Shown here: piece by piece, positions 1 through 64,000 of the stretch | Layout: the number at the start of each line of letters is the position of its first letter | Numbering within the stretch: position 1 is the first letter of the stretch | Assembly: GCA_900550495.1 (NCBI GenBank) | Contig: URSJ01000004.1 | Span: 7,908 to 71,907, forward strand | Source of the DNA: an uncultured Rickettsiales bacterium | GTDB taxonomy: Bacteria; Pseudomonadota; Alphaproteobacteria; Rs-D84 | Reading direction: 5' to 3' | Length of the DNA stretch: 64,000 nucleotides | Translations under genes and position numbers: made by a program | Notes under the pieces: model-generated | The model's input: the letters and a program-made list of their open reading frames with translations, nothing else | Told to the model about the DNA's origin: nothing | The model's database searches: none

Positions 1-272
1 AATGCGTACGTCCCGCCATATGGGTTTTTGTTCGTCATACCAATTGCACCAAATATTGTTGAATTGTTGATGTGTGAATAATCGTCAAATTCCCCCAGCA
101 ACGTGCGAACCTGGGTCACCATCTGGACCACTTCGTCATTGACGGCATTACGTTTCTGGGTCCGCATTGCGGTCGAAATCATACCAATCGCCCCAACGGT
201 GATAACCCCCATAATTGCCAACACACCCAACATTTCAATCATTGAACGACCAGATTCTTGTCTCATTTTCAT
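1..272 (-). CDS. Prepilin-type N-terminal cleavage/methylation domain protein (type IV pilin or pseudopilin-like); 3' end lies outside the window
   Basis: Reverse-strand ORF open to the window edge and absent from the ORF track. ATG at 272-270 follows an AGGGGA SD. The N-terminus MKMRQESG/RSMIEMLGVLAIMGVITVGAIG has a short leader ending in Gly, Glu at +5 and a hydrophobic helix, which is a class III (prepilin) signal. Confidence 0.6.
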   Translation of the reverse strand, partial: MKMRQESGRSMIEMLGVLAIMGVITVGAIGMISTAMRTQKRNAVNDEVVQMVTQVRTLLGEFDDYSHINNSTIFGAIGMTNKNPYGGTYA

Positions 273-281
273 ATCCCCTAT

Positions 282-309
282 TTGCTATTTGTTTTTTTTA
301 TTTTATCAT
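282..309 (+). promoter_or_regulatory. Putative sigma70 promoter of uvrC (TTGCTA, 16-nt spacer, TATCAT); ATG lies 7 nt after the -10, so the mRNA may be leaderless
   Basis: TTGCTA at 282-287 and TATCAT at 304-309. There is no purine-rich SD before ATG 317. Confidence 0.35.
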
Positions 310-316
310 AATTAGT

Positions 317-1738
317 ATGAATATTCAATTTTCTGATTTAATTGAAAACAGTCCTAACGCCCCCGGCGTCTATAAAATGTATGACTCCGATGGTGCGTTG
401 CTATACGTTGGCAAGGCCAAGAATTTGGCCAATCGCTTACGACAATACGTGGACGTGTCAAAACTGGAATTACACAAACAGGTCATGCGCAGTCTGGTTA
501 CGCGCGTTGATTGGGAAATCGTTCCGACCGAATCGGACGCGCTGATACGCGAACAGGAATTGATTAAAACGCTGCGACCGAAATACAATATTATGCTGAC
601 CGATGGGAAAATGTACCCGATGCTGGCATTGACTAATTCTGAATTTCCACGCCTGCTAAAATTTCGTGGCAAAATATCCCAGCGGCGTGACGTATACGGC
701 CCATATCCATCGGTTGGTGCATTGAACGAAACGATTAAAACAATTCAAAAAGTGTGCCAGATTCGAACATGCACCGACACGTTTATGCGCAATCGCGTGC
801 GTCCATGTTTGTTACACCAAATTGGTCGATGCAGTGCACCGTGCGTTTTACCACAATCAGACTATAACACACGTGTCAGCCTGGCGCGTCGAATTCTGAC
901 CGGTGACAGCGAACCAATCATCGCCGATTTAACGCAACAAATGCAAAAATGTTCTGCTGCAATGGAATTTGAATCGGCTGCTGCGCTCCGTGATAAAATC
1001 GCCGAATTGACACACACGTCAAATCGCGGTATACAGCGCAAACGTGCACATAGCGCAGATTTTGACTGGGCAAAAGCAACCAATGATTTGGAAGATTTTT
1101 TAGGTCTAAAAATATCCATGGCGGGTGTATTTGATAACTCGCATTTATTTGGACGCAATGCGGTTGGCGCAATGATCACATTTGGTCATGATGGGTTTAT
1201 AAAAACAGGATACAGACACTTTAAATTACGCAATGCTGCGGCGGCTGGAAATGACATTGCAATGATGGCCGAATTTGTTGCACGCGCGAACGAAAAAAAC
1301 AATCTGGATTTGATAATCGTTGACGGTGGTATGGCCCAGTGGCGCATCGCCCACCGCGTTGCCTCCAACGTTCCAATCCTTGGTGTCACCAAGGGCGAGG
1401 TTCGCAACGGCGACGAACATTTCATTATGCCCGACGGCACCGTCAATCGTAACGTCCCCAAAGATTCAAAATTGTTTCTGTTATTACGCGCTGTTCGGGA
1501 CGAAGCCCACCGTTTCGTAATAACATACCACCGCACAGTGCGTGCCAAAAAAATGACATCATCAGTCTTAGATGATATCGAGGATATTGGTCCAAAGCGC
1601 AAACATGCCCTGTTGACACATTTTGGTTCGGTTCGTGCAATATCAGATGCAGACATGCCAGCATTGTTACGCGTGCCAGGACTGGGACAAAGTGCTGCTG
1701 AAAAAATTTATGCATATTTCCATTCTGGGGTGGTATAA
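317..1738 (+). CDS. uvrC: Excinuclease ABC subunit C (UvrC), compact 473-aa form
   Basis: GIY-YIG motif (GVYKMYDSDGALLYVGKAKNLANRLRQY), Cys cluster (CTDTF..RPCLLHQIGRCSAPC), UVR motif (EFESAAALRDKIAEL) and C-terminal HhH pair (IGPKRKHALLTHFGS..VPGLG). Start moved from 215 to ATG 317 (MNIQFSDL). Confidence 0.9.
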   Translation: MNIQFSDLIENSPNAPGVYKMYDSDGALLYVGKAKNLANRLRQYVDVSKLELHKQVMRSLVTRVDWEIVPTESDALIREQELIKTLRPKYNIMLTDGKMYPMLALTNSEFPRLLKFRGKISQRRDVYGPYPSVGALNETIKTIQKVCQIRTCTDTFMRNRVRPCLLHQIGRCSAPCVLPQSDYNTRVSLARRILTGDSEPIIADLTQQMQKCSAAMEFESAAALRDKIAELTHTSNRGIQRKRAHSADFDWAKATNDLEDFLGLKISMAGVFDNSHLFGRNAVGAMITFGHDGFIKTGYRHFKLRNAAAAGNDIAMMAEFVARANEKNNLDLIIVDGGMAQWRIAHRVASNVPILGVTKGEVRNGDEHFIMPDGTVNRNVPKDSKLFLLLRAVRDEAHRFVITYHRTVRAKKMTSSVLDDIEDIGPKRKHALLTHFGSVRAISDADMPALLRVPGLGQSAAEKIYAYFHSGVV

Positions 1739-1776
1739 TATGCGTATTCATGATTTATAAGAAAAAGGAGTAAAAC

Positions 1777-2376
1777 ATGAAATTCTTTGTAAACTTTTTA
1801 TCAGCATTCCGCATCGCGGCGGCATTTGCGATAATTCCAACAATCATGTTCGGTATGTACAAGACAACATTTATCCTGTATGTATTGGCAGCAGTATCCG
1901 ATTGGTTTGATGGATACCTGGCACGTAAATATGATGTGTGCAGCAAACTGGGCGGCGTGATGGATCACATTGGCGACAAGTTACTGGTTTGCAACACATT
2001 GATTATGTTGGCGGTAATGATGCCAGTATGGTTTGTTGTTGTTCCTATCATATTGATGATTGCACGCGAATTGTATGTCAGCGGCCTGCGCGAATTCTTG
2101 GGCACCCAGAAAATTGAAATGCCCGTTCCCAAGGCACGTTTTTCACTGGGCAAAATAAAGACAACGTTCCAGATGATTACAATCGCTGCTTTCTTGGGCG
2201 TGTTCGCAATCGGTTCATTGGTCACCCCACAAACGACCAGCCGCGTGTTCGTATATGCGATTTACATCTTGCCCCAGATTGGCATGTGGGGATTGTGGAT
2301 TTCGCTGGGCGCGTCCCTGTTTAGTGCCGGACAATACACACGCACATTCGCAGAAAAATTAAAGAAAATTAAATAA
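1777..2376 (+). CDS. pgsA: CDP-diacylglycerol--glycerol-3-phosphate 3-phosphatidyltransferase
   Basis: CDP-alcohol phosphatidyltransferase motif DWFDGYLARKYDVCSKLGGVMDHIGDKLLV. Multi-TM 199-aa protein with an AAGGAG SD upstream. Confidence 0.85.
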   Translation: MKFFVNFLSAFRIAAAFAIIPTIMFGMYKTTFILYVLAAVSDWFDGYLARKYDVCSKLGGVMDHIGDKLLVCNTLIMLAVMMPVWFVVVPIILMIARELYVSGLREFLGTQKIEMPVPKARFSLGKIKTTFQMITIAAFLGVFAIGSLVTPQTTSRVFVYAIYILPQIGMWGLWISLGASLFSAGQYTRTFAEKLKKIK

Positions 2377-2381
2377 TTAAA

Positions 2382-2408
2382 ATACCGGCAAACTTGCCGG
2401 TATTTTTA
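2382..2408 (+). terminator. Rho-independent terminator after pgsA
   Basis: Hairpin ATACCGGCAAACTTGCCGGTAT followed by TTTTT. Confidence 0.75.
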
Positions 2409-2412
2409 TCGT

Positions 2413-2460
2413 AAAAAAAATGCGCTATATGCACTGTTTCCTGCACATAGCGCGTTTTTT
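2413..2460. terminator. Bidirectional terminator (serves dnaJ on the minus strand)
   Basis: An A8 run, the hairpin GCGCTATATGCAC..TGCACATAGCGC (one mismatch), then a T6 run. Confidence 0.7.
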
Positions 2461-3583
2461 AGAACCACCCTTTTTTGGCCTGTTTTGTTTCTGCAAATTC
2501 GGCCAAAATTTTCTTTTGTTTTTCGGTCAACTTTGTTGGAATTTGCACCCCAACCAAAATATATAAATCACCAAAACTGTTGCTGCGACCTGTGGGCATA
2601 CCGTGACCACGAACACGCAGTTTTTCACCAACCTGGGTGCCTGACGGAACCTTGACCGACAGTTTCTTGTCATCAATGGTATCAACCTCTATCTCGCCCC
2701 CCAGGGCCAGGGTTGTGAACGGCACGTCAATCCGTGAAACCAAATCTGCCCCGACGCGTTCAAAACGCGCATCAGGTGCAATATGAATATCCAAATAGAA
2801 ATCGCCCGGCGTGCCACCGTTTGATGCGGCCTCGCCCTGGCCGGCCAGGCGCAGACGTGTGCCATCATCAATGCCGGCCGGAATCTTGACGTCCAGGGTT
2901 CTGGATTTATGCACCGTCCCCGTTCCATCACAGGCAGTGCATTTTTTATCAATTTTGCGCCCCAGACCACCACAATCAGGGCACGGGGTTTCCATGGCAA
3001 AAAATCCCTGACGCGTGTGAACATATCCCGAACCGCCACACGTTTTACATACTGGTGCCGGTTTGCCATCGGCGGTGCCATTGCCGCCACATTTTTCACA
3101 CGTCACATTGCTGGAAAACTTTACTGTATGCGTTGTGCCAAAATATGCATCACGCAGTGATATTGTAACATCGTCCAACAAATCACGACCGCGATTTTGT
3201 TGTGCGCCACGCGTGGCACCAAAGTCACCAAATCCGAATCCGCGCATTGCCTCGCGCAATATATCGTCCATGCCGGCGCCACCGCCCATATCAAAATGAA
3301 ATGCGCCATTACCGAACGGATTACCACCAAAACCGGCACCTGCCGACGCGCCATTTCCCCCTGCGAACGCCGCATCACCGAATCGGTCATATGCCGCACG
3401 CTTTTGCGGGTCTTTCAGAATATCAAAGGCGTTGTTTATTTCTTTGAATTTCTCTTCAGCAGATTTATCACCAGGATTTTTATCAGGGTGATATTGCATA
3501 ACCAATTTATGGTATGCCTTTTTAATGTCAGCATCCGACGCATCACGCGCGACGCCCAAAACTTCGTATGGATTTTTATTCAT
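2459..3583 (-). CDS. dnaJ: Molecular chaperone DnaJ
   Basis: J-domain (YEVLGV..HPDKN), G/F-rich linker and four CxxCxGxG repeats (CEKCGGNG, CKTCGGSG, CPDCGGLG, CTACDGTG). Start reassigned to ATG 3583 (MNKNPYEVLGV). No dnaK is adjacent. Confidence 0.95.
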   Translation of the reverse strand: MNKNPYEVLGVARDASDADIKKAYHKLVMQYHPDKNPGDKSAEEKFKEINNAFDILKDPQKRAAYDRFGDAAFAGGNGASAGAGFGGNPFGNGAFHFDMGGGAGMDDILREAMRGFGFGDFGATRGAQQNRGRDLLDDVTISLRDAYFGTTHTVKFSSNVTCEKCGGNGTADGKPAPVCKTCGGSGYVHTRQGFFAMETPCPDCGGLGRKIDKKCTACDGTGTVHKSRTLDVKIPAGIDDGTRLRLAGQGEAASNGGTPGDFYLDIHIAPDARFERVGADLVSRIDVPFTTLALGGEIEVDTIDDKKLSVKVPSGTQVGEKLRVRGHGMPTGRSNSFGDLYILVGVQIPTKLTEKQKKILAEFAETKQAKKGWF

Positions 3584-3615
3584 AATATCAGGCCTATTAT
3601 TTTTTCGTTGATTGA

Positions 3616-3644
3616 TATATAAGGCCCACAATAGAAAATTCAAG
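3616..3644 (-). promoter_or_regulatory. Putative RpoH (sigma32)-type heat-shock promoter of dnaJ
   Basis: In gene orientation the sequence reads CTTGAA, 14 nt, CCTTATAT. This matches the sigma32 consensus CTTGAA-N13-15-CCCCATnT and sits about 30 nt upstream of ATG 3583. Confidence 0.45.
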
Positions 3645-3662
3645 TCCTGAAAACTGTTTCGC

Positions 3663-3692
3663 TTGCGAAAAATGAATTTTTGCGCTAATAAT
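3663..3692 (+). promoter_or_regulatory. Putative promoter of parE (TTGCGA, 18-nt spacer, AATAAT); ATG lies 8 nt downstream with no SD
   Basis: TTGCGA at 3663-3668 and AATAAT at 3687-3692. The interval ACGGTGCT before ATG 3701 has no SD. Confidence 0.3.
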
Positions 3693-3700
3693 ACGGTGCT

Positions 3701-5680
3701 ATGACAGAAAATAATACACACACATACGATGCATCAGATATTCAAGTACTAGAAGGATTGGAACCCGTTCGCCTGCGCCCCGGTATGTATATTGGTGGCA
3801 CCGATGAAAAGGCGTGGCACCACCTGCCGATAGAGATTATGGATAACTCTATTGACGAGGCCGTGGCCGGCTTTGCCAAGAAAATCACGGTGAACCTGAT
3901 TGACGCCAAGACGATTGAAATTACCGATGACGGTCGCGGCATCCCGGTTGACGAACACCCAAAATATCCGGGCAAATCCGCATTAGAGGTTATTTTGACC
4001 ACCCTGCATTCTGGGGGCAAGTTTAATAATAATGTTTATAAAACCAGTGGCGGTCTGCACGGCGTCGGCAGTGCGGTTGTCAACGCCCTGTCGTCTGAAA
4101 TGATTGTGACGATTTCCCGTGACGGATACGAATGGCACCAGACGTTTTCACGTGGCAAGGTCACATCGCCAATAACGCGCGGCAACGCAACCAAGGCCCA
4201 CGGGACAAAAATCCGCTTTACCATAGATGATGAAATTTTCGGCACGAACGCTGTGTTCAAACCGATTAAGATTTATCGTATGGCGCGTGCAAAATCATTT
4301 TTATCACGTGGGGTAAAAATTGACTGGCACTGCAATCCAGACCTGTTGACTGATGATATGCAGATTCCAACCGACACGACATTTTATTACCCGGGTGGTG
4401 TCGCAGATTTTCTGGACGAAAAGACAAATTCAAAACCACGCATATTGCCAAAAATTTTCAGTGGCAGTGTTGATTTTCCTGATGATTCTGGCCGCGTAGA
4501 ATGGGCATTGACGGTATTGACCGACGAAAACGGTGCGGCATCTGACGATGGATTTTTTGCGTCATACTGCAATACGATTGCAACAATTGACGGTGGCACA
4601 CACGAAACTGGGTTCAAGGCCGCAATTACCAAGGGGATTAAGGCATACGGGGAAAAGGTGAACAATAAATCCGCGTCCACAATCATTGGCGACGACGTAT
4701 TTGATTCGGTTGCGGCGATTGTATCCGTATTTTATAAAACGCCACAGTTCTTGGGCCAAACCAAAGAGAAATTATCTAACCCTGAAATTGCCCGTTATAC
4801 CGAGGCCGCATTACGTGACCCGTGGGAAATATTTTTGGCTTCGGACCCAAAAACGGCAAACGCATTGCTGGACTTTATCGTAAATCTGGCGAACGCCCGT
4901 ATCAAGACCAAACAGGTCAAGGATATTGCACGCAAGACCCCAACGAAACGCGCCCGTATGCCGGCAAAACTGGCCGATTGTTCCAAGCACGGCATAGAAG
5001 GCACAGAATTATTTATAGTAGAGGGCGAATCGGCTGGCGGTACCGCGAAACAGGCACGCGACCGCGCAACCCAGGCGATTATGCCCCTGCGTGGCAAGGT
5101 TTTAAACGTTATCTCTAATTCCGACGAACGATTCGGCGCGAACAAGGAATTAAACGAACTGATTGATATTATTGGTGCCGGCACGGCCAAGGATTGGGAC
5201 AATTCAAAATTACGCTATGAAAAAATCATCGTGATGACCGATGCCGACGTTGACGGCAGTCATATTGCATCATTGCTGATGGCGTTTTTCTATCAACATA
5301 TGCCACAACTGATTTATGGTGGTCATTTGTATTTATCGTGTCCGCCACTGTATAAATTCACATGTGGCACCGAATCGTTCTATGTGGACAGTGACGAAGA
5401 ACTGGACGCATTGCAAAACGGCAAATATAAAAATAAAAAGGTGGAAATTTCCCGATTCAAGGGTCTGGGCGAAATGATGCCGAACCAGTTAAAGGAAACA
5501 ACTATGTCGCCCAAGACACGTCGTTTAATTCGCGTTGAATTACCACCACGCACCGACGACGGCATAGAAGACACCGAAAAAACGCGCACAATTGTTTCTG
5601 AATTGATGGGCCGCAAACCTGAATTTCGTTTTCGCTTTATCACAGAACACGCGCAATTTGTCAAAGACCTGTTCGTATAA
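3701..5680 (+). CDS. parE: DNA topoisomerase IV subunit B
   Basis: GHKL ATPase, Toprim and type IIA subunit B motifs (LEGLEPVRLRPGMYIGGTD, EGESAGG, PLRGKVLNV, MTDADVDGSHI). The 659-aa length fits ParE rather than the ~800-aa GyrB. Confidence 0.85.
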   Translation: MTENNTHTYDASDIQVLEGLEPVRLRPGMYIGGTDEKAWHHLPIEIMDNSIDEAVAGFAKKITVNLIDAKTIEITDDGRGIPVDEHPKYPGKSALEVILTTLHSGGKFNNNVYKTSGGLHGVGSAVVNALSSEMIVTISRDGYEWHQTFSRGKVTSPITRGNATKAHGTKIRFTIDDEIFGTNAVFKPIKIYRMARAKSFLSRGVKIDWHCNPDLLTDDMQIPTDTTFYYPGGVADFLDEKTNSKPRILPKIFSGSVDFPDDSGRVEWALTVLTDENGAASDDGFFASYCNTIATIDGGTHETGFKAAITKGIKAYGEKVNNKSASTIIGDDVFDSVAAIVSVFYKTPQFLGQTKEKLSNPEIARYTEAALRDPWEIFLASDPKTANALLDFIVNLANARIKTKQVKDIARKTPTKRARMPAKLADCSKHGIEGTELFIVEGESAGGTAKQARDRATQAIMPLRGKVLNVISNSDERFGANKELNELIDIIGAGTAKDWDNSKLRYEKIIVMTDADVDGSHIASLLMAFFYQHMPQLIYGGHLYLSCPPLYKFTCGTESFYVDSDEELDALQNGKYKNKKVEISRFKGLGEMMPNQLKETTMSPKTRRLIRVELPPRTDDGIEDTEKTRTIVSELMGRKPEFRFRFITEHAQFVKDLFV

Positions 5681-5735
5681 AACCCTGTTTTTTTCCTGTT
5701 GTGGGTAATTTCCTGTCGTGAACGCTTTCGCACGT

Positions 5736-5769
5736 GTCATTCCGGGGCGCGTCCCCGGAATCCAGGCAT
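5736..5769. repeat. REP-like palindromic unit (GTCATTCC-GGGG..CCCC-GGAATCCAGG-CAT)
   Basis: Hairpin TTCCGGGG-CGCGT-CCCCGGAA. The tail GAATCCAGGCAT recurs as GAATCCAGGTCAT at 7690-7702 and 14111-14123. Confidence 0.6.
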
Positions 5770-5818
5770 AACAAAGCCCCTGCGGGCCCTCCCTATTTCT
5801 GTCCCTCACAACGAATAC

Positions 5819-5846
5819 TTGACAATTTATATTTTTGTCCTATATT
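5819..5846 (+). promoter_or_regulatory. Sigma70-type promoter (TTGACA, 16-nt spacer, TATATT) for the 5881 gene
   Basis: Consensus -35 TTGACA at 5819-5824 and TATATT at 5841-5846. An AGAGGGA SD precedes ATG 5881. Confidence 0.55.
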
Positions 5847-5880
5847 ATACGTATAGAATAACACATAGAGGGATATAAAA

Positions 5881-6324
5881 ATGAAATTCGGACCAACACA
5901 TAAAAAGAAAAACACATATATTGTCAAATTGAATAATTTGATGATTGACGCGTTTGCGTTCGGTATGTGCGATAAAATGCCACTGCCGGTTATAATCCTT
6001 AATGGCCAGCCGACACAGAACGACCAGAACGGCTGGCTGAAATGCACAAAATTTCCAAACCCTGGCGCGGTCGAAATGCAGGCAACATTCAGCGAAATGA
6101 AACCTGTGATGGGTGAAAAAGTTGCGTCCACGATTATAGAATACCTGGACAAAGAAACGGGCCGTCCTGTTGCGACACTGTTTCCGACCGTGTTATACAT
6201 ACACGACAACTATGAAAACGATTATATGGCCCATCTGAATCACGCATCGCGCCAAGATTTAAATCATCAACTCGCCCTGCGCCAGGAATTAATCAAAAAA
6301 TATATAATGTCCAAGAATCGTTAA
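5881..6324 (+). CDS. Hypothetical protein (147 aa), no recognised domain
   Basis: The ORF has its own promoter, SD and a shared bidirectional terminator. It converges on family copy A. Confidence 0.55.
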   Translation: MKFGPTHKKKNTYIVKLNNLMIDAFAFGMCDKMPLPVIILNGQPTQNDQNGWLKCTKFPNPGAVEMQATFSEMKPVMGEKVASTIIEYLDKETGRPVATLFPTVLYIHDNYENDYMAHLNHASRQDLNHQLALRQELIKKYIMSKNR

Positions 6325-6350
6325 AAAACGGGGTTTTGCCCCGTTTTTTT
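6323..6350. terminator. Bidirectional terminator (AAAAAA-CGGGGTTTTGCCCCG-TTTTTTT)
   Basis: Perfect GC stem flanked by A and T runs. It is nearly identical to the terminator at 7833-7861. Confidence 0.8.
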
Positions 6351-7548
6351 ATTGAATACCGACACTGAAATCATCGCCCCACGTGGCAACAACCTGGCCA
6401 CCGATGGTGCATTGCACATCTTCAAATCCGCCAGATACCTGGTTCTTTTTTACGATATTACTGGTCACCAACGCGCCCGTTGTCCCCAGCACAACCGCTG
6501 CAATGGAATCAGATGCCAAACGTGCCGTGTTAAAGTTCCCCTGCTTATCGCGCCACACAGACACCTTGAAATCATCAGACATCGCGTTCAACCGTGTCCA
6601 GGCGCGTTTAATTTTCAAACGCGACGCATTTTGTTCCGAAATAATAACCTGGGAATTATCGCCCGATATTGTCACAGAATACAGATTCTTTTCCTCTGGC
6701 AATTCCTGGCAATATTCACTGCGCCCCGCATTATAGTAAATTTCAACATTTTTCAATTTACCACTTTCATATTTAGGCACGCTAACCTTTGTATTATTGC
6801 CGACATCAAGACAGACCTTCAATACAGGCAACGCCTTCCATTTATGGCTGGTCTGGGTGTCACCATGATTTTCATTTGTGCATTCAAAAACAAATGCATC
6901 AGCCCCCTGGGTGGCTGAACCCCCAACCGCACCACCAAATGACAACCAAATTTTATCACCAGGATTTTTTACTTCGCACCCCTTAATTTTTGACTTTGTT
7001 CCTGGATTATTACAATCATAACACTTTTTATTTGCTTCACTTGCTGGTCGCAGCCCATCAGTTGCACAGAATTCATATCCTGCACTGTCCACCCACAAAT
7101 ATTCATCCATATATGCATCTCTGGTCGCACTCTTGGCGCATGTTCCAGTGGCGATGCGAACCGACGCAGTTGTTTTCTTGGCCGGTGCCGGCGTAGATGT
7201 AGTGGTTTTCTCGGCTGGCGCGCCGACCAAGTCGGCCGGCACTTCTATTTCTTTTAAGCATACAAGGTATACTGTTCCAATTCCTGCAATTTCTCCTAGA
7301 GGACCTTGCGCTTTATAGCCTTTCTCACAATTAACAACCCCAGACCGGCAGCCAGACTCCGCCGTTAATATTTCAGCGCATGCTGTTGCATGTTTATGCC
7401 CATAGCACGGCACAACCACGTTGCACACATTGTCCCAGCTGCCACCAGCGCCGCCACCGCTGGTGCTGCCACCGCCCCACTCAGCCACAGCATTTAAGTT
7501 AAATAGAAACACTCCACAAAAAGCGGCTAAAACAATGCGTCTTATCAT
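6349..7548 (-). CDS. Secreted cysteine-rich protein, family copy A (399 aa): conserved signal peptide and Gly linker, variable Cys-rich core, conserved C-terminal ~92-aa domain
   Basis: Signal peptide MIRRIVLAAFCGVFLFNLNAVA followed by EWGGGSTSGGGAGGSW. The C-terminus NAMSDDFKVSVW..NFNTARLASDSIAAVVLGTTGALVTSNIVKKNQVSGGFEDVQCTIGGQVVATWGDDFSVGIQ is shared with copies B and C. Confidence 0.8.
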   Translation of the reverse strand: MIRRIVLAAFCGVFLFNLNAVAEWGGGSTSGGGAGGSWDNVCNVVVPCYGHKHATACAEILTAESGCRSGVVNCEKGYKAQGPLGEIAGIGTVYLVCLKEIEVPADLVGAPAEKTTTSTPAPAKKTTASVRIATGTCAKSATRDAYMDEYLWVDSAGYEFCATDGLRPASEANKKCYDCNNPGTKSKIKGCEVKNPGDKIWLSFGGAVGGSATQGADAFVFECTNENHGDTQTSHKWKALPVLKVCLDVGNNTKVSVPKYESGKLKNVEIYYNAGRSEYCQELPEEKNLYSVTISGDNSQVIISEQNASRLKIKRAWTRLNAMSDDFKVSVWRDKQGNFNTARLASDSIAAVVLGTTGALVTSNIVKKNQVSGGFEDVQCTIGGQVVATWGDDFSVGIQ

Positions 7549-7624
7549 ACCTCTATCCCCTTTTTATGCCGAAAATAAACCTGGCGTTTAAAAACGACAT
7601 TCCTACTTGTATTCTAATGTTCTT

Positions 7625-7654
7625 ATTTTACCATATTTTTCACCCCCCGACCAA
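7625..7654 (-). promoter_or_regulatory. Promoter of family copy A: TTGGTC, 18-nt spacer containing G6, extended -10 TGGTAAAAT
   Basis: Gene-orientation sequence TTGGTCGGGGGGTGAAAAATATGGTAAAAT. It is conserved upstream of copies B and C. A ~70-nt conserved leader follows. Confidence 0.5.
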
Positions 7655-7672
7655 GAACAAATTTACGCCATA

Positions 7673-7702
7673 TCCGGGGGTTCGTCCCGGAATCCAGGTC
7701 AT
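7673..7702. repeat. REP-like palindromic unit
   Basis: Hairpin TCCGGG..CCCGGA followed by ATCCAGGTCAT. It belongs to the same family as the units at 5736 and 14111. Confidence 0.55.
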
Positions 7703-7734
7703 GGTGCAAATAGTGCCGAATACCACCGCCTTTT

Positions 7735-7798
7735 GTCATTCCAGGGCCTGCGACGGGTTGACGGCAGAAAATGATAAAGCCCCCCGGCCTGCGACGGG
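7735..7798. repeat. REP-like unit with an internal 13-nt direct repeat
   Basis: Starts with GTCATTCC. GGCCTGCGACGGG occurs at 7745-7757 and again at 7786-7798. Confidence 0.55.
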
Positions 7799-7832
7799 GA
7801 CGACAGATGGGGAACTTACACTTTCTTGCAAT

Positions 7833-7861
7833 AAAAAAACGGGGTTTTACCCCGTTTTTTT
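7833..7861. terminator. Bidirectional terminator (A7-CGGGGTTTTACCCCG-T7) after family copy B
   Basis: GC hairpin with flanking A and T runs. It is a paralogue of the terminator at 6323-6350. Confidence 0.8.
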
Positions 7862-8963
7862 ATTGAATACCAACACTGAACTGGTCACCCCAGCCGGCAA
7901 CCGTCTGGCCGCCAACCTGGCAATTTATATCTTCAAATCCGCCAGATACCTGGTTCTTTTTTACGATATTACTGGTCACCAACGCGCCCGTTGTCCCCAA
8001 TACCACCGCCGCAATGGAATCAGATGCCAAACGTGCAGTATTAAAATTACCATCCGCGTTTTTCCACACCGACACCTTGAAATCATCAGACATCGCGTTC
8101 AGTTTTTTATACACAGACGTTATTTTCGTCCGGGATTGGTTTTGTTCTGAACTGACCAACGCCGCGCCTTTGACACATTCTTTGCCGTCTTTTATTTCAT
8201 AGCCTGGTTTGATACATTTACATTCGCCATTGGTCCACTGGGCACCAACAACCCGGCCACATTCTGTCACCTTGGGATTAGTAATACAGTTTTTGGTATC
8301 TGACGAATAGATTTTTGTCGTATCCAGACATATACACTGGTTGTTTTCCCATTTGGCAACTGACGCGCCCAAACCCTTACAGTTTGTTTCGTCTGTTGGG
8401 ACACATGTATTTTGAGCATTACGTTCATATCCGGCTGTGCATTCACACTTCTTTTTATCCGCGCTTTGTGTTAAATGCGCATCGCCACTGCACGAACACT
8501 TTTTTTTACTCCACGTTCCACCAGAGTTTTCACAGTCCTTTTGTTTACCACTTGTTGAAGAATTGCTTGACGCAACCGGTTGAACAACTGTTGTAGTTGT
8601 GTGGACTACCGCCAGCTGTGCTGACGCGGTTGTGCCACTGGATTGTTTTACACAATTGCGATACAACGGTTGTCCTTTACTTGTAGTCCAACCAGAAATC
8701 GGGCTAGCCAATTTATAATCGCTGTTACATTCAACAATTGCCTCTGTGCAAGTAGTTTTGTTCGAATCGCTTTTTTTATAACACGTCTTTGCATGTTGTT
8801 TTTTGTCACAGGTCACATACTTGTCACAATCAATGTCATCATCGCCCCAGCTGCCACCACCGCCACCACCGCCGGTGCTGCCACCGCCCCATTCTGCAGC
8901 AACAGCATTTAAGTTAAATAGAAACATTCCACAAAAAGCGGCTAAAACAATGCGTCCTTTCAT
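7860..8963 (-). CDS. Secreted cysteine-rich protein, family copy B (367 aa)
   Basis: Signal peptide MKGRIVLAAFCGMFLFNLNAVA followed by AEWGGGSTGGGGGGGSW. I count 21 Cys after the signal peptide. There are three C..W-x4-CxC..C modules and the conserved C-terminal domain ending FSVGIQ. Confidence 0.8.
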   Translation of the reverse strand: MKGRIVLAAFCGMFLFNLNAVAAEWGGGSTGGGGGGGSWGDDDIDCDKYVTCDKKQHAKTCYKKSDSNKTTCTEAIVECNSDYKLASPISGWTTSKGQPLYRNCVKQSSGTTASAQLAVVHTTTTVVQPVASSNSSTSGKQKDCENSGGTWSKKKCSCSGDAHLTQSADKKKCECTAGYERNAQNTCVPTDETNCKGLGASVAKWENNQCICLDTTKIYSSDTKNCITNPKVTECGRVVGAQWTNGECKCIKPGYEIKDGKECVKGAALVSSEQNQSRTKITSVYKKLNAMSDDFKVSVWKNADGNFNTARLASDSIAAVVLGTTGALVTSNIVKKNQVSGGFEDINCQVGGQTVAGWGDQFSVGIQ

Positions 8964-9039
8964 ACTCTTATCCCCCTTTTTATGCCGAAAATAAACAGGC
9001 GTTTAAAAACGACATTCCAATTTGTATTCTAATGTCCTT

Positions 9040-9068
9040 ATTTTACTATATTTTTCACCCCCGACCAA
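9040..9068 (-). promoter_or_regulatory. Promoter of family copy B: TTGGTC, 17-nt spacer containing G5, TAAAAT
   Basis: Gene-orientation sequence TTGGTCGGGGGTGAAAAATATAGTAAAAT. It is homologous to 7625-7654 but has one G fewer in the spacer. Confidence 0.5.
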
Positions 9069-9187
9069 GAATAAATTTACGCCATGTCCAGGGTCGCCGG
9101 GGAAATACAAAACAATGCGATATTTACCAGAAAAATTATTTATCGTATGCGCACACACAGGATTTCGCCCGGCGCACAGCCACATTT

Positions 9188-10462
9188 TTATTTATATTCT
9201 GAAATCATTTGATTGATTTGTGCCGCCAGGACCAAATCACCCTGCTTTTGCTTTTCAATCTGGGCGATAGCATAAACAACTGTGGCATGATCGCGACCAC
9301 CAACATAACCACCAATTTCAGCCAAAGACAGATTTGTTGCACCCTTTAACACCGCCATCATTGTCTGACGCGCAATAACCAATGCGCGTGCGCGACCACG
9401 ACCACAAACCGCATCATATGAAACACCCAATTTTTCACACATATTGCGAACCATTGCGATTGGTGTCTTGGCACGCTGTAATGTGTCGGCCAACAAACGT
9501 GATGCAACCGTCATGTCAACTGTTGTGCCCATCAATTCAGCATATGTTTTAACCTTGGTCGCGATGCCAGATACCAAATGGCCATCTGCCGCTGTGCGTG
9601 ACGCCAATTCGGTTGCAACGTCCGATGTAACACCAGCACGCATCAACATAACGCGACGAACATTTGCATTTGGTGCCGTGACATCGGCAACAAGGCCGGA
9701 CGCCATCACAGACTGAGCACGACGATCAAAACCGGTCAAATTATTTGGGGTTGTATTTGCGGTCAAAACAACGTTTTTACCCGCATTGCGCAAATCAGAT
9801 ATCAATTGAATAAATTCTTCGCATGTTGCGCGTTTGCCGCCCAACGCCGCAACATCATCTAAAATAAATGTATCACAGTTACGACAATAGTCCTTGAACG
9901 CAAAGATTGTGTGATCATGCAGTGCGCGTGTGAAATCAGACACAAATTGGCCCCCTGTCATCATAATCGTGCGACCCGTCGCCGCAGAATTAATGCAACG
10001 CACCAACAATGATTTGCCACACCCTGCCGGGCCATAGATGAACAGTGGCGAAAAAGGAACGTGTCCCGCCGCCAATTTCTTGCACGCAGATAATACAAAC
10101 GCATTTTCATCAGATGAAATAAATTCATCAAAATCCGCCATTGCATCGCGCACTGCTGGTGTCGGGGTAAATGTCTGGACCGCATTGTCGTTTGCAACCG
10201 GTGCCGCCACAGACGCACCACGGACCGCAATACGCACCGCCAGACCAAATTCCGCCGCGACAGCATTTAATGTTGCGCCGTGCACGCCAGATATAAAATC
10301 AGCCGAGAATTGATTCTGGGCGGTCAATACCAATATATCATTTTCAATTTCGAAATTCAGTGGGACAATCCAAGACGAGAACGCAGCAGAATCCATTTTT
10401 GCGGCAATGGCCCCCTTGATTGTTTCCAAGTTAGTCATTTTTTTTGTTGCCGCTGCCTGCAT
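9188..10462 (-). CDS. dnaA: Chromosomal replication initiator DnaA
   Basis: AAA+ Walker A (GPAGCGKS). The domain IV signature LSLAEIGGYVGGRDHATVVYA is present. Start set to ATG 10462 behind a strong AGGAAGGAGA SD (MQAAATKK). Confidence 0.92.
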   Translation of the reverse strand: MQAAATKKMTNLETIKGAIAAKMDSAAFSSWIVPLNFEIENDILVLTAQNQFSADFISGVHGATLNAVAAEFGLAVRIAVRGASVAAPVANDNAVQTFTPTPAVRDAMADFDEFISSDENAFVLSACKKLAAGHVPFSPLFIYGPAGCGKSLLVRCINSAATGRTIMMTGGQFVSDFTRALHDHTIFAFKDYCRNCDTFILDDVAALGGKRATCEEFIQLISDLRNAGKNVVLTANTTPNNLTGFDRRAQSVMASGLVADVTAPNANVRRVMLMRAGVTSDVATELASRTAADGHLVSGIATKVKTYAELMGTTVDMTVASRLLADTLQRAKTPIAMVRNMCEKLGVSYDAVCGRGRARALVIARQTMMAVLKGATNLSLAEIGGYVGGRDHATVVYAIAQIEKQKQGDLVLAAQINQMISEYK

Positions 10463-10529
10463 GTCGTTTCTCCTTCCTTTCAGAGTTTCCTGCCAGCGCA
10501 AGAGTGTAAAAATCACCTGCACATAAACG

Positions 10530-10557
10530 CTAAATTTTACTGGGTCATAAAATTTAG
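10530..10557. promoter_or_regulatory. Perfect 10-bp inverted repeat (CTAAATTTTA-N8-TAAAATTTAG) upstream of dnaA; possible operator
   Basis: Seen directly, 68-95 nt upstream of the dnaA ATG within an AT-rich 300-bp intergenic region. Confidence 0.3.
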
Positions 10558-10771
10558 TGTTTATGTTAGCCCTACTTTTAAACCCTCTCGCTTTTGTTTT
10601 TGGATTGAGTGTATGTTCTCAATCGTTTTGGATACGTCAATTAAGTTATAAGATAAATTTTGATTTTCAACAAAATGTTAAACGTTTTTTAAACATTTAT
10701 TTTTTGACAACGATTCGTTTTTTTGCCAGATTTCCGCGCTTTGTATATACACTGTATAGACACAAAAAGTT

Positions 10772-11797
10772 TTATGCGCGGACATATCCGCCAGTGGTTT
10801 TTCGCACTAACCCCTGCAATTCCAAGACCACCAAATCGCGTTTTATTTCCGAAATATTTTTTTTGACAATTTCTGCCAATACAGAATCAGACACCGGAAT
10901 CGTTCCAATTTTATCCAACAGTGAATTTTCCGATTCACTTTGTTCTGATTTTTTTTGCTTTTGTTCTGATTTTTTCATCGCGGTAAAAAAATCGGACGCG
11001 CCAACGCACAATTCTGCAATTCCTGATTTTATCAACGAATTTGGGCCTGCGCCCCGGGAATCAGACGGATGCGATGGTATTGCGTATATTTTTCGCCCAA
11101 TCTCACACGCGAATCGGGCGGTTCGCATACTGCCAGAATTTATATCTGCCTCGCCCAATATCAATTTTTCCCCGATTCCTGCAACCCATCGGTTACGCTG
11201 CACAAAATTTGTAGCAACAGGGACAAAGCCAACAGGCATTTCACTGATAACCACACCACGTGCAACAATTTCCCAATACAACGATTCGTTTTCGGTCGGC
11301 CAAATATAATCCGCACCGCCTGCCAAAACCGCGATTGTCTGGGCATTACCCGCTGCAAACAAAGCCCCACGATGTGCGGCCGTATCTGTTCCTATTGCCA
11401 TTCCAGATGCCACAACGATATCATGCGATGCAAATTGGGTCGCCATATCGGCAACAAATTCCATTCCGGCGGCGGTTGCATGGCGCGTCCCGACCATTGA
11501 CACCGCAGTTCGACGCAGTGTGTCCAGATTTCCCCGTGCTGTAATTACAGGCGGGTGATTTCGCACGTTAAGTAACTGTGCCGGATAATAATCGTCATCA
11601 TCACATATATAATGTATATCCAGTGCTGCCGCCCGCTCCATTTCACGCGAAACCACGTCACGATGCGCCGCCGATGGATTCAACGCGCCTACCGCCGCGG
11701 TCACATCACCATCGAATCGCGCAACCAGTTCGTTATAACGCACCGGCCCAATTCCTGGCGTCCGCAAAATCAACAATTTGTTAAATAATTTTTCCAT
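10772..11797 (-). CDS. dprA: DNA-processing protein A (DprA/Smf)
   Basis: Rossmann-like DprA core (VVASGMAIGTDTAAHRGAL, IAVLAGGADYIWP, NFVQRNRWVAGI, GSMRTARFACEIGRKIYAIP). Confidence 0.9.
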   Translation of the reverse strand: MEKLFNKLLILRTPGIGPVRYNELVARFDGDVTAAVGALNPSAAHRDVVSREMERAAALDIHYICDDDDYYPAQLLNVRNHPPVITARGNLDTLRRTAVSMVGTRHATAAGMEFVADMATQFASHDIVVASGMAIGTDTAAHRGALFAAGNAQTIAVLAGGADYIWPTENESLYWEIVARGVVISEMPVGFVPVATNFVQRNRWVAGIGEKLILGEADINSGSMRTARFACEIGRKIYAIPSHPSDSRGAGPNSLIKSGIAELCVGASDFFTAMKKSEQKQKKSEQSESENSLLDKIGTIPVSDSVLAEIVKKNISEIKRDLVVLELQGLVRKTTGGYVRA

Positions 11798-11835
11798 AGC
11801 AACAATATAATCAAAACCACATATATATTAAAAGT

Positions 11836-11867
11836 AAAAAACGTCCCAGATGTGGGACGTTTTTTTT
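11836..11867. terminator. Bidirectional terminator (A5-ACGTCCCAGATGTGGGACGT-T7)
   Basis: Hairpin with an 8-bp stem flanked by A and T runs. Confidence 0.8.
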
Positions 11868-11885
11868 ATCTGAATACTTATATAA

Positions 11886-12734
11886 TTACGATTCCCAGAT
11901 TTGCAACAGGCCCTCGTAATCAAATGTTTCACATTCTTCGGGCTTTTCGGTGCCGTTCCAAATATCTTTGTCGCATTCGTTACGCAACTCTTTCAGATAA
12001 CGACCAAATTCATTATATTCAGACGCCTTTTCCTTTTTTAATACCAGCAACTGGCTGCGCAACTGTTCATTTTGACTCAGCGATTTTTGTCCTTCAACAG
12101 AACCACCTATCAACTTGTTTCCGAACAGTTCCATGATACCAACGCCAACGGCCGCACCACCAACAGCACCGCCAACGGTCGCCCATGTCCGTGCAGACTT
12201 TTTCGCATCCAAGATACGTTTTTTTATCTTGCCTTCGTCTGTCCATTCACCACACGTGATTGTGCGTCCCATTTCAAAATATTTTGCCGGAACATCAGAC
12301 ACGCTGATTTTAGGATCGGACGATTTCATTTCAACCCTAACAAAGCACGTATTGTTTTTCGGTTCTTCGACATCTTCGACCATGCTGGCATAGTTGTTCA
12401 GATTACTGTATCGTGACGCCCAAACAAAGGTATTACCCATACCAACATTGTTATTGATGCACGCATTTTTTTCCTTTTCGCGCATATCAACATCTGAATT
12501 TGTGTTTTCTGGCTCAACACGCGTGCTGGATTTACTGGTATCTGGTGTTATTGTTGGATTGCTGGACACAGACATCGTCGCCATAGACGATATTTGCGCC
12601 TTGGACGCGGTCGCACGATTGGCTGCGCCAACCATCTGAGCTTGCACTGAACGACGCGACTGACCCGCCGGCACCAATGCCAGTGCAGGCATTGCCACAA
12701 CACAGCACAAAATCGCAGAAATTATTTTTTTCAT
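11886..12734 (-). CDS. Secreted or membrane protein with a glycine-zipper segment (282 aa), function unknown
   Basis: Signal peptide MKKIISAILCCVVAMPALA. Gly-zipper/TM-like segment WATVGGAVGGAAVGVGIMELF followed by a coiled-coil-like tail with Cys pairs. Confidence 0.7.
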   Translation of the reverse strand: MKKIISAILCCVVAMPALALVPAGQSRRSVQAQMVGAANRATASKAQISSMATMSVSSNPTITPDTSKSSTRVEPENTNSDVDMREKEKNACINNNVGMGNTFVWASRYSNLNNYASMVEDVEEPKNNTCFVRVEMKSSDPKISVSDVPAKYFEMGRTITCGEWTDEGKIKKRILDAKKSARTWATVGGAVGGAAVGVGIMELFGNKLIGGSVEGQKSLSQNEQLRSQLLVLKKEKASEYNEFGRYLKELRNECDKDIWNGTEKPEECETFDYEGLLQIWES

Positions 12735-12764
12735 ATTCCCCCCAAGGCATATCTCTTGCGAGAG

Positions 12765-12773
12765 ATTATATCA
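12765..12773 (-). promoter_or_regulatory. Extended -10 promoter element TGATATAAT
   Basis: Gene-orientation sequence TTTTGTGATATAAT, about 30 nt upstream of ATG 12734. The identical 14-mer recurs at 45943 and 58798. Confidence 0.5.
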
Positions 12774-12848
12774 CAAAATACACCTAAAATAAAGGCAAAA
12801 TACAATGAAAACAGCGGTCACATATACGACCGCCACGAAATCTGGATA

Positions 12849-13436
12849 TTACTTTTTCCACTTCCACTCTATCTTAGACTCGGTCCCGCCAACCAAGCGT
12901 CCAATATTTTCGCGATGCCGCCACAAGCAAACCAGTGCTATCGCCAAAAACGCAAGCCCAACATGCACGTTCATAACAAAGCCTAAAATCGGCATTAAAC
13001 AGAACACGACAACCGCCCCCAGTGACGAATACCCCGACGATAGTGCGACAACCAACCACTCGATACCGCATATCACAAACAATAACGGATTTGTCGCCAG
13101 CAACACGCCGAATAACGATGAAATACCCTTGCCACCGTGAAAACGCAACCATATTGGATAGCAATGACCAATAATCGCAACAAATCCACACCATGCGCCA
13201 AATGCCACACCACCAATGGCCTGGCCCAGCAACACAGCCACGATGGCCTTGGCCATGTCCAACAACCACACCGCCCCCGCCATACGCAGGCCACCTACGC
13301 GCATAACGTTTGTAGCACCGATGTTACCACTGCCGACTTTGCGCAAATCACCGCGCCCCATCAATTGTGTAAATACCAATCCCATTGGGACAGAGCCTAA
13401 CAAATAAGAAATAACCAGAACAATTACATACATCAT
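12849..13436 (-). CDS. plsY: Glycerol-3-phosphate acyltransferase PlsY
   Basis: Motifs YLLGSVP, GSGNIGATNV and HGGKG in a multi-TM 195-aa protein. Confidence 0.92.
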   Translation of the reverse strand: MMYVIVLVISYLLGSVPMGLVFTQLMGRGDLRKVGSGNIGATNVMRVGGLRMAGAVWLLDMAKAIVAVLLGQAIGGVAFGAWCGFVAIIGHCYPIWLRFHGGKGISSLFGVLLATNPLLFVICGIEWLVVALSSGYSSLGAVVVFCLMPILGFVMNVHVGLAFLAIALVCLWRHRENIGRLVGGTESKIEWKWKK

Positions 13437-13509
13437 TTTATTTTTCCTTGATTTTGTGTTTGTTTTTTATAGAATAGCAAGAAACTTGAATAAATAAAAG
13501 GAAAATAAA

Positions 13510-13770
13510 GTGGCAAATCATAAGTCATCTGAAAAAAGAATTTCTGTTACGGCCAAGAAGAATGCCGTGAACACTGCCCGTCGCAGTGCTGTTAAAACCG
13601 CTACGAAAAAGGCATTGGTTGCAATTGAATCTGGGGACAAGACTGCGGCAACAACCGCTGTACGTGCCGCAGAAAGCAAGATTATGAAATCTGCTGGCAA
13701 GGTTATGCCGAAGCAGCGTGCTGCACGCAAGATTTCGCGTCTGGCGAAAAAAGTTTCCAAAATGGCATAA
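13510..13770 (+). CDS. rpsT: 30S ribosomal protein S20
   Basis: MANHKSSEKRISVTAKKNAVNTARRSAVKT. GTG start behind a GGAAAATAAA region. Confidence 0.93.
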   Translation: MANHKSSEKRISVTAKKNAVNTARRSAVKTATKKALVAIESGDKTAATTAVRAAESKIMKSAGKVMPKQRAARKISRLAKKVSKMA

Positions 13771-13791
13771 ATGCTATTACTACGGCGACTC

Positions 13792-13814
13792 GGCGCACAT
13801 TTTGTGCGCCTTTT
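13792..13814 (+). terminator. Rho-independent terminator after rpsT
   Basis: Hairpin GGCGCACATTTTGTGCGCC followed by TTTT. Confidence 0.75.
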
Positions 13815-13920
13815 GCTGTATACAACGCCTCTTATCGGGGCGATTTTTTTTTGTTAAAGAACATGCGTTTCACGCGATGGAAGTGATAAAGTAAAATTCC
13901 CCTCTGACCAGATGGGTGAT

Positions 13921-14123
13921 GTGAAGCACCCAGGTGTCGTTTTTTCATGGGTTGCTTCACTACGTTCACAATAACAATGGCGCCAGTCATTGTTAGTTGT
14001 CATTCCTGCGCAGGCGGGAATAAGGGGCTTTAAAATTACTCCTGCCCATTGTTGCACGATATACGTAAAGCGCCCCGCAAAATCGTTGGATTTTTTTTGT
14101 AGGGGGCCAAGAATCCAGGTCAT
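13921..14123. repeat. Composite of palindromic REP/MITE-like repeats in a 360-bp non-coding gap
   Basis: Hairpin GTGAAGCA..TGCTTCAC at 13921-13960, palindrome GTCATTCCTGCGCAGGCGGGAAT at 13999-14021, and GAATCCAGGTCAT at 14111-14123. Confidence 0.6.
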
Positions 14124-14174
14124 CGGACTGTGCGCCAGGGGCGCATTTTATCTGCGCTCTGAAATATGAACTCT

Positions 14175-14201
14175 AAAAAACGCGCCAGCGGCGCGTTTTT
14201 T
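14175..14201. terminator. Bidirectional terminator (A6-CGCGCCAGCGGCGCG-T6) after family copy C
   Basis: GC hairpin flanked by A and T runs. Confidence 0.8.
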
Positions 14202-15709
14202 ATTGCATTCCTACACTAAACTCGTCGCCCCAGCCAGCAACAGTTTGACCACCTATCTGACAATTAATGTCTTCAAATCCGCTGGACACTTGATTCTTTT
14301 TTACCACGTTACTGGTTACCAACGCACCTGTTGTCCCCAATACCACCGCCGCAATCGAATCGGATGTCAGACGCGCAGTATTAAAGTTACCATCTGCATT
14401 CTTCCATACAGATACCTTAAAATCATTTGACATCCCGTCCAGTTTTTTATAAAGGTCACCTATTTTTATCCGAGATTCTGCCTGTTCTTCGGTCTTTATC
14501 AGCTCATCACTCTTGACGCACTGGGTTTTCTCCTCGTTCACAACATACCCTGCGGTTACACATTCGCACGTGCCAATCCATTTTGCACCAGGAATTTTTT
14601 TACATGCAACCATATCCGGATTATCTTCGCATTCGGTGCCGTTAAATTGCCGATATTGTCCACTGCATTTACACTGTTTTTCAACATCATTCCAGAATGC
14701 CCCAGACGACGTAGCAGCTTCGCATTTTTGTTTTAATGCGGCTATATTTGTCAGATTGCAACGACGATTGCTTTCGTCACGCATATAGTCCGTATCGTTT
14801 ATGCAGGTGCATTCACCATTGCTTAATTTTAAGTTCTTGGCCGAATCACACGTGCATTTGCTGCCGTTCCATGTCCCATAAGAGTTTTCACATTTTTCTC
14901 GAACCTGCTAGTTGTGTTCTTGCTGACGCTTTTTAACCACCGCTGGATTTTCTATGCAACTTTTTGCATCCCTGGCAACAATCCATTGATTGGCACAGGC
15001 ACCATCATTAAGTCGAATTTGCCACCCATTAGACATGCAAGTCTGTGTGCACTTGCCTGTCACATGGCTAAGGCTTGTCAGACCGTCAACCACTTTGCCA
15101 CCCGTCATCTGGCACTTTGCCGCATTATTTGAATCACCAGTTGAGTACGCTTTACCTGTCGCATCTTCACAATTGGCATTTTGCCTTGCACAGCCAGTCT
15201 TGTCTGCATTTGGTTTATAGTTTTCTTCGCAAGTATAATACACACAACCTGTGCTGCCCCCTGTGTTTACTATTTGTTCGCCACCAGACTCTTTCTTGGT
15301 CGCAAACCCATCAAGCAAATAGCGTGTTTTGACCTTAGCCTTTTCTCTTGCTGTTACACCCAACGGGCTATTTTTGCATAGCCTCGTAGGATTAGATTTA
15401 TGCCATTCGTCATATGCACTCCAACTTATATCAACACATGTATATATATCGACTATCTCGCCATGTATATCCGTTTGACCAACATTCGCCTGATAGCCGC
15501 ATTCGTTATCACCAAAACTATAATCATCAGAATCACAAGAATAACATTGACCACCACCAATCGTAGCCTGTATGTATTCCTTGTTTTCGCCAATCTTGCT
15601 GGTATCTTTGGGGCACGCAAAAGCCTTGCAGTTCTTTGCCCCATATGAATCAGAAATCCCGACAAATATACAAACACAACATATTGATAGTAACCAGATT
15701 TTTTTTCAT
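14200..15709 (-). pseudogene. Cysteine-rich family copy C, disrupted by an A8 tract frameshift at codons 2-4 and one in-frame TAG
   Basis: ATG at 15709 is followed by A8 (15699-15706), which runs out of frame into a TGA. With A7 the frame reads MKKIWLLSICCVCIFVGISDSYG and stays open to TAG at 14908-14910. Family sequence continues in the same frame to the conserved C-terminus (..FSVGMQ). Confidence 0.65.
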
Positions 15710-15781
15710 AATATGCCCTTTTTCCATGTCGAAAATAAACCACCGTTTAAAATCAACATCGCCATCGTGTTCAATGCGTTC

Positions 15782-15810
15782 ATTTTAGCACATTTTTGAA
15801 CTGCCACCAA
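15782..15810 (-). promoter_or_regulatory. Promoter of family copy C: TTGGTG, 17-nt spacer, TAAAAT
   Basis: Gene-orientation sequence TTGGTGGCAGTTCAAAAATGTGCTAAAAT. It is homologous to the copy A and B promoters, and the leader core TTTAAACGGTGGTTTATTTTCGACAT is also conserved. Confidence 0.45.
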
Positions 15811-15904
15811 GGATAAATTTTGCCACAAAAGCAACCATAGAGCATATGCACCCATGTGGCTTGTGACAAATAATACATTGCGCATGAACTCTGAAATTCG
15901 AACT

Positions 15905-15937
15905 AAAAAACACCGGCAGTCGCCGGTGTTTTTTTTT
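15905..15937. terminator. Bidirectional terminator (A6-CACCGGCAGTCGCCGGTG-T9) after the secretin gene
   Basis: GC hairpin flanked by A and T runs. Confidence 0.8.
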
Positions 15938-17564
15938 AGTTCAGTGGTGCACCCCAATGCTGTTGTATACTGCGTTCAGCGTCCATCGGACTGACTAATA
16001 CCTGGGGTGTCAAGATAACAACCAGAGTATCGCGCGTCGCCGATGCTTCTCGCGACCCCGACAGTGCCATAAAGTCTGGATCACCCAAACCATAACGCGT
16101 ATCATTATTGGTCTGCTTTTCAAAGCCTGATACAACCAACATCTGACCAGATTCCATAATAACTTCTTGCATGAAACTACGTTCTTCAACCTCTGGCAAT
16201 TGTAATGTAACTTCGCCGATGGTCTGAGTGGACATTTTCAGCAATTCACGCACCGACATACGGAACAGCAACAGAATCTTGCCGTTTTCCAAAACATTTG
16301 GCAACAGTTGCATTGAAAATCCAGTTTCCAGATCGTCCTGGTCAACAGTGCTGGATTCAACCGTTGTAAAATTACGTGATTCAAAACGTTTGATATATCC
16401 CGTGGTCTTGGTGTTGTTCACAGGCGCCACACGGTTGCTGCGCGTAGTGACACCGACGTTCGTAACCAATGATACCTTGCCCTGCTTTGCCAATGCTTCT
16501 ATCAACGCGTTACTGCCTGCGCCACGTGCCAAAGAACCATTTTTAATCTGGTCTTGGGTATACGCCCCTGCAACAGTAGACGAACCCTCGACATGGGTGG
16601 CACCCGTCAAAGCCGACACAGTATTAGACAAAACCGCGATGTTCATTGAACTGGCTTCGGTCGTGGCCAAATTGTTCTTTGGGTTGGCAACAATGTTCAA
16701 GCCCGACGCACTATTGATTGCCGCCGCCAAATTCAAACCAAATGCCGAATCGTTTGAAATCGAAACCTGCAACACCTTGACATCAATGGTCACCAACTGG
16801 GACAAACGTTTGTTTTGTCTGTTGATATATTCACCAACGCGTGTCAATACCGATGGTGGTGCAGTAACCGTGATTGTCCCCAAACTGCGCGATACAGTAA
16901 AGTCTGCATTGTCGGTCTTGCCAACGATACCGGAAATCGCCTTTTCAATTTCATCCCACTCTTTTAATGTAGATTCCAATGCCACCTGGTTACCGTCATC
17001 AGTTTGAACAGCAGTCTGGTATGACACATCAGTCCCCAAAGCATACAATGTAAATGTCTTGGTTTCTGTTTCATAGAAAACAATTGATGTTTTGTCGTAA
17101 TACCACAACAGGTCTAAATCCGTCGCAACTTGGGACAACAGACCGGACAATTTGCCAGTATATGCAACATTAATCGTCTTTTTTAATTTTTCAGAATTTA
17201 CCTGGTTATCAATTTTAACGGGGATTCCAGTCATAGAATTGATGTTATTTGCCAACACCTGTAACGTGACCGGCTCGTTCAACAAGATTGTAACCCCAGT
17301 ATCGGTTTCAAATTGCGATGGCAAATTGTTACGATGTTCCAAGACCGTCGATTTGTTACCCAACCATACACCTTCGGACATGGACACTGTATCACCACTG
17401 GCAACCTTGGCTCGTGGATTTTTGGCCATTTCAAATGCATCATATGCATTAACAAAATCCTGGTCAACCGTTGACGCCACTTTGGCGGATTCCTTGACTG
17501 CACACCCAGCCAGCGCAAATGTCAATATGCCGCACATAAATATTATCTTTGCTGATTTTATCAT
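15936..17564 (-). CDS. Lipoprotein secretin of the type IVb pilus PilN/BfpB/TcpC type
   Basis: Lipobox LAGC at the N-terminus. C-terminal secretin domain (VKVLQVSISNDSAFGLNL, LVTNVGVTTRSNRVAPV, GFSMQLLPNVLENGKILL, MLVVSGF, TLVVILTPQVL). Confidence 0.8.
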   Translation of the reverse strand: MIKSAKIIFMCGILTFALAGCAVKESAKVASTVDQDFVNAYDAFEMAKNPRAKVASGDTVSMSEGVWLGNKSTVLEHRNNLPSQFETDTGVTILLNEPVTLQVLANNINSMTGIPVKIDNQVNSEKLKKTINVAYTGKLSGLLSQVATDLDLLWYYDKTSIVFYETETKTFTLYALGTDVSYQTAVQTDDGNQVALESTLKEWDEIEKAISGIVGKTDNADFTVSRSLGTITVTAPPSVLTRVGEYINRQNKRLSQLVTIDVKVLQVSISNDSAFGLNLAAAINSASGLNIVANPKNNLATTEASSMNIAVLSNTVSALTGATHVEGSSTVAGAYTQDQIKNGSLARGAGSNALIEALAKQGKVSLVTNVGVTTRSNRVAPVNNTKTTGYIKRFESRNFTTVESSTVDQDDLETGFSMQLLPNVLENGKILLLFRMSVRELLKMSTQTIGEVTLQLPEVEERSFMQEVIMESGQMLVVSGFEKQTNNDTRYGLGDPDFMALSGSREASATRDTLVVILTPQVLVSPMDAERSIQQHWGAPLN

Positions 17565-17608
17565 TTATCTTTCTCCCTGTGACGATGGTTGACACAACCC
17601 CACGCGTT

Positions 17609-18517
17609 TTATTCCTCGTTCGTAGAAACCACCAAGACGCGATTTCCCTTGTAGAATTTTGCATATGGAATCGGTGTTGCGCGCCCAAAGTTACGAACCA
17701 AAGCAGACGCCACGTCAACAAAGCGTCCTTTGAATACGGCGCTGGCCTCTATTGGATATTCGCGCGATGTCGCCCAAACCAAATCCCAACCTTCTTTGTC
17801 ACACCAGTTTTGTAAAACCTCACGCAGGGTCTGGCCATTTGCAACAACCCAAGAACGCACCTGGTCTGCGACCTTTTGTGCTGGCTCTGCATCAGCTGAT
17901 ACGTTTACAGAAATCTCTGTTTCTTCGTTAACAATTTCGCCGTTTTCATCGGTTGTTGTTTTTGTCATACCCGTCTTGGCAGCGAAAGCATCGTAACTAT
18001 CGGCGTATTTTGCACAGTTCTTGCGTCCACTGCGTGCAACAGACAAAATTGCACCACCATCATCTTCCAACATTTCTCGATGCAATAACGGCATTTCTGA
18101 GCCAGAATTGCACTCGTCATCAAACCCGACCGGAATCTGGGTTCCATGCAGCATATTTGCACCACCAGACCAGTCACCAAAACCATCACCCGTTCCCAGA
18201 TTAAAATTATTTTCAACAACCAGGTCTGCGCCAATCTTGGACACAATGCGAATATTATCAGATTGCGAACTCTGGGCACACGCACCATCTTCGCATGCGA
18301 TTTCAACATCGGCATCCGTTCCCGCCATCGGCCATACCGGTACCGCTGCCTGAACCGTTTCAGTTGTTTCAACCGTCTGTACCTGCTGATTAGCATCCGA
18401 TGATTTATCCTGGGTATAAAAAACCTCACTCGTGACAATCTGGGGCAATGATTCTGCGGCAAAGCAATAACCAGCAGCCGTCGCAAACATTGCAAAAACT
18501 AAAATCTTACGGAACAT
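17609..18517 (-). CDS. TcpQ/PilL-like protein (C-terminal toxin-coregulated-pilus protein Q-type domain)
   Basis: Signal peptide MFRKILVFAMFATAAGYCFA. The C-terminus WVVANGQTLREVLQNWCDKEGWDLVWATSREYPIEASAVFKGRFVDVASALV..FYKGNRVLVV matches the TcpQ/PilL pattern. Start set to ATG 18517 behind AGGAAAGGAAG. Confidence 0.65.
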   Translation of the reverse strand: MFRKILVFAMFATAAGYCFAAESLPQIVTSEVFYTQDKSSDANQQVQTVETTETVQAAVPVWPMAGTDADVEIACEDGACAQSSQSDNIRIVSKIGADLVVENNFNLGTGDGFGDWSGGANMLHGTQIPVGFDDECNSGSEMPLLHREMLEDDGGAILSVARSGRKNCAKYADSYDAFAAKTGMTKTTTDENGEIVNEETEISVNVSADAEPAQKVADQVRSWVVANGQTLREVLQNWCDKEGWDLVWATSREYPIEASAVFKGRFVDVASALVRNFGRATPIPYAKFYKGNRVLVVSTNEE

Positions 18518-18694
18518 AAAAACTTCCTTTCCTGAACAAGTTATCATATTTTTTTACTTATTATAACAATTTGACCGAATCTGTGCAAGACCAAATCGCA
18601 CCCCACAAAATTTATCGTTTGCAAGATAAAATCGCACGAATCGGTAAAAGATGTTATACTTAGAACCATCAGACATGCTATCAAGGGTAAAATT

Positions 18695-19240
18695 ATGCAA
18701 AACACATTGATTTTAATTGGAATTTGCGCGTTGATTGTTATATCTGGGGTGATGTTTACCCTGTTTTTCGGAATGCATCGCCGCATGCGCGACATGGCAA
18801 AAACATTGACATACCAATACAATCTGATTGTGAAAATTCAGTCTGTGTTAAAAAATAAATCCGCTACAAATGCTGTCGCGGAAAATGCAGAAATGATTTA
18901 CCAGGATTTATTGCAAAACCTAATTCCAATTATGGCTGCAATTGACGTTATGCCCCGCACGACCCCCGAACATCCGCTGTGGCGTGCATTAGGTGGAATT
19001 TTGGACGAATATTCCAAAAATCCGTTTGTTCTGGAAAAACTGCGCAGATGTATTAAACTGGACGCCGAGGTTGCCCGCAGCATTGATAATTACATGAACC
19101 GTGCTGATGGGTTCTTGCAACACCTCAGCAAGACAGAGCCAGACGGGATTCTGGCGGCAACGTTCACTGATGGATTGCTTGGCCAATCGCTGACATTTTT
19201 TGCCCAGGCACGCGCCCTGGCCAAACAACACAATGACTAG
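18695..19240 (+). CDS. Hypothetical N-terminally membrane-anchored protein (181 aa), abutting sufB (TAG-ATG)
   Basis: One N-terminal TM segment (LILIGICALIVISGVMFTLFF). Its stop codon is immediately followed by the sufB ATG. Confidence 0.6.
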   Translation: MQNTLILIGICALIVISGVMFTLFFGMHRRMRDMAKTLTYQYNLIVKIQSVLKNKSATNAVAENAEMIYQDLLQNLIPIMAAIDVMPRTTPEHPLWRALGGILDEYSKNPFVLEKLRRCIKLDAEVARSIDNYMNRADGFLQHLSKTEPDGILAATFTDGLLGQSLTFFAQARALAKQHND

Positions 19241-20575
19241 ATGGCAAAACTGACTGAAAATCTTGTCCGTGAAATATCGCATGTGCGTAACGAACCTGCA
19301 TGGTTAACCGAATGGCGCATTGCCGCATTTAATGCATGGCGCGACATGCATGAGCCACATTGGGCCGAATTTGACTATGCACCGATTGACTATGATGAAT
19401 TGAATTACTATAACACGCCAGCCCCCATTGATAATTCTGATTTAAAAAGCACATACGAAAAAATGGGTCTGCCCGAATCAGAACAGCGTGCACTGTTAGG
19501 TATGGCAACAGATACCGTCATTGACAGCCGGTCTGTCCACACATCTTATACCGAAAAATTAAACGCGTTGGGGATAATATTTTTACCATTTTCAGATGCA
19601 GTGCGCCTGTATCCTGAACTGATAAAAAAATATTTAGGCAGTGTTGTTTCTGCAACAGACAATTTTTTTGCTGCGTTAAACGCGGCGGTGTTTTCAGATG
19701 GCACATTTGTCTATATTCCGCCGCACACAAAATGCCCAATTGACCTGGCCAGTTATTTCAGAATTGAAACCGCCAAAATTGGACAATTTGAACGCACATT
19801 GATTATTGCAGACACGGGCGCAGAATTATCGTATATGGAGGGTTGCAGTGCCCCTCGTCGTCCCAATCACCAATTACACAGTGGGGTCGTTGAAATCATC
19901 GCACTGGACGATGCACACGTAAAATATGCAACTGTCCAGAACTGGTATGCTGGTGAAATGCACGACGATAAAAATATTGGCGGTATTTTAAACTTTGTGA
20001 CCAAACGTGGCCGCGCAGAAAAAAACGCAACTATTGACTGGACCCAGGTTGAAATCGGCTCGGCTATGACATGGAAATATCCGTCAACTATTTTGGCCGG
20101 TGATGGTGCACACAGTGATTTTTATTCACTGACTATTACCCGCGGGGCGCAGTTGGCAGATACCGGAACAAAAATGATTCACATCGGAAACGATACTGTA
20201 TCAAATATTGTTTCATACGGTGTGGCACTAGAAAAATCACATCAAACATTTCGCAGCCTGGTGTCTTTTTCGGGCCACGGCGGTAAAAACGCATCTAAAT
20301 GTGACACACGCATAATCGGCAATAACGCGATGGCAAATACGTTGCCAACAATTATTCACACAAACGGCGATAATACCCAAAGTCACGAGGCCACCACTGG
20401 TGCCATTGACGCAAATCAATTATTATTTTTAATGCAATCAGGGATTGCCCAAGACGAAGCAACAGCCCTGATCATCGGCGCGTCAGCGGCACCAATTATA
20501 TCGCGCCTGCCGATGGAATTTTTGGTTGAATCCAAACAACTGATTCAAATGGCACTTGCAAACGCACAGGATTAA
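19241..20575 (+). CDS. sufB: Fe-S cluster assembly protein SufB
   Basis: SufB/SufD beta-helix core with LSYMEGCSAP, QNWY and ILNFVTKRG motifs. Confidence 0.88.
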   Translation: MAKLTENLVREISHVRNEPAWLTEWRIAAFNAWRDMHEPHWAEFDYAPIDYDELNYYNTPAPIDNSDLKSTYEKMGLPESEQRALLGMATDTVIDSRSVHTSYTEKLNALGIIFLPFSDAVRLYPELIKKYLGSVVSATDNFFAALNAAVFSDGTFVYIPPHTKCPIDLASYFRIETAKIGQFERTLIIADTGAELSYMEGCSAPRRPNHQLHSGVVEIIALDDAHVKYATVQNWYAGEMHDDKNIGGILNFVTKRGRAEKNATIDWTQVEIGSAMTWKYPSTILAGDGAHSDFYSLTITRGAQLADTGTKMIHIGNDTVSNIVSYGVALEKSHQTFRSLVSFSGHGGKNASKCDTRIIGNNAMANTLPTIIHTNGDNTQSHEATTGAIDANQLLFLMQSGIAQDEATALIIGASAAPIISRLPMEFLVESKQLIQMALANAQD

Positions 20576-20577
20576 AT

Positions 20578-21255
20578 ATGCTGGAAATAAAAAATTTATC
20601 TGTATCATTGGATGGGAAAAAATTACTGACCGATATAAACATGACGGTTACGGTTGGTGCACGACATTTACTGGCGGGCCATAATGGTTCTGGCAAATCA
20701 ACACTGGCAGCGGTTATTGCCGGAAATCCGCTATATAGCATTGATAGTGGGCAAATAATTTTTGGCAATCGCGATATAACGCACGAAAACACAACAACAC
20801 GTGCACTGCTGGGGATATTTCTGGGCGCACAAAATGTGCCAGAAATCCCTGGGTTAAGTGTTTTATCATTTTTAAAGCATTCATGCGCTGCACACGCACA
20901 TTTTCAAACCGGGCGTGATTTATCAATGGGCGAGTTTTTACAGAAATTAGAAAGCGTCCGCACCGAATTAAACATTCCCAAAGAGTGGCTGAATCGCAGT
21001 ATTAACGTCGGCTTTTCCGGCGGCGAACGCAAACGTTTGATGTTGTTACGTCTGAAAATGGTTGCGCCCACGTTTGCAATTTTGGACGAACCTGATTCTG
21101 GCGCAGACAGCGATACCCAACATTTGATTGCCGATACAATTCACGATATGCCAAACACGACATTTATGTTTATCAGTCATCAACCTGATTTTACCAACAT
21201 GGTCAGACCATCTGATATAACAACTTTGTCAAACGGCCATATTATGATAAAATAA
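20578..21255 (+). CDS. sufC: Fe-S cluster assembly ATPase SufC
   Basis: ABC ATPase motifs (GHNGSGKST, FSGGERKR, ILDEPDSG). It directly follows sufB. Confidence 0.9.
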   Translation: MLEIKNLSVSLDGKKLLTDINMTVTVGARHLLAGHNGSGKSTLAAVIAGNPLYSIDSGQIIFGNRDITHENTTTRALLGIFLGAQNVPEIPGLSVLSFLKHSCAAHAHFQTGRDLSMGEFLQKLESVRTELNIPKEWLNRSINVGFSGGERKRLMLLRLKMVAPTFAILDEPDSGADSDTQHLIADTIHDMPNTTFMFISHQPDFTNMVRPSDITTLSNGHIMIK

Positions 21256-21289
21256 TTAGCATAATAAACAACCCAAGGGACGAACAAAA

Positions 21290-22210
21290 ATGAAAAAACA
21301 ACCTGAACAACCGATTTCATTAATGTCATGGACGTTGTGGCGGCCATTGCGTTTTGCAATTACTTCATTTGCAATTATGTGTGGTGTTGGGGTGCTGTAT
21401 TCACTGATTGCACCACACATCACAGCGACACCAATTTTGTGGCCACTGTGGATTTTATTTGGCATCTGCTTGGGGGGGACTGCATATTTAATGTTACGTC
21501 GTATGCCATGCGGTGATATATCCCAACGTGGTTTTATTGCACTGGATACGTTACAGATTATTGTAATGTATCTGGCATTGTTTGGGACTGTTTTAGTAAC
21601 AACACAAATGCAACGCATCGCATACCATATGATTATGGCTGGGCATGCAGGCAATACTTGGTTTGTTATCACAGTTGCAGTTGTTTCAATATTTGCGCTG
21701 TATATGACGGGATTGGGGCTATCAAATTTATATGCGAAATTTCGCCGTGCACGCTCAATGGGCATATCATCATGGGCGGCGATTTTAAGTATGCCATTTT
21801 CATTTGGGCTGTTTTGGATACCAGGATACATTTTGCCGGACGCCACCACACCAGAATCATGTGTCACCATTCGTCCAAAATGGTATGACAAATTATCACA
21901 AAAAATTGCAGACAACATCATAACCAGCACATTGGCGTTTGTAATACTGACCCTTCTTTCCGGACTGCTGGTGGGCATGCAAACATTACTGGTTACAGGA
22001 ATTATACTGGCAGCATTTTTCGCATGGACGGCCATTTATGGACTTGCAAAATTCAAGAAAAACATCAGTGGCGCATATTCTATATTTGCCGTATGTACGA
22101 ACATAATCATGATTATTGCAACCATAATATTGATTGCAATAAACGCAAATCAAACATCACAAAATGTTACCATGAATATTTCAGATGTGACCCCAGAAAC
22201 GATAGAGTAA
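21290..22210 (+). CDS. Hypothetical polytopic membrane protein (306 aa)
   Basis: Multiple hydrophobic helices and an MKKQ start after a GGGA SD-like sequence. Preferred over the fully overlapping antisense ORF at 21256-22035. Confidence 0.55.
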   Translation: MKKQPEQPISLMSWTLWRPLRFAITSFAIMCGVGVLYSLIAPHITATPILWPLWILFGICLGGTAYLMLRRMPCGDISQRGFIALDTLQIIVMYLALFGTVLVTTQMQRIAYHMIMAGHAGNTWFVITVAVVSIFALYMTGLGLSNLYAKFRRARSMGISSWAAILSMPFSFGLFWIPGYILPDATTPESCVTIRPKWYDKLSQKIADNIITSTLAFVILTLLSGLLVGMQTLLVTGIILAAFFAWTAIYGLAKFKKNISGAYSIFAVCTNIIMIIATIILIAINANQTSQNVTMNISDVTPETIE

Positions 22211-22258
22211 AAAACGCGCTATATACACATATTCGCGGCATACAGGAGTTTTTAAACA

Positions 22259-23308
22259 ATGAACGGATTGATACTTTTTACGGGTGTTGTTTTTCTGTTA
22301 TGGCTGGGCCGCGTTATACTGGTCCCGCTGTTGGTGGCAACATTTTTGTGGTATTTGATAAACGCAATTTCGGCATATTGTCGCAAGGTTTTACCATTTC
22401 GTGATAACAACGCGCGTACCGCACATGGATTTTTGTCAGCGATGTTTGATTGGCTGGCCAATTGTATTGGTATTGGTGCACTGGTGGGATTAGGCTATTT
22501 ATTCGTGACTCAGGTTCGCCCAATGTTCTTGGAATTGATTGCCGCCCTGCCCGCTATTCAAGGTAAACTTGTTGACTTGGGTGCGATGCTGTCTGCCAAT
22601 TTGGGGATAAAATTTGACATGTCAATGATTCCAAATGTTGCCAAAATGGCAACCAATGTCGGTATATCATTGGCAGGAATGGCAACATCAATTGGCATGA
22701 TATGTATATACCTGCTGTTCATGTTCGTTGAACAAACAACATTTGATAAAAAGTTTTCCGCTTTATTCCCAAACAAGGCTCAATCAAAAAAGATGCGTTA
22801 TATTGTGGACAGTATTGATACCAATATGAAAAAGTATCTGTTTATGAAAACGCTGATTTCTGGCGCAACTGGTATTTTGGCGTATTTATGGCTCAACATG
22901 TTGGGTCTGGAATTTGCCGGCGTTTGGGCGTTTATCGTATTTGTTACCAGTTATATCCCAACAATCGGTGCAATTATCGCGTGCAGTTTGCCAATCTTGT
23001 ATTCTCTGGCAGTTAGTTCGAATTTACATACGCCTATATTGGTGGCAACGGGTCTGATTGGATTACAGATATTACTGTCCAATATTATTGAACCAAAATT
23101 GACCGGTAAAACATTAAACCTGTCAACGTTGGCGATATTGATAAACCTGGTATTTTGGGGGTTATTATGGGGCGTCGCCGGTATGTTTTTCAGTGTGCCG
23201 TTATTGGTTGCAACGTTTATCATCACCGCACAATTTGATTCTACACGTTGGATTGCAGTCTTGTTATCTGCGGACGGCAATATCCCTGACAAGCGTGAAT
23301 CTGAATAA
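22259..23308 (+). CDS. AI-2E family transporter (PerM/UPF0118)
   Basis: Multi-TM protein with YIPTIGAII, SNIIEPKLTGKTLNLS and FWGLLWGVAGMFFSVPLL motifs. Confidence 0.85.
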   Translation: MNGLILFTGVVFLLWLGRVILVPLLVATFLWYLINAISAYCRKVLPFRDNNARTAHGFLSAMFDWLANCIGIGALVGLGYLFVTQVRPMFLELIAALPAIQGKLVDLGAMLSANLGIKFDMSMIPNVAKMATNVGISLAGMATSIGMICIYLLFMFVEQTTFDKKFSALFPNKAQSKKMRYIVDSIDTNMKKYLFMKTLISGATGILAYLWLNMLGLEFAGVWAFIVFVTSYIPTIGAIIACSLPILYSLAVSSNLHTPILVATGLIGLQILLSNIIEPKLTGKTLNLSTLAILINLVFWGLLWGVAGMFFSVPLLVATFIITAQFDSTRWIAVLLSADGNIPDKRESE

Positions 23309-23310
23309 AT

Positions 23311-23346
23311 AAAAACGCGCTGGATACATGAAATCCGGCGTTTTTT
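23311..23346. terminator. Bidirectional terminator between the AI-2E transporter gene and ruvX
   Basis: A5, hairpin GCTGGAT..ATCCGGC, then T6. Confidence 0.65.
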
Positions 23347-23800
23347 ATTGTGCGCGACGTATTAAACTGATTGCATTTTCCAGTATCACACGCGCCGACG
23401 CAGAATCCAATTTTTGTTTTATATCTGTGCGCCGCACACGTCCCATCTCTGATTGTGCGATGACGCTGGAATAACTCTCGTCAATAAAACAGATTGGCAA
23501 ATCGGTTACTTGGGTCAAGGCCGTTGCGAATTCGCGAACGCGTGCCGTTGTATCAGATTCTGTGCCATCTGCATGCAGTGGCAATCCGATAATGATGCCG
23601 ACAGCCCCCTCGTTTGCGACAACATCTGCAACCCGACGTGCCAAATCGCATACCCCCGCACGCCGGGCGTCAATCGCATCGCGCGTGAACACGAATTCAC
23701 GTGACGCGTCCGACACCGCGACCCCAGTACGCGCCGCGCCCCAATCAATTCCAACAATGCGCCCTGTCCGCGGAAAAGCCTTGAAATCTGGCAGAATCAT
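23345..23800 (-). CDS. ruvX: Holliday junction resolvase-like protein RuvX/YqgF
   Basis: Motifs IVGIDWGAARTGVAVSD, IIGLPLHADGTES and FIDESYSS. Start set to ATG 23800 (MILPDF). Confidence 0.88.
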   Translation of the reverse strand: MILPDFKAFPRTGRIVGIDWGAARTGVAVSDASREFVFTRDAIDARRAGVCDLARRVADVVANEGAVGIIIGLPLHADGTESDTTARVREFATALTQVTDLPICFIDESYSSVIAQSEMGRVRRTDIKQKLDSASARVILENAISLIRRAQ

Positions 23801-23836
23801 TGTATAATTTCCTCTGACTAAATAATAGGATTTGAA

Positions 23837-24133
23837 ATGGCGTTTAGCAAGCAACAATTACAGAAATTTGCCAACCTGATCAGGATTGAAATTTCTGATG
23901 AACAACTGGAACAAATGAACATTGATTCCGTGATTGATTGGCTGGACAAATTACAGAAAATTGATACACGCGGTGTAAAACCAATGTTAAACCCGTCCGA
24001 ACATAAATTACCAATTCGCGCCGACATGGTGACCGATGGCGATATTCGTGACGCAATTATGGCGAACGCCCCTGACAAGGCCGGCGTATCACGTGGATAT
24101 TTTGCAGTCCCAAAAGTTATGGATGGTGAATAA
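23837..24133 (+). CDS. gatC: Asp/Glu-tRNA amidotransferase subunit C
   Basis: 98-aa protein with LIRIEISDEQL and VKPMLNP motifs. It precedes gatA. Confidence 0.9.
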   Translation: MAFSKQQLQKFANLIRIEISDEQLEQMNIDSVIDWLDKLQKIDTRGVKPMLNPSEHKLPIRADMVTDGDIRDAIMANAPDKAGVSRGYFAVPKVMDGE

Positions 24134-24135
24134 AA

Positions 24136-25602
24136 ATGATAGATTTAACGATTACCCAAGCATTAAAAAAATTAAAATCCCGCGAAATCAGCGCGACAGA
24201 ATTGACACGCGCATACTTGGCACGTATTGAAAAGTTCGGTAAAAAATTAAACTGCTATATCACCCAGACCCCTGACCGCGCGATGGCCGATGCCGCCGCT
24301 GCGGACACTCGCTATGCAAGTGGCACAGCCAGTGCATTGGACGGGATTCCAATCGGAATGAAAGATTTATTTGCAACACGTGGCATTCGCACAACAGCGG
24401 CGTCACGCATGCTGGAAAATTTCATACCAGAATACGAATCAACCGTATCTCAGAGATTTATTGATGCAGGCAGCGTCCTGTTAGGAAAAACCAATCTGGA
24501 CGAATTTGCAATGGGCACATTCAGCAAGACCAGTTATTTTGGCGCACCTGTGAACCCATGGCACATGGACCAAAATTTAACCGCTGGCGGTTCATCGGGT
24601 GGTTCAACCAGTGCGGTCGCTGGCGGTCTGGCCATGGCTGCAACCGGCACAGACACCGGGGGGTCGATTCGTTTTCCATCGGCAATAACTGGACTGGTTG
24701 GCATGAAACCAACATACGGTTTGTGCAGTCGCTGGGGGTGCGTCGCATTTGCGTCTAGCCTGGACACCCCGGGGCCCATTGCACGCACCGCCGATGACGC
24801 CGCATTATTGCTGTCTGTGATGGCTGGACATGACGTCAAGGATTCAACCAGTGCAACAAATGGATTTACATTTTCTGGCGAATTGTCGCCAATTATTGGT
24901 GACGGCAAAAAATTACGCATCGGCATTATCAAAGAATTCGCAAATGTTCAAATTTCGCCCGATATGAAACGAATATTTGACGCACGCATTGCTGATTTGA
25001 AATCGGCCGGTGCCGAAATAGTAGAAGTATCAATTCCAAACATCTTGGACGCATTAGCGGCATATTACATTATCGCCCCAGCCGAGGCGTCATCAAACCT
25101 GGCGCGATATGATGGTATGCGATATGGCCTGCGCGTTGAAGGGTCTGATTTAATTGACACATACAAAAAAACACGTGCCGCTGGTTTCGGGACCGAGGTT
25201 CAGCGTCGTATGATTGTCGGCGCAGCCGTTCTGTCCAGCGAATCATACGAGGTTTATTTTATGCAGGCGGCACGCGTTCGTCGCATGATTTCAGACAGTT
25301 TCAATACCGCATTTACGCAATGTGATTTAATTTTGTGTCCGGCCAGTGCTGGTACTGCAATGCCATTGGACTCTGATTTGACGCCGTTGGAATATTATGC
25401 ATTGGATTTATTCACGGTTGCAATGAATCTGGCCGGTATCCCAGCATGCAGTACACCGGCCGGCCTGGCAAGCAATGGATTACCACTGGGGATTCAGGTT
25501 GTTGGTCACCGGTTTGACGACATGCGCGTCTTGCAACTGGCAAAACACATTCAGGAATTTAGTGGCATTGACAACCGCCCGACAGTAATCATGGGGGAAT
25601 AA
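24136..25602 (+). CDS. gatA: Asp/Glu-tRNA amidotransferase subunit A
   Basis: Amidase signature GGSSGGSTSAVAGG..TGTDTGGSIRFPSA. Confidence 0.95.
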   Translation: MIDLTITQALKKLKSREISATELTRAYLARIEKFGKKLNCYITQTPDRAMADAAAADTRYASGTASALDGIPIGMKDLFATRGIRTTAASRMLENFIPEYESTVSQRFIDAGSVLLGKTNLDEFAMGTFSKTSYFGAPVNPWHMDQNLTAGGSSGGSTSAVAGGLAMAATGTDTGGSIRFPSAITGLVGMKPTYGLCSRWGCVAFASSLDTPGPIARTADDAALLLSVMAGHDVKDSTSATNGFTFSGELSPIIGDGKKLRIGIIKEFANVQISPDMKRIFDARIADLKSAGAEIVEVSIPNILDALAAYYIIAPAEASSNLARYDGMRYGLRVEGSDLIDTYKKTRAAGFGTEVQRRMIVGAAVLSSESYEVYFMQAARVRRMISDSFNTAFTQCDLILCPASAGTAMPLDSDLTPLEYYALDLFTVAMNLAGIPACSTPAGLASNGLPLGIQVVGHRFDDMRVLQLAKHIQEFSGIDNRPTVIMGE

Positions 25603-25637
25603 AAAAAAAGCGCACGAAACGCACGCATAAATAAAAA

Positions 25638-25713
25638 TGGTGGCTAGGAACGGAATCGAACCGCTGACACAGGGATTTTCAGTCCCTTGCTCTACCAACT
25701 GAGCTACCTAGCC
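25638..25713 (-). tRNA. tRNA-Phe (GAA), CCA encoded
   Basis: Manual cloverleaf fold: acceptor GGCTAGG/CCTAGCC, D arm GCTC..GAGC, anticodon arm AGGGA-CTGAAAA-TCCCT, T arm AGCGG-TTCGATT-CCGTT. Confidence 0.9.
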
Positions 25714-25767
25714 AACGCGGAACGAATAATAAGATACGAAAAGAAAAAAAGCAAGGAAAAAGAAAAA

Positions 25768-27291
25768 ATGTTTACGATAAAGGGTAAAACAACAGATTGG
25801 GAACTGGTTATCGGACTGGAAACACACATCGAAGTGTTATCTGAGTCTAAGTTATTCAGTGGTGCATCGGCAAACTATAATCCTACAATTGCCCCCAACA
25901 CCCAGGTTTCAATGGTTGACGTTGCAATGCCAGGTATGTTACCGGTGTTGAACGAATATTGTGTTGAACAGGCAATCAAAATGGGATTAGGCTTGAACGC
26001 CGAAATTTCCCGTCACAGTAAATTTGCTCGTAAACAGTATTTTTATCCTGACCTGCCCCAGGGATACCAGATTTCACAACCGGCCGAAGAACCACCAGTT
26101 GTTGGTCGTGGTTGGGTTGAAATTATGGGTGACGATGGAAATCCGAAAAAGATTTTCATTGAACGTGCGCACCTGGAACAGGACGCTGGCAAATTAAAAC
26201 ACGATGTTCACCCGACAAAATCGTTCGCTGATTATAACCGCACAGGCGTTGCACTGTTGGAAATCGTGACATTTTTGGATACAAAAAATCCGAAAAACAA
26301 TTCATATATTTCGTCCCCAGACGAGGCTGAACGCTACCTGCGTGAAATTCGTGAAATTGCTCGCGCACTGGGCGTATCCAAGGCAAACATGGAAGAAGGC
26401 TCTATGCGTGCCGACGTAAATGTTTCTGTGCGACCTGTTGGGGCCACCGAATTCCGCACCCGCACCGAAACAAAAAATATGGTGTCATTTAAATTCATTA
26501 AATCCGCCATTGAATACGAGGCACGTCGTCAAATTGAAATCTATGAAAATGGTGGTGCTGTATCCCAGGATACAATGCGTTATAACCAAGGTGACGGCAC
26601 AACATCCGTTATGCGTAGCAAGGAAGACGCATTGGACTATCGCTATTTCCCAGACCCAGATTTGCTGCCCCTTGATATCACCGATGAACAAATTGAACGT
26701 GTTCGCAAAACAATGCCAGAATTGCCGGCGGCAACACGCGCACGCTATATCAACAAATATGGTCTGGCCGAATATGACGCAGCACGTCTGACCGAAACAA
26801 CCGATATTTCCAAATGGTTTGATACTGCAGTAAATGGCAACATTGCGCGTGCAAAACCGATTGCAAACTGGATGATTTCTGAATTGTTTGCACATGCTGA
26901 AAATTGGGACGTAAAAAATGCTGTGGATACAGCAGAGCCCGGTCTACCGCGAATTATTCGTCCATCAGATTTGGCCGAATTGGTCGACATGATTGGTGCC
27001 AATGAAATCAATGGAAAACAGGCCAAGGATATCTTTATCAAAATGCTGGACGGCGAAAATGGCACGCCACGCGAAATCGCCGATAAATTTGGCATGAAAC
27101 AGATTACCGACACATCTGCCATAGAAGCGGTTATTGATAAAATCATCGCCACATCTGCACCTCAGGTTGCACAATACAAGGCTGGCAAAACAGGCTTGCT
27201 TGGGTTCTTTGTGGGCGGCGTAATGCGTGCCACCCAGGGCAAGGCAAATCCTGCCGTTGTAAATGAAATATTGTTGCGTAAATTATCATAA
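25768..27291 (+). CDS. gatB: Asp/Glu-tRNA amidotransferase subunit B
   Basis: GatB motifs (VIGLETHIEV, KQYFYPDLPQGYQISQ, EEGSMRADVNVS). Start set to ATG 25768, because the ORF-track N-terminus MLYQLSY is a translation of the antisense tRNA. Confidence 0.93.
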   Translation: MFTIKGKTTDWELVIGLETHIEVLSESKLFSGASANYNPTIAPNTQVSMVDVAMPGMLPVLNEYCVEQAIKMGLGLNAEISRHSKFARKQYFYPDLPQGYQISQPAEEPPVVGRGWVEIMGDDGNPKKIFIERAHLEQDAGKLKHDVHPTKSFADYNRTGVALLEIVTFLDTKNPKNNSYISSPDEAERYLREIREIARALGVSKANMEEGSMRADVNVSVRPVGATEFRTRTETKNMVSFKFIKSAIEYEARRQIEIYENGGAVSQDTMRYNQGDGTTSVMRSKEDALDYRYFPDPDLLPLDITDEQIERVRKTMPELPAATRARYINKYGLAEYDAARLTETTDISKWFDTAVNGNIARAKPIANWMISELFAHAENWDVKNAVDTAEPGLPRIIRPSDLAELVDMIGANEINGKQAKDIFIKMLDGENGTPREIADKFGMKQITDTSAIEAVIDKIIATSAPQVAQYKAGKTGLLGFFVGGVMRATQGKANPAVVNEILLRKLS

Positions 27292-27315
27292 TCAACCAAA
27301 CCAAAAGGACAAAAG

Positions 27316-27498
27316 ATGAAAATTGTAACCATTATTGAAAATGATGTAATTACCGGCGTTCGCTATGGCGTAGTTGAGATTCCAGATATTGAAATTTCTC
27401 CGCGCGACCGCGCAATGCAACACTATGCCCGCATCCAGAAATTACGCGCCGGTTATATTCAACGCGCGGTGACAAGACAACGTACTAAAAGCAAATAA
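27316..27498 (+). CDS. Small hypothetical protein (60 aa)
   Basis: ORF with an AAAGGA SD, lying between gatB and miaB. No recognised domain. Confidence 0.4.
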   Translation: MKIVTIIENDVITGVRYGVVEIPDIEISPRDRAMQHYARIQKLRAGYIQRAVTRQRTKSK

Positions 27499-27504
27499 TA
27501 AAAC

Positions 27505-28803
27505 ATGAAAAAATTTTTTATCCAAACATTTGGTTGCCAGATGAATGTATACGATGGTCAGCGAATTGCAACAATGTTGGCCCATCGTGGCTTGACACAA
27601 ACAGATAATGTTGCGGATGCAGACATTATTATATTAAACACGTGCTCGGTCCGGGAAAAGGCAACGAACAAAGTTTATTCTGCACTGGGGCGTATCCGCA
27701 AAGAAAAAAAGCCCACTGCTTTGTTCGGTATTGTCGGTTGCGTTGCACGTGAAAGTGGCGCAGATGCGTTTAAACGCATTCCTGATTTGAATTTTGTTCT
27801 GGGCCCACAAAGTTATCACAAACTGCCTGAAATTTTAACCGCGCCAGATATACGTTTATTAAATATTGACCTGGGCGGGCTAGAAAAATTTGACGAATTA
27901 CCCCAGATGACCATCTCGCCGTCTGTTGCATACATTCCAATTCAAGAGGGCTGTAATCATTGTTGCACATATTGCATTGTGCCGTATACACGTGGTCGTG
28001 AAATATCACGCCCGTTTGACGACATTGTGCGTGACACAATTCACGCAGCTGAAACTGGTGCGATTGAAATTTGTTTTCTGGGGCAAAACGTCAACGGCTA
28101 CAAATACACCGATAATGCTGGAAAAACATGGCGTTTATCCGATTTAATTCGTGCCGCTGCAAAACTGGATAATATAAAACGTATTCGTTTTACTTCTAAT
28201 TATCCAACAGAAATGACAGATGATTTGATTAAAATGTTTGGGACAGAACCAAAATTACTACCCTTTCTAAACATGCCTATACAAAGCGGCTCGCCTGATG
28301 TATTGACAAGAATGAATCGTCCATACTCGTTAAATCTATATATAGATATAGTTGACAAATTACGTTCCGCTCGTCCCGACATTCAAATATCCAGTGATTT
28401 TATCGTCGGCTTTCCTGGCGAAACCGATGACGACTTTGAACAAACAATGGAAATTGCTCGGCGCATAAAATACATAAATTCGTATTCGTTTAAATATTCA
28501 CCGCGTCCACACACCGCCGCCGCGGTTATGCGCGACCAGATTCCAGAACAGATAAAGGCCGCACGCCTGGCAAAACTGGACGGATACCTGAACGAAATAC
28601 AACGCGCTTTTAACGAGAGTTGTGTCGGTCAAACATTTGAATGCCTGTGCGAGGGTCGTGACAAAACAGGCAACCATTCAGTATATCGCACACCGTATAT
28701 GCAACAATGTATTGTTGACGCGTCTGAAAAAGCATCAGCAATTGCTAACATAAAAATTACTGCTGCGAACAAGGCATCATTGCGTGGCGAAATCGTAAAA
28801 TAA
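27505..28803 (+). CDS. miaB: tRNA-i6A37 methylthiotransferase MiaB
   Basis: N-terminal UPF0004 Cys motif (FGCQMN..NTCSVRE), radical SAM motif CNHCCTYC, and a TRAM-like C-terminus. Confidence 0.93.
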   Translation: MKKFFIQTFGCQMNVYDGQRIATMLAHRGLTQTDNVADADIIILNTCSVREKATNKVYSALGRIRKEKKPTALFGIVGCVARESGADAFKRIPDLNFVLGPQSYHKLPEILTAPDIRLLNIDLGGLEKFDELPQMTISPSVAYIPIQEGCNHCCTYCIVPYTRGREISRPFDDIVRDTIHAAETGAIEICFLGQNVNGYKYTDNAGKTWRLSDLIRAAAKLDNIKRIRFTSNYPTEMTDDLIKMFGTEPKLLPFLNMPIQSGSPDVLTRMNRPYSLNLYIDIVDKLRSARPDIQISSDFIVGFPGETDDDFEQTMEIARRIKYINSYSFKYSPRPHTAAAVMRDQIPEQIKAARLAKLDGYLNEIQRAFNESCVGQTFECLCEGRDKTGNHSVYRTPYMQQCIVDASEKASAIANIKITAANKASLRGEIVK

Positions 28804-28810
28804 ATAAACT

Positions 28811-30361
28811 TCAGAATATTGCGCGCCCACCAACGGACGCGCGATATGCAGTCCCGAATTCAGAATTTATAATTCCAACATTCATATCAACACCTGCATC
28901 ATCTGCCCGGGACCAAAACGCAATACGTATTGCAGCACTTGTATCACCACTCGCGCTGGCCCGCACCCGCAATCCATAATTATACGAAAAATCATCTGTT
29001 CCACCAGTTGTTGTAATATCCGTCCCCACATTTGCATCAAAATTATTTTCGGTTGTGGTCGCAATATCAGTGTGGGTGGCCGTCAGCCCTATGAACGGCG
29101 AGAACACAAAATCATCCATCGGATTCAGACGCACACCAAAATCTGTTGCACCATATGAATTTGTTCCACATGGTGCGCTGCCAACGTCATTGCCAACCAA
29201 AATAAAATCTATGTCAAATTTTGCTGTGCTGTGCCCCAATATGGCGCGACCGATAAATTCACCGTCATCATACATCGCATAACCATTGCCACTAAAAACA
29301 CGTCCCTCAAAATTGTTTATTTCATCAGAAGCACTGACATAGCCAACATACCCAGACGCCCCAGCCGAAACAGTATCCGTAATTTGCCCACTAATACCGA
29401 TTCGCAGACCTGTTATATAAAAATCATCATTATAAATAAAATCAGGCGAAAGCATAAAACCACCAACAGTGCCACTGGGGACGCCGGCAAACATTTCCAT
29501 AGCGTCCATTACACGCACCGGGCGCATTAAATTTATCGGTCGTAATCGCACAGAACGCGACATAATACCGTCCAGCGCAGACATACCACCTGCCCTGTCC
29601 AGGGCGCGTAAAAGTTTATCATCTGGGTGCACACTTCTCAGACTATTCAAAAATTCACCTGTTGGGTTTTGCAAAATTTTTACATAGTCTGTTTCACGCA
29701 ACATTTGCACATATAATTTATGATTAACAATTTCTGCACGCGTTATCATCAGCGCATTATCGGTTGTAGCATATACATTCAAGACACCATCGCCATCAAC
29801 ATTGTCCAACAACGGCACGTCACCAGTTACACCCTTTAACACCAAATCTACATTGCCTGACAATTTAATTTCTGGTGCATCAGTAATAATACTGTCCAAT
29901 ACTAATGATGTATTTTCCAAGACAATCTTGGCATCAGGACCAGCAATATCAACTATCTGATTTAACGACAAGCCATCAGGGCTTTTTACCAAAATCACAT
30001 AATTCATATCAGTGTCCAAATACGTGACATCCGATTCGGAAAATATCACCTGAGTTAAACGCGCGTGCGCCCCAGGCACAAAATGAACACCTGAAATATC
30101 ACCATCGTTTTGCAACAGCAATGTGCATCCGTCACAAATATTTATCCGCCCTGCCAAAACACCATCATTTTCAATCAACAATGTGCGCTTAACATTTATA
30201 TCGACAAAATCAACCCAACCATCATCATAAATTATTGCGTCATCATACAAGTTCAACGTATCGCCCCAACTCATTGATGTAAATTCGCGCATTTCGGCAT
30301 TTACGCCTGTAAACATATACACATAAAATAAAAATGAAAAAATAATGCGACAAAATTTCAT
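28811..30361 (-). CDS. Autotransporter-like outer membrane protein (516 aa)
   Basis: Signal peptide MKFCRIIFSFLFYVYMFTGVNA. The C-terminal ~250 aa have alternating beta-strand character and end in the aromatic residue ..GGRAIF. Confidence 0.55.
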   Translation of the reverse strand: MKFCRIIFSFLFYVYMFTGVNAEMREFTSMSWGDTLNLYDDAIIYDDGWVDFVDINVKRTLLIENDGVLAGRINICDGCTLLLQNDGDISGVHFVPGAHARLTQVIFSESDVTYLDTDMNYVILVKSPDGLSLNQIVDIAGPDAKIVLENTSLVLDSIITDAPEIKLSGNVDLVLKGVTGDVPLLDNVDGDGVLNVYATTDNALMITRAEIVNHKLYVQMLRETDYVKILQNPTGEFLNSLRSVHPDDKLLRALDRAGGMSALDGIMSRSVRLRPINLMRPVRVMDAMEMFAGVPSGTVGGFMLSPDFIYNDDFYITGLRIGISGQITDTVSAGASGYVGYVSASDEINNFEGRVFSGNGYAMYDDGEFIGRAILGHSTAKFDIDFILVGNDVGSAPCGTNSYGATDFGVRLNPMDDFVFSPFIGLTATHTDIATTTENNFDANVGTDITTTGGTDDFSYNYGLRVRASASGDTSAAIRIAFWSRADDAGVDMNVGIINSEFGTAYRASVGGRAIF

Positions 30362-30367
30362 ACATGC

Positions 30368-30376
30368 AATTTAGCA
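30368..30376 (-). promoter_or_regulatory. Extended -10 element TGCTAAATT, 6 nt upstream of ATG 30361 (leaderless candidate)
   Basis: Gene-orientation sequence TGCTAAATTGCATGTATG with no SD. Confidence 0.3.
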
Positions 30377-30398
30377 TATATGAAATTTTTCATAAAGG

Positions 30399-30430
30399 AA
30401 AAACATCCCATAGGTCGTCCTACGGGATGT
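30399..30430 (-). terminator. Terminator after the lipoprotein gene
   Basis: Minus-strand hairpin ACATCCC..GGGATGT followed by TTTTT. Confidence 0.55.
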
Positions 30431-30459
30431 CTTGGTTTTGCATTGTTGTTTTTGTAATT

Positions 30460-31005
30460 TTACATCATGGCCGATTTATTAATTGTGCCCCAGGCAGCCT
30501 TGTATCCACCATCACGTGTTAAATACAATTTCGCATTGTTCAACTGTTGCGCAGTCAGGCCACGGATAACAAACGATTCTTGCAATCTGCCTGCTTTTTC
30601 GATACGCAATGTTGGCAATGTGATTGGCATTGCATTGTTTGCACAGCACATACCGCCGTCGCATGCATTACATTGATGAATACGCATTGTGTATGTAACA
30701 CCTGGGCGCAAATCTTGCAAATCAATATCCATCTTTAAGCCGGCATCAGATTCTGCAAACTTTATATACCCCATTTTGGATTCACCGCCACGACTGCTGC
30801 GCGTAAACATTTTTGCTGACACATGGTTAATTGCAGCATCTTCGTATGTCTGGTAGTACATAACTGTTTCTGCCGGCTGGGCCTTTTTAGCCTGGGCATG
30901 ATATGGCTTTTTATGACCGCCACACATTGTCGTGCAGCCAGACAACAATACTGCCATCGTAAACACAGATGACAAAACCAACAATTTTTTGATTATGTTT
31001 TTCAT
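30460..31005 (-). CDS. Lipoprotein (181 aa), function unknown
   Basis: Lipobox LLSGC after MKNIIKKLLVLSSVFTMAV, with an AAAGGAGAC SD. The layout loosely recalls the Cu,Zn-SOD beta-sandwich, but the His ligands are absent. Confidence 0.65.
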   Translation of the reverse strand: MKNIIKKLLVLSSVFTMAVLLSGCTTMCGGHKKPYHAQAKKAQPAETVMYYQTYEDAAINHVSAKMFTRSSRGGESKMGYIKFAESDAGLKMDIDLQDLRPGVTYTMRIHQCNACDGGMCCANNAMPITLPTLRIEKAGRLQESFVIRGLTAQQLNNAKLYLTRDGGYKAAWGTINKSAMM

Positions 31006-31102
31006 AAAGGTCTCCTTTTTTGTTCCTTGTGGTTACGAAATGTATGATATATTATTTTTATCTATATTTCGCCAGGTTTGAATCCCTAGGAATCATCAGA
31101 AA

Positions 31103-31397
31103 CTATGCACATAGCACGTTTTTATCGTGACATACAGCGAACACGAAAATACGTCGAAACATAAACGGCATCATAAACGGGATATATTTTTCAATATGCC
31201 AATGCGCCGCAATATGCTTTATCAATGGCGCAACTATAAAAAAGTTTATTGCAAACGCCACCACTGCAATCGGTAAAAAAGACACCAGAAATATTGTCAA
31301 CCCCAGGGAATCATGTAAACGATAACATTACGCAAACCATAACCAATGTATTTATAATACTAAAGACACCCGATTCTATTGCGATACGAATTTTCAT
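31103..31397 (-). pseudogene. Possible frameshifted small membrane protein (DUF2798-like by eye)
   Basis: ATG 31397 behind an AAGGGGA SD gives MKIRIAIESGVFSIINTLVMVCVMLSFT then a stop. The +1 frame continues ..GLTIFLVSFLPIAVVAFAINFFIVAPLIKHIAAHW to 31103. Confidence 0.3.
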
Positions 31398-31420
31398 TTT
31401 TTCCCCTTTTTATTTCTGCA

Positions 31421-31463
31421 CAAAAACAGTGCCCTCAACTGGACTTATGTGTTGATGGCACTG
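31421..31463 (-). terminator. Rho-independent terminator after the oleate hydratase gene
   Basis: 13-bp stem CAGTGCCATCAAC..GTTGAGGGCACTG (one mismatch) followed by TTTTT on the minus strand. Confidence 0.7.
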
Positions 31464-31532
31464 CGCGTTGTAAAACAATTCTCTAAAAACGACGTGGGTT
31501 CTAATAAAAAATTTTTATCAGTCAAGTCATCT

Positions 31533-33158
31533 TTAACTATGCAATTTAAAGAACGACTTTAACAATATACGCGGTGAATATTGATATTTGTTGATTGGCG
31601 TCAAATCTTTGTCAACCCCCATCAGATAATACACCGCACGTTGTGCTGCACGTACCGAATACTCCATCGTAAATACGACATCGTCTGGCTGTTCAGCAAA
31701 CTGGCTGATGAATCCCAAGTTTTCATATCCCTGGGGATTTACATCTGGCCGGTCACCTGGACGACGCGGTTGAAACTGGGACGTGATATACGGCATTATA
31801 CAGGTGCGACAAATAACACCTCGCAGCATAGCAGCCTGTTGCTTTTTCGGTACATGCAGATGCCCAAACAATTCCGTCATAATTTCACGTCCGGTGCATT
31901 TATACATCGGCTTTTTTACATAATCACCATCGGCGAACATATTCAATGAATATCCCCAGAATATATTTGTATCAGCAGGCTGATTCTTGAAATGTGGTTG
32001 GCGTGCGACGACAATAGACAAACGCCATGCCGATTCGCGAAACGTCACCAACGCGCCACCACCCGGGTGGTTGGTTGTGAAACGTTGAATATATGCCAAG
32101 ACATCTGGATTATTATTGATTGTCGTGGTGAACGACATCCACATACTCTCGTCCACGCGCCCACAGAAAACATCCGGGTCGCCCAGTTCGGGTCGGCCAT
32201 GTGCCATACGCCGCCACAAGTCAAATGATGGCGCATTATTTTCGCGATTGTATTTTGCAACGCTGTCTGTGGTTGCTTCGGTTGAATTGTCAGTCATACA
32301 ACCATTTGTTACCAAGACAATATCCGTTGGCGCGACACGCACATTGCGGGAACGCGCACCAACACGACACGCGATACTTTTTGCAATATTACGTCCCACT
32401 TTGTCTGTTTCAAAAACAATGTCAGTCACATGTGCGTTTAGCACAATTTCTACATCATGGGCACGCAGCCAATCTGATATTGGACGAACAATTGAATCAT
32501 ATTGATTATACGCCGTGCGCGCAACACCCGCCAGTGTATGAATACGCGGAAATTCATGCATAAAGCGCAACATATATCGGCGCAGTTCTGCCGCACTGGA
32601 CCACGGCTGAAATGCGAACGTCGTTTGCCACATCAGCCAAAAATTTGTTTTGAAAAAATGTTTCCCGAATACCTGGTCTATGCGTTTTGCCCCCAGTGTA
32701 TTTTCAGTCTCTATTAAAATCAGCCGTTCCATTTCCAGACGATCTCGTTGAGAAAAACCCATTTTTTCAACATCAACCTTGGTTCCGTCTGCATTGACCA
32801 GACGCGCACGCGAATGCGTTTTAAACTCTTCATTAAAATTTAAAAACTCGCTTTCCATTTCCATATCTGGAAATTCCATCGATGGAATTGTCGCCATGAC
32901 ATCTTGCAGACATTCATATGTCGGGATATTTAGCATACGGCCTCCACGAATCATAAAACCGTGTTTGGCATCACCACTGCCATCTAAACTGCCACCGGCA
33001 ATCGACAATGTTTCAAATATATGAATATTTTTACCCGGCACCCCAGCATCACGTATCAGATATACCGCTGCGGTCAATGCGCCGATACCCCCACCAACAA
33101 TATACGCATGCGTTTTGGTTGGATTACGCTTTATTGAACTTTTTCCTGCCGTAGCCAT
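31533..33158 (-). CDS. ohyA: Oleate hydratase (MCRA / 67-kDa myosin-cross-reactive antigen family)
   Basis: FAD motif AYIVGGGIGALTAAVYL, plus GGRML, FAFQPWSSAAELRRYMLRFMHEF and TAYNQYDSIVRP. Start set to ATG 33158 behind an AAGGGAG SD. Confidence 0.87.
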   Translation of the reverse strand: MATAGKSSIKRNPTKTHAYIVGGGIGALTAAVYLIRDAGVPGKNIHIFETLSIAGGSLDGSGDAKHGFMIRGGRMLNIPTYECLQDVMATIPSMEFPDMEMESEFLNFNEEFKTHSRARLVNADGTKVDVEKMGFSQRDRLEMERLILIETENTLGAKRIDQVFGKHFFKTNFWLMWQTTFAFQPWSSAAELRRYMLRFMHEFPRIHTLAGVARTAYNQYDSIVRPISDWLRAHDVEIVLNAHVTDIVFETDKVGRNIAKSIACRVGARSRNVRVAPTDIVLVTNGCMTDNSTEATTDSVAKYNRENNAPSFDLWRRMAHGRPELGDPDVFCGRVDESMWMSFTTTINNNPDVLAYIQRFTTNHPGGGALVTFRESAWRLSIVVARQPHFKNQPADTNIFWGYSLNMFADGDYVKKPMYKCTGREIMTELFGHLHVPKKQQAAMLRGVICRTCIMPYITSQFQPRRPGDRPDVNPQGYENLGFISQFAEQPDDVVFTMEYSVRAAQRAVYYLMGVDKDLTPINKYQYSPRILLKSFFKLHS

Positions 33159-33263
33159 AACAAAAACTCCCTTGATTAAATTATATAAAAAGCATACCAA
33201 TTTGCGCCAACCAATCCCATAGGATACAAAACATAAAAATGCTAGATTTCATGCACATAGCAC

Positions 33264-33290
33264 AAAAAATCGCCCATAAAAATGGACGAT
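33264..33290 (-). terminator. Terminator after the OMP gene at 33318-33926
   Basis: Minus-strand hairpin ATCGTCCAT-TTTT-ATGGGCGAT followed by TTTTTT. Confidence 0.65.
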
Positions 33291-33317
33291 TTTGCATTAC
33301 GATATACAAGACAAATT

Positions 33318-33926
33318 TTAGAACATAAATCTGATGCCGATATCGCCACCAAAGTTATGCAATCCAGAATTGACATCTGCGTATGTATAACGTGCTGCGA
33401 CATCAACCGCAAAATATTCCATGTCGAACGAAACGCCTAACGATCCCATGGCGGCAACGCTGCCACGGCTCTTGGTATGTTCGTGAACATCTGGAATCTT
33501 ACGTTTCACGTCCGAGAACGCAGCCCCGACACCCAGCCCCATAAATGGACGAACGACTTGATATCCACCGAATTCCCAATAGGTGTTCATCAACAATGTT
33601 TGCAGTTTAGTTTCTATTTCAACTTTTTTATCTGTGCGGAAGGAATCGTGATCCTTTAATTTGCTGAACATAGACCATTCAATTTCAGTCCGTGCGGTGT
33701 CACAGATTTCTAAACCCAGTGCTGCACGACCCTGCCATACCATGTCAGTCATGGATTGCTTGTCGCCATTAAAGCTGTAATTCTGATTTGTATAACCCAA
33801 ACCACCACGCAGGCCGATATACGGATTCAAACCGAACAACTGCCAATCGCTGGTGCGGGACTGGGTGCCTGCAAACGCTGGACACGCCATCAGCACAGCC
33901 AGTGTTGATACAACTATTTTTTTCAT
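33318..33926 (-). CDS. Small beta-barrel outer membrane protein (OmpA-N/Opa-like, 202 aa)
   Basis: Signal peptide MKKIVVSTLAVLMACPAFA. Alternating amphipathic strands and a C-terminal ..IGIRFMF. Confidence 0.7.
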   Translation of the reverse strand: MKKIVVSTLAVLMACPAFAGTQSRTSDWQLFGLNPYIGLRGGLGYTNQNYSFNGDKQSMTDMVWQGRAALGLEICDTARTEIEWSMFSKLKDHDSFRTDKKVEIETKLQTLLMNTYWEFGGYQVVRPFMGLGVGAAFSDVKRKIPDVHEHTKSRGSVAAMGSLGVSFDMEYFAVDVAARYTYADVNSGLHNFGGDIGIRFMF

Positions 33927-34035
33927 GTTTTCTCCTTTTTTATATTTATGGTTGTTTAAAACAGTTTCATGTCATGTCAACACTGTAATTCTATCAAAGC
34001 AAAATCAATCTTTGCATAGGTATGGATTCCAAATT

Positions 34036-34061
34036 AAAAATCCGCCATACGGCGGATTTTC
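34036..34061. terminator. Bidirectional terminator-like hairpin (A5-ATCCGCC-ATAC-GGCGGAT-TTT)
   Basis: 7-bp GC-rich stem flanked by A and T runs, lying within an intergenic region. Confidence 0.55.
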
Positions 34062-34084
34062 TCGATTTTTCTTATATATTAATT

Positions 34085-34201
34085 TTTGCCAACGCAAACC
34101 GGCATACTTCCGTCTGCCTTTTTGCGGTGGTTTGAACCCTTTCCCCAGGGTTCTCGTCCCGCGCGACACAAATAAAAAACGCCGACAAGCGGCGTTTTTT
34201 T
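34085..34201 (+). ncRNA. Candidate small RNA (strand uncertain)
   Basis: About 115 nt between two terminators. Stem-loops at 34094-34125 (GCAAA..GGCA/TGCC..TTTGC) and 34134-34153 (GAACCCT-TTCCCC-AGGGTTC), then a terminator hairpin with a T7 run. A possible -10 TATATT sits at 34075-34080. Confidence 0.25.
34174..34201. terminator. Bidirectional terminator downstream of tRNA-Lys
   Basis: A6, hairpin ACGCCG-ACAAG-CGGCGT, then T7. Confidence 0.75.
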
Positions 34202-34207
34202 ATCTTG

Positions 34208-34283
34208 TGGTGGACGCGCAGGGACTCGAACCCTGGACCCACTGATTAAGAGTCAGTTGCTCTACCAACTGAGCTACGCATCC
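34208..34283 (-). tRNA. tRNA-Lys (CUU), CCA encoded
   Basis: Manual cloverleaf fold: acceptor GGATGCG/CGCGTCC, anticodon arm ACTGA-CTCTTAA-TCAGT, T arm CAGGG-TTCGAGT-CCCTG. Confidence 0.9.
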
Positions 34284-34338
34284 AGAACTATAAACTGTGG
34301 CAATTATATATCTTTTTACCGGTTTTGCAAGTATTTAT

Positions 34339-35769
34339 TCACGACCGCAAATATGACGCAGGATTATACGCCTTGGTTCCCTTGCGAATTTCAAAGTGCA
34401 ATTGCGGACGATCTACCTTGCCTGTCGCACCAACTGTGCCGATTTTTTGTCCGACCGAAACGCGTGCGCCACGGCGCACCGACATTGAATCCATATGCGC
34501 ATATACCGTCATCCACCCACCAGAATGTTGAATGATAACCAAGTTCCCCATACCTTTGACCTCGTTCCCGGCATAGGCGACAACGCCGTTTTCTGCCGCC
34601 TTGACCGCTGTGCCACGCGACGCGCCAATATTTATACCATCGTTAAACAGACCGCCAGACTTTGCACCATAATGCGATAAAATCTTGCCCCGCACTGGCC
34701 ACGAGAATTTTGACGATGACCGTGCCGCAATCGTCGGCAACTTTTTACTGGGGTCAGACGAAATTTTTTGTCTTGGCATCGCAATCTTGTGTTCTGATTT
34801 TTTGGTTGTATCAGACGTCGCACTCCCCTGTGTGCGACCTGTCACAGACGTTGGTGTCTTGTTGTCAGGCATCGTCGCTGTAGTGGCAACTGGCGCAGCA
34901 GTTGCAATATTCGCTGTTACCGCACGCACTGGTGCCGACGACAAATTTGGAACCTTTAATTTCTGGCCGACCGATAATGTGAACGGTGCCACAATATTAT
35001 TCATTACCGCCAGGTCATTTACCGGCACAGAATATCGTCGCGACAGTGAAAACAGTGTGTCGCCCGGTGCAACCGAAATTTCAGACAACTGGACACGTGT
35101 CGTTGTTGCGACCGCGGGCACGGACGTTTTTACTGGCCGCTGTTCTGGCGCGGCGGACGTCGCCATGCGCGGAGATTCCGCCGATTGTGCCAATTTTAAT
35201 TTTTGCCCGATGCGCAACGGTGCCGTAATATCCAGATTATTTCTGTGCGCCAATTCCTGGGGGGTAGATGCATATTGCTGGGCCAACGAATACAGTGTAT
35301 CACCACGCGCGACGGTTATTTCAGTATCACTGATTGGAACCGTTGGCGCATTGCGCACGTATTCCGGCACAACCAGATAATCACTTGTTGGTGTTTCCGC
35401 AATATAATCTGATACCGCACCGTCCGACGTTTGTGCAGTTGCGTTGTTCGCAGTCGGCGCACCATACAACGCACTGTCGCCCGTGGCATCATTTTGCGGT
35501 GGCACAATATAATCATTTACCGACGCATATGTAACATATTCATCTGTCCCGACCGAGCCATACAATTGTGGCGATGCATAAACGCCATAGTCCGACGCCG
35601 CAGAATTATATATTTCTGGCTGTGCATTTGGATCGGCCAACAATGCTGGATAACGCGACGAAATAAATTCACCAACCGTATCGGGCAACGATATAATTTT
35701 GGGCTGTAAATCACAGCCGACGCACAGCAACAAAATCACACACGAAAATAATAATGATAATTTTCTCAC
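34339..35769 (-). CDS. nlpD: LysM-domain M23 metallopeptidase lipoprotein (NlpD-like)
   Basis: Lipobox LCVGC. Two LysM repeats (VARGDTLYSLAQQY.., VAPGDTLFSLSRRY..). C-terminal M23 domain (GINIGASRGTAVKAAENGVV, VIIQHSGGWMTVYAH, LHFEIR). GTG start. Confidence 0.85.
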   Translation of the reverse strand: MRKLSLLFSCVILLLCVGCDLQPKIISLPDTVGEFISSRYPALLADPNAQPEIYNSAASDYGVYASPQLYGSVGTDEYVTYASVNDYIVPPQNDATGDSALYGAPTANNATAQTSDGAVSDYIAETPTSDYLVVPEYVRNAPTVPISDTEITVARGDTLYSLAQQYASTPQELAHRNNLDITAPLRIGQKLKLAQSAESPRMATSAAPEQRPVKTSVPAVATTTRVQLSEISVAPGDTLFSLSRRYSVPVNDLAVMNNIVAPFTLSVGQKLKVPNLSSAPVRAVTANIATAAPVATTATMPDNKTPTSVTGRTQGSATSDTTKKSEHKIAMPRQKISSDPSKKLPTIAARSSSKFSWPVRGKILSHYGAKSGGLFNDGINIGASRGTAVKAAENGVVAYAGNEVKGMGNLVIIQHSGGWMTVYAHMDSMSVRRGARVSVGQKIGTVGATGKVDRPQLHFEIRKGTKAYNPASYLRS

Positions 35770-35776
35770 GCGGATA

Positions 35777-35785
35777 ATTATATCA
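35777..35785 (-). promoter_or_regulatory. Extended -10 element TGATATAAT, 7 nt upstream of the nlpD GTG start
   Basis: Gene-orientation sequence TGATATAATTATCCGCGTGAGAAAA. Confidence 0.4.
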
Positions 35786-35825
35786 TAAAATCAATGCAAA
35801 ATACAAAGTAATCTGAATATAAACA

Positions 35826-36545
35826 TCAATTTTTCACATCATCTTTACGCATGAATACAATGCTGGCCTCGAACAATAACCACATTGGAACCGCCAACGC
35901 AACCTGGGACACAACATCAGGCGGTGTTAAAACGGCCGCCGCAATCACAATCAATATGATTGCATAACGGCGCATTTTTATTACGCACACACGTGACAAC
36001 AGACCTATTCTGTTCAGCATTACCAAAACCAGCGGTAATTGAAAAGCAACCCCAAATACCTTTAGCATACCGATTGCAAAACCCAGGTAGTCGCGTGCCG
36101 CTGGCATCAATATCGCAGGCACCGGTGCCGACGTGTTTAATTCCATAAAGAAGCCAAATACAAACGGAAACATAACATAAAACGCAAACGCCGCCCCGCA
36201 TACAAACAAAATCGGCGACATTACCAGTATTGGCCATATAAACGCGCGTTCACGTGTGCGCAGTCCTGGTGCAACGAATGCCCAAAACTGATATAGTCCA
36301 AACGGTATCACGCACACCAACCCCGCCAGCACCGCCAGCGAAAAACGTATCATCAAACCGTCAGACACCCCGTTATACAGCAATGTCCCATTTGGCCATA
36401 CGTGCAACAATGGCGCAGTCAAAGTCATCTGCATCCATGGCGCAATATACCACCCGATAACAGTCGCCAGACAAAACACTGCAAATGTCCACAACACTCG
36501 GCGGCGCAATTCAGCAAAATGCTGCATCAGTGTCATTTTTTGCAT
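35826..36545 (-). CDS. tatC: Twin-arginine translocase subunit TatC
   Basis: Six-TM TatC signature (HFAELRRRVLW.., FYVMFPFVFGFF, TPPDVVSQ). Confidence 0.92.
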   Translation of the reverse strand: MQKMTLMQHFAELRRRVLWTFAVFCLATVIGWYIAPWMQMTLTAPLLHVWPNGTLLYNGVSDGLMIRFSLAVLAGLVCVIPFGLYQFWAFVAPGLRTRERAFIWPILVMSPILFVCGAAFAFYVMFPFVFGFFMELNTSAPVPAILMPAARDYLGFAIGMLKVFGVAFQLPLVLVMLNRIGLLSRVCVIKMRRYAIILIVIAAAVLTPPDVVSQVALAVPMWLLFEASIVFMRKDDVKN

Positions 36546-36838
36546 TTGCGCCCCCCTGGTGTTTTTTTAGCCGTCACACGTTTTTGTTTTTTTATAGGCG
36601 ATGAAAATTCCGCCAACATATCGTCAGTTGTTGTTTTGATTAAATTATCAATCGGCTTTTCTAATTCAATATTCTCTTTGATTTGTTCAGATGCGTCTGT
36701 TATACGCCAAACAATTGTGCGAATAAATTTTACCACACGTGCCAGCATACGCGCCACATCCGGCCACATACGCGCCGGCAAAACGACAATCGCAACCAGT
36801 ATAATCACTAAAAATTCTGCACCACTGATTCCGAACAC
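36533..36838 (-). CDS. tatB: Twin-arginine translocase subunit TatB
   Basis: N-terminus (M)FGISGAEFLVIILVAIVVLPARMWP followed by an amphipathic helix. GTG 36838 is preferred over TTG 36844. It overlaps the tatC start. Confidence 0.8.
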   Translation of the reverse strand: MFGISGAEFLVIILVAIVVLPARMWPDVARMLARVVKFIRTIVWRITDASEQIKENIELEKPIDNLIKTTTDDMLAEFSSPIKKQKRVTAKKTPGGRKCKK

Positions 36839-36856
36839 GCGCAACGCCCCTCTGTA

Positions 36857-37468
36857 TTAGTCATAGAAATCGTCACCGCCACTAGTGCTGACCGTTTTAT
36901 GACGCGAAATCTGGAAATAGTTTTTACCAAAATCCGTTTTGGTTTTCAGTCCCGAAAACGCTACATCTGTTTTGGTGCCGGTCGCGTCAATAACACTCCA
37001 CGAATTTAATTTTATTGGCTTTTTATCAAACACAACGGTCATATTACCCAGTCCTTCTTGGCCACGCAATTCCATTTTCAACGCAAATGTTTTTTCCGCA
37101 CTGGTCGTTTCAACAACGTTTATATCAGCGTTTTTTAAATCAATATGCTTTCTGATTAAAATGCCGGCCGGTGTGCTGGTCAATGGCACAGTTGTAATTT
37201 GGTCTAGCGACCTGTCAAAAAAATATAAATCACGACCATCGGCAATCAATTGCACTGGCATATTTTTATAATCCAGACGTACACGCCCCGGGCGTAACAT
37301 TGAAAACGTGCCACGTTCCGTTTTGCCAGATGCCGTTTGCGTAAAATTACCCGTCAAACCAGTAACAGAATTCAAATACTTTTCTGCATTATTCACCAGT
37401 GTCCCGTCAACCACCGCATGTGCTGAAAACGTGCACATACACAAAAATGCGATAAATATTTTTTTCAT
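36857..37468 (-). CDS. lolA: Outer-membrane lipoprotein carrier protein LolA
   Basis: Signal peptide followed by the LolA pattern (YLNSVTGLTGNFTQ.., GTFSMLRPGRVRLDY, DGRDLYFFD). Confidence 0.8.
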   Translation of the reverse strand: MKKIFIAFLCMCTFSAHAVVDGTLVNNAEKYLNSVTGLTGNFTQTASGKTERGTFSMLRPGRVRLDYKNMPVQLIADGRDLYFFDRSLDQITTVPLTSTPAGILIRKHIDLKNADINVVETTSAEKTFALKMELRGQEGLGNMTVVFDKKPIKLNSWSVIDATGTKTDVAFSGLKTKTDFGKNYFQISRHKTVSTSGGDDFYD

Positions 37469-38427
37469 AATTTTTCCCCTTTGAACAATTCAACTATGCG
37501 ACTGTGTACATTTTCCAACGTGTCATTTACGACAGCCCCCGCGGCATACGTATGTCCACCACCACCCAGTGCCGCCGCAATATGATCAACCGGTCGCATG
37601 CGTCCACGTAACGATACACCTATTTGATTTTCTTTTTGTTGCTTTAACAACGCGACGTATTCAACGCCTTTTATTTGAGCCAGCAGTCCCAGAATCAATT
37701 CGCCCCGCCCATCCAGGTGTTTATAATCCTTTTTTTCAACTGTGGCCAGTGCCAAGTGTCCATGAAATAAAAATTCTGCATTGGCAACGACGGCTGCCTC
37801 GGTCTGAATCGCGCGACGTGGTTTATTATTCATTCCATCTGCCAGTTCAGCAATATTTACGCCATCATTTACCAAATCGGCCATAATGTTCAACACCGCG
37901 CCATTGCCTGGTCGCACATATTTAAAAAAACCCGTATCGGTCAGTATTGCTAATGCAATCAAACTGGCCACGTCTGCGTCTGACTGCCAGCCGAGTGCAC
38001 GCATAATCTGATATATAATCACGCCAGTGGCCGCCGCACTGTCATCATCAATACATAATTCGGCAACGTGTGCATCATTTATATGATGATCAATTTCAAT
38101 CGTATATTTGGCATTTTCCAATACCGGCATTGGTCCACCAATATTACGCGCCGTTCCATAATCCAGCACAATCGCAACATCAAACGGCCGCGCCATATCA
38201 ATGCGCGAATAAAATTGGATACGATTTCTGTCTGGGACATTATCCAGCGCGTCTGGGATATTACCATCATATACACACAGTGGCCGGCGACCATAATTCA
38301 TTTCAATCAATCGCGCCAGTGCCAAAACACTGCACAGTGCGTCACCATCTGGATTTTTATGTGCAAAAATCGCCACACTGCGCGCGGCGCGTAATTTTTC
38401 ATCAAACGTTTTTAATACAGAATCCAT
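37465..38427 (-). CDS. nrnA: DHH/DHHA1 phosphoesterase (NrnA-like oligoribonuclease / pAp phosphatase)
   Basis: Motifs HKNPDGDALCS, IDHHIN and GGGGHTYAAGA. Confidence 0.75.
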   Translation of the reverse strand: MDSVLKTFDEKLRAARSVAIFAHKNPDGDALCSVLALARLIEMNYGRRPLCVYDGNIPDALDNVPDRNRIQFYSRIDMARPFDVAIVLDYGTARNIGGPMPVLENAKYTIEIDHHINDAHVAELCIDDDSAAATGVIIYQIMRALGWQSDADVASLIALAILTDTGFFKYVRPGNGAVLNIMADLVNDGVNIAELADGMNNKPRRAIQTEAAVVANAEFLFHGHLALATVEKKDYKHLDGRGELILGLLAQIKGVEYVALLKQQKENQIGVSLRGRMRPVDHIAAALGGGGHTYAAGAVVNDTLENVHSRIVELFKGEKL

Positions 38428-38438
38428 ATACTTATACC

Positions 38439-40169
38439 CTATCCAACGACAATATCTTCAACAAAGAATTGCGCACTGACTCGACCATTATACTCATTTT
38501 CTTTCAGCCGCCCCAGCATTGTTATTGTAGTGTTTGTATTCGCATCGTCCAGTAAAAAGTCACCGACCGGTGTCCCAACCAGATTAAATCCAACAAATGA
38601 CAATTGTCCCCCACTGGTCGTGACAACACCGCGCAGATGTGCGCCCCCACCCATCACGGTTGCATATCGCAACGCTGCGCCATGCAGGATAAGCGTCGGT
38701 TCTGGATTCCCCTGACCAAACGGTTCTAATGCGTCCAGTTTATTTATCAACCCTATCGTCGCCGCCCCTGCGTCCAATTCGGCATCTGCCATAATTTCAG
38801 GCACCGGCACCACACCATTTAATTGTTCATGCACGGCATTTTCCAGAAACGCACGAAACGCACTTTCTTTTTCTGCTTCCAAAGAAAACCCCGCTGCCGC
38901 TGCATGCCCTCCTCCTTCGGATATAACGCCGGCCGCCAATGCGTCATGAATTATTTTTCCTAAATCAATTCCCGGAATCGAACGACCCGACCCGTTTATT
39001 ACACCGTCGCTGCGCGTTGCGACACACGACGGCAAATTATATTTATCCTTTAATCGTCCTGCAATAATCCCCATAACGCCACCATGCCAATCATCGCCAC
39101 AGACAAATAAACTGCAACGACCATCGCGACAATATTTTTCCGCAATATCAGTTGCACGTAACATAATCACATTTTGAATGTCAATGCGTTCACTGTTCAT
39201 ATGGTGTAATTTATTCGCCAAATCACCCGCAATCAGTGGATTATCAGTCAACAATAATTCCAATGCCGGCGCGGCCGAATCCAGACGCCCCGCCGCATTC
39301 AGACGCGGCCCCAACGCAAAACCTGCCGCATATACCGATGGCCGCTTTATCCCAGCAACCTGCATCAAGACACGCAACCCCAGGTTTTTACGCAACCCTA
39401 AAACCTTTAACCCAGTCGCCACAAACGCACGGTTCAGCCCCACTAGTGGCATCGTATCGCAAATTGTCCCTAATGCAACCAGGTCCAGATATTGCATTAA
39501 ATCCAACGCATCGACACGTGCACGCATATCATTCGACAATTTTCGCGCTTTTAATTCGCGTCGCAATGCAACCATTGTCATAAACGCAACACCAACCCCA
39601 GCCAGATATGTCAACCCAGACGTGTCATCAGCACGCTTTGGGTTTACAACGGCGTCCGCATCCGGCAACATCGCATCCGGCGAGTGATGGTCTGTCACAA
39701 CGACCTTCAAACCATGCGAACGCGCATATGCGACATCAGCGCCCCCAGATATCCCACAATCGACCGTTATCATCAATTTTGCACCCGACGTCAAAATTTC
39801 ATCAATCGCATTTTGATTCAGGCCATATCCTTCGCCATCGCGCGTAGGCAAATGCCATATACACTCTACCCCCAGCGCACGCATGCATTTTACACAAATT
39901 GCAGTTGATGTAATCCCGTCAACGTCATAATCGCCATATATCGCAATTTTGTCCCCCCGTAAAATACTGTCAGCGATGACGTGCGCCGCCATATCCATAT
40001 CACGTAACACCGACGGATTAGGCATATATTCTTTGATACTGGGGTTTAAAAATTTCTGTTGGGCAAGCGCATCAACCAGCCCGCGACTGACCAAGATTTT
40101 TTTAACTAAATCATCTGCACCGACCGCGCCATCAGATGATGTCGCGACCATCCATGCCCGCCCCAGCAT
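38439..40169 (-). CDS. recJ: Single-stranded-DNA-specific exonuclease RecJ
   Basis: Motifs GDYDVDGITS, VVTDHH and GGGHAAAAG. Start set to ATG 40169 (MLGRAW) rather than the TTG at 40217. Confidence 0.9.
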   Translation of the reverse strand: MLGRAWMVATSSDGAVGADDLVKKILVSRGLVDALAQQKFLNPSIKEYMPNPSVLRDMDMAAHVIADSILRGDKIAIYGDYDVDGITSTAICVKCMRALGVECIWHLPTRDGEGYGLNQNAIDEILTSGAKLMITVDCGISGGADVAYARSHGLKVVVTDHHSPDAMLPDADAVVNPKRADDTSGLTYLAGVGVAFMTMVALRRELKARKLSNDMRARVDALDLMQYLDLVALGTICDTMPLVGLNRAFVATGLKVLGLRKNLGLRVLMQVAGIKRPSVYAAGFALGPRLNAAGRLDSAAPALELLLTDNPLIAGDLANKLHHMNSERIDIQNVIMLRATDIAEKYCRDGRCSLFVCGDDWHGGVMGIIAGRLKDKYNLPSCVATRSDGVINGSGRSIPGIDLGKIIHDALAAGVISEGGGHAAAAGFSLEAEKESAFRAFLENAVHEQLNGVVPVPEIMADAELDAGAATIGLINKLDALEPFGQGNPEPTLILHGAALRYATVMGGGAHLRGVVTTSGGQLSFVGFNLVGTPVGDFLLDDANTNTTITMLGRLKENEYNGRVSAQFFVEDIVVG

Positions 40170-40235
40170 GGATTTATCTACTACCTTTCTCACTCTATAC
40201 TCTTTTTTTATTATCAAGAGTATTATAATCGAAAA

Positions 40236-41870
40236 TTATTCAAATAGCAACGGCAGTATACTGTCCAGAATTTTTCCCGTTGTTGGCACGGCATTCCATG
40301 CCGCGGTGCGCAGCCCCCAATTTTCTTTGATTCCCTGGGGTTCGTCCAAAATTACCAGTATTGTGTATTGTGGTGCAGTCGCGGGGAATATTCCTGCAAA
40401 CGCTGTCAAATTGCGCCGACGGTCAACACGACCATGCGCATCATATTTAACCGCAGTCGCCGTCTTTCCGCCAATTTGAATTCCGGCTACGCGTGCCTGT
40501 TTGCCACTGGTTTCTTCGGAAATACGCAACATTATCGGACGCAAACGCGCAGAAATATCGTCCGACAGAACGCGCGTGCCACGCACCGCACCCACATCGC
40601 GCTTTTGCAATGTTGGGTAAATATATATTCCACCATTTGTCATCGCGTTGACTGCCAACAACAGATGCATTGGCGTAATTGATATACCGTGTCCATATGA
40701 CATTGTTGCGCGTTCAACCGGCCCCCACTTTGCAGGCATAATTGGACGTTCAGTTTTGCCGAACTCTAATTCCAACGGCGTATCAAAATGCAGACGATGG
40801 AAAAATTCACGTTGCGCACCATCTGGCAAATCCAATGCAATTTGCGCACTGCCCACGTTGCACGAATGTAACATGATTTCCTCTATGGTCAAATATGGTC
40901 GTGGTGGTTTAAAACTTGACACATCTGAAATACGCGCGGCCGTGCGACCGAACTTATCCTGAATTTTAAAGGGTTCCTTAACATAGTATTCTTTGTGAAT
41001 ACCATTTTCCATCGCCACAGCCGTATTGAATATCTTGAATATAGAACCCATTTCATAAACACCACGCAATGGTTTAAACATACGGTTTGACGCCGAATCC
41101 AAACCGCGGTTTTCGGGATCAAAGTCTGGCAAAGATACCATCGCCAACATTTCACCTGTTCGCGAATTCATCAGCATTCCCATTGCCGCCTTGGCCTGGT
41201 ATTTCTGCATCGCCATGGATAACTGTTCGTAAAACACTGACTGAATTCGCGCATCCAACGACAGACGCAACGGCGCAACATTTTCACGCAAATAATCATC
41301 ATATATGCGTTCGGCCCCCTCTAAGCCTTGGCCATCATTACCAACAAATCCGACAACATGTGAAAACAATCTGCGCTTTGGATAACGACGTGTTTGCACA
41401 GGTTCCACGTCCAATCCCGCCAAGTGTGCCGTCGTTACCATATTGCGTTGATTATCACTGGCATACTTCTTTATATATATAAACTTGCGCGACGAGCCAA
41501 CTAATTGCAACGCATCGGATACGCTGTATTCATACGGTAAAGCCTGATGTATTAAGTTAGCAACTTTTTCTTTATCCTGGTCACGCACCTGGGGCGGCCG
41601 CAACGTAATATGTCCAGACATAATATTTTTGGCCAATATATCACCATTACGGTCAATTATATCCGCACGCGACACGTTCCAATTTCCGTCCGCCCCAGCC
41701 AAGCGCGACCGATCGGTTCCCTGGATTCCCAGATACAGCGTCCGCACCGCAAACAAAACAAAAAAGAATATAAACAGGCCATAAATCCAGCGCAAACGAC
41801 GTTGCGCCAGTCTGTCACCAGAATTTTCTATGAAACCGTGCTTGAAAACATCATTACCCACTTCGAACAT
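40236..41870 (-). CDS. ftsI: Peptidoglycan D,D-transpeptidase FtsI (PBP3)
   Basis: N-terminal TM anchor. SxxK (GSIFK), SxN (HSCN) and KTG-like (GGKTATA) motifs. Confidence 0.88.
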   Translation of the reverse strand: MFEVGNDVFKHGFIENSGDRLAQRRLRWIYGLFIFFFVLFAVRTLYLGIQGTDRSRLAGADGNWNVSRADIIDRNGDILAKNIMSGHITLRPPQVRDQDKEKVANLIHQALPYEYSVSDALQLVGSSRKFIYIKKYASDNQRNMVTTAHLAGLDVEPVQTRRYPKRRLFSHVVGFVGNDGQGLEGAERIYDDYLRENVAPLRLSLDARIQSVFYEQLSMAMQKYQAKAAMGMLMNSRTGEMLAMVSLPDFDPENRGLDSASNRMFKPLRGVYEMGSIFKIFNTAVAMENGIHKEYYVKEPFKIQDKFGRTAARISDVSSFKPPRPYLTIEEIMLHSCNVGSAQIALDLPDGAQREFFHRLHFDTPLELEFGKTERPIMPAKWGPVERATMSYGHGISITPMHLLLAVNAMTNGGIYIYPTLQKRDVGAVRGTRVLSDDISARLRPIMLRISEETSGKQARVAGIQIGGKTATAVKYDAHGRVDRRRNLTAFAGIFPATAPQYTILVILDEPQGIKENWGLRTAAWNAVPTTGKILDSILPLLFE

Positions 41871-42173
41871 TTATAATGTATCCCCCACCACACGCATTGG
41901 CACAGCATCAATTGATACACTTTTATGGAAACTGATAACTTCTGCATTTGGGGTAACACTGACCACCAGATTACGTAATATTTCAGGTCGAACATACGAT
42001 GCAAAATTCGCCTGACGTGCTGCAATTGTCTGTTGTGTTTGGACAATTTCGGCACGCACACGGTCACGCGCACGATTCTGTGTTCGATAGCATACCTGTA
42101 ACGCCGTGGTCAGCACGAATATAGCACCCAACGACCATATCCCGATTTGAAACATTCTCTCGTCTTCATTCAT
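41871..42173 (-). CDS. ftsL: Cell division protein FtsL (alphaproteobacterial type)
   Basis: Small bitopic protein immediately upstream of ftsI (TAA-ATG junction). Start set to ATG 42173 (MNEDERMFQIG). Confidence 0.6.
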   Translation of the reverse strand: MNEDERMFQIGIWSLGAIFVLTTALQVCYRTQNRARDRVRAEIVQTQQTIAARQANFASYVRPEILRNLVVSVTPNAEVISFHKSVSIDAVPMRVVGDTL

Positions 42174-42213
42174 GAATAAATTTGCCCCGTTTCCTATTAT
42201 CACACACAGTGTA

Positions 42214-42576
42214 TCATAAATTTTGCAAAAAACTAATCATAGAATTTACGCCGTTCAAACGCCCAGCCCCCAGTGGTAAATTCAGGCCGGCAAATTCAGC
42301 CCCCAGGTCCATTTGTTTTATTTCCGCCACACTTTTTCCGTCAACCATCGCGGTTATTATTGCAACAATCCCGCGAACAATCGCCGAATCTGCGCGGCCA
42401 TAAAATCGATTCCCCACGCGACATATTTCGGCATGCGACGCGCACCCAACGATATCACTGCATACGGCACCATCCGGCACCGCTGGCGCATGCGCACCAA
42501 TATCCATCACCATTTCCAGTTTATCCGCCGGCGCGTCCACCATATTTAATACAGATTTAATTTCATCATATGTCAT
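42214..42576 (-). CDS. sufE: SufE-family sulfur acceptor
   Basis: Pattern VGCASHAEI..GRADSAIVRGIVAII..GKSVAEI..LGAGRLNGV resembles the SufE/CsdE family. Confidence 0.7.
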   Translation of the reverse strand: MTYDEIKSVLNMVDAPADKLEMVMDIGAHAPAVPDGAVCSDIVGCASHAEICRVGNRFYGRADSAIVRGIVAIITAMVDGKSVAEIKQMDLGAEFAGLNLPLGAGRLNGVNSMISFLQNL

Positions 42577-42582
42577 TATGCA

Positions 42583-42894
42583 CTACCAACCCTGTTCTGT
42601 TAAATCCAGTTCCAGACGCGCTGTGTCCGACATGCGTGACAAATCCCACGCGGGTTCCCACACCAAATTGACGTGAACAGGCACGTCCACCACATTGGCA
42701 ACCGCCGTGTGCACTTGGGCCAATAATTCTTCCATCATGGGGCATGTTGGACTGGTAAACGTCATATCAATATCAACCGAATCGGATTTTATATCAATAT
42801 TATACACCAAACCCATATCCCAAATATTTACCGGGATTTCTGGGTCAAAGACCGTCTTTAACGCCGCAATAACATCATCACGAACAGACACCAT
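42583..42894 (-). CDS. sufT: DUF59/MIP18-family Fe-S assembly protein (SufT-like)
   Basis: Motifs DPEIPVNIWDMGLVY and TSPTCPM in a 103-aa protein. Confidence 0.8.
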   Translation of the reverse strand: MVSVRDDVIAALKTVFDPEIPVNIWDMGLVYNIDIKSDSVDIDMTFTSPTCPMMEELLAQVHTAVANVVDVPVHVNLVWEPAWDLSRMSDTARLELDLTEQGW

Positions 42895-42895
42895 G

Positions 42896-44008
42896 TTATT
42901 TCACCACACTGTTTATTATATCAACCGCCGTATGTGCATCGTCCATCGTGTTATATGAGCCGACCGATATACGCGCACTGCCCGGGACACCCAGTGCGCG
43001 ATGCATCCACGACGCACACATGTTTCCAACGCGCAAGCACAATCCACGCGCCCCGACCAACGCACCAAAATCCAACACATGCATATCATCAATCACAAAT
43101 GACAACATCGCCGCGTCCGGCGTGGTCAAAATCTTTATCCGCGGATTTTTAGACAACGCGTTATACATATATTTTATCAATCTCACGTCAGGACGTGATT
43201 GTGTCAAACATTCAATCGCTGGGCGCAGTCCTGCAATCTGTGTCAGTGGCAGGGTTCCAGCCTCCCAACAATCAGGACTGGGCTGTAATGAAAAAGCGCC
43301 ATCTGGGAAAACCCGGTTCACCATACCGCCACCAAATTTATCAGGCGACCATGCGTCTGGATTTTTAATATACATCACCCCCAGACCAGTATCTGCACCA
43401 ATCTTGTGCGCCGACCAACAGACAAAATCTGCGTCCCATTTTTGCACTTTTATATTGTCATGCACAACATATTGCGCCGCGTCAACTACCGTTATAACGT
43501 TTGGATTTTTTTGACGCGCCGCACGCACAATCGCGTTTACATCTTGGGGCTGGCCCAACACATTTGACATTGCAGTTATAACCAGAACATCAACATTTGG
43601 AATTTGCCGTACATCAATATCAAAATTTGCACTCAACGTGCATTCTATAATCTCTGCCCCAGTGGCCATCCAGGGCAGACGTGCACTGTGATGGTCCAAC
43701 GCCGATACCCCAACGCGCGTTTCGCGCGATGCGCCAACGATTCGCACAATCCGATTTAATCCATCTGTTGCGCCCGATGTAAAAACAATCTGATGCGGTG
43801 CAGCCCCCATAAAATCTGCGACACACTGGCGAACATCGCCAACCATTTTATCAGCTGCCGTGGCACGCGCACAAATTCCACGACCTGCATTTGCATATGC
43901 GTCACGTAAAAACGTTGTTTGTGCGTCAATAACCGACGCCGGTTTTAACGCCGACGCAGCCGCATCTAAGTATATGATTTTATTCATTTTATATGTTTTC
44001 TCTTGCAT
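42896..44008 (-). CDS. sufS: Cysteine desulfurase SufS/CsdA-like
   Basis: PLP Lys motif WSAHKIG and active-site motif RVGNMCA. The start is ambiguous between ATG 44008 and ATG 43987. Confidence 0.87.
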   Translation of the reverse strand: MQEKTYKMNKIIYLDAAASALKPASVIDAQTTFLRDAYANAGRGICARATAADKMVGDVRQCVADFMGAAPHQIVFTSGATDGLNRIVRIVGASRETRVGVSALDHHSARLPWMATGAEIIECTLSANFDIDVRQIPNVDVLVITAMSNVLGQPQDVNAIVRAARQKNPNVITVVDAAQYVVHDNIKVQKWDADFVCWSAHKIGADTGLGVMYIKNPDAWSPDKFGGGMVNRVFPDGAFSLQPSPDCWEAGTLPLTQIAGLRPAIECLTQSRPDVRLIKYMYNALSKNPRIKILTTPDAAMLSFVIDDMHVLDFGALVGARGLCLRVGNMCASWMHRALGVPGSARISVGSYNTMDDAHTAVDIINSVVK

Positions 44009-44063
44009 TTCTTACTGATTATAATACACTTGCCCAAAATATCAATAGCAGAAGGAGAAAAAG

Positions 44064-44381
44064 ATGGCATTGGAACACGCAAACGATACTAATTTTGACA
44101 CAACCGTCGCCAGTGGCATTACATTGGTTGATTTCTGGGCATCATGGTGTGGGCCATGTCGCATGTTCGGCCCTATATTCGAGGCGACATCAGACGAAAT
44201 CCCAGATGTTAAATTCGTAAAATTCGAAATTGACGAGGCCAACCGTCGCACACCTGCAAAATATGGGATTCGCAGTATCCCCAGCGTGTTAGCATTTAAA
44301 AACGGTGAGTTAGTAGAGGCCAGAACCGGTCTGATGGACGAGGACACCCTGGTTCAATGGATAAAAGAATTAAAAGGCTAA
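44064..44381 (+). CDS. trxA: Thioredoxin
   Basis: WCGPC active site, 105 aa, AGGAGAAAAAG SD. Confidence 0.94.
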   Translation: MALEHANDTNFDTTVASGITLVDFWASWCGPCRMFGPIFEATSDEIPDVKFVKFEIDEANRRTPAKYGIRSIPSVLAFKNGELVEARTGLMDEDTLVQWIKELKG

Positions 44382-44385
44382 TAAA

Positions 44386-44820
44386 ATGGCAGCAAAGAAA
44401 AATTACAAGACAATTGAATTACCGCCAAGATACACACCGAAAAAATCGGAACCGTATATGTGCCCCGAACAATTGGCGTATTTTTACCGCCTGTTGATGA
44501 CCCAGAAAGATGAAATTATTCATGAAAGCGATTCGGTTCTGAGTGCAGTGCGACTGGCCGAAAAAACCGAAGCAGCCGGTGTTGGCGATGATTCTGATAA
44601 CGCAACATACGAACAAGATATTACGATGAATCTGCGTATGTCAGAACGTGACAACAATTTGTTGAAAAAGATAAACGCCGCATTGGATCGTATTGAAAAC
44701 GGCACATACGGATACAGCGTTGTATCTGGCGATGAAATCGGCCTGAACCGAATGATGGCACGTCCCTTGGCGACGATGACAATCGAAGAACAAGAAGAAT
44801 ACGAACAACGCAATCCATAA
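44386..44820 (+). CDS. dksA: DksA/TraR-family RNA polymerase-binding protein lacking the Cys4 zinc finger
   Basis: Coiled-coil with acidic tip (DDSDNATYEQD). C-terminal GTYGYSVVSGDEIGLNRMMARPLATMTIEEQ aligns to the DksA finger, but all four Cys are replaced. Confidence 0.8.
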   Translation: MAAKKNYKTIELPPRYTPKKSEPYMCPEQLAYFYRLLMTQKDEIIHESDSVLSAVRLAEKTEAAGVGDDSDNATYEQDITMNLRMSERDNNLLKKINAALDRIENGTYGYSVVSGDEIGLNRMMARPLATMTIEEQEEYEQRNP

Positions 44821-44832
44821 AATGCGTAAAAA

Positions 44833-44870
44833 TAAAAACCGTGCATTTTGCACGGTTTAATTTTATTTTT
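44833..44870. terminator. Bidirectional terminator between dksA and tatA
   Basis: Hairpin AACCGTGC-ATTTT-GCACGGTT flanked by A-rich and T-rich runs. Confidence 0.75.
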
Positions 44871-45117
44871 TAGCTGCCGCTTTTTTTACAGGCTTTTTCG
44901 CAACAGATTTCTTGGTTGCGGTCTTAGCCGATTTTTTTGTGGTGACAGCCGGCTTGACGTCTTTTTTGTCATCAGGATTTGACTTCATCTCTTTCTTGAA
45001 GACGTTTATTCCGTCTGCCAGATTTTTCATCATACCCGGAATCTTTGCACTGCCGAATAAAATAACGACCAATACAACAATTACTAAAATTTCTGCCCAA
45101 CCAAGTCTGCCAAACAT
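44863..45117 (-). CDS. tatA: Twin-arginine translocase subunit TatA/E
   Basis: MFGRLGWAEILVIVVLVVILFGSAKIPGMMKNLADG followed by a Lys-rich tail. Confidence 0.88.
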   Translation of the reverse strand: MFGRLGWAEILVIVVLVVILFGSAKIPGMMKNLADGINVFKKEMKSNPDDKKDVKPAVTTKKSAKTATKKSVAKKPVKKAAAKK

Positions 45118-45129
45118 ATTTATCCCCTT

Positions 45130-45900
45130 TTATTTTGCAACATAGCAATCCAGACCATCAGATTTTGCATTACGACAAAATCCGTTTGCTTCGGCCGCGG
45201 TCGCGAACGCGATACGCAATCTGTAAATCGTTCCACCATTAACTTGAGCAGCCAAAATAACGAACTGTTTTCCTGCGAACAGATTCTGGTGACCACGCTG
45301 AATCTGGCGTTGCGCATTTTCCGCCAATGCGCGTGTGCTGTATGAGCCAAACTGAACATACCAACCACCGTGCGTCGTGGCAACCTGCTGCTTTACAGTT
45401 TTTTTCGGCGCAGCCTTTTGCACAGTTTTTTTTGCGGCCGGCTTTTTAGCCACTGGTTGTTTTGCCACAGGTTTATCTGGGTTAAACGTGACCGCCTTTC
45501 TGTCTTCTACAACGCGAACAGGAACGCCCGCTGTTTCCTGGGTTGGGGCAACAACTGGTTTTGGTGCCGGGACGGGTGCTGGCGCGGGAACCGCTGCTGC
45601 AACCGGTTCTGGCGTTGCATCTGCTGGCACTGGTGCCGGAGCTGGAACATCAATCGTATCCGCCCCATCAATAACAACAGATGGCGCATCTAAATCAACA
45701 TCTATCGATGACGAAGAATTTCCGCCAACCGTGCGAACAATAATATATGTCGCCAAGATGATGACAACAACCCCAATCCCCATCAATAACCACGGTTTTT
45801 TTGAACGTGGCGCGGCAAACGGCGCCGCATCTGGCAGTGTATCAACACCGTTTTCATCATCTAAATCCAATAAATCCAAATTGTTGTTATCTTCATTCAT
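45130..45900 (-). CDS. SPOR-domain protein (bitopic, Pro/Ala-rich linker)
   Basis: One TM segment (WLLMGIGVVVIILATYIIV). C-terminal SPOR fold pattern WYVQFGSYSTRALAENAQ..YRLRIAFATAAEANGFC. Confidence 0.8.
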   Translation of the reverse strand: MNEDNNNLDLLDLDDENGVDTLPDAAPFAAPRSKKPWLLMGIGVVVIILATYIIVRTVGGNSSSSIDVDLDAPSVVIDGADTIDVPAPAPVPADATPEPVAAAVPAPAPVPAPKPVVAPTQETAGVPVRVVEDRKAVTFNPDKPVAKQPVAKKPAAKKTVQKAAPKKTVKQQVATTHGGWYVQFGSYSTRALAENAQRQIQRGHQNLFAGKQFVILAAQVNGGTIYRLRIAFATAAEANGFCRNAKSDGLDCYVAK

Positions 45901-45942
45901 CTGGACACTCCTCCCCGTGGCTGAAAATTTCTATTTGTGAAT

Positions 45943-45951
45943 ATTATATCA
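45943..45951 (-). promoter_or_regulatory. Extended -10 element TGATATAAT for the SPOR gene
   Basis: Gene-orientation sequence TTTTGTGATATAAT. It is embedded in a 7-bp inverted repeat TTTGTGA-N8-TCACAAA at 45934-45955. Confidence 0.5.
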
Positions 45952-45986
45952 CAAAAAAAGCCAATTAACAAAGAATATATACCATT

Positions 45987-46130
45987 TTATTTTGGCATTT
46001 GACCAAAGTGTGGTGGAACAATCAGTTTATGATTTTCTGTGATAATTGGTTCACTTTCGCACGTCCGGGCACACGCCGACAATGCGATTGGCATTGCAAC
46101 CACCGCCAATAACAAAATAATTTTTTTCAT
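45987..46130 (-). CDS. Small lipoprotein (47 aa), not in the ORF track
   Basis: MKKIILLLAVVAMPIALSAC.. has a lipobox LSAC. AGGATGGAAAG SD. Confidence 0.45.
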   Translation of the reverse strand: MKKIILLLAVVAMPIALSACARTCESEPIITENHKLIVPPHFGQMPK

Positions 46131-46186
46131 CTTTCCATCCTTTTATAAACAAATAGGTGCGCAGATTTCCACGCACCCTGCACTTT

Positions 46187-47920
46187 TTATTGTGGCATTT
46201 TAACCGCATCTTTCATTTGAGCAATAAATTCAGACAGCGACATTGTTTCCTGTTTCTCCACGCCCAAACGACGCAACGTTACCGTTTTGTCTGCGGCCTC
46301 TTTTTCACCAACAACCGCAATAATCGGCGTTTTCGCCAGCGATAGTTCACGAATCTTGTAGTTCACCTTTTCATCACGCAAATCGGCACGTGCCCACACG
46401 CCCGCGTTGCGCAATTCGTCGGCGACCATTGTCGCATATTCCGCAACCTTGCCCGAAATTGGTGCAACAACAACCGGCTCTGGCGATAACCACAATGGCA
46501 GATTGCCCCCCGTTGATTCCAGCAAGATTCCCATAAAGCGTTCAATTGAACCCAACATCGCGCGGTGCAACATAATCGGACGATGTTTTTCGCCATCTTC
46601 GCCGACATAGGACAAATCAAAACGTTCTGGCAAATTCATATCCAACTGAATCGTGCCACACTGCCAAATTCGTCCCATTGAATCTTTCAGATAGCTATCA
46701 ATTTTCGGGCCATAGAACGCCGCGTCCCCTTCGGCAATTTCGTATTCAATACCATTGTCGTCCAGTGCGCGTTTCAGTGCCGCTTCGGCCTTGTCCCAAA
46801 TTTCATCTGACCCGATACGGAATTCAGATTCTTTACGGGTTGCCAATTTCATTGAAATTTTATCAAAACCGAATTTACCATAAATATCCTTGATAAAGCG
46901 CAAAATCTTTACAACTTCGTTTTCCAGTTGTTCTTCGGTACAGAAAATATGCGCATCATCCTGAGTAAATTCACGAACGCGCATCAGTCCCGACAAACCA
47001 CCAGCCGCCTCGTAACGATTTACCTTACCGAATTCGGCTAAATACATTGGTAAATCTTTATACGATTTGATTCCCTGACCAAAAACCAACATGCCGCCCG
47101 GACAAGACATCGGCTTTACACAGAACGTTTTGCCGTCTTGGGTTTTACCAAAATAATTATGTTCGCCATACTTTGCCCAGTGACCACTGCGCTCCCACAG
47201 ACTGCGATCCATGACCGATGGCGTAGAAATTTCCAAATACCCTGCCCGTTCCTGGCGATCACGGATATATTCAATCAGACGACGATAAATCTTGTATCCC
47301 TTGTCGTGCCAGAATACTGCGCCAGGAGCATAATCTGGTTCAAAATGGAACAAATCCATATCACGCCCCAGTTTACGGTTATCACGCGCGGCGGCCTCGG
47401 CCACATTTTTCAAATGCTGTTCCAGTTCTTCGCGTGTTGCAAATGCATCAACATAAATACGCTGTAACATTTTATTTTTTGCATTACCCTTCCAGTATGC
47501 GCCTGCAACATTGCGAATTTTAAACGCATCACGTGGCAAATCCTTGGACGATTCAACGTGTGGCCCACGGCACAAGTCAATAAAATCACGGAATGCATAA
47601 ACCGATAACGTTTCGCCTGCGGTATCGTATTCGTTTAACCATTCCATTTTATACGGTTGATTGGCGAATAACTGTTTCGCCTCGTCCAGGCTGACATTAC
47701 GCTGTTCAAAACGGCCGTTTGATTTAATCAGCGCGTGCATTTCGTGTTCAATTTTTTCAAAGTCTTCTTCCGAAAATCTGTGTTCAGTATCAAAATCATA
47801 GTAAAACCCATTTTCAATTGCTGGGCCGCCCGCGAATTTAACATCTGGATACAGTTTCTGAACCGCTGACGCCATAACATGCGCCAGCGAATGACGAATC
47901 GTTTCTATTGGATATGACAT
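46187..47920 (-). CDS. thrS: Threonine--tRNA ligase lacking the N-terminal TGS domain
   Basis: Begins at the editing-domain motif IRHSLAHVMA. Class II catalytic core and C-terminal anticodon-binding domain are present. Length 577 aa. Confidence 0.93.
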   Translation of the reverse strand: MSYPIETIRHSLAHVMASAVQKLYPDVKFAGGPAIENGFYYDFDTEHRFSEEDFEKIEHEMHALIKSNGRFEQRNVSLDEAKQLFANQPYKMEWLNEYDTAGETLSVYAFRDFIDLCRGPHVESSKDLPRDAFKIRNVAGAYWKGNAKNKMLQRIYVDAFATREELEQHLKNVAEAAARDNRKLGRDMDLFHFEPDYAPGAVFWHDKGYKIYRRLIEYIRDRQERAGYLEISTPSVMDRSLWERSGHWAKYGEHNYFGKTQDGKTFCVKPMSCPGGMLVFGQGIKSYKDLPMYLAEFGKVNRYEAAGGLSGLMRVREFTQDDAHIFCTEEQLENEVVKILRFIKDIYGKFGFDKISMKLATRKESEFRIGSDEIWDKAEAALKRALDDNGIEYEIAEGDAAFYGPKIDSYLKDSMGRIWQCGTIQLDMNLPERFDLSYVGEDGEKHRPIMLHRAMLGSIERFMGILLESTGGNLPLWLSPEPVVVAPISGKVAEYATMVADELRNAGVWARADLRDEKVNYKIRELSLAKTPIIAVVGEKEAADKTVTLRRLGVEKQETMSLSEFIAQMKDAVKMPQ

Positions 47921-48110
47921 AATTATAAACCTTTCTTACTTTGGTCTTGGTATTGTTTTTTTATTTTATTTGATTATTGCATGACGCGGTCAAAACCGCA
48001 AACAGAATTTACACCCCCAAAGGGGTTGTTGTAGTTGTTGTAAATGTCAAAATAGTCACAAACTTTTTCATATCTCATGTATTGTATGACGTTATAATAT
48101 AAAAATCAAT

Positions 48111-48134
48111 AAAAAATGCCAGCAAGCCGGCATT
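48111..48134 (-). terminator. Terminator after the hemolysin III family gene
   Basis: Minus-strand hairpin ATGCC..GGCAT followed by TTTTTT. Confidence 0.5.
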
Positions 48135-48137
48135 TTA

Positions 48138-48884
48138 TTAATAATCAATTATGCACCCGAACAGCACTGCGAAAAAGAAACACACACTGCCCCCGATTAC
48201 AAACAGATGCCATATCGCATGTGAAAACTTTAACCGACGCCACAGATAGAATATTACCCCCACCGAATACGACAGACCACCGGCTAAAATAAACCACATA
48301 CCGCGCGACGGAATATATTTTATCATTGCCGGCAAAATAAACAGCAATGTCCACCCCATAACCAGATACAGTAACACCATCCATTTTGGCTGCTGCTTTG
48401 GGTTACGGATTTTCATAACTGCGCCAAATATCACAATCGCCCATAAAATACCAAACACGGTCCAGCCGATTGGCCCACGCAAATTCACCAACATAAATGG
48501 CGTGTATGTGCCGGCAATCAAGGCATATATGGCAACACTGTCCCAAATCTCAAAGAAACATTCGCCGGGTTTGCCAATGGTTGCGTGACACATTGTTGAA
48601 CCAAAATACAGCGTGAACATTGTCAGACCAAAAATCGCACACGATACAATCGCCCACGCATTGCCGGCCAACGCCGCATATACAACCAACAGTGTCAATC
48701 CTGCGATTGCCAACCCGATACCAATACCGTGGGTTAAAATATTTAATGCTTCTTCCCCTTTGGTGCTGGGGCGTTCCCAGCGAAACAACCCCGTTGCACG
48801 CAATATACGCAACAGGCGTCCGCCACGCGCATCACGTTTAACCTGGCGCACCAGGGTGCGCGAATGTTTTTTTGTTTTAACCAT
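48138..48884 (-). CDS. Hemolysin III / PAQR family membrane protein
   Basis: Seven TM segments with NILTHGIG, CHAT and SHAIWHLFV motifs. Confidence 0.85.
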   Translation of the reverse strand: MVKTKKHSRTLVRQVKRDARGGRLLRILRATGLFRWERPSTKGEEALNILTHGIGIGLAIAGLTLLVVYAALAGNAWAIVSCAIFGLTMFTLYFGSTMCHATIGKPGECFFEIWDSVAIYALIAGTYTPFMLVNLRGPIGWTVFGILWAIVIFGAVMKIRNPKQQPKWMVLLYLVMGWTLLFILPAMIKYIPSRGMWFILAGGLSYSVGVIFYLWRRLKFSHAIWHLFVIGGSVCFFFAVLFGCIIDY

Positions 48885-50457
48885 TTACAATCTCCTCTAT
48901 TCTTTGTTTTACCATATCTGCCCCCATAACTTGCATAACAGAATACAAATCTGGTGTATTTGTCCGCCCTGTCATCGCTACGCGCAAATTCATCGCAACG
49001 TCACCGTTTTTAAGTCCGCACGCCGACGCAATCGCAACAATTTTGTTCCACCACGCGTCCTTGTCATCGTTTATGTCAAACGTCGTCAGAAACGCCGTCA
49101 AAACATCGCGATTAAACGCATATTCAGAATTCTTGGTGTGCAACGCGTCCCAGAAATACGCGATTTCGTCCAACGTCTGGCGCCAGGTGACAAAATCCTT
49201 GCGGATACGTTTTGGATTATCGCGCTCAATTCCCAATGCCGCCGCCAGATACTGTGAATTTGCGACCTGCATTTTTTGGACATCATTACCGTATTCATTT
49301 GCCCAATCTGTGATATTGCGAACCAAATCCGTCACAGACAATGTTGCGATATATTCACGCGCCCACCATTCCAGTTTTTTCATATCAAACAACGCACCAG
49401 AAATCGGAATCTTTTTTACACGCAACGGGTATTGCCAGATAGATGAAACCTGGCCTTTGGATTTAGCCTCTTCATAACCCGATGCCGCTATATTGCCCAG
49501 GTATTCCAGCACCGCCGCCGTTGGCCAACCATCGGCCAAGAAAAATGCAACATTTGCCTCGGGGTCTTTGCGTTTGGACAATTTGCGTTGTTTGCCGGTT
49601 TCGTCATCTATTTTATCAATCGTTGACGTGTGAACATACATCGGCGCAGTCCACCCCATCATACGAAACAACTGTGCGTGCAACGGGAACGACGGCAACC
49701 ACTCTTCGCCACGAACGACGTGTGTTGTGCGCATAAAATGGTCATCAACCAAGTGTGCAAAATGATACGTCGGCAACCGGTCGTTTGATTTAATCAGAAC
49801 AATATCTTCGTTATTTTCTGGAAATCCGATTGAACCACGCACCGCGTCCTTGCAGAAAATACGCTTTGACGGGTCGCCAGTTGAATACAAACGAATCGTT
49901 GGCACCTCACCATTGTCCAGATGTGCAATGATTTCATCATCTGTTAAATCGCGGTCACGCGCAAATTCACCATAAATACCGGTTGCAAAACCTGCTGCCT
50001 TTTGATTCGCACGTATTTTTTCCATATCGTCCGCGGTCAAAAAACAAGGATACGCCAGCCCACGCGCCAACAAATCGGCCGCCACACTGTGATAAATATC
50101 ACGACGTTGGGACTGGTAATACGGGCCGTATTCTGGCATATCATTATACTCCAACCCAAAACGATGCATTGAGTCAACAATGATGTCAACTGCAGACGCA
50201 ACCTCGCGCTTGGTATCCGTATCTTCGATGCGCAGCATAAATACACCACCAGTATCACGCGCCAATTTGCAGTCAACCAGTGCGCCATACAACCCGCCCA
50301 AATGCATAAAGCCCGTGGGGCTGGGTGCAAAACGTGTCACAAACGCGCCGTCTGGCAAATTGCGTGGAGGAAACTTTTTTTCCAGTTCGTCCAGTGTATA
50401 TTTCGGCGATTCCCCCAACACGCGTGCGATTAATTCTGATGATAAACCATTACGCAT
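48877..50457 (-). CDS. gltX: Glutamate--tRNA ligase (long form)
   Basis: HIGH-type motif RFAPSPTGFMHLGG and KMSKS-type motif KLSKRK. Co-occurs with GatCAB. Confidence 0.88.
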   Translation of the reverse strand: MRNGLSSELIARVLGESPKYTLDELEKKFPPRNLPDGAFVTRFAPSPTGFMHLGGLYGALVDCKLARDTGGVFMLRIEDTDTKREVASAVDIIVDSMHRFGLEYNDMPEYGPYYQSQRRDIYHSVAADLLARGLAYPCFLTADDMEKIRANQKAAGFATGIYGEFARDRDLTDDEIIAHLDNGEVPTIRLYSTGDPSKRIFCKDAVRGSIGFPENNEDIVLIKSNDRLPTYHFAHLVDDHFMRTTHVVRGEEWLPSFPLHAQLFRMMGWTAPMYVHTSTIDKIDDETGKQRKLSKRKDPEANVAFFLADGWPTAAVLEYLGNIAASGYEEAKSKGQVSSIWQYPLRVKKIPISGALFDMKKLEWWAREYIATLSVTDLVRNITDWANEYGNDVQKMQVANSQYLAAALGIERDNPKRIRKDFVTWRQTLDEIAYFWDALHTKNSEYAFNRDVLTAFLTTFDINDDKDAWWNKIVAIASACGLKNGDVAMNLRVAMTGRTNTPDLYSVMQVMGADMVKQRIEEIVNG

Positions 50458-50480
50458 CTTTATTTTCCTTTACCCAATTA

Positions 50481-51011
50481 TTATTTTGTTTTAGCGAATA
50501 CAACTATATCACGTGGCACGCCATGCAACATCATAAATTTACGCAGCACCCCTTCGCGTGCGTATCCCGCACGCCTGGCCACCGCCTGAGATGGCAGGTT
50601 TTCAGTATCCACACGAATTTCAATTCTGTTTAATCCCAGCACATCAAAGCCATATAGTTCCAGCATACCTACTGCGCGTGTCATGATGCCCTGCCCCATT
50701 GCATCGCGGGATAACCAATATCCGATTTCGCCGCGCTTGTCCGCCTCGTTCAGCTCAACAAAACTGACGGACCCACGGATTGCACCATTTTGCGTTATAA
50801 AATATGACCCTTTTTTAGTATCAAACCCTTTGACCAATGCAGGGTATTCATCTTCGGGTGTTTTAACGAATTTCACCCAGTTTAACCACTGGGCCAAATA
50901 TTCGCGTTGCCCATCAATCAACGTAAAAACAGTGCGCGCGTTTTCAAACGTTGGCGCAATTTTTTCCAATAGAAAATCACCGGCGTTCATGACCAGTGGA
51001 AACTCTGCCAT
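50481..51011 (-). CDS. GNAT family N-acetyltransferase (RimJ/RimL-like)
   Basis: Pattern EIGYWLSRDAMGQGIMTRAV..NLPSQAVARRAGYAREG. Confidence 0.8.
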   Translation of the reverse strand: MAEFPLVMNAGDFLLEKIAPTFENARTVFTLIDGQREYLAQWLNWVKFVKTPEDEYPALVKGFDTKKGSYFITQNGAIRGSVSFVELNEADKRGEIGYWLSRDAMGQGIMTRAVGMLELYGFDVLGLNRIEIRVDTENLPSQAVARRAGYAREGVLRKFMMLHGVPRDIVVFAKTK

Positions 51012-51055
51012 TAATTTACCTTGTTTTATATTATATCGGATTCTATACTAAATAT

Positions 51056-51694
51056 ATGGAAAAACAAGAAATAAGAACTTTTGGTCGCCGACACGGCAAA
51101 AAATTATCTGCACGCAAGCAGCACCTGTTGGCAAATGTTTTGCCACAAATTACGGCAAAAAATGACGAAAATGCTGGGGATTTCAATATTCTGGAAATAG
51201 GATTTGGCGCAGGCGAACACGTGCGCGATTTGGCACGTGAAATCCCAGACGCCACAATTATCGGTGCCGAACCGTTTGTGAACGGCGTTGCGGCATTACT
51301 GGGCGCGATGACGGACGACAAGACAAACGAAATTTTACCCGAATACAAAAATATCCGCATTTACCCGGACGATGTGCGCGATTTCCTGCGCACGGGTAAT
51401 ATGAAATTCAAACAAATTTGGATTTTACACCCTGACCCATGGCCCAAGGCAAAGCATGAAAAGCGTCGCCTGTTGCAGGCCGAATTTATAAATCTGTTGG
51501 CGTCGCACCTGACCGATGACGGCGAAATTATTATCGGCACAGACCATTGGGGATATTACGATTGGATTATTGACCAGGTGTCACACACAAACCTAAATGC
51601 CACAGTGCCCGACATCGCAACAATTCAGACACGTTATCAAAACAAAAACATGGCTGCCACAGACGCACCGAAATATCTGGTTGTTACCCGATAA
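51056..51694 (+). CDS. trmB: tRNA (guanine46-N7)-methyltransferase
   Basis: Motifs LEIGFGAGEH and HPDPWPKAKHEKRRL. Start set to ATG 51056 (MEKQEI). Confidence 0.87.
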   Translation: MEKQEIRTFGRRHGKKLSARKQHLLANVLPQITAKNDENAGDFNILEIGFGAGEHVRDLAREIPDATIIGAEPFVNGVAALLGAMTDDKTNEILPEYKNIRIYPDDVRDFLRTGNMKFKQIWILHPDPWPKAKHEKRRLLQAEFINLLASHLTDDGEIIIGTDHWGYYDWIIDQVSHTNLNATVPDIATIQTRYQNKNMAATDAPKYLVVTR

Positions 51695-52361
51695 AAAATT
51701 TCAAATTTGATAATTTTTCTGGTCGCAATTGTTCGGTCAAACGCATAACCTGATCTATGCGTACGGGATTCGCCATTGGCGCAAAATGCACTTCACCTTT
51801 AAATGTTCCCATTGCATTTAACGCGCCATAAAAACGCCCAACAAAGTCTGACTTGTCACCCATATCGTGCGACATTGCAAATATCACAGACGACGCCCCC
51901 AACGCATTTAGCGCATCGAACACATCTGACCAATCAGATGGTTCTATTTTGCATATATCCAATCCGACGGACAATTTTTTATTAAAAAACAAATCTTCAC
52001 GAATCGGGCCCAAATTTTTTACAATTGTCCCCAGATCAATTACCCGCATGAACATCTGGGCACAGGCGGCACCGCATTTAAACGCCGAATTGATATTCAT
52101 GGTCAATTCAGATGCATCTGCCGCCCCGATACCACGTGGACGCGTCGGCACATAAAAACGCGTTGAAATTTGAATTTTAGTTTGTTCAACCCATGGCCAA
52201 ACAATTTTAACAGCCGATGTTCCAACCGATATGTCATGCACCCCATGTGCGATAGCATCATCAACAACCCCTGCCAGCGCATTTGCATCCATATCCGCCG
52301 GGCACCATGCCGCCACGTGACCGTTTAATAATTCGCCAAGAATGTTTTCGTTATCAATCAT
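51684..52361 (-). CDS. Hypothetical protein (225 aa)
   Basis: Long ORF with no motif I recognise. Confidence 0.55.
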   Translation of the reverse strand: MIDNENILGELLNGHVAAWCPADMDANALAGVVDDAIAHGVHDISVGTSAVKIVWPWVEQTKIQISTRFYVPTRPRGIGAADASELTMNINSAFKCGAACAQMFMRVIDLGTIVKNLGPIREDLFFNKKLSVGLDICKIEPSDWSDVFDALNALGASSVIFAMSHDMGDKSDFVGRFYGALNAMGTFKGEVHFAPMANPVRIDQVMRLTEQLRPEKLSNLKFFIG

Positions 52362-52386
52362 TACGCTTTTTACTTTATCACAAATA

Positions 52387-52395
52387 TGATATAAT
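52387..52395 (+). promoter_or_regulatory. Extended -10 element TGATATAAT, 9 nt upstream of ATG 52405 (leaderless or near-leaderless)
   Basis: Sequence TGATATAATTGAAATCAAATG with no SD. Confidence 0.4.
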
Positions 52396-52404
52396 TGAAA
52401 TCAA

Positions 52405-53307
52405 ATGAAATACAGAATTGATAACATGTTGCTCGGCCTATTGTGGTTACTGGTAATAACACTGGTGGCCTGTTTTTGGTTTAACACAATGTTCGGGTTC
52501 AATTTGTTTATCGGCGCACATTGGCAGTACTTGGCCTATCTCCAGGCGGCCCAGACACCAATCAAACCTTCATTTTATATATCGCTGATTATTATATCTG
52601 CGGTAATGATATGCGGACTATATTTGATTATGCGACCGCGCTTTCGTAAAATTCGTCTTCCGATTATGCGGATTAACACACGAAAAAAAGTGATGTCTAT
52701 CCCTGACGTCCCCGCCACGCAGCCAGCACCTGTCCACACATCTACACCTGCTGTTATGAACACGCCTGCACGCCCTCCGCGTCTGAACGCGGCGACATTG
52801 GGTGGCATGCTAACCATGGCGGGCAATCCTGCCACGACGCACGCAAACACTGCGCAGACCACGACGCCACCTGCCCCTCCGAAACCCAGTGACATTGAAA
52901 TTGCACAAATTACTGAAATATTTAAATCCGCGGGATATACAACCAAGAATCCACCACGCATAAATGGTAACCGGATGAGTTTGCTGGCCATCGGCACAAA
53001 TGAGACACTGTGGTTGGGGGCGCATGGGATTGCCACCACTGACATGCGGCACGCAATTGATAAATTAAACGATGTGTTTTCAGATACGCTGGACGATATA
53101 TATATAAATGTGAACGGTTTTATCATTGGCGCACCAGACGCCGCAACCGCCGAATTTGACGACATACTTATGTTTAATGATGTGGACGGGCTGCGTGAAT
53201 ACATCACCGCGCATCCGAATGCCCCCCTGCCCGATGATGACAATGGGAACTTTGACGCATATTCTGAATACATTGATACTGTCATAAATTACATAGGTAA
53301 AATCTGA
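52405..53307 (+). CDS. Membrane protein with Pro-rich linker and unknown C-terminal domain (300 aa)
   Basis: Three predicted N-terminal TM helices. Its stop overlaps the next start (TGATG). Confidence 0.6.
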   Translation: MKYRIDNMLLGLLWLLVITLVACFWFNTMFGFNLFIGAHWQYLAYLQAAQTPIKPSFYISLIIISAVMICGLYLIMRPRFRKIRLPIMRINTRKKVMSIPDVPATQPAPVHTSTPAVMNTPARPPRLNAATLGGMLTMAGNPATTHANTAQTTTPPAPPKPSDIEIAQITEIFKSAGYTTKNPPRINGNRMSLLAIGTNETLWLGAHGIATTDMRHAIDKLNDVFSDTLDDIYINVNGFIIGAPDAATAEFDDILMFNDVDGLREYITAHPNAPLPDDDNGNFDAYSEYIDTVINYIGKI

Positions 53308-53813
53308 TGCAATGGTCACAAGATACCGCAATGCGACGCGCACGCGAACTGAATATCGACGATATTCCGTTGGTGTGTCATCGTCCTGTGTTGGTGCCGG
53401 TTGACCCCAATTGGTTTGCACGTTACAAAACATTGAAGCATAAATTTATGCAAACACTGACCGATTCGGTCGATACTTTGGCATTTATGAATTTAACCCA
53501 AGATGAATTTATGGGGCTGGTTATGGGAACACGCCTGCCCGACAATATGTCGTTTCGTTTTCGGATTCCATTGGTATGGGGGGGAAAACTGGAACTGGAA
53601 AATTTGTTTATGTGCCAGACATTTCCGCATTCACATAATATGGACAGATTGATTATTGAGCAATCTGGCAACGATATGATTTGGTTACCAAATCCGACAA
53701 AAAAAATATATGTCCCTGCACACACCGCTGGTGGCGGTGATGGTGGTAACGCGACCGAGGACAGATTATCACAAATGGCTGCACAAATGGCCAGTGCACG
53801 CGGTATGGAGTAA
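53307..53813 (+). CDS. Hypothetical protein with a degenerate HNH-like core (168 aa)
   Basis: FRFRIPLVWGGKLELENLFMCQTFPHSHNMD aligns by eye to the HNH pattern HH-IxPL-xxGG-x5-NL-xx-LC-xxCH-xxxH. The first His position is not conserved. Confidence 0.5.
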   Translation: MQWSQDTAMRRARELNIDDIPLVCHRPVLVPVDPNWFARYKTLKHKFMQTLTDSVDTLAFMNLTQDEFMGLVMGTRLPDNMSFRFRIPLVWGGKLELENLFMCQTFPHSHNMDRLIIEQSGNDMIWLPNPTKKIYVPAHTAGGGDGGNATEDRLSQMAAQMASARGME

Positions 53814-53824
53814 CGGAAAGAATT

Positions 53825-54265
53825 ATGTCATCAACACGTGATGAATTTTTATCAGCAATGAAATTACGGGGTGCAATTATTGCACCCGCCGCCCCAGTAC
53901 GCGCAACCGCATTAGCAAATACTGCACTGCAAAATTTACGCGCGGCAATGCTGCCAACATTTTTACTGGACATGTATAAAACTGCCGACACAATCAATAT
54001 TGGTAACGGATATATTTTTGGCATATCTGAATTTGCACGCGGGGCAAAATTTCCTGTTCCAGACATCGTATCAATAAATCGCGAATTATCAGGAATAAAA
54101 AAACTGCGTGGGTTGACTCTGTTCGGGCGCAACGACCTGTTCTGGTTTGCATTTGATTCATTTGGAACATGTATGATGTTGGACAACCTGAACTTGGGGG
54201 TATTGCGGAAGTATGATAACCCATATCGCGCAATGTCTGATTGTTTGCTGGGGGGAAAATTTTAA
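53825..54265 (+). CDS. Hypothetical protein, SUKH/SMI1-KNR4-like by eye (146 aa)
   Basis: Motifs LPTFLLDMYKTADTINIGNGYIFG and LTLFGRNDLFWFAFDSFGTCMMLD resemble the SUKH-1 immunity-protein layout. Confidence 0.45.
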   Translation: MSSTRDEFLSAMKLRGAIIAPAAPVRATALANTALQNLRAAMLPTFLLDMYKTADTINIGNGYIFGISEFARGAKFPVPDIVSINRELSGIKKLRGLTLFGRNDLFWFAFDSFGTCMMLDNLNLGVLRKYDNPYRAMSDCLLGGKF

Positions 54266-54268
54266 TCC

Positions 54269-54466
54269 ATGAAAAAAATATCTGTTTCTTTGTCAGGCCA
54301 CCACACCAGCATATCGCTGGAATCAGAATTTATCGACGCATTACACGAAATCGCCACACGCCAATCCAAAACGGTCAGCACAATAATAAATGAAATTGAT
54401 AAATCCCGCACAACCAATAATCTATCGTCTGCGATACGCGTGTGGGTTCTGAAAAACTATAAATAA
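54269..54466 (+). CDS. Ribbon-helix-helix protein (RHH_4-type, 65 aa)
   Basis: VSLSGHHTSISLESEFIDALHEIATRQSKTVSTIINEID..NLSSAIRVWVL matches the alphaproteobacterial RHH_4 pattern. Confidence 0.65.
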   Translation: MKKISVSLSGHHTSISLESEFIDALHEIATRQSKTVSTIINEIDKSRTTNNLSSAIRVWVLKNYK

Positions 54467-54478
54467 AAGGGCCAGTAT

Positions 54479-56488
54479 TTACCGGCCTTTTTTATTACCA
54501 AACAGTATTGCACCACATGCGGCAATTGCCAAGATTATAATCAGCATACCATCACGCCCAATGTATCGATACGGCGTTTTGTGTACCCCGCACACCACGC
54601 CATCCATCACACCAGTCGCAGCAATATCAATTTGCGAAATAATTTCACCATCAGCGGCAACAAACGCACTGATTCCAGAATAATTTGCACGAACAATTGG
54701 CAATCCACTTTCAATCGCATAACGACGCACCATATCTAAATGCTGGTACGTGCCAGGTGTCGCGCCAAACCAATTGTCATTTGTTATATTCACAATTGCA
54801 TCAACCGTCGCACCACGCGGAACCAACGAATCGGTAAATATTATTTCATAACAAATTGCTGGAACAAAATTAAACGCTATACCGTCCAAATTCATCGAAA
54901 TAACACGTGGCCCACCACCGGCAGTCAGGTTCGCCGGCGACGGCATTATGCCAAACGGACTGTATTCGCCAAAGGGCACCAAGTGTGATTTATGGTAAAC
55001 ATCGGTAACCGTGCCAGCATTATTTGCAACAATCATTGAATTGTAAATGTTACCATTTGCGATTGATGTTGCACCAATAATAATTGGCCGCCCCAACGCG
55101 TCTGACAACGGCATATCGTCATCAGTCATTGCAAACGGATATGTCGTTTCTGGGAACACAATTAAATCAGGTGTTGCATCATCACGCGACAACGCAATCA
55201 GGTTTTGAACATTGCGTTCTGCCTGGGCAATGCGGTCGGCATGCGACGAGTATTGCATTTTTGTTGACTGTGACTGTGCTGGCTGAACAATTCTAATAAC
55301 TGGATGTGCAATATTTGCGTCATTGCATTTTGACATACCAATATTATGTATGCCCCAACCCAACCCACACAGTGCAAGTATCAGGAACACAAAAAATGAT
55401 GCGTATGATTTTTGTCGCAACATTTCAACCACCCCGGCGACCAATCCCAAAATAACGAACGTCAGCCCCAAAGCCCCCCACAGCGACATAGAATTTGCAA
55501 TCATTGGCATTGACAATGTGATATTCGCAATCGGATTCCATGGAAATCCAGAACAGAACCATTCGCGCAGCCATAAAACAAGTGTCCACGTGCCCGCGAA
55601 TACAAATGGTCGCGCGGCGGTTGCTACGCGCGTGCGCACAGACAATATAAATGGCCACACAAATACGACCGCCCCAAACAACGCAATACCAACCAGACTG
55701 GGGATTGTCCAAATTGCAAACTGGGCCTGTAATTCTGGGACAACGTATATAGAATGCAACGTCCACCAGAACATGACCAAACTGTATGCCGCGCCAAACG
55801 GCATTGCCCGCAACCACAATCGTGCGACGCCAACCTTGTCAACTGCGCCACGCACAATTATCCAGTATGCCATGCCAATTGCGGCAATTGTCACAAACCA
55901 TAAATTAAACGGCGCAAAACCTAACGCTGCTATAGCCCCCAGCAGCCCCATAAAAATATATTGCCCCCAACCATTCGGACGCAGACGCATGCGCCGCAAA
56001 AACGCAACAAGCCCTGCCCCCGGACAACATTTCTCGTCCGTGCATGGCCGACTTTCTTCTTCGCCTGCATATGGATTTTTATATCCCAACCTTTCCATAA
56101 TTTTTATTTCCAGTGTTTCCATCTCTGCTGCTTGGTCATCGGTAATATGGTCATATCCAACCAAGTGCAACGTGCCGTGCACAACCATATGCGCCGTATG
56201 TTCAGAAACAGAAATTCCAGCTGCGGCAGCCTGGGCCGCAACGGTATCCAACGATATATAAATATCACCCAACAATATCGGGTCGCCTAATTCAAATGAC
56301 AAAACATTTGTTGGCTTGTCAATACCACGATATTTACGATTTAATGTATGAATTTCTGTGTCATTGGTCAGTGTAATCGAAACCTCAGCCGATTTATACG
56401 AATTCCCCAGTGCTATACGCACAATTTTTTCAAAATCAATTTTATACTTTTTCCAACGCTTGTCGTTGTAATTCACATATACTTTCAT
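54479..56488 (-). CDS. ybeY/lnt: In-frame fusion ORF: YbeY endoribonuclease (aa 1-140) plus apolipoprotein N-acyltransferase Lnt (aa ~167-669)
   Basis: YbeY motif HGTLHLVGYDH. There is no stop codon before the Lnt TM domain and CN-hydrolase triad contexts (VFPETT, HKSHLVPFGEY, ICYE). An internal in-frame ATG lies at 55990. Confidence 0.85.
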   Translation of the reverse strand: MKVYVNYNDKRWKKYKIDFEKIVRIALGNSYKSAEVSITLTNDTEIHTLNRKYRGIDKPTNVLSFELGDPILLGDIYISLDTVAAQAAAAGISVSEHTAHMVVHGTLHLVGYDHITDDQAAEMETLEIKIMERLGYKNPYAGEEESRPCTDEKCCPGAGLVAFLRRMRLRPNGWGQYIFMGLLGAIAALGFAPFNLWFVTIAAIGMAYWIIVRGAVDKVGVARLWLRAMPFGAAYSLVMFWWTLHSIYVVPELQAQFAIWTIPSLVGIALFGAVVFVWPFILSVRTRVATAARPFVFAGTWTLVLWLREWFCSGFPWNPIANITLSMPMIANSMSLWGALGLTFVILGLVAGVVEMLRQKSYASFFVFLILALCGLGWGIHNIGMSKCNDANIAHPVIRIVQPAQSQSTKMQYSSHADRIAQAERNVQNLIALSRDDATPDLIVFPETTYPFAMTDDDMPLSDALGRPIIIGATSIANGNIYNSMIVANNAGTVTDVYHKSHLVPFGEYSPFGIMPSPANLTAGGGPRVISMNLDGIAFNFVPAICYEIIFTDSLVPRGATVDAIVNITNDNWFGATPGTYQHLDMVRRYAIESGLPIVRANYSGISAFVAADGEIISQIDIAATGVMDGVVCGVHKTPYRYIGRDGMLIIILAIAACGAILFGNKKGR

Positions 56489-56509
56489 TTGAATTTTTTC
56501 CCGAAATTT

Positions 56510-58390
56510 TTATGCAACATAATCGTCGTGTGTGGCCAAATCATGCACATTGCGCATTTTTACTATGTCTGATTTTTTAACTTTTTCTGTCCCAGAATTA
56601 AACACGAAGCGTTTGCCACGCGCATTTTTGACGTTTTTAACACGAGCCAACTGAGTAACACGCACAACATCCGATTGCGCACGTTTATTCCCATTAGCAA
56701 CCGCCAATCTATAGTTCGCTAATGCTCGCTGTAAATTACCCTTTTGTTCATAGGCCACCCCGGCATTATAATATGCGGCACCAAATTGTTTTTTATCCTT
56801 GATGCGTGTTATCACCTCACGCGATTGCATTATGGCCATGTCATACTTCGCCATTTTATTATACGTCGCGGCCAAATCATTACGCAAGCTCGCATCATTG
56901 GGCGCCTTTTCAATCAGTGATAAAAATTTGTCGATTGCATCTGAGTATTTGCCTTTTTTGTATGCAGATGTTGCACTGGCATACAACTTATCGTAATCTT
57001 GGGACGCGGGTACGGCATCAAAAGACACAATCGGCGCAGACCTGATTACGCGTGGTGCTTGGGCATATACATTTATATCAGTTCCTAATTCACATTTATT
57101 ATTTTGACATTGCGCCAAAATATTTTCTGGCAAAAAATCTTTGACCTTGGGCGCATTTGCGATTGATTTTCCATGACGATCGACAGGATTTTTGACCCAC
57201 TTGCGAAACTTGGCATACAACTTATTGTTTACCGTGCGATGCTCTTCATCGCCAGTAAAAAATTTTGTTTTTTCGCCTCCGACCATTTTATAGAATTCAT
57301 ACATTCCCCCCATTGGACATTCCATCAACATTTCTGGTGTCACATTCCCGGTCAGCACACCTGCCTCTAGCCACCGACGCCAACGCAGTCCTGTGCCACC
57401 AACCAAGAAATTCCCGATACGCCCAGCAACAACATTTGAACTTTTGCCATGTAACCAAGCACGTCCAAAACTGGTTTCCGCCGTTGTCGGAAATTCTGCA
57501 AACCGCTGTCGCACCAAATTATCCGGCATGTTTGTTCCATACTTTTTAAAATCCTGACGCAGACGCTCAAAACGTTCACGGTGATTTTTATCGCGCGGAT
57601 TTTCAATCATCTTGGTTCCTGTATTGTATATAATTGACGCCATCGCCAATGCCTCGGCCGTATTATTTATATCGACCCCTTCCATTGCGACATTATAACA
57701 ATACATTGTAAAATACGTTTCCCCATGTTCCAGATGCCAACGCGCCAAATCATATGCCTGCTGTGTTGTAATTGGTTTTGTATCCTTGGTCACACTGGTT
57801 CCATCGGGCAATATTGTTGAGCCAAATCCAATCGTCCAAACACCACGACTATCCTTGTATGGAATATGCAGACCTGTTTTTTTATCCACCTTGACTCCTT
57901 CTTTGGCAAGCAGGTCAGCAATCAAAAATGGTGTGATTGAACGCATACGTTCCAAATAGGCCCCATACGTATTTGGTTGCACACGCTTTACCGTCTGTTC
58001 AATATGATATTCTTGGGGTGCAACGTGGGCAACATCAGTCTGGCTATCACGTGCCATCTTTACACCACCCAATGTCATTACAAACATCAGGTAATACAAT
58101 AAATGTGCCGACAAATTAGGATATTTTTTTAAAAATTCAGAAATCTTTTTATTCTCACCGTTTTTATTTTTTGAAATTTCCTTGCTTGCATTTCTGCGTT
58201 CCATCGCGCGCAACAAATGGTTGTCCAATGTCGTATACTTGGCCGCCCACAACAAAAATTGAAACAACGCTGTGGTTGTCATTCCAGTGGCACGAACAAA
58301 TGTATTCGTGTTTGATTGAGCAATTTTCTTGGTCAATCTTCCCATCGCACGATGCGGTGCATTTACAACCTTTCTAAATTTTTCGGACAT
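56510..58390 (-). CDS. Membrane-anchored GH24 lysozyme-like protein with C-terminal TPR repeats (626 aa)
   Basis: AKEG..YKDSRGVWTIGFGST has Glu, Asp and Thr in phage-lysozyme order. TM segments at aa 40-55 and 95-110. TPR-like repeats (AAYYNAGVAYEQKGNLQRALANYRLAV). Confidence 0.7.
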   Translation of the reverse strand: MSEKFRKVVNAPHRAMGRLTKKIAQSNTNTFVRATGMTTTALFQFLLWAAKYTTLDNHLLRAMERRNASKEISKNKNGENKKISEFLKKYPNLSAHLLYYLMFVMTLGGVKMARDSQTDVAHVAPQEYHIEQTVKRVQPNTYGAYLERMRSITPFLIADLLAKEGVKVDKKTGLHIPYKDSRGVWTIGFGSTILPDGTSVTKDTKPITTQQAYDLARWHLEHGETYFTMYCYNVAMEGVDINNTAEALAMASIIYNTGTKMIENPRDKNHRERFERLRQDFKKYGTNMPDNLVRQRFAEFPTTAETSFGRAWLHGKSSNVVAGRIGNFLVGGTGLRWRRWLEAGVLTGNVTPEMLMECPMGGMYEFYKMVGGEKTKFFTGDEEHRTVNNKLYAKFRKWVKNPVDRHGKSIANAPKVKDFLPENILAQCQNNKCELGTDINVYAQAPRVIRSAPIVSFDAVPASQDYDKLYASATSAYKKGKYSDAIDKFLSLIEKAPNDASLRNDLAATYNKMAKYDMAIMQSREVITRIKDKKQFGAAYYNAGVAYEQKGNLQRALANYRLAVANGNKRAQSDVVRVTQLARVKNVKNARGKRFVFNSGTEKVKKSDIVKMRNVHDLATHDDYVA

Positions 58391-58392
58391 TT

Positions 58393-58767
58393 TTATTTTC
58401 CCCGTTTTGTTTTCCCCAGACCAGACTTCTTGGCAATTTTAGACCGATGCAACGCATAATTTGGCGCAACAAATGGATAATCTGCTGGCAATCCCCACTT
58501 TTCGCGATACGCATCTGGCGTCATGTTAAATTTACGTTGGATATAACGACGCAGCATAATATGCCATGTGCCGTCTTCCAGACATTGAATCTTGTCAGGA
58601 CGGACTGATGCCGCAATCTGGGCCGGCGTTGCCGACGCACCACGCAATGTTTCACGCGCCGCCGCAACTGCAGCCGCCATCGTCAGCCCTGGATTCGCCG
58701 CGATTGCAGCCGCCGCCAGATTGGCGACCGCCAATGTAAAGTCAGAATTTTTATCGTTATTTATCAA
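58393..58767 (-). CDS. mucR: MucR/Ros family transcriptional regulator with a degenerate zinc site
   Basis: IQCLEDGTWHIMLRRYIQRKFNMTPDAYREKWGLPADYPFVAPNYALHRSKIAKKSGLG. TTG start behind an AAGGGA SD. Confidence 0.85.
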   Translation of the reverse strand: MINNDKNSDFTLAVANLAAAAIAANPGLTMAAAVAAARETLRGASATPAQIAASVRPDKIQCLEDGTWHIMLRRYIQRKFNMTPDAYREKWGLPADYPFVAPNYALHRSKIAKKSGLGKTKRGK

Positions 58768-58797
58768 TTGATAATCCCTTGGATATTTAATACAGTT

Positions 58798-58806
58798 ATT
58801 ATATCA
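58798..58806 (-). promoter_or_regulatory. Extended -10 element TGATATAAT for mucR
   Basis: Gene-orientation sequence TTTTGTGATATAAT, about 30 nt upstream of TTG 58767. Confidence 0.5.
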
Positions 58807-58848
58807 CAAAATAAACAATAAATAAAATTAAAGTAAAACAAATATAAA

Positions 58849-60129
58849 ATGCCAAACGATACCAGACCTCTTGCCGATTTAATGCGTCCCCAAACCATTG
58901 ACGACGTCATCGGCCAGGCACAACTATTGGGTGAAAACGGTCTGGTACGTCGCATGGTTGATAATCGAAAATTATCAAATCTGATTTTATGGGGGCCACC
59001 GGGATGTGGGAAAACCACAATTGCACGCGCACTGGCAAATTCGGTTGATATGGATTTTGTGCCGATGTCTGCGGTATTTTCTGGCACGGCCGATATAAAA
59101 AAGGCAATGGAGACCGCGAAATTAAATCGCAACCTGGGGCGCAACACATTATTATTTATTGACGAAATACACCGTTTTAACAAAACGCAACAGGATACAT
59201 TGCTGCCCTATCTGGAAGATGGCACAGTTGTATTCATGGGCGCAACCACCGAAAACCCCAGTTTTAATTTGAACAATGCGCTATTGTCACGATGTCACGT
59301 TGGGATTCTGTCAGGATTGTCGCATGATGATTTAATGGAATTGATAAATCGCGCTGAAAAATTTACGGGTAAAAAACTCCCCCTGAACGAAGATGCACGT
59401 GCCCACTTGTCCGACATTGCTGATGGTGATGCGCGTTTCTTGTTGAACACAGTTGAATATTTAATCAACGCAAATTTCAAACAGACTTTGGACGCAGATA
59501 GTCTGGACACCGCCGTTCAAAAGCGTGCACCATTATCCGACAAATCAGGCGACGAACACTATAATTTGATTTCTGCTGTGCATAAATCACTACGTGCATC
59601 GGACACCGATGCGGCCCTGTATTGGACGGCACGCATGATGACATCAGGCCAAGACCCAATGTATCTGTTTCGACGTCTGGCGCGTTTTGCAATGGAAGAT
59701 GTCGGTCTGGCCGACCCGAACGCAATGCAAATTGCGCTGACAGCATGGCAATTATATGAACGCATGGGCAGTCCCGAAGGCGACCTGGCACTGACAGAAT
59801 TGGTAATTTATTTGGGCACCGCACCAAAAAGTATTGGAAATTATCGTGCACAAAATGCGGCGTATGCTGCCGCCCGCGCCACAGGCAGCATTCCACCACC
59901 AAAAAACATTTTGAACGCGCCGACAAAAATGATGAAAAATTTAGGATATGGCGCAGGATATATTTATGAGCCGGATACTGCATCAGGATTTTCTGGACAA
60001 AACTGTTTCCCAGAATCAATGCCGCGGCAAAAATTCTATACCCCTGTTGAACGCGGTTTTGAACGCGAAATTAAAAAGCGTTTGGAATACTGGGATACAT
60101 TACGTGAAAAATTAAACACAAAAAAATAA
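58849..60129 (+). CDS. rarA: Replication-associated recombination protein A (RarA/MgsA)
   Basis: AAA+ Walker A GPPGCGKTT, Walker B LFIDEIHRFNK, and the MgsA C-terminal domain (HYNLISAVHKSLRASDTDAALYW). Confidence 0.92.
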   Translation: MPNDTRPLADLMRPQTIDDVIGQAQLLGENGLVRRMVDNRKLSNLILWGPPGCGKTTIARALANSVDMDFVPMSAVFSGTADIKKAMETAKLNRNLGRNTLLFIDEIHRFNKTQQDTLLPYLEDGTVVFMGATTENPSFNLNNALLSRCHVGILSGLSHDDLMELINRAEKFTGKKLPLNEDARAHLSDIADGDARFLLNTVEYLINANFKQTLDADSLDTAVQKRAPLSDKSGDEHYNLISAVHKSLRASDTDAALYWTARMMTSGQDPMYLFRRLARFAMEDVGLADPNAMQIALTAWQLYERMGSPEGDLALTELVIYLGTAPKSIGNYRAQNAAYAAARATGSIPPPKNILNAPTKMMKNLGYGAGYIYEPDTASGFSGQNCFPESMPRQKFYTPVERGFEREIKKRLEYWDTLREKLNTKK

Positions 60130-60132
60130 ATA

Positions 60133-60852
60133 TCAGAATAAAATATTTACCTGGGCACCAACTTGGAAATCATCGCTTTCGAATTCATAGTCAATATGTC
60201 CAACGTATTGTGTATGTCCATATTGACGGACAAATTTTGCCCCCAACCATTCTTGGTTATAATCTGGATTTGTTGCTTTGCGCCACGTAAAGTCCAATCC
60301 GATTCGCATATCCGGGGCAATACGAAAATATGCCTCGGGTGTCATATCAATGTACGACATTCCGCGTTCATCATCAAAAATCCAATTGGATTTAATTGTC
60401 CCAGCCAATGTAAATTCTGTCCATTGGCGTCCGAAACGCAGTCCGGCATAATACGTAGAATCGGCAAAATACGGGGTGCGAACATGTGATGAACCACCTA
60501 GTTTCAAACCGAATAAAACATCAGAAATCATACGTGCATCATTATCATCGGCGTGCGCCAAGCGATAAATGCCACCAAAATCAGCAGCCGAAAATCCGTC
60601 TTCGTCACCATCAAAATCCAACTGATAATGAATATTCGCCCCCAGTGTTAAACGGTCATTTATACCATATGATAAATCCTGACCTGCACGCAAAATATTA
60701 TCCCAAAAAGTTAATGTGGACTTTGATAAAATTTCCTTGTATCCCTGCATATACAGTGGATCTGATGTGTCACCATCTGCCGCCATCACTGGTGCAGCCA
60801 CAAAAATACCAACCCACAAAAAAACGACTGATAATAATTTACGCATCGTCAC
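60133..60852 (-). CDS. Beta-barrel outer membrane protein (239 aa)
   Basis: Signal peptide ..APVMA. Alternating strands with a C-terminal ..QVNILF. Shares the LSYGIND..LG motif with the next gene. Confidence 0.7.
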   Translation of the reverse strand: MTMRKLLSVVFLWVGIFVAAPVMAADGDTSDPLYMQGYKEILSKSTLTFWDNILRAGQDLSYGINDRLTLGANIHYQLDFDGDEDGFSAADFGGIYRLAHADDNDARMISDVLFGLKLGGSSHVRTPYFADSTYYAGLRFGRQWTEFTLAGTIKSNWIFDDERGMSYIDMTPEAYFRIAPDMRIGLDFTWRKATNPDYNQEWLGAKFVRQYGHTQYVGHIDYEFESDDFQVGAQVNILF

Positions 60853-60918
60853 AGTACCCTTGTTCAGTATGCTCGTTGGCGCACGATGTCGTGCGCCAAA
60901 CTATTTCATTGCCCCCGG

Positions 60919-62148
60919 CTAGAATTGGAATATCGCCTGCAATCCCACAGTTGTTTCTGAATAACTGCTGATTTTTGCATCACCATGCTGCTGCCATTGA
61001 TACACAGGAACACCCGACGCATTTAATGCACCATATGCCCAGTATCCTAATGTTTTGTCATCGGCACTGTCATAAATTGATGTCTTGCCATACAGGTTTA
61101 ATGCGAACCAATCATTTGGTTGCCACCCAATTGCCGCCTTTAACGACGCTTGGTTATGCCAGTCATAGTTGCCAAACAACGCTTCCAGGTTAAATGTCCA
61201 ATCTTGGTCTAAAACGCTAAACACACCCAGTCCGCCTTCAACATAAAACGCGCTGTCAACATCAGTCTTGTATGCTATAAAGATACTGGAATCATTGCCT
61301 TCGGCGGTTTTTCCCTCTATCCCATTACCATATGAATTACTGTCAAAGTCGACATACCAACCGCGCACCAAACCATAGATTGTTGACGACGAAATCTTGT
61401 ACCCAGCCTTGACATCCAAAATGAAATTATTGGAAATATCTTTCTGATGCTGGTAATACGCAGATGCGGTTGCAATCCATTTGTCGTTATCGATAAAACG
61501 CCACTGGCCGCCCAGCCCGAACAGATTCAAATCATTGTTATCCATTTTATCATCTGGTGCGGTGGACCAATCAAATTTATATTTTGCAAAATCATACTGC
61601 AACATACCCAAGACCGCGATACGGTCGGTAATACCATAACTGAAATCTTCCTTAATAGAAAACTGTTTGCCGTCCCACTTGGCCTTGGTATCAGAAATAT
61701 CATACCCAGACAATGGTGTCAGTTTAATATCATACGAATTCATACCATATGACAAATCGGTTATCGAACCAAACTTGCCACCCAACGGCTGAAAGAACGG
61801 ATGCGCCAAGAAATATTTGCGCTTTAATTCACTGCGATATGTATCCGCACGCGTTGTGCGAACATTTGTAGTTTTTGTTGTGCGCCCCGCTTCATACTGT
61901 TTATACAGCGCGCTGCGATTCTGTGGCTGGGTGTAATAAGTATTCTTTGCGTCCTTGGCATCATATGTTCTCGTGGTTGTGCGAGTCTGATATTTTTGAT
62001 AATTTACATTTGTGCGTGCACGCGTCGCCGGCTGGTTTGAAAAATCAACACTTGATGCCGCGCGTCCGCCCGTATTTGTTACCGCCAAGACCGGGTTCAT
62101 TCCCAACATTGCAACAGCCCAAATAAACAAAGACATTTGCTTTTTCAT
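60919..62148 (-). CDS. Beta-barrel outer membrane protein (409 aa) with a Thr/Arg-rich N-terminal extension
   Basis: Signal peptide ..NPVLA. C-terminal ..GLQAIFQF. Motifs LSYGMNS and FSYGITDRIAVLG. Confidence 0.7.
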   Translation of the reverse strand: MKKQMSLFIWAVAMLGMNPVLAVTNTGGRAASSVDFSNQPATRARTNVNYQKYQTRTTTRTYDAKDAKNTYYTQPQNRSALYKQYEAGRTTKTTNVRTTRADTYRSELKRKYFLAHPFFQPLGGKFGSITDLSYGMNSYDIKLTPLSGYDISDTKAKWDGKQFSIKEDFSYGITDRIAVLGMLQYDFAKYKFDWSTAPDDKMDNNDLNLFGLGGQWRFIDNDKWIATASAYYQHQKDISNNFILDVKAGYKISSSTIYGLVRGWYVDFDSNSYGNGIEGKTAEGNDSSIFIAYKTDVDSAFYVEGGLGVFSVLDQDWTFNLEALFGNYDWHNQASLKAAIGWQPNDWFALNLYGKTSIYDSADDKTLGYWAYGALNASGVPVYQWQQHGDAKISSYSETTVGLQAIFQF

Positions 62149-62174
62149 AAAAAAACTCCTTTTTCGTTACGTAA

Positions 62175-62183
62175 ATTATACCA
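62175..62183 (-). promoter_or_regulatory. Extended -10 element TGGTATAAT for the OMP gene at 60919-62148
   Basis: Gene-orientation sequence TTGTGGTATAAT followed by an AAGGAG SD. Confidence 0.45.
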
Positions 62184-62208
62184 CAAAACGCATATATAAA
62201 AAAGCATA

Positions 62209-62237
62209 AAAAACACCGGCAAATGCCGGTATTTTTT
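62209..62237. terminator. Bidirectional terminator after ftsK
   Basis: A6, hairpin ACCGGC-AAAT-GCCGGT, then a T-rich run. Confidence 0.75.
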
Positions 62238-62238
62238 A

Positions 62239-64000
62239 CTATAAAATATGCCGTTTATTATTAGCGTCTGGTGGGCTGACGATGCCTTCTTGCTCCATCC
62301 GTTCCATAAATCCGGCGGCCTTGTTATATCCGATTTGCAATCTGCGCTGGATATATGAAATCGTCGGTTTTTTATCCCGCAGGACACATTCCTTGGCCTG
62401 GGTATACAGGTCAGAGTCCTTGTCCGCACGCGACGGGGCCGCCCCCGGAATTCCAGACATACCACTGTCATCTGTGGAATCTGTTATGCCCGCGACATAT
62501 TCTGGTGCGCCCTGACTGCGCAGGAAATCAGCCACGCGATTGATTTCGGTATTTTCAATAAATGCACCATGGATACGCACTGGGGGACGTCCAGCCTCGC
62601 TGAATAACATATCGCCACACGCCAACAGATTTTCTGCGCCCTTTTCACCCAATGTTGTCATAGAGTCAATGTTACTACGCGCCTGGAATGAAATACGCAT
62701 TGGGAAATTCGCCTTGATGACACCAGTGATTGTCGTTGCGTCTGGACGCTGGGTCGCCATAACCAGATGAATACCTGCCGCACGTGCCTTTTGTGCAATA
62801 CGTTGCAAACACAGTTCTACATCCTTGCGCGCAACCGTCATCAGGTCGGCCACCTCGTCCACGATGATAACCAGATACGGCATATCAGACAAATCCACTT
62901 CTTGTGTCTCAAACAACATTTCGCCTGTTTCTTCGTCAGTGCCAACAACAACCTGGCGCGTCAGTTTTTCGCCCGCCGCACGCTTTTTCGCAACCACATC
63001 GTTATAACCTTCTATATTCTGGACACCCAACATTTGCAAACGTTTATAACGTTCTTCCATTTCGCGCACCGACCATTTCAGACCATTTACAGCCTCGTTC
63101 GCGTCCTTCATCACAGGCGTGACCAAATGGGGAATATCATCCCACAGTGTAAAGTCAACACCCTTTGGATCAACTATCATCAATTTGCATTTATCTGGCG
63201 TATAACGGTATAAAATTGACATGATAATTGATTGCACAAACACAGATTTTCCAGACCCCGTGCGCCCAGCAATCAATACATGGGGCATTTTTGCCAAATC
63301 AAAATACATTGGGTTACCACCAATATCCACACCCAATGCCAGCGGTATTTTATACTTTGATGTCCGGAAAGTATCATTATCAATCAGCCCGCGGAAACGC
63401 ACCATCTGGCGTTTTAGATTCACCATCTCAACACCAATCAATTGGGTTCCCGGTATATGCGCAATACGGATATTTTCCGTTGCCATGGCACGTGTCATAT
63501 CCTTGACCGTCTTGCTGACATCAACCATACGCGTCCCACTGTCTGGCATAAATTCATACAGCGTAACAATCGGCCCTGGCCGAATACCAACCACCTTGCC
63601 GTGGACGCCATATTCAGCAAAGTGCACCTCCATCGCGGCGGCATTTCGTTTTAATTCAGGCGTCACAACATTTTTACCAAAATTTGATTTTTCTACGAAC
63701 GCCGGGTCTGGCAATTCGTATTGATGGGCAGCATCTATGTGCCCAGACGTATTACGACGCGACGGCTTTTTCGCCACGTTGCGATTGGTACGCGACGTAC
63801 GCACAGGTTTTTCATCTGGCTCGGCCTCTTCGTCCACGTATTCTTCTTCGTCAGTGTCCTCATCAGGGTCTGATTCATCATCTACATCTTCATCAGCCAC
63901 AGCTGGTCGCGCCAGATGGAACGCTGTCATAATCCAACCAACAACGCGACGCACCATACGCAACGTTGCACGCACGTGTGACCAACGAACATGTAAAATC
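62239..64000 (-). CDS. ftsK: DNA translocase FtsK; N-terminal membrane part lies outside the window
   Basis: Acidic linker, motor domain (GRTGSGKSV, IVDEVADL) and gamma/winged-helix domain (ISYIQRRLQIGYNKAAGFMERME). The frame remains open upstream of the tracked GTG at 63975 to the window edge. Confidence 0.92.
   Translation of the reverse strand, partial: ILHVRWSHVRATLRMVRRVVGWIMTAFHLARPAVADEDVDDESDPDEDTDEEEYVDEEAEPDEKPVRTSRTNRNVAKKPSRRNTSGHIDAAHQYELPDPAFVEKSNFGKNVVTPELKRNAAAMEVHFAEYGVHGKVVGIRPGPIVTLYEFMPDSGTRMVDVSKTVKDMTRAMATENIRIAHIPGTQLIGVEMVNLKRQMVRFRGLIDNDTFRTSKYKIPLALGVDIGGNPMYFDLAKMPHVLIAGRTGSGKSVFVQSIIMSILYRYTPDKCKLMIVDPKGVDFTLWDDIPHLVTPVMKDANEAVNGLKWSVREMEERYKRLQMLGVQNIEGYNDVVAKKRAAGEKLTRQVVVGTDEETGEMLFETQEVDLSDMPYLVIIVDEVADLMTVARKDVELCLQRIAQKARAAGIHLVMATQRPDATTITGVIKANFPMRISFQARSNIDSMTTLGEKGAENLLACGDMLFSEAGRPPVRIHGAFIENTEINRVADFLRSQGAPEYVAGITDSTDDSGMSGIPGAAPSRADKDSDLYTQAKECVLRDKKPTISYIQRRLQIGYNKAAGFMERMEQEGIVSPPDANNKRHIL

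Follow-up and report, generated by a model that had tools for sequence, protein, structure and literature searches.

Within the 64-kb window, the whole stretch of DNA analyzed here, the tandem genes A and B and the pseudogene C are members of a family of exported, disulfide-rich proteins that has not been described before and is apparently restricted to gut alphaproteobacteria of the Rs-D84 / Candidatus Enterousia group. Our best explanation, in which we have moderate confidence when it is taken as a whole, is that of an exported and recombining family whose ectodomain contacts a host or partner cell and whose C-terminal module (CTD) provides the anchor. The source organism is an uncultured member of this group with a genome of less than 1 Mb, and Rs-D84 genomes have been described as being of this size, with most biosynthesis missing. 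A symbiotic or parasitic life on other cells has been proposed for these bacteria (PMC12306168).

The family extends well beyond the window. We find 535 homologues of B, and the CTD profile search envisaged in an earlier, sequence-only reading of this DNA delimits the family sharply: it recovers 949 clusters (50% identity level), of which 920 have E ≤ 1e-10, and the CTD forms the very C-terminus in every case. The titles among the best 80 of 261 species-genome hits all refer to uncultured gut Alphaproteobacteria, Enterousia or "Rickettsiales", in agreement with the host association that had been proposed. The A-type architecture also occurs in independent assemblies, including a protein (P0046) with 96% identity across 399 aa, as well as a 411-aa form in L085/L086. 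Its core, designated alpha, is confined to close relatives (36 clusters), a narrow spread that counts against our best explanation.

Table 1. Features of the family and of its genomic surroundings, in window coordinates.
Feature	Position (nt)	Strand	Residues	Remarks
parE/gyrB-type topoisomerase subunit	3701-5680	+		conserved convergent downstream boundary of slot
147-aa ORF	5881-6324	+		convergent with A
Intrinsic terminator after A	6323-6343	-		CGGGG CAAAA CCCCG, then T6
Gene A	6349-7548	-	399 aa	intact ORF
A CTD	6352-6567	-	328-399	
A stalk helix	6568-6648	-	301-327	AlphaFold2 model
A alpha core	6649-7149	-	134-300	beta-rich, 8 Cys
A Thr/Pro/Lys-rich linker	7150-7248	-	101-133	
A domain Na	7249-7434	-	39-100	small 6-Cys beta domain
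A Gly linker	7435-7482	-	23-38	
A signal peptide	7483-7548	-	1-22	
5' cassette of A	7549-7683	-		
A extended -10, TGG-TAAAAT	7633-7625	-		promoter-like, consensus only
A 18-nt spacer, G6 tract	7648-7643	-		position of G6
A TTGGTC	7654-7649	-		promoter-like, consensus only
Intrinsic terminator after B	7833-7854	-		CGGGG TAAAA CCCCG, then T7
Gene B	7860-8963	-	367 aa	intact ORF
B CTD	7863-8081	-	295-367	
B stalk helix	8082-8165	-	267-294	AlphaFold2, 28 residues
B EGF-like Cys repeats	8166-8543	-	141-266	three repeats, 14 Cys
B Ser/Thr-rich linker	8544-8633	-	111-140	
B domain Nb	8634-8846	-	40-110	6-Cys beta domain
B Gly linker	8847-8894	-	24-39	
B signal peptide	8895-8963	-	1-23	
5' cassette of B	8964-9098	-		promoter core and leader as in A; G5 tract
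dnaA	9188-10462	-		conserved upstream boundary of slot; Pfam domains recorded on orthologues
Copy C	14200-15709	-		pseudogene of 505-aa family member
C CTD	14203-14420	-		intact
C premature TAA	14908-14910	-		GAA to TAA
C A8 tract	15706-15699	-		frameshift; A7 in intact orthologues L087, L088
C start codon ATG	15709-15707	-		

The ORFs, strands and coordinates first assigned to A and B are confirmed (Table 1), as are the upstream, leader/signal-peptide, C-terminal and terminator blocks that the copies had been said to share, with identities far above those of shuffled sequences, which never exceed 56%. The 135 nt upstream are 87.7% identical between A and B (65.7% for A-C and 66.4% for B-C), the first ~120 coding nt are 90% identical between A and B, and the last 279 nt are 79% (A-B), 72% (A-C) and 80% (B-C) identical. 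At the protein level, the last ~100 aa of A share 78% identity with B and 73% with C (E 1e-40 to 1e-45), and a repeat search of the window returns a 3' block of 268 nt in three copies and a 5' block of 206 nt in two. Judged by consensus, the 5' cassettes are putative promoters, with that of A followed by a leader of ~75 nt and a ribosome-binding site (GGGGA/GAGG). In other strains, this promoter core is also found ahead of signal peptides of types SP1, SP3 and SP4. Both genes have their own promoter-like region and their own terminator, the latter overlapping, in the case of A, the 3' end of the convergent ORF. The predicted cleavage region of A and B reads ...NLNAVA/EWGGG and lacks Cys. A few relatives show LLAAC-like sequences.

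Each protein comprises, in order, a Sec signal peptide, a disulfide-bonded modular ectodomain, a stalk helix and the CTD. The initial description of a Cys-rich family with a Sec signal and conserved cassettes at both the 5' and 3' ends, in which known domains are lacking, holds, but the 200-280 aa between the conserved blocks do not form the single unalignable, hypervariable core that was envisaged. Although the A and B cores indeed cannot be aligned, they are of two unrelated types, with the cores of B and C aligning at 51% over 237 aa. Moreover, A and B are homologous in the ~60 residues that follow the Gly linker, which make up the small 6-Cys beta domain. The 22 Cys of B include one in the signal peptide, leaving the 21 previously counted in the mature protein. 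Their spacing includes four CxC pairs (156/158, 173/175, 210/212 and 248/250) and zero CXXC, and A has one CxxC (176/179). Across the family, the number of Cys in the ectodomain is even in 218 of 240 members, a parity expected of disulfides, and the CTD has exactly one in 240/240.

Structure prediction, also proposed at the outset, was informative for the core but left the CTD unmodeled. In the AlphaFold2 model of B, the N domain and EGF-like repeats are predicted with confidence (10-residue blocks over 51-100 and 141-280 with mean pLDDT ≥ 90), and pLDDT is below 50 at residues 298-302, 305-351 and 356-367. A Foldseek search with this model gives weak EGF-like matches (best E = 0.03), namely to EGF domains of LRP2, LDLR, factor Xa and PvRipr (E 0.03-1), and a cEGF match in the relative P0004 is similarly weak (E = 0.032). 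The score of B for DUF5874 (PF19202) is 15.5 bits against a gathering threshold of 27.1, which is exceeded in P0089 (29.1), P0098 (28.7) and P0118 (34.0 bits), and the match spans the Cys repeats, not the CTD. The likeness to all of these modules lies in the repeated C-x-C...G-Y...C units of B, C and their relatives, but the CTD, the N domain and the A core lie outside both DUF5874 and EGF/cEGF, and the structural matches are all at E ≥ 0.03.

A and B occupy a slot between dnaA and parE. Of 80 related loci, 51 contain a homologue of dnaA and 41 contain parE; of the 46 loci in L001-L078 with a dnaA cluster, 42 have it upstream and in the same orientation. Seven strain configurations of the slot each contain one alpha-core and one EGF-core gene, and they differ in gene order, 5' cassette/signal peptide and N-terminal modules. 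The 147-aa ORF, in which known domains were not found, is likewise strain-dependent, with some strains having it and others not. Across the seven configurations, ParE is 98.9-99.8% identical, and DnaA is 97.4-99.8% identical in four and ~85% identical in three. Relative to the window, L079/L081 have DnaA at 99.8% and ParE at 99.2-99.4% identity, and in L085 the corresponding values of 85% and 99.85% place a recombination boundary inside the slot. A REP-like palindrome is found just upstream of the A promoter (7673-7698), with a second copy at 5741-5766, and it forms an array inside the L090 slot.

Nucleotides 1-377 of A match nucleotides 1-380 of the slot-2 gene of L081 at 95.0%, whereas nucleotides 381-1200 match 54-873 of its slot-1 gene at 96.7%. 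By this alignment, A is a demonstrable chimera with a breakpoint in the linker near 7168-7172, the joint sitting in a ~50-nt linker common to L085_s1. Together with the seven slot combinations, this chimera supports the earlier suggestion that conserved flanks act as recombination sites. The ectodomain consists of interchangeable modules, i.e., a promoter/leader/signal-peptide cassette, one or more 6-Cys beta domains, a Thr/Pro/Lys linker and a core that is either an EGF-like repeat (B, C) or an unrelated beta-rich type (A), which homologous recombination at the 5' cassette, the linker and the stalk/CTD re-assorts between tandem genes and strains.

The modules also differ in their rates of change, with a fast-evolving ectodomain and a frozen C-terminal module, in support of the contrast between variable core and conserved end that was first described. 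We obtain dN/dS values of 0.27, 0.93 and 1.93 for N domains and 0.16-0.92 for cores, versus 0-0.08 for the CTD and 0.01-0.11 for flanking genes. The only value above 1 comes from one small segment with 2 synonymous and 14 non-synonymous substitutions, and a combination of relaxed constraint and recombination could account for a large part of these differences. Between strains, dS of the A-type CTD reaches 1.3-1.6, compared to 0.07-0.30 in the flanks, marking deep allelic lineages.

Copy C was correctly recognized as degraded, having both the A8-for-A7 frameshift and a TAA stop while retaining a promoter-like cassette and ATG. With one A removed, its identity to P0032 is 86%. The two hardly differ in residues 1-285 and in the C-terminal ~100 residues, but at most positions of residues ~286-385, which lie in the EGF-like repeats, they do, a mosaic pattern that adds to the evidence for recombination. 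A frameshift right after the ATG, a promoter spacer with a G5/G6 tract, variable cores between conserved flanks and a pseudogene whose flanks are intact would all be in keeping with strict programmed phase or antigenic variation as in Vlp/Vsp, VlsE, Msp2 or VSP systems, where single cells would switch at high frequency by homopolymer slippage or by gene conversion from donors such as C. In the related species CAKQSE, moreover, the C slot apparently has two divergent copies with their 5' cassettes as inverted repeats. We nonetheless consider such switching highly improbable. The additional nonsense codon makes C look like a product of decay rather than a reversible switch, the length of the G tract in 9 strains goes with the type of cassette instead of varying freely, and all variation seen in these assemblies lies between strains rather than within one. 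Nor do we see silent cassettes or a repertoire of VSP or Vlp size: promoterless cassettes are absent from the window, in which A and B each have a promoter-like region and a terminator, only three copies are present there, and any one species genome accounts for at most three of the 78 loci retained from the best 80 of 261 hits, a lower bound.

The likely anchor of this exported family is the CTD. This almost invariant module of ~72 aa consists of W..G.FNT.RLASDS, a hydrophobic segment, KK and an acidic tail of ~30 aa (KKNQVSGGFEDI.C..GGQ.VA.WGD.F.VGIQ) with one lone invariant Cys, and 30 of 100 columns in the conserved C-terminal region are invariant. Zero Pfam, NCBIfam or PDB-sequence matches were obtained for it, and zero in viral contigs. 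A search for sorting signals (LPXTG, PEP-CTERM, GlyGly-CTERM, T9SS CTD) likewise gave zero NCBIfam/Pfam matches, and known C-terminal sorting signals have their basic cluster at the very end, unlike the ~30 conserved residues beyond KK here. The hydrophobic segment has a small-xxx-small, glycine-zipper-like pattern and was first read as a weakly hydrophobic, Gly/Thr-rich helix. Its Kyte-Doolittle hydropathy (19 residues) is 1.62-1.66, only just reaching the value normally taken as the cut-off for a transmembrane segment. In the AlphaFold2 models of A and B, where CTD pLDDT is below 50, it is not called helix, and short beta strands are modeled in the tail. The CTD may serve as a membrane-anchoring or sorting part, most likely as a single-pass helix with the tail across the membrane.

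Because the window encodes a diderm envelope (secretin, LolA, Lnt, OMP), the default expectation for a signal peptide combined with a hydrophobic anchor at the C-terminus is a periplasmic ectodomain. Such a location is a poor fit with adhesion, or with diversification driven by immunity, unless there is another export step. Taken at face value, a signal peptide and one hydrophobic segment followed by KK describe periplasmic, inner-membrane-anchored (type I) proteins that are never surface-exposed and function in scaffolding, sensing or binding imported material, their diversity stemming from relaxed constraint, recombination hitch-hiking, or phage/bacteriocin pressure in the periplasm. The diderm genes, the lone Cys past the hydrophobic segment, which suits a reduced cytoplasmic tail, and dN/dS values mostly below 1 are in line with this scenario. 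We regard it as rather unlikely, as extreme modular turnover and deep allelic lineages between near-identical flanks are typical of exposed molecules, and the 30-aa tail and juxtamembrane motif are conserved beyond the need of a passive anchor.

A truly surface-located ectodomain would result if the CTD were an oligomeric outer-membrane anchor, either trimeric-autotransporter-like, with a stalk helix and with beta strands contributed by multiple subunits, or a helical/glycine-zipper assembly of the Wza/SlyB kind, or if it brought the folded protein to the neighbouring secretin system for export. The proteins resemble trimeric autotransporter adhesins (YadA/Hia) in having a signal peptide, a highly variable, modular passenger of shuffled domains, a conserved C-terminal anchor of <100 aa and, as predicted for B, a helical stalk; here, the modeled 28-residue helix directly precedes a conserved C-terminal module of ≤75 aa. 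Low monomer confidence and short tail strands would suit folding only as an oligomer, and packing of helices is suggested by the small-xxx-small zipper. Folded proteins with disulfide bonds can be exported through secretin pathways, and a lipoprotein secretin gene and a TcpQ gene lie immediately upstream of C, both in the window and in L087, but this adjacency occurs in only 1 of 80 related loci (3-kb flanks). The YadA anchor (PF03895) gives zero hits in A, B and C at E ≤ 1, and the CTDs of 26 members, searched on their own, give zero hits to it at E ≤ 10, with glycine-zipper Pfam families also absent at E ≤ 10. Furthermore, trimeric autotransporters contribute four amphipathic strands rather than one hydrophobic segment with merely ~30 residues beyond it, the family ends in ...F.VGIQ without a terminal aromatic residue, compared to the canonical ...GIRFMF of the window's own beta-barrel OMP, and Cys-rich passengers such as these are atypical of type V secretion. 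We consider outer-membrane anchoring of this kind, or secretin docking, distinctly improbable.

Among known systems, the best architectural analogue is the type I layout of Giardia VSPs, which share a signal peptide, a variable Cys-rich ectodomain, a conserved C-terminal hydrophobic anchor and a short, invariant, Cys-bearing tail. The VSPs are eukaryotic, however, with CXXC motifs rather than CxC and EGF-like spacing, a 5-residue CRGKA tail rather than one of 30 aa, and ~200 genes expressed one at a time rather than a few genes of which A and B each have a promoter-like region; a sequence relationship is absent. Mycoplasma Vlp/Vsp/Vsa genes are similar in their tandem arrangement, in a promoter/leader/signal-peptide cassette common to paralogues, and in homopolymer tracts within or close to the promoter or the start codon, but they encode lipoproteins whose C-terminal regions are repetitive and lack a conserved domain, whereas A and B lack a lipobox, are Cys-rich and have their conserved module at the C-terminus. 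Conserved segments also bracket variable ones in Anaplasma msp2/p44, Borrelia vlsE, Neisseria pilE/pilS and Helicobacter/Bacteroides outer-protein loci, and mosaic alleles, breakpoints in shared sequence and near-identical housekeeping flanks around a highly diverged locus are further traits in common with such recombination-diversified surface loci. An expression site with a promoterless silent-cassette archive of the msp2/p44, vlsE or pilE/pilS type was not found in the window, and exchange here involves whole-domain shuffling between two tandem genes and strains, as opposed to segmental conversion within a cell.

The sequence-only interpretation is thus partly supported, with its recombining, exported and host-associated aspects holding up. 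Under our preferred reading of an exported family that contacts other cells, the likeliest role of these proteins would be as adhesins or receptors for host or partner cells under diversifying selection. Re-assortment of modules by recombination would make the dnaA-parE slot a diversity hot spot at the population level.

Exactly three copies of the C-terminal block are recovered from the window when A, B and C are used as tblastn queries. Two belong to the tandem open reading frames A and B, whose coordinates are exactly those of the sequence-only reading, while the third belongs to copy C, in which a run of eight A stands right behind the ATG versus seven in the intact orthologues of related loci L087 and L088, and a GAA codon has become TAA. 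In the tblastn matches (E values of 1e-40 to 1e-45), the C-terminal protein identity is 78% between A and B over 100 aa and 73% between A and C over 96 aa. At the DNA level, the 135 nt upstream of the ATG are 87.7% (A-B), 65.7% (A-C) and 66.4% (B-C) identical, the first ~120 coding nt are 90% identical between A and B (not applicable to pairs with C), and the last 279 nt are 79%, 72% and 80% identical, respectively. As shuffled controls always gave 56% or less, these shared blocks far exceed chance, and an independent repeat search of the window recovers the same ones. The feature first described is thus real, with a structure richer than could be seen from the sequence alone.

Positions of the family copies, their signals and nearby elements in the window
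Feature	Position	Strand	Length	Remark
Gene A	6349-7548	-	399 aa	
Gene B	7860-8963	-	367 aa	
Copy C	14200-15709	-		pseudogene with two lesions
C, lesion 1	15699-15706			A8 run
C, lesion 2	14908-14910			GAA to TAA
Terminator of B	7833-7854			hairpin + T run; own terminator
Terminator of A	6323-6343			hairpin + T run; nearly the same as that of B
Spacer G tract of A	7643-7648			G6
REP-like palindrome	5741-5766			
REP-like palindrome	7673-7698			
REP-like palindrome	14107-14124			weak copy
ORF convergent with A	5881-6324	+	147 aa	
Exported protein	11886-12734	-	282 aa	
Secretin and TcpQ-domain protein	15936-18547	-		
YbeY-Lnt ORF	54479-56488	-	669 aa	

The main departure from the earlier description concerns the region between the cassettes, which had been taken as a single hypervariable core that cannot be aligned between A and B. 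The cores of B and C do align, at 51% over 237 aa. Between A and B, the ~60 residues following the Gly linker are homologous and form a small 6-Cys beta domain, and the "hypervariable core" proper is two distinct domain types rather than one. In an AlphaFold2 model of B built with 67 homologues, a disordered signal peptide and Gly linker precede a beta domain with strands within residues 48-106 (mean pLDDT of 81-96 per 10-residue block over 41-110; the 6-Cys domain of A gives the same 81-96), followed by a low-complexity Ser/Thr linker, three repeats at 136-266, each with a short helix and beta hairpins (pLDDT > 90), a 28-residue helix (267-294), and a final ~70 residues with pLDDT < 50. The weak Foldseek matches of this model are EGF-like (LRP2, LDLR, factor Xa and PvRipr; best E = 0.03). 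At E <= 0.001, neither the B model (PDB and viral libraries) nor the A model (PDB) has a match, leaving weak EGF-like and fibre-like hints. In Pfam, cEGF is found below threshold in one relative and DUF5874 above the gathering score in three; we found no mention of DUF5874 in the literature. The core of A (residues 134-300) is beta-rich with a pLDDT of about 50-89, has no structural match by Foldseek, and is restricted to close relatives, in 36 clusters whose members are mostly ~290 aa long and carry a signal peptide of their own. Assignment to known domains was rejected for the conserved C-terminal module of ~72 aa (CTD), the N domain and the A core, none of which has a match when A, B and C, together with 26 CTDs taken by themselves, are searched against Pfam and NCBIfam and, by profile, against the PDB.

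For 240 proteins in which both a signal peptide and a CTD could be recognised, the ectodomain Cys count is even in 218, most of the 22 exceptions being visibly due to a crude cleavage-site rule, and the CTD of every one contains a single Cys. These counts support a fully disulfide-bonded exported ectodomain and place the tail Cys in another chemical setting, either a reduced compartment or an intermolecular bond. The ectodomain is modular, disulfide-bonded and Sec-targeted. Outside the dnaA-associated locus, a ~70-aa Cys-rich module is repeated five times in tandem in a 720-aa member from another species (L008, 1144-3306), an arrangement that shows expansion via internal repetition besides shuffling.

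In a protein collection clustered at 90%, B has 535 homologues, all of them unnamed, and a profile of the last 100 aa (family alignment A2) matches 949 clusters at 50% identity, 920 with E <= 1e-10. The 150 matches listed have a single CTD per protein, in nearly all of them at or no more than ~6 residues from the C-terminus (P0126 is an exception). With one C-terminal match per protein, mostly at E <= 1e-10, the family is sharply bounded. When each species was represented by one genome, a scan gave 261 hits, of which the best 80 were retained, and per-genome copy number is therefore not exact. By their titles, the retained genomes are all MAGs of uncultured gut Alphaproteobacteria, Candidatus Enterousia or "Rickettsiales", sampled from humans (Hadza), ruminants, rabbits and birds. 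A phage origin was rejected, with zero relatives in IMG/VR contigs. This is a new, lineage-restricted protein family, and its proteins are not described in two papers on Enterousia and Rs-D84 (PMC12306168, PMC8992543).

A and B occupy a two-gene stretch between dnaA and parE, which we term the slot. By tblastn, dnaA is present in 51/80 related loci and convergent parE in 41/80; in a cluster analysis of L001-L078, 46 loci carry a dnaA homologue, and 42 of these have it upstream, on the same strand. GC skew across the window (1-64000) is negative on both sides of dnaA without a sign change there, and the replication origin may not adjoin dnaA in this genome. We compared the window with six other slot configurations on nine loci of related strains. 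Every slot holds one alpha-core and one EGF-core gene, while all other features differ.

Composition of the slot in the window and related strains (SP1-SP4, signal-peptide types; Na and Nb, 6-Cys domains of A and B; alpha, core of A; EGF, repeat core of B)
Locus	Slot 1	Slot 2
Window	SP1 + Nb + EGF (B)	SP1 + Na + alpha (A)
L079, L082	SP1 + Nb + EGF	SP2 + alpha (293 aa)
L081	SP2 + alpha (290 aa)	SP1 + Na + EGF (374 aa)
L085	SP3 + large N domain + EGF (485 aa)	SP1 + Na + alpha (411 aa)
L089	SP4 + Nb-like + Na + long linker + alpha (538 aa)	SP4 + large N domain + EGF (494 aa)
L090	SP1 + another N domain + EGF (435 aa)	SP4 + Na + alpha (526 aa)

These strains can be very close: the window and L079/L081 share 99.8% identity in DnaA and 99.2-99.4% in ParE. 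At the nucleotide level, A is a chimera, as its nt 1-377 match nt 1-380 of the L081 slot-2 gene at 95.0% and its nt 381-1200 match nt 54-873 of the L081 slot-1 gene at 96.7%. The L081 slot-2 gene itself changes over to L085 slot-1 sequence, across ~50 overlapping nt of the Thr/Pro/Lys-rich linker. The same chimeric architecture recurs in the homologue P0046 (96% identity, 399 aa, other runs) and in L085/L086, and it is thus no assembly artefact. Relative to the window, L085 is only 85% identical in DnaA versus 99.85% in ParE, which places a large recombination boundary inside the slot. C is likewise a mosaic when compared to homologue P0032, being near-identical outside residues 286-385 and different at most positions inside. 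The locus is a recombination hot spot, with exchange of whole modules at shared cassettes. In a related species, the C slot apparently holds two divergently oriented family genes (L001 and L003, at the ends of contigs CAKQSE010000003/4, both of which break inside these genes); their 5' cassettes form inverted repeats, a possible substrate for inversion.

Nei-Gojobori dN/dS, with small substitution counts, is 0.01-0.11 in the flanking dnaA and parE, 0-0.08 in the CTD, 0.16-0.92 in the cores, and 0.27, 0.93 and 1.93 in N domains plus linkers, figures that represent a contrast between regions, short of proof for positive selection. When the window is compared to L079/L082, the A-type CTD has a synonymous divergence of 1.3-1.6 versus 0.07-0.30 in the flanks of the same strains. 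The slot thus contains old allelic lineages moving among otherwise near-identical genomes.

In the shared 5' cassette, TTGGTC and TGG-TAAAAT are separated by an 18-nt spacer, after which come a leader of ~75 nt and the ribosome-binding site GGGGA/GAGG. In other strains, an identical promoter core precedes three distinct signal-peptide types, and the short alpha genes have a different promoter (TATAAT). The spacer G tract, one residue shorter in B (G5) than in A, was set aside as evidence for a phase-variable promoter: its length tracks cassette type and lineage across strains and so gives no evidence of switching. Rfam detects no regulatory RNA in the conserved leader and only two tRNAs in the whole window. 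The slot genes are flanked by a REP-like palindrome, TCCGGGG(N)CCCGGAATCCAGG. L090 has an expanded array of it (5461-5940), read as a spurious 159-aa ORF, which lies next to a 99-aa GIY-YIG nuclease gene, both between the two slot genes. The ORF convergent with A has no known domain and overlaps the A terminator. A homologue lies beside the slot in 27/80 related loci (tblastn), and it is missing from near-identical strains L079, L081 and L082.

The C-terminal module is under extreme constraint, with 30 of the 100 columns of A2 invariant across the family. It runs from W-x4-G-x-FNT-x-RLASDS through a hydrophobic stretch and KK to a 30-aa acidic tail with one invariant Cys and the last residues VGIQ, and it has no matching family in Pfam, NCBIfam or PDB. 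The hydrophobic stretch has a small residue at every fourth position ((A/G)52, G56, (A/G)60 and S64, A2 numbering) and a Kyte-Doolittle value of 1.62-1.66, borderline for a membrane helix. We infer an anchoring or sorting role for the CTD in the envelope, the simplest form being a single-pass helix, N-out and C-in. The envelope genes of the window (secretin, TcpQ-domain protein, LolA, Lnt, beta-barrel OMP, PBP, M23/LysM and SPOR proteins) indicate a normal diderm cell with peptidoglycan, in which such a layout would place the ectodomain in the periplasm by default. Topology is the weak point of this reading. Compared to a plain anchor, the CTD is also more strongly conserved, and its model is less confident. 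It may instead act as an oligomer or in an assembly with a partner, possibly within the outer membrane or tied to the adjacent secretin. Directly upstream of C, the lipoprotein-type secretin (Pfam Secretin; N-terminus ...LAGCAV) and TcpQ-domain protein together resemble the outer-membrane module of a type IVb pilus or a T2SS-like system. This arrangement with C is repeated in L087; secretin linkage as a general rule was dropped, being found within 3 kb in 1/80 related loci.

Two other genes were noted. The exported protein between B and C has its own glycine-zipper hydrophobic segment (WATVGGAVGGAAVGVGIMELFG) and charged tail, lacks a Pfam match, and keeps its length and position in 6/6 covering strain loci (L079-L082, L085 and L087) while its neighbours vary. 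Further away, a single ORF with YbeY endoribonuclease and apolipoprotein N-acyltransferase (Lnt) domains is an unusual fusion, or else a pair of genes that were read together.

When compared to known systems, the family is nearest in layout to Giardia VSPs (signal peptide, Cys-rich variable ectodomain, conserved anchor and tail) and in genetics to recombination-diversified surface loci; it resembles mycoplasma Vlp/Vsp in sharing a 5' cassette and trimeric autotransporters in having a stalk plus short anchor. The defining features testable for these systems were each absent or without clear outcome, so the family is like them in some respects and a member of none. It is a variable exported or envelope protein family, new in its conserved C-terminal domain and its unusually clear domain-shuffling locus. 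A more specific and rather doubtful proposal is that the CTD is a new envelope anchor or sorter showing folded, disulfide-rich, eukaryote-like (EGF-type) modular receptors on the surface of a gut alphaproteobacterium that depends obligately on a partner, perhaps as an oligomer or a slot-protein pair via the lone tail Cys, with the dnaA-adjacent slot as a dedicated domain-shuffling locus setting host or partner specificity, a bacterial counterpart of protozoan VSP-type coats.

Enterousia, in the order Rs-D84, has genomes of 0.75-1.0 Mb without most biosynthesis and is proposed to be a symbiont or parasite of other cells (PMC12306168). Rs-D84/Enterousia are widespread in human (e.g., Hadza), ruminant, horse and bird guts, with genomes < 1 Mb. 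The slot offers a clean natural case in which whole domains are shuffled between two tandem genes, with defined joints in linkers and cassettes, and the highly conserved CTD, with about 950 clusters now unannotated, suits a new Pfam or NCBIfam model. Being invariant, the CTD could also serve as a target of antibodies or probes with which cells of these uncultured bacteria are detected and sorted. The ectodomains probably contact a host or partner cell and would diversify for that reason. As one of very few lineage-specific, fast-evolving and exported gene sets in these genomes, the family is an obvious candidate for the contact interface.

Follow-up and report, generated by a model that had tools for sequence, protein, structure and literature searches.

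A doubly disrupted gene for an exported cysteine-rich protein is broken in several different ways among strains of an uncultured gut Rickettsiales bacterium

The 64,000-nucleotide stretch of DNA analysed here (the window) comes from an uncultured Rickettsiales bacterium and carries, on the minus strand at 14200–15709, a disrupted gene for a predicted exported cysteine-rich protein. The public assembly annotates the locus as three small open reading frames (ORFs) of 96, 151 and 194 aa. Read through its two lesions, the sequence shares about 98% of its nucleotides with intact 502-aa orthologues, which shows that the long read-through frame is not a product of chance. The product would open with a signal peptide and a beta-rich N-terminal domain; a helical linker, CxC repeat modules and a ~95-aa C-terminal domain would follow (Table 1). 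A terminator hairpin separates the gene from the upstream secretin gene and shows it to be a transcription unit of its own. The candidate promoter has 9 of 12 consensus matches, a score that the scan would reach by chance, and the 420 nt upstream of the gene hold just 1–7 substitutions among most alleles, with an almost invariant intergenic region. The hairpin 3′ of the stop codon is readable in the sequence though missing from the output of a terminator scan, and an Rfam scan of 13400–16100 returned sub-threshold terminator-like matches only.

Table 1 Features of the cysteine-rich gene, its borders and its paralogues, in window coordinates
Feature	Position	Strand	Remark
Intact paralogue, 367 aa	7860..8963	-	
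Intact paralogue, 399 aa	6349..7548	-	
Intrinsic-terminator-like hairpin AAAAACGCGCCGCTGGCGCGTTTTTT, directly 3′ of the stop codon	14174..14199	-	Read from the sequence; conserved in orthologues
Conserved C-terminal family domain DFKVSVWKNADGNFNTARL.SDSIAAVVLGTTGALVTSN.VKKNQVS.GFED..C..GGQ.VA.WGD.FSVG.Q, hydrophobic stretch, then TAA	14200..14487	-	
Cys-rich repeat region of W-x-G-x-C-x-C modules	14488..14907	-	Mosaic among alleles
Lesion 2, TAG: Glu267 (GAG) turned into a stop codon by G-to-T; predicted helical linker	14908..14910	-	GAG or another sense codon in all other alleles
N-terminal beta-rich Cys-containing domain, mature residues 24–266	14911..15639	-	First ~500 nt near-identical across strains
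(AT)4 dinucleotide repeat, codons 87–90; second slippage hot spot	15442..15449	-	In-frame length in the window
Signal-peptide coding sequence KKIWLLSICCVCIFVGISDSYG	15640..15705	-	Readable only in the A7 frame; N-terminus identical to intact P0032
TGA ending the out-of-frame 19-codon product that the A8 allele encodes (MKKNLVTINMLCLYICRDF*)	15650..15652	-	
Lesion 1, A8 tract: +1 relative to the A7 of intact alleles, frame shifted after codon 3	15699..15706	-	
Gene start codon ATG	15707..15709	-	Also the start of intact orthologues P0032, L010, L013 and L018
Purine-rich putative ribosome-binding stretch GGAAAAAGGG, 6 nt 5′ of the ATG	15716..15725	-	Conserved in orthologues; putative function
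Candidate promoter TTGTCA-17-TATGCT, upstream of the gene	15841..15869	-	Putative
Bidirectional terminator hairpin separating the secretin and Cys-rich genes	15905..15937	.	A9 tract, A8 in all other strains

Both lesions of the window allele lie where a sequence-only reading of this DNA had placed them. Eight A residues follow directly on the ATG, and the native frame, MKKNLVTINMLCLYICRDF, runs into a TGA, so that translation, which has no other start available, stops after 19 codons. Removal of one A leads into a signal-peptide frame, (M)KKIWLLSICCVCIFVGISDSYGAKNC..., that matches the orthologue N-terminus. This frame is open from 15705 to a single in-frame TAG at codon 267, beyond which family sequence resumes in the same frame, from EKCENSYGTWNGSKCTC... 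to ...FSVGMQ and a TAA at 14202–14200. The TAG had been assigned to a linker, in agreement with a structure model that puts a helix at residues 255–275. The shifted frame had also been described as long and start-less: it is indeed open for 266 codons, but a start codon is absent from the first 114 only, the first ATG, GTG or TTG being a TTG at 15363. Upstream, the frame is closed by a TGA (15708–15706) that overlaps the ATG. The further ATG-A7-T starts listed by the same reading are present on the minus strand at 12734, 33926, 37468 and 46130, and there is an additional one on the plus strand at 54269. They do not mark a special slippery context: LolA and a beta-barrel outer-membrane protein also use this MKKI start, and the context is thus an ordinary one.

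The gene had been described as the third member of a family, and the two intact window paralogues bear this out (tblastn E values of 3e-62 for the 367-aa protein and 2e-39 for the 399-aa protein). As is characteristic of the family, an unnamed one of uncultured gut Alphaproteobacteria, the protein combines an N-terminal signal peptide with W-x-G-x-C-x-C modules followed by the ~95-aa C-terminal domain (DFKVSVW...FSVG.Q); it has 535 database relatives, and columns 426–505 of the family alignment (A1) are nearly invariant. Searches of Pfam, NCBIfam and PDB sequences and a Foldseek search against the PDB yielded no significant match for an orthologue, which weakly resembles EGF-, VWF- and mucin-type Cys-rich modules (E above 0.08); some distant homologues match DUF5874. 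The structure model reaches a pLDDT of about 75–90 over the N-terminal domain and is of low confidence in the C-terminal domain. The hydrophobic stretch near the C terminus probably anchors the protein in the membrane, and the protein may be located at the cell surface. A scan of species-representative genomes found distant relatives only ('uncultured Rickettsiales UMGS1303' and 'Alphaproteobacteria bacterium'). Across the repeat region the protein shares 51% amino-acid identity with the window paralogues, and no recent conversion between paralogues was seen within the window.

Comparison with related strains, which the sequence-only reading had proposed, establishes the ancestral state at both lesion sites. 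A protein search with the N-terminal 266 aa retrieved one cluster only (P0121) and missed P0032, a sign of low sensitivity of the word index for this query; far more productive was a look-up via the adjacent gene rpsT, which by construction is identical across the sampled loci. Exact look-up of the window's secretin returned no record. Syntenic orthologues in other gut metagenomes keep the order TcpQ, secretin, Cys-rich gene, rpsT and plsY and encode intact proteins of 502–509 aa. The intact gene lies in this order at L001, L010, L013, L017, L018 and L022: P0032, found at L001 and L002, encodes 505 aa with A7 and GAG, L010 encodes 502 aa and differs from the window allele at 22 codons (stop included), and L013, L017, L018 and L022 likewise carry A7 and GAG. 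Of 17 loci examined, namely L006 (identical to the window) and 16 others, 13 have A7 in frame with an ATG or, in L021, a TTG start; an out-of-frame A8 is confined to the window, L006 and L020. In L012 a T-to-A substitution keeps an A8 in frame. A compensated frameshift in P0137 (MKKN...) was considered and rejected, a T-to-A substitution placing its A8 in frame. As the orthologues have A7 and GAG, both window lesions are derived, the ATG is the true start and the A8 is a +1 slip from A7, as had been supposed.

Inactivation is recent. The divergence of the gene does not exceed that of its flanks (98.3–98.9% identity), and the promoter and ribosome-binding region is conserved among alleles. In the long contigs sampled, plsY and a 282-aa gene are called full length in every locus; the secretin is also present in each, in most of them cut by the end of the locus. 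The alleles have a patchwork structure of blocks with strongly mosaic flanks, and the stretch at about 14560–14850 is ~70% identical to L001 and near-identical to L003. The earlier reading had left three options, namely a pseudogene, a phase-OFF contingency locus or a homopolymer sequencing error. With two independent lesions in the correct frame, one of them irreversible by slippage, the first is supported for this strain.

Were the A8 instead an error of sequencing or assembly, the gene would be intact up to the TAG, or entirely intact if the TAG were also an error. Three window poly-A tracts in a 7.5-kb stretch (15937, 15706 and 13852) are one base longer than in L001, which could resemble a systematic bias, and either a consensus error common to two assemblers working on the same reads or a minority A7 population in the sample is conceivable. 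However, a Logan assembly of run SRR1761667, assembled independently although it may stem from the same data as the window, is 100% identical over 4808 bp and has the same A8, TAG and A9 tracts; exact look-up of the A8-dependent 96-aa out-of-frame ORF returned this contig only. The A8 recurs at the same site in a separately assembled other sample (L020), six other A8 or T8 tracts inside window ORFs are in frame (8500, 10438, 10857, 10949, 45426 and 53699), and the 64-kb window contains no other split gene. The TAG is a substitution that poses no homopolymer problem, and decay accounts for two lesions in one gene better than two errors do. On the strength of the Logan identity, the in-frame A8 and T8 tracts and the lack of another split gene, we regard an error as unlikely.

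In sister strains the gene is either intact or disrupted by lesions of at least four other kinds. In L020 the A8 is the sole lesion, on a 5′ haplotype nearer to intact L010 than to the window. An (AT)5 frameshift is the sole lesion in L011, L014 and L016 and occurs on two backgrounds, L014 being 2 substitutions from intact L018 and 22 from L016. A CAG-to-TAG change at codon 352 is found in L003–L005 and L019 (17 contigs), and P0137 represents the intact version of this allele type. L015 has a TGG-to-TGA change at codon 435, and in L021 the start ATG is replaced by TTG. Among 24 long contigs, a sample biased towards such contigs and with the states of 'similar places' assumed, 13 are intact, 10 are broken and one has the TTG start. 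Given the strongly mosaic flanks, recombination, and not a second origin, could account for a shared A8 or (AT)5. The best reading of these data is that the gene is dispensable and repeatedly lost in the species, mostly through slippage at A7 and (AT)4. The recurrence itself suggests selection for loss, although mutational hot spots in a gene under relaxed constraint would produce much the same pattern.

Translational phase variation through repeats in the signal-peptide coding region of outer-membrane protein genes is known from Neisseria opa (CTCTT), Helicobacter pylori hopZ and oipA (CT) and the poly-G genes of Campylobacter. The present gene resembles these systems in having a simple repeat at or near the 5′ end of an exported variable-family gene, where a change in length causes a frameshift and early stop, and in the presence of both ON and OFF alleles among close strains. 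The repeat also sits where a classical contingency locus, toggling frequently between A7 and A8 in a clonal population and caught by the window in its OFF phase, would typically have it: in the signal-peptide coding sequence of a gene whose exported product belongs to a variable multigene family. Tract length does vary between A7 and A8 among near-identical strains, a second repeat varies likewise between (AT)4 and (AT)5, and the repeats fall in or out of frame in genes that are otherwise 98–99.9% identical. Single-lesion and potentially revertible OFF alleles exist in L020, L011, L014 and L016, in which a repeat of ON length would restore the full product. Yet these tracts are well short of the lengths accepted as phase-variable, at least 10 for poly-A/T and at least 6 repeats for dinucleotides (PMC6321876), and neither is a hypermutable repeat of a length proven to switch. 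Nonsense substitutions, which slippage cannot undo, make up three of the six lesion kinds, and in the window a return to A7 is insufficient because the frame still stops at codon 267. The locus differs from the systems named above in its short tracts, in the half share of nonsense changes among OFF lesion kinds and in the irreversible second hit of the window allele; with such tracts, switching is probably orders of magnitude slower than at loci of that type. As the assemblies report the majority tract state only, variation is seen here between strains. The phase-OFF reading is therefore only partly supported, and frequent toggling of the classical kind is unlikely.

Multigene families of surface proteins in Anaplasmataceae, such as msp2/p44, vary by segmental recombination from pseudogene cassettes. 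The similarity extends to an alphaproteobacterial exported family with conserved ends and a mosaic variable middle. Unlike such cassettes, however, the gene comes with a promoter region, start, signal peptide and terminator of its own, and many strains carry it intact. An msp2-like silent donor cassette was rejected on these grounds, and the locus is better described as an expression locus than as a truncated donor.

The protein might still be made if the frame were restored at the A run, by transcriptional slippage or by a ribosome slipping +1 with tRNA-Lys, and if the TAG were read through or suppressed. A runs are sites of RNA polymerase slippage, at a rate that climbs steeply with length, and are numerous in reduced genomes (PMC5574713); re-pairing of tRNA-Lys by +1 on AAA-A would be sterically possible, and the two independent in-frame stops at codon 267 of the window and codon 352 of L003 are both TAG. 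However, slippage at such runs is mostly additive, and regaining the frame here would require one base to be dropped (PMC5574713). With A7 in frame in most alleles, the shift site lacks the conservation of a programmed signal, and a programmed frameshift was rejected because the out-of-frame arrangement is not conserved across the 17 loci. Reassignment or suppression of TAG was rejected as well: five further long window ORFs terminate with TAG, the tRNAs found in the 64 kb are tRNA-Phe and tRNA-Lys only, with no suppressor tRNA among them, and orthologues of the window allele have GAG. The third nonsense allele uses TGA, and orthologues have Glu and Gln at the two TAG positions and thus no common recoded residue. 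Frameshifts in poly(A) tracts of the reduced genomes of the endosymbionts Buchnera and Blochmannia may be partly rescued by transcriptional slippage (PMC5574713, PMC3017870). Our locus is similar in its reduced genome of ~0.9 Mb, in which AAA is the preferred lysine codon (420 AAA versus 192 AAG), and in a frameshift within a coding poly-A run, but it differs in that the tract is only A8, rescue needs a transcriptional deletion and the TAG remains downstream. Continued expression through recoding is accordingly highly improbable, more so than any other alternative weighed here.

Taken together, we conclude that 14200–15709 is likely to be a recently inactivated, doubly hit gene for an exported cysteine-rich protein that is dispensable and recurrently lost, mostly by slippage. 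Replication slippage extended the A7 run of codons 2–4 (AAA AAA ATC) to A8, and a G-to-T substitution converted Glu267 from GAG to TAG. The A8 presumably came first and the TAG second. The second hit means that a slip back to A7 would yield at most a secreted 266-aa fragment without the C-terminal domain, locking the gene OFF. The locus shares with ordinary frameshift and nonsense pseudogenes a syntenic intact orthologue, two lesions, retained regulatory signals and a divergence at or below that of its flanks. Unlike them, it has been disabled independently by five or more routes across a single species-level population, in ~40% of sampled contigs, which indicates more than simple one-off decay. 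Between strains, the outcome is an ON/OFF polymorphism resembling a slow contingency locus, with recurrent loss perhaps driven by immune, phage or partner-cell selection.

A more tentative proposal, possible but rather less probable than not, is that the protein belongs to an as yet undescribed family of surface proteins in reduced-genome human-gut Alphaproteobacteria, probably close to Rs-D84/Enterousia, whose expression would be turned ON and OFF at the level of the population by slippage at the short 5′ repeats A7 and (AT)4. With host immunity, phages or partner cells selecting against the protein, OFF alleles would recur or spread through recombination, and those of long standing, such as the window allele, would decay into pseudogenes. 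If true, contingency would here operate slowly, on repeats much shorter than the classical phase-variable ones. The locus is also an example of how very short repeats can come to dominate a loss-of-function mutation spectrum.

In the annotation, the three small ORFs should give way to a pseudogene whose intact form encodes a 502-aa exported protein. More broadly, the locus represents a gene with unusual turnover in an uncultured, host-dependent gut bacterium, its broken and intact alleles occurring side by side among neighbours that are all preserved. Genes with such turnover mostly code for exposed targets (antigens, phage receptors or adhesins, for example), which makes the family a good candidate for the cell-surface interface in these bacteria with reduced genomes; for their surface, previous work mentions only 'hypothetical membrane-bound proteins' (PMC12306168).

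The start codon of this exported cysteine-rich protein gene is followed directly by an A8 tract, and the native frame, MKKNLVTINMLCLYICRDF, soon runs into a TGA, as the sequence-only reading had described. Removal of one A yields a frame reading MKKIWLLSICCVCIFVGISDSYG/AKNC..., a typical signal peptide. This corrected frame is uninterrupted from 15705 to a single TAG at 14910–14908 (codon 267), beyond which family sequence, still in this frame, extends to ...GWGDEFSVGMQ and a TAA at 14202–14200. On the upstream side it is blocked by a TGA overlapping the ATG, and a search of the corrected frame for ATG, GTG or TTG found none before 15363, so that rescue by an alternative start is impossible. 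The sequence-only description of the locus is thereby confirmed. Rescue by transcriptional slippage is also unlikely: slippage on A runs adds bases in most cases (PMC5574713), one base must go here, and the TAG would still truncate the conserved C-terminal domain. Five further long ORFs of the window end in TAG, and the window encodes no tRNAs other than tRNA-Phe and tRNA-Lys; TAG is an ordinary stop here.

Features of the broken gene and its surroundings in the window
Feature	Position	Strand	Remark
Start codon ATG	15709–15707	−	Read from window sequence
A8 tract directly 3′ of ATG	15706–15699	−	Read from window sequence
TGA ending native-frame product	15652–15650	−	
Putative purine-rich ribosome-binding stretch	6 nt upstream of ATG	−	Read from sequence
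Predicted terminator hairpin	15905–15937		Between gene and upstream secretin gene
Second hairpin	Directly 3′ of the gene's stop codon		Read from sequence
Secretin gene	15936–17564		Directly upstream of gene
TcpQ-like gene	17609–18547		Directly upstream, together with secretin gene
Intact paralogue	7860–8963		
Intact paralogue	6349–7548		

Homopolymer sequencing error had been one of three explanations offered for the locus. A Logan contig assembled from run SRR1761667 (L006) matches the window at 100% identity across 4,808 bp, including the A8, the TAG and two neighbouring A9 tracts, and A8 recurs at the same site in L020, a separately assembled sample. Six other A8/T8 tracts within long ORFs of the window are all in frame, and no other visibly split gene was found among its ~57 long ORFs. 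Sequencing error is thus an unlikely cause of the A8, and the assembled contigs indicate that the window lesions are probably not an artefact. The intergenic A9/T9 tracts, at 15929–15937 (the A arm of a bidirectional terminator after the secretin gene) and 13844–13852 (upstream of rpsT), are also present in the Logan contig and are one base longer than the A8 of L001, L003, L010 and L011. In the public assembly (L006/L023, Logan SRR1761667_0) the broken gene is annotated as three small ORFs of 96, 151 and 194 aa, showing how such calling of a pseudogene inflates counts of hypothetical proteins.

A protein search with a paralogue as query recovered an intact orthologue of 505 aa (P0032, encoded on contigs L001 and L002), residues 1–266 of which match the read-through translation of the window gene almost completely, with Glu at the TAG position (...HNEQVREKC...). 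Gene order is common to L001, L002 and the window: TcpQ-like, secretin, gene under study, 86-aa gene, plsY, 282-aa gene, dprA. DNA alignment with the window gives ATG-A7-TCTGG and GAG at the lesion sites of both contigs. A pattern scan of JGI metagenomes returned a further intact allele of 502 aa on a 696-kb contig (L010), which differs from the window at 22 codons (9 synonymous, 13 not, stop included) and is 98.3% identical over 8.1 kb, the gene being no more diverged than its flanks. By comparison with these A7 and GAG sequences, the window A8 is a +1 insertion, the slip from A7 proposed from the window alone, and the TAG a G-to-T nonsense change. Both lesions are therefore derived, and the low divergence of the gene relative to its flanks indicates that they are recent.

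The neighbouring 86-aa gene was identified as rpsT (13510–13770, plus strand), encoding ribosomal protein S20. Contigs from >200 blocks of the collection share its exact sequence; its look-up therefore retrieves strains of the species and is a handy collecting handle. The contigs were assembled from human gut samples, including some from Hadza, and reach 930 kb. Among the 24 longest carrying rpsT we found ten distinct locus versions, and about 13 of these 24 contigs are intact and 10 broken, counting similar places with their states assumed. The gene is intact in L001, L010, L012, L013, L017, L018 and L022. A8 is the sole lesion in L020, and (AT)4 to (AT)5 at nt 260 in L011, L014 and L016. CAG to TAG at codon 352 occurs in L003–L005 and L019 (17 contigs), an allele type of which P0137 is an intact version; TGG to TGA at codon 435, within the conserved C-terminal domain, occurs in L015; and L021 has lost the A of ATG, leaving a TTG start. 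The window combines A8 with a TAG at codon 267. plsY and the 282-aa gene are at full length in all these loci, rpsT identity is built into the look-up, and the secretin gene is present throughout, in most cases cut by the locus end. In L021 (ERZ15609706, a 766-kb contig) the deletion (CATATTTGAAAAAAATC) places TTG one base nearer the ribosome-binding site, possibly giving a low-expression allele. L012 (ERZ15610123, 3001–3015) carries a T-to-A substitution (Ile4 to Asn) that turns A7-T into an in-frame A8, an intact allele with a longer, more slippery tract, and an insertion of ~57 nt in the upstream intergenic region.

The (AT)5 allele occurs on two very different backgrounds, L014 differing by 2 substitutions from intact L018 and by 22 from L016. 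The 5′ haplotype of L020 shows 2 differences in 430 nt to intact L010 against 5 to the window, and its downstream flank likewise does not group it with the window. Either slippage is recurrent at both repeats or broken alleles have shifted between backgrounds by recombination; clear mosaicism is seen in the locus flanks and in the central part of the gene. The window resembles L001 (98–99% identity) in the N-terminal third and C-terminal end, and in the cysteine-repeat middle (14560–14890) it matches L003 and is just ~70% identical to L001. Flanks differ among strains by 13 to >200 substitutions per 1.5 kb.

At least 535 family members are encoded by uncultured Alphaproteobacteria; the contigs, 0.85–0.93 Mb long, probably represent near-complete genomes. 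The window's own bacterium probably belongs to one of the gut lineages with reduced genomes, such as Rs-D84/Enterousia (PMC12306168). Searches of Pfam and NCBIfam with the orthologue and of PDB sequences with the family profile gave no match. What marks the family in alignment is the nearly invariant ~95-aa domain at the C-terminus; it includes a hydrophobic stretch, SIAAVVLGTTGALVTSN, which we infer to be a membrane anchor. An AlphaFold2 model of P0032 (26-sequence alignment; mean pLDDT 70.5) has a beta-rich N-terminal part, a helix at residues 255–275, where the TAG first assigned to a linker falls, then small beta-hairpin cysteine modules and 60 low-confidence final residues. Foldseek against PDB gave a best E of 0.085, the weak matches all being eukaryotic cysteine-rich extracellular modules. 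Both intact paralogues carry a glycine run shortly after the signal peptide (GGGSTGGGGGGGSW at 8826–8900; GGGSTSGGGAGGSW at 7414–7488), built of GGC/GGT repeats and of strain-dependent length (P0001–P0006). Neither adjoins TcpQ-like or secretin genes, a pair reminiscent of the outer-membrane components of type IVb pili or type II secretion systems.

A repeat right after the start codon, an exported protein, a variable family and between-strain tract polymorphism all resemble translational phase variation. The tracts (A7/A8, (AT)4/5) are short against published cut-offs for phase-variable loci (poly-A/T of at least 10, dinucleotide repeats of at least 6; PMC6321876). ATG-A7-T is a common MKKI start, as the sequence-only reading had noted for other exported proteins, and begins five other window genes (33926, a beta-barrel outer-membrane protein; 37468, LolA; 46130 and 12734, minus strand; 54269, plus strand); lysine is encoded by AAA more often than by AAG (420 versus 192). 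The L001 orthologue of the 12734 gene begins with ATGAACAAAA instead. Base substitutions make up three of the six lesion kinds. Short tracts, an ordinary start and these substitutions together disfavour classical phase variation, a term that is probably too strong and is unproven. The original interpretation is supported in part: of its three options, pseudogene is right for this strain, with its A8 and TAG. What strain comparison adds is the recurrent, mostly repeat-driven inactivation of one gene in many strains. The gene is probably dispensable, its loss being either tolerated or favoured, and the short repeats are where it mutates most readily. Reversion is possible in principle for alleles with one lesion, such as that of L020, and impossible for the window allele, which has gained a second hit. 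The mechanism itself is familiar; the protein family on which it acts is undescribed.
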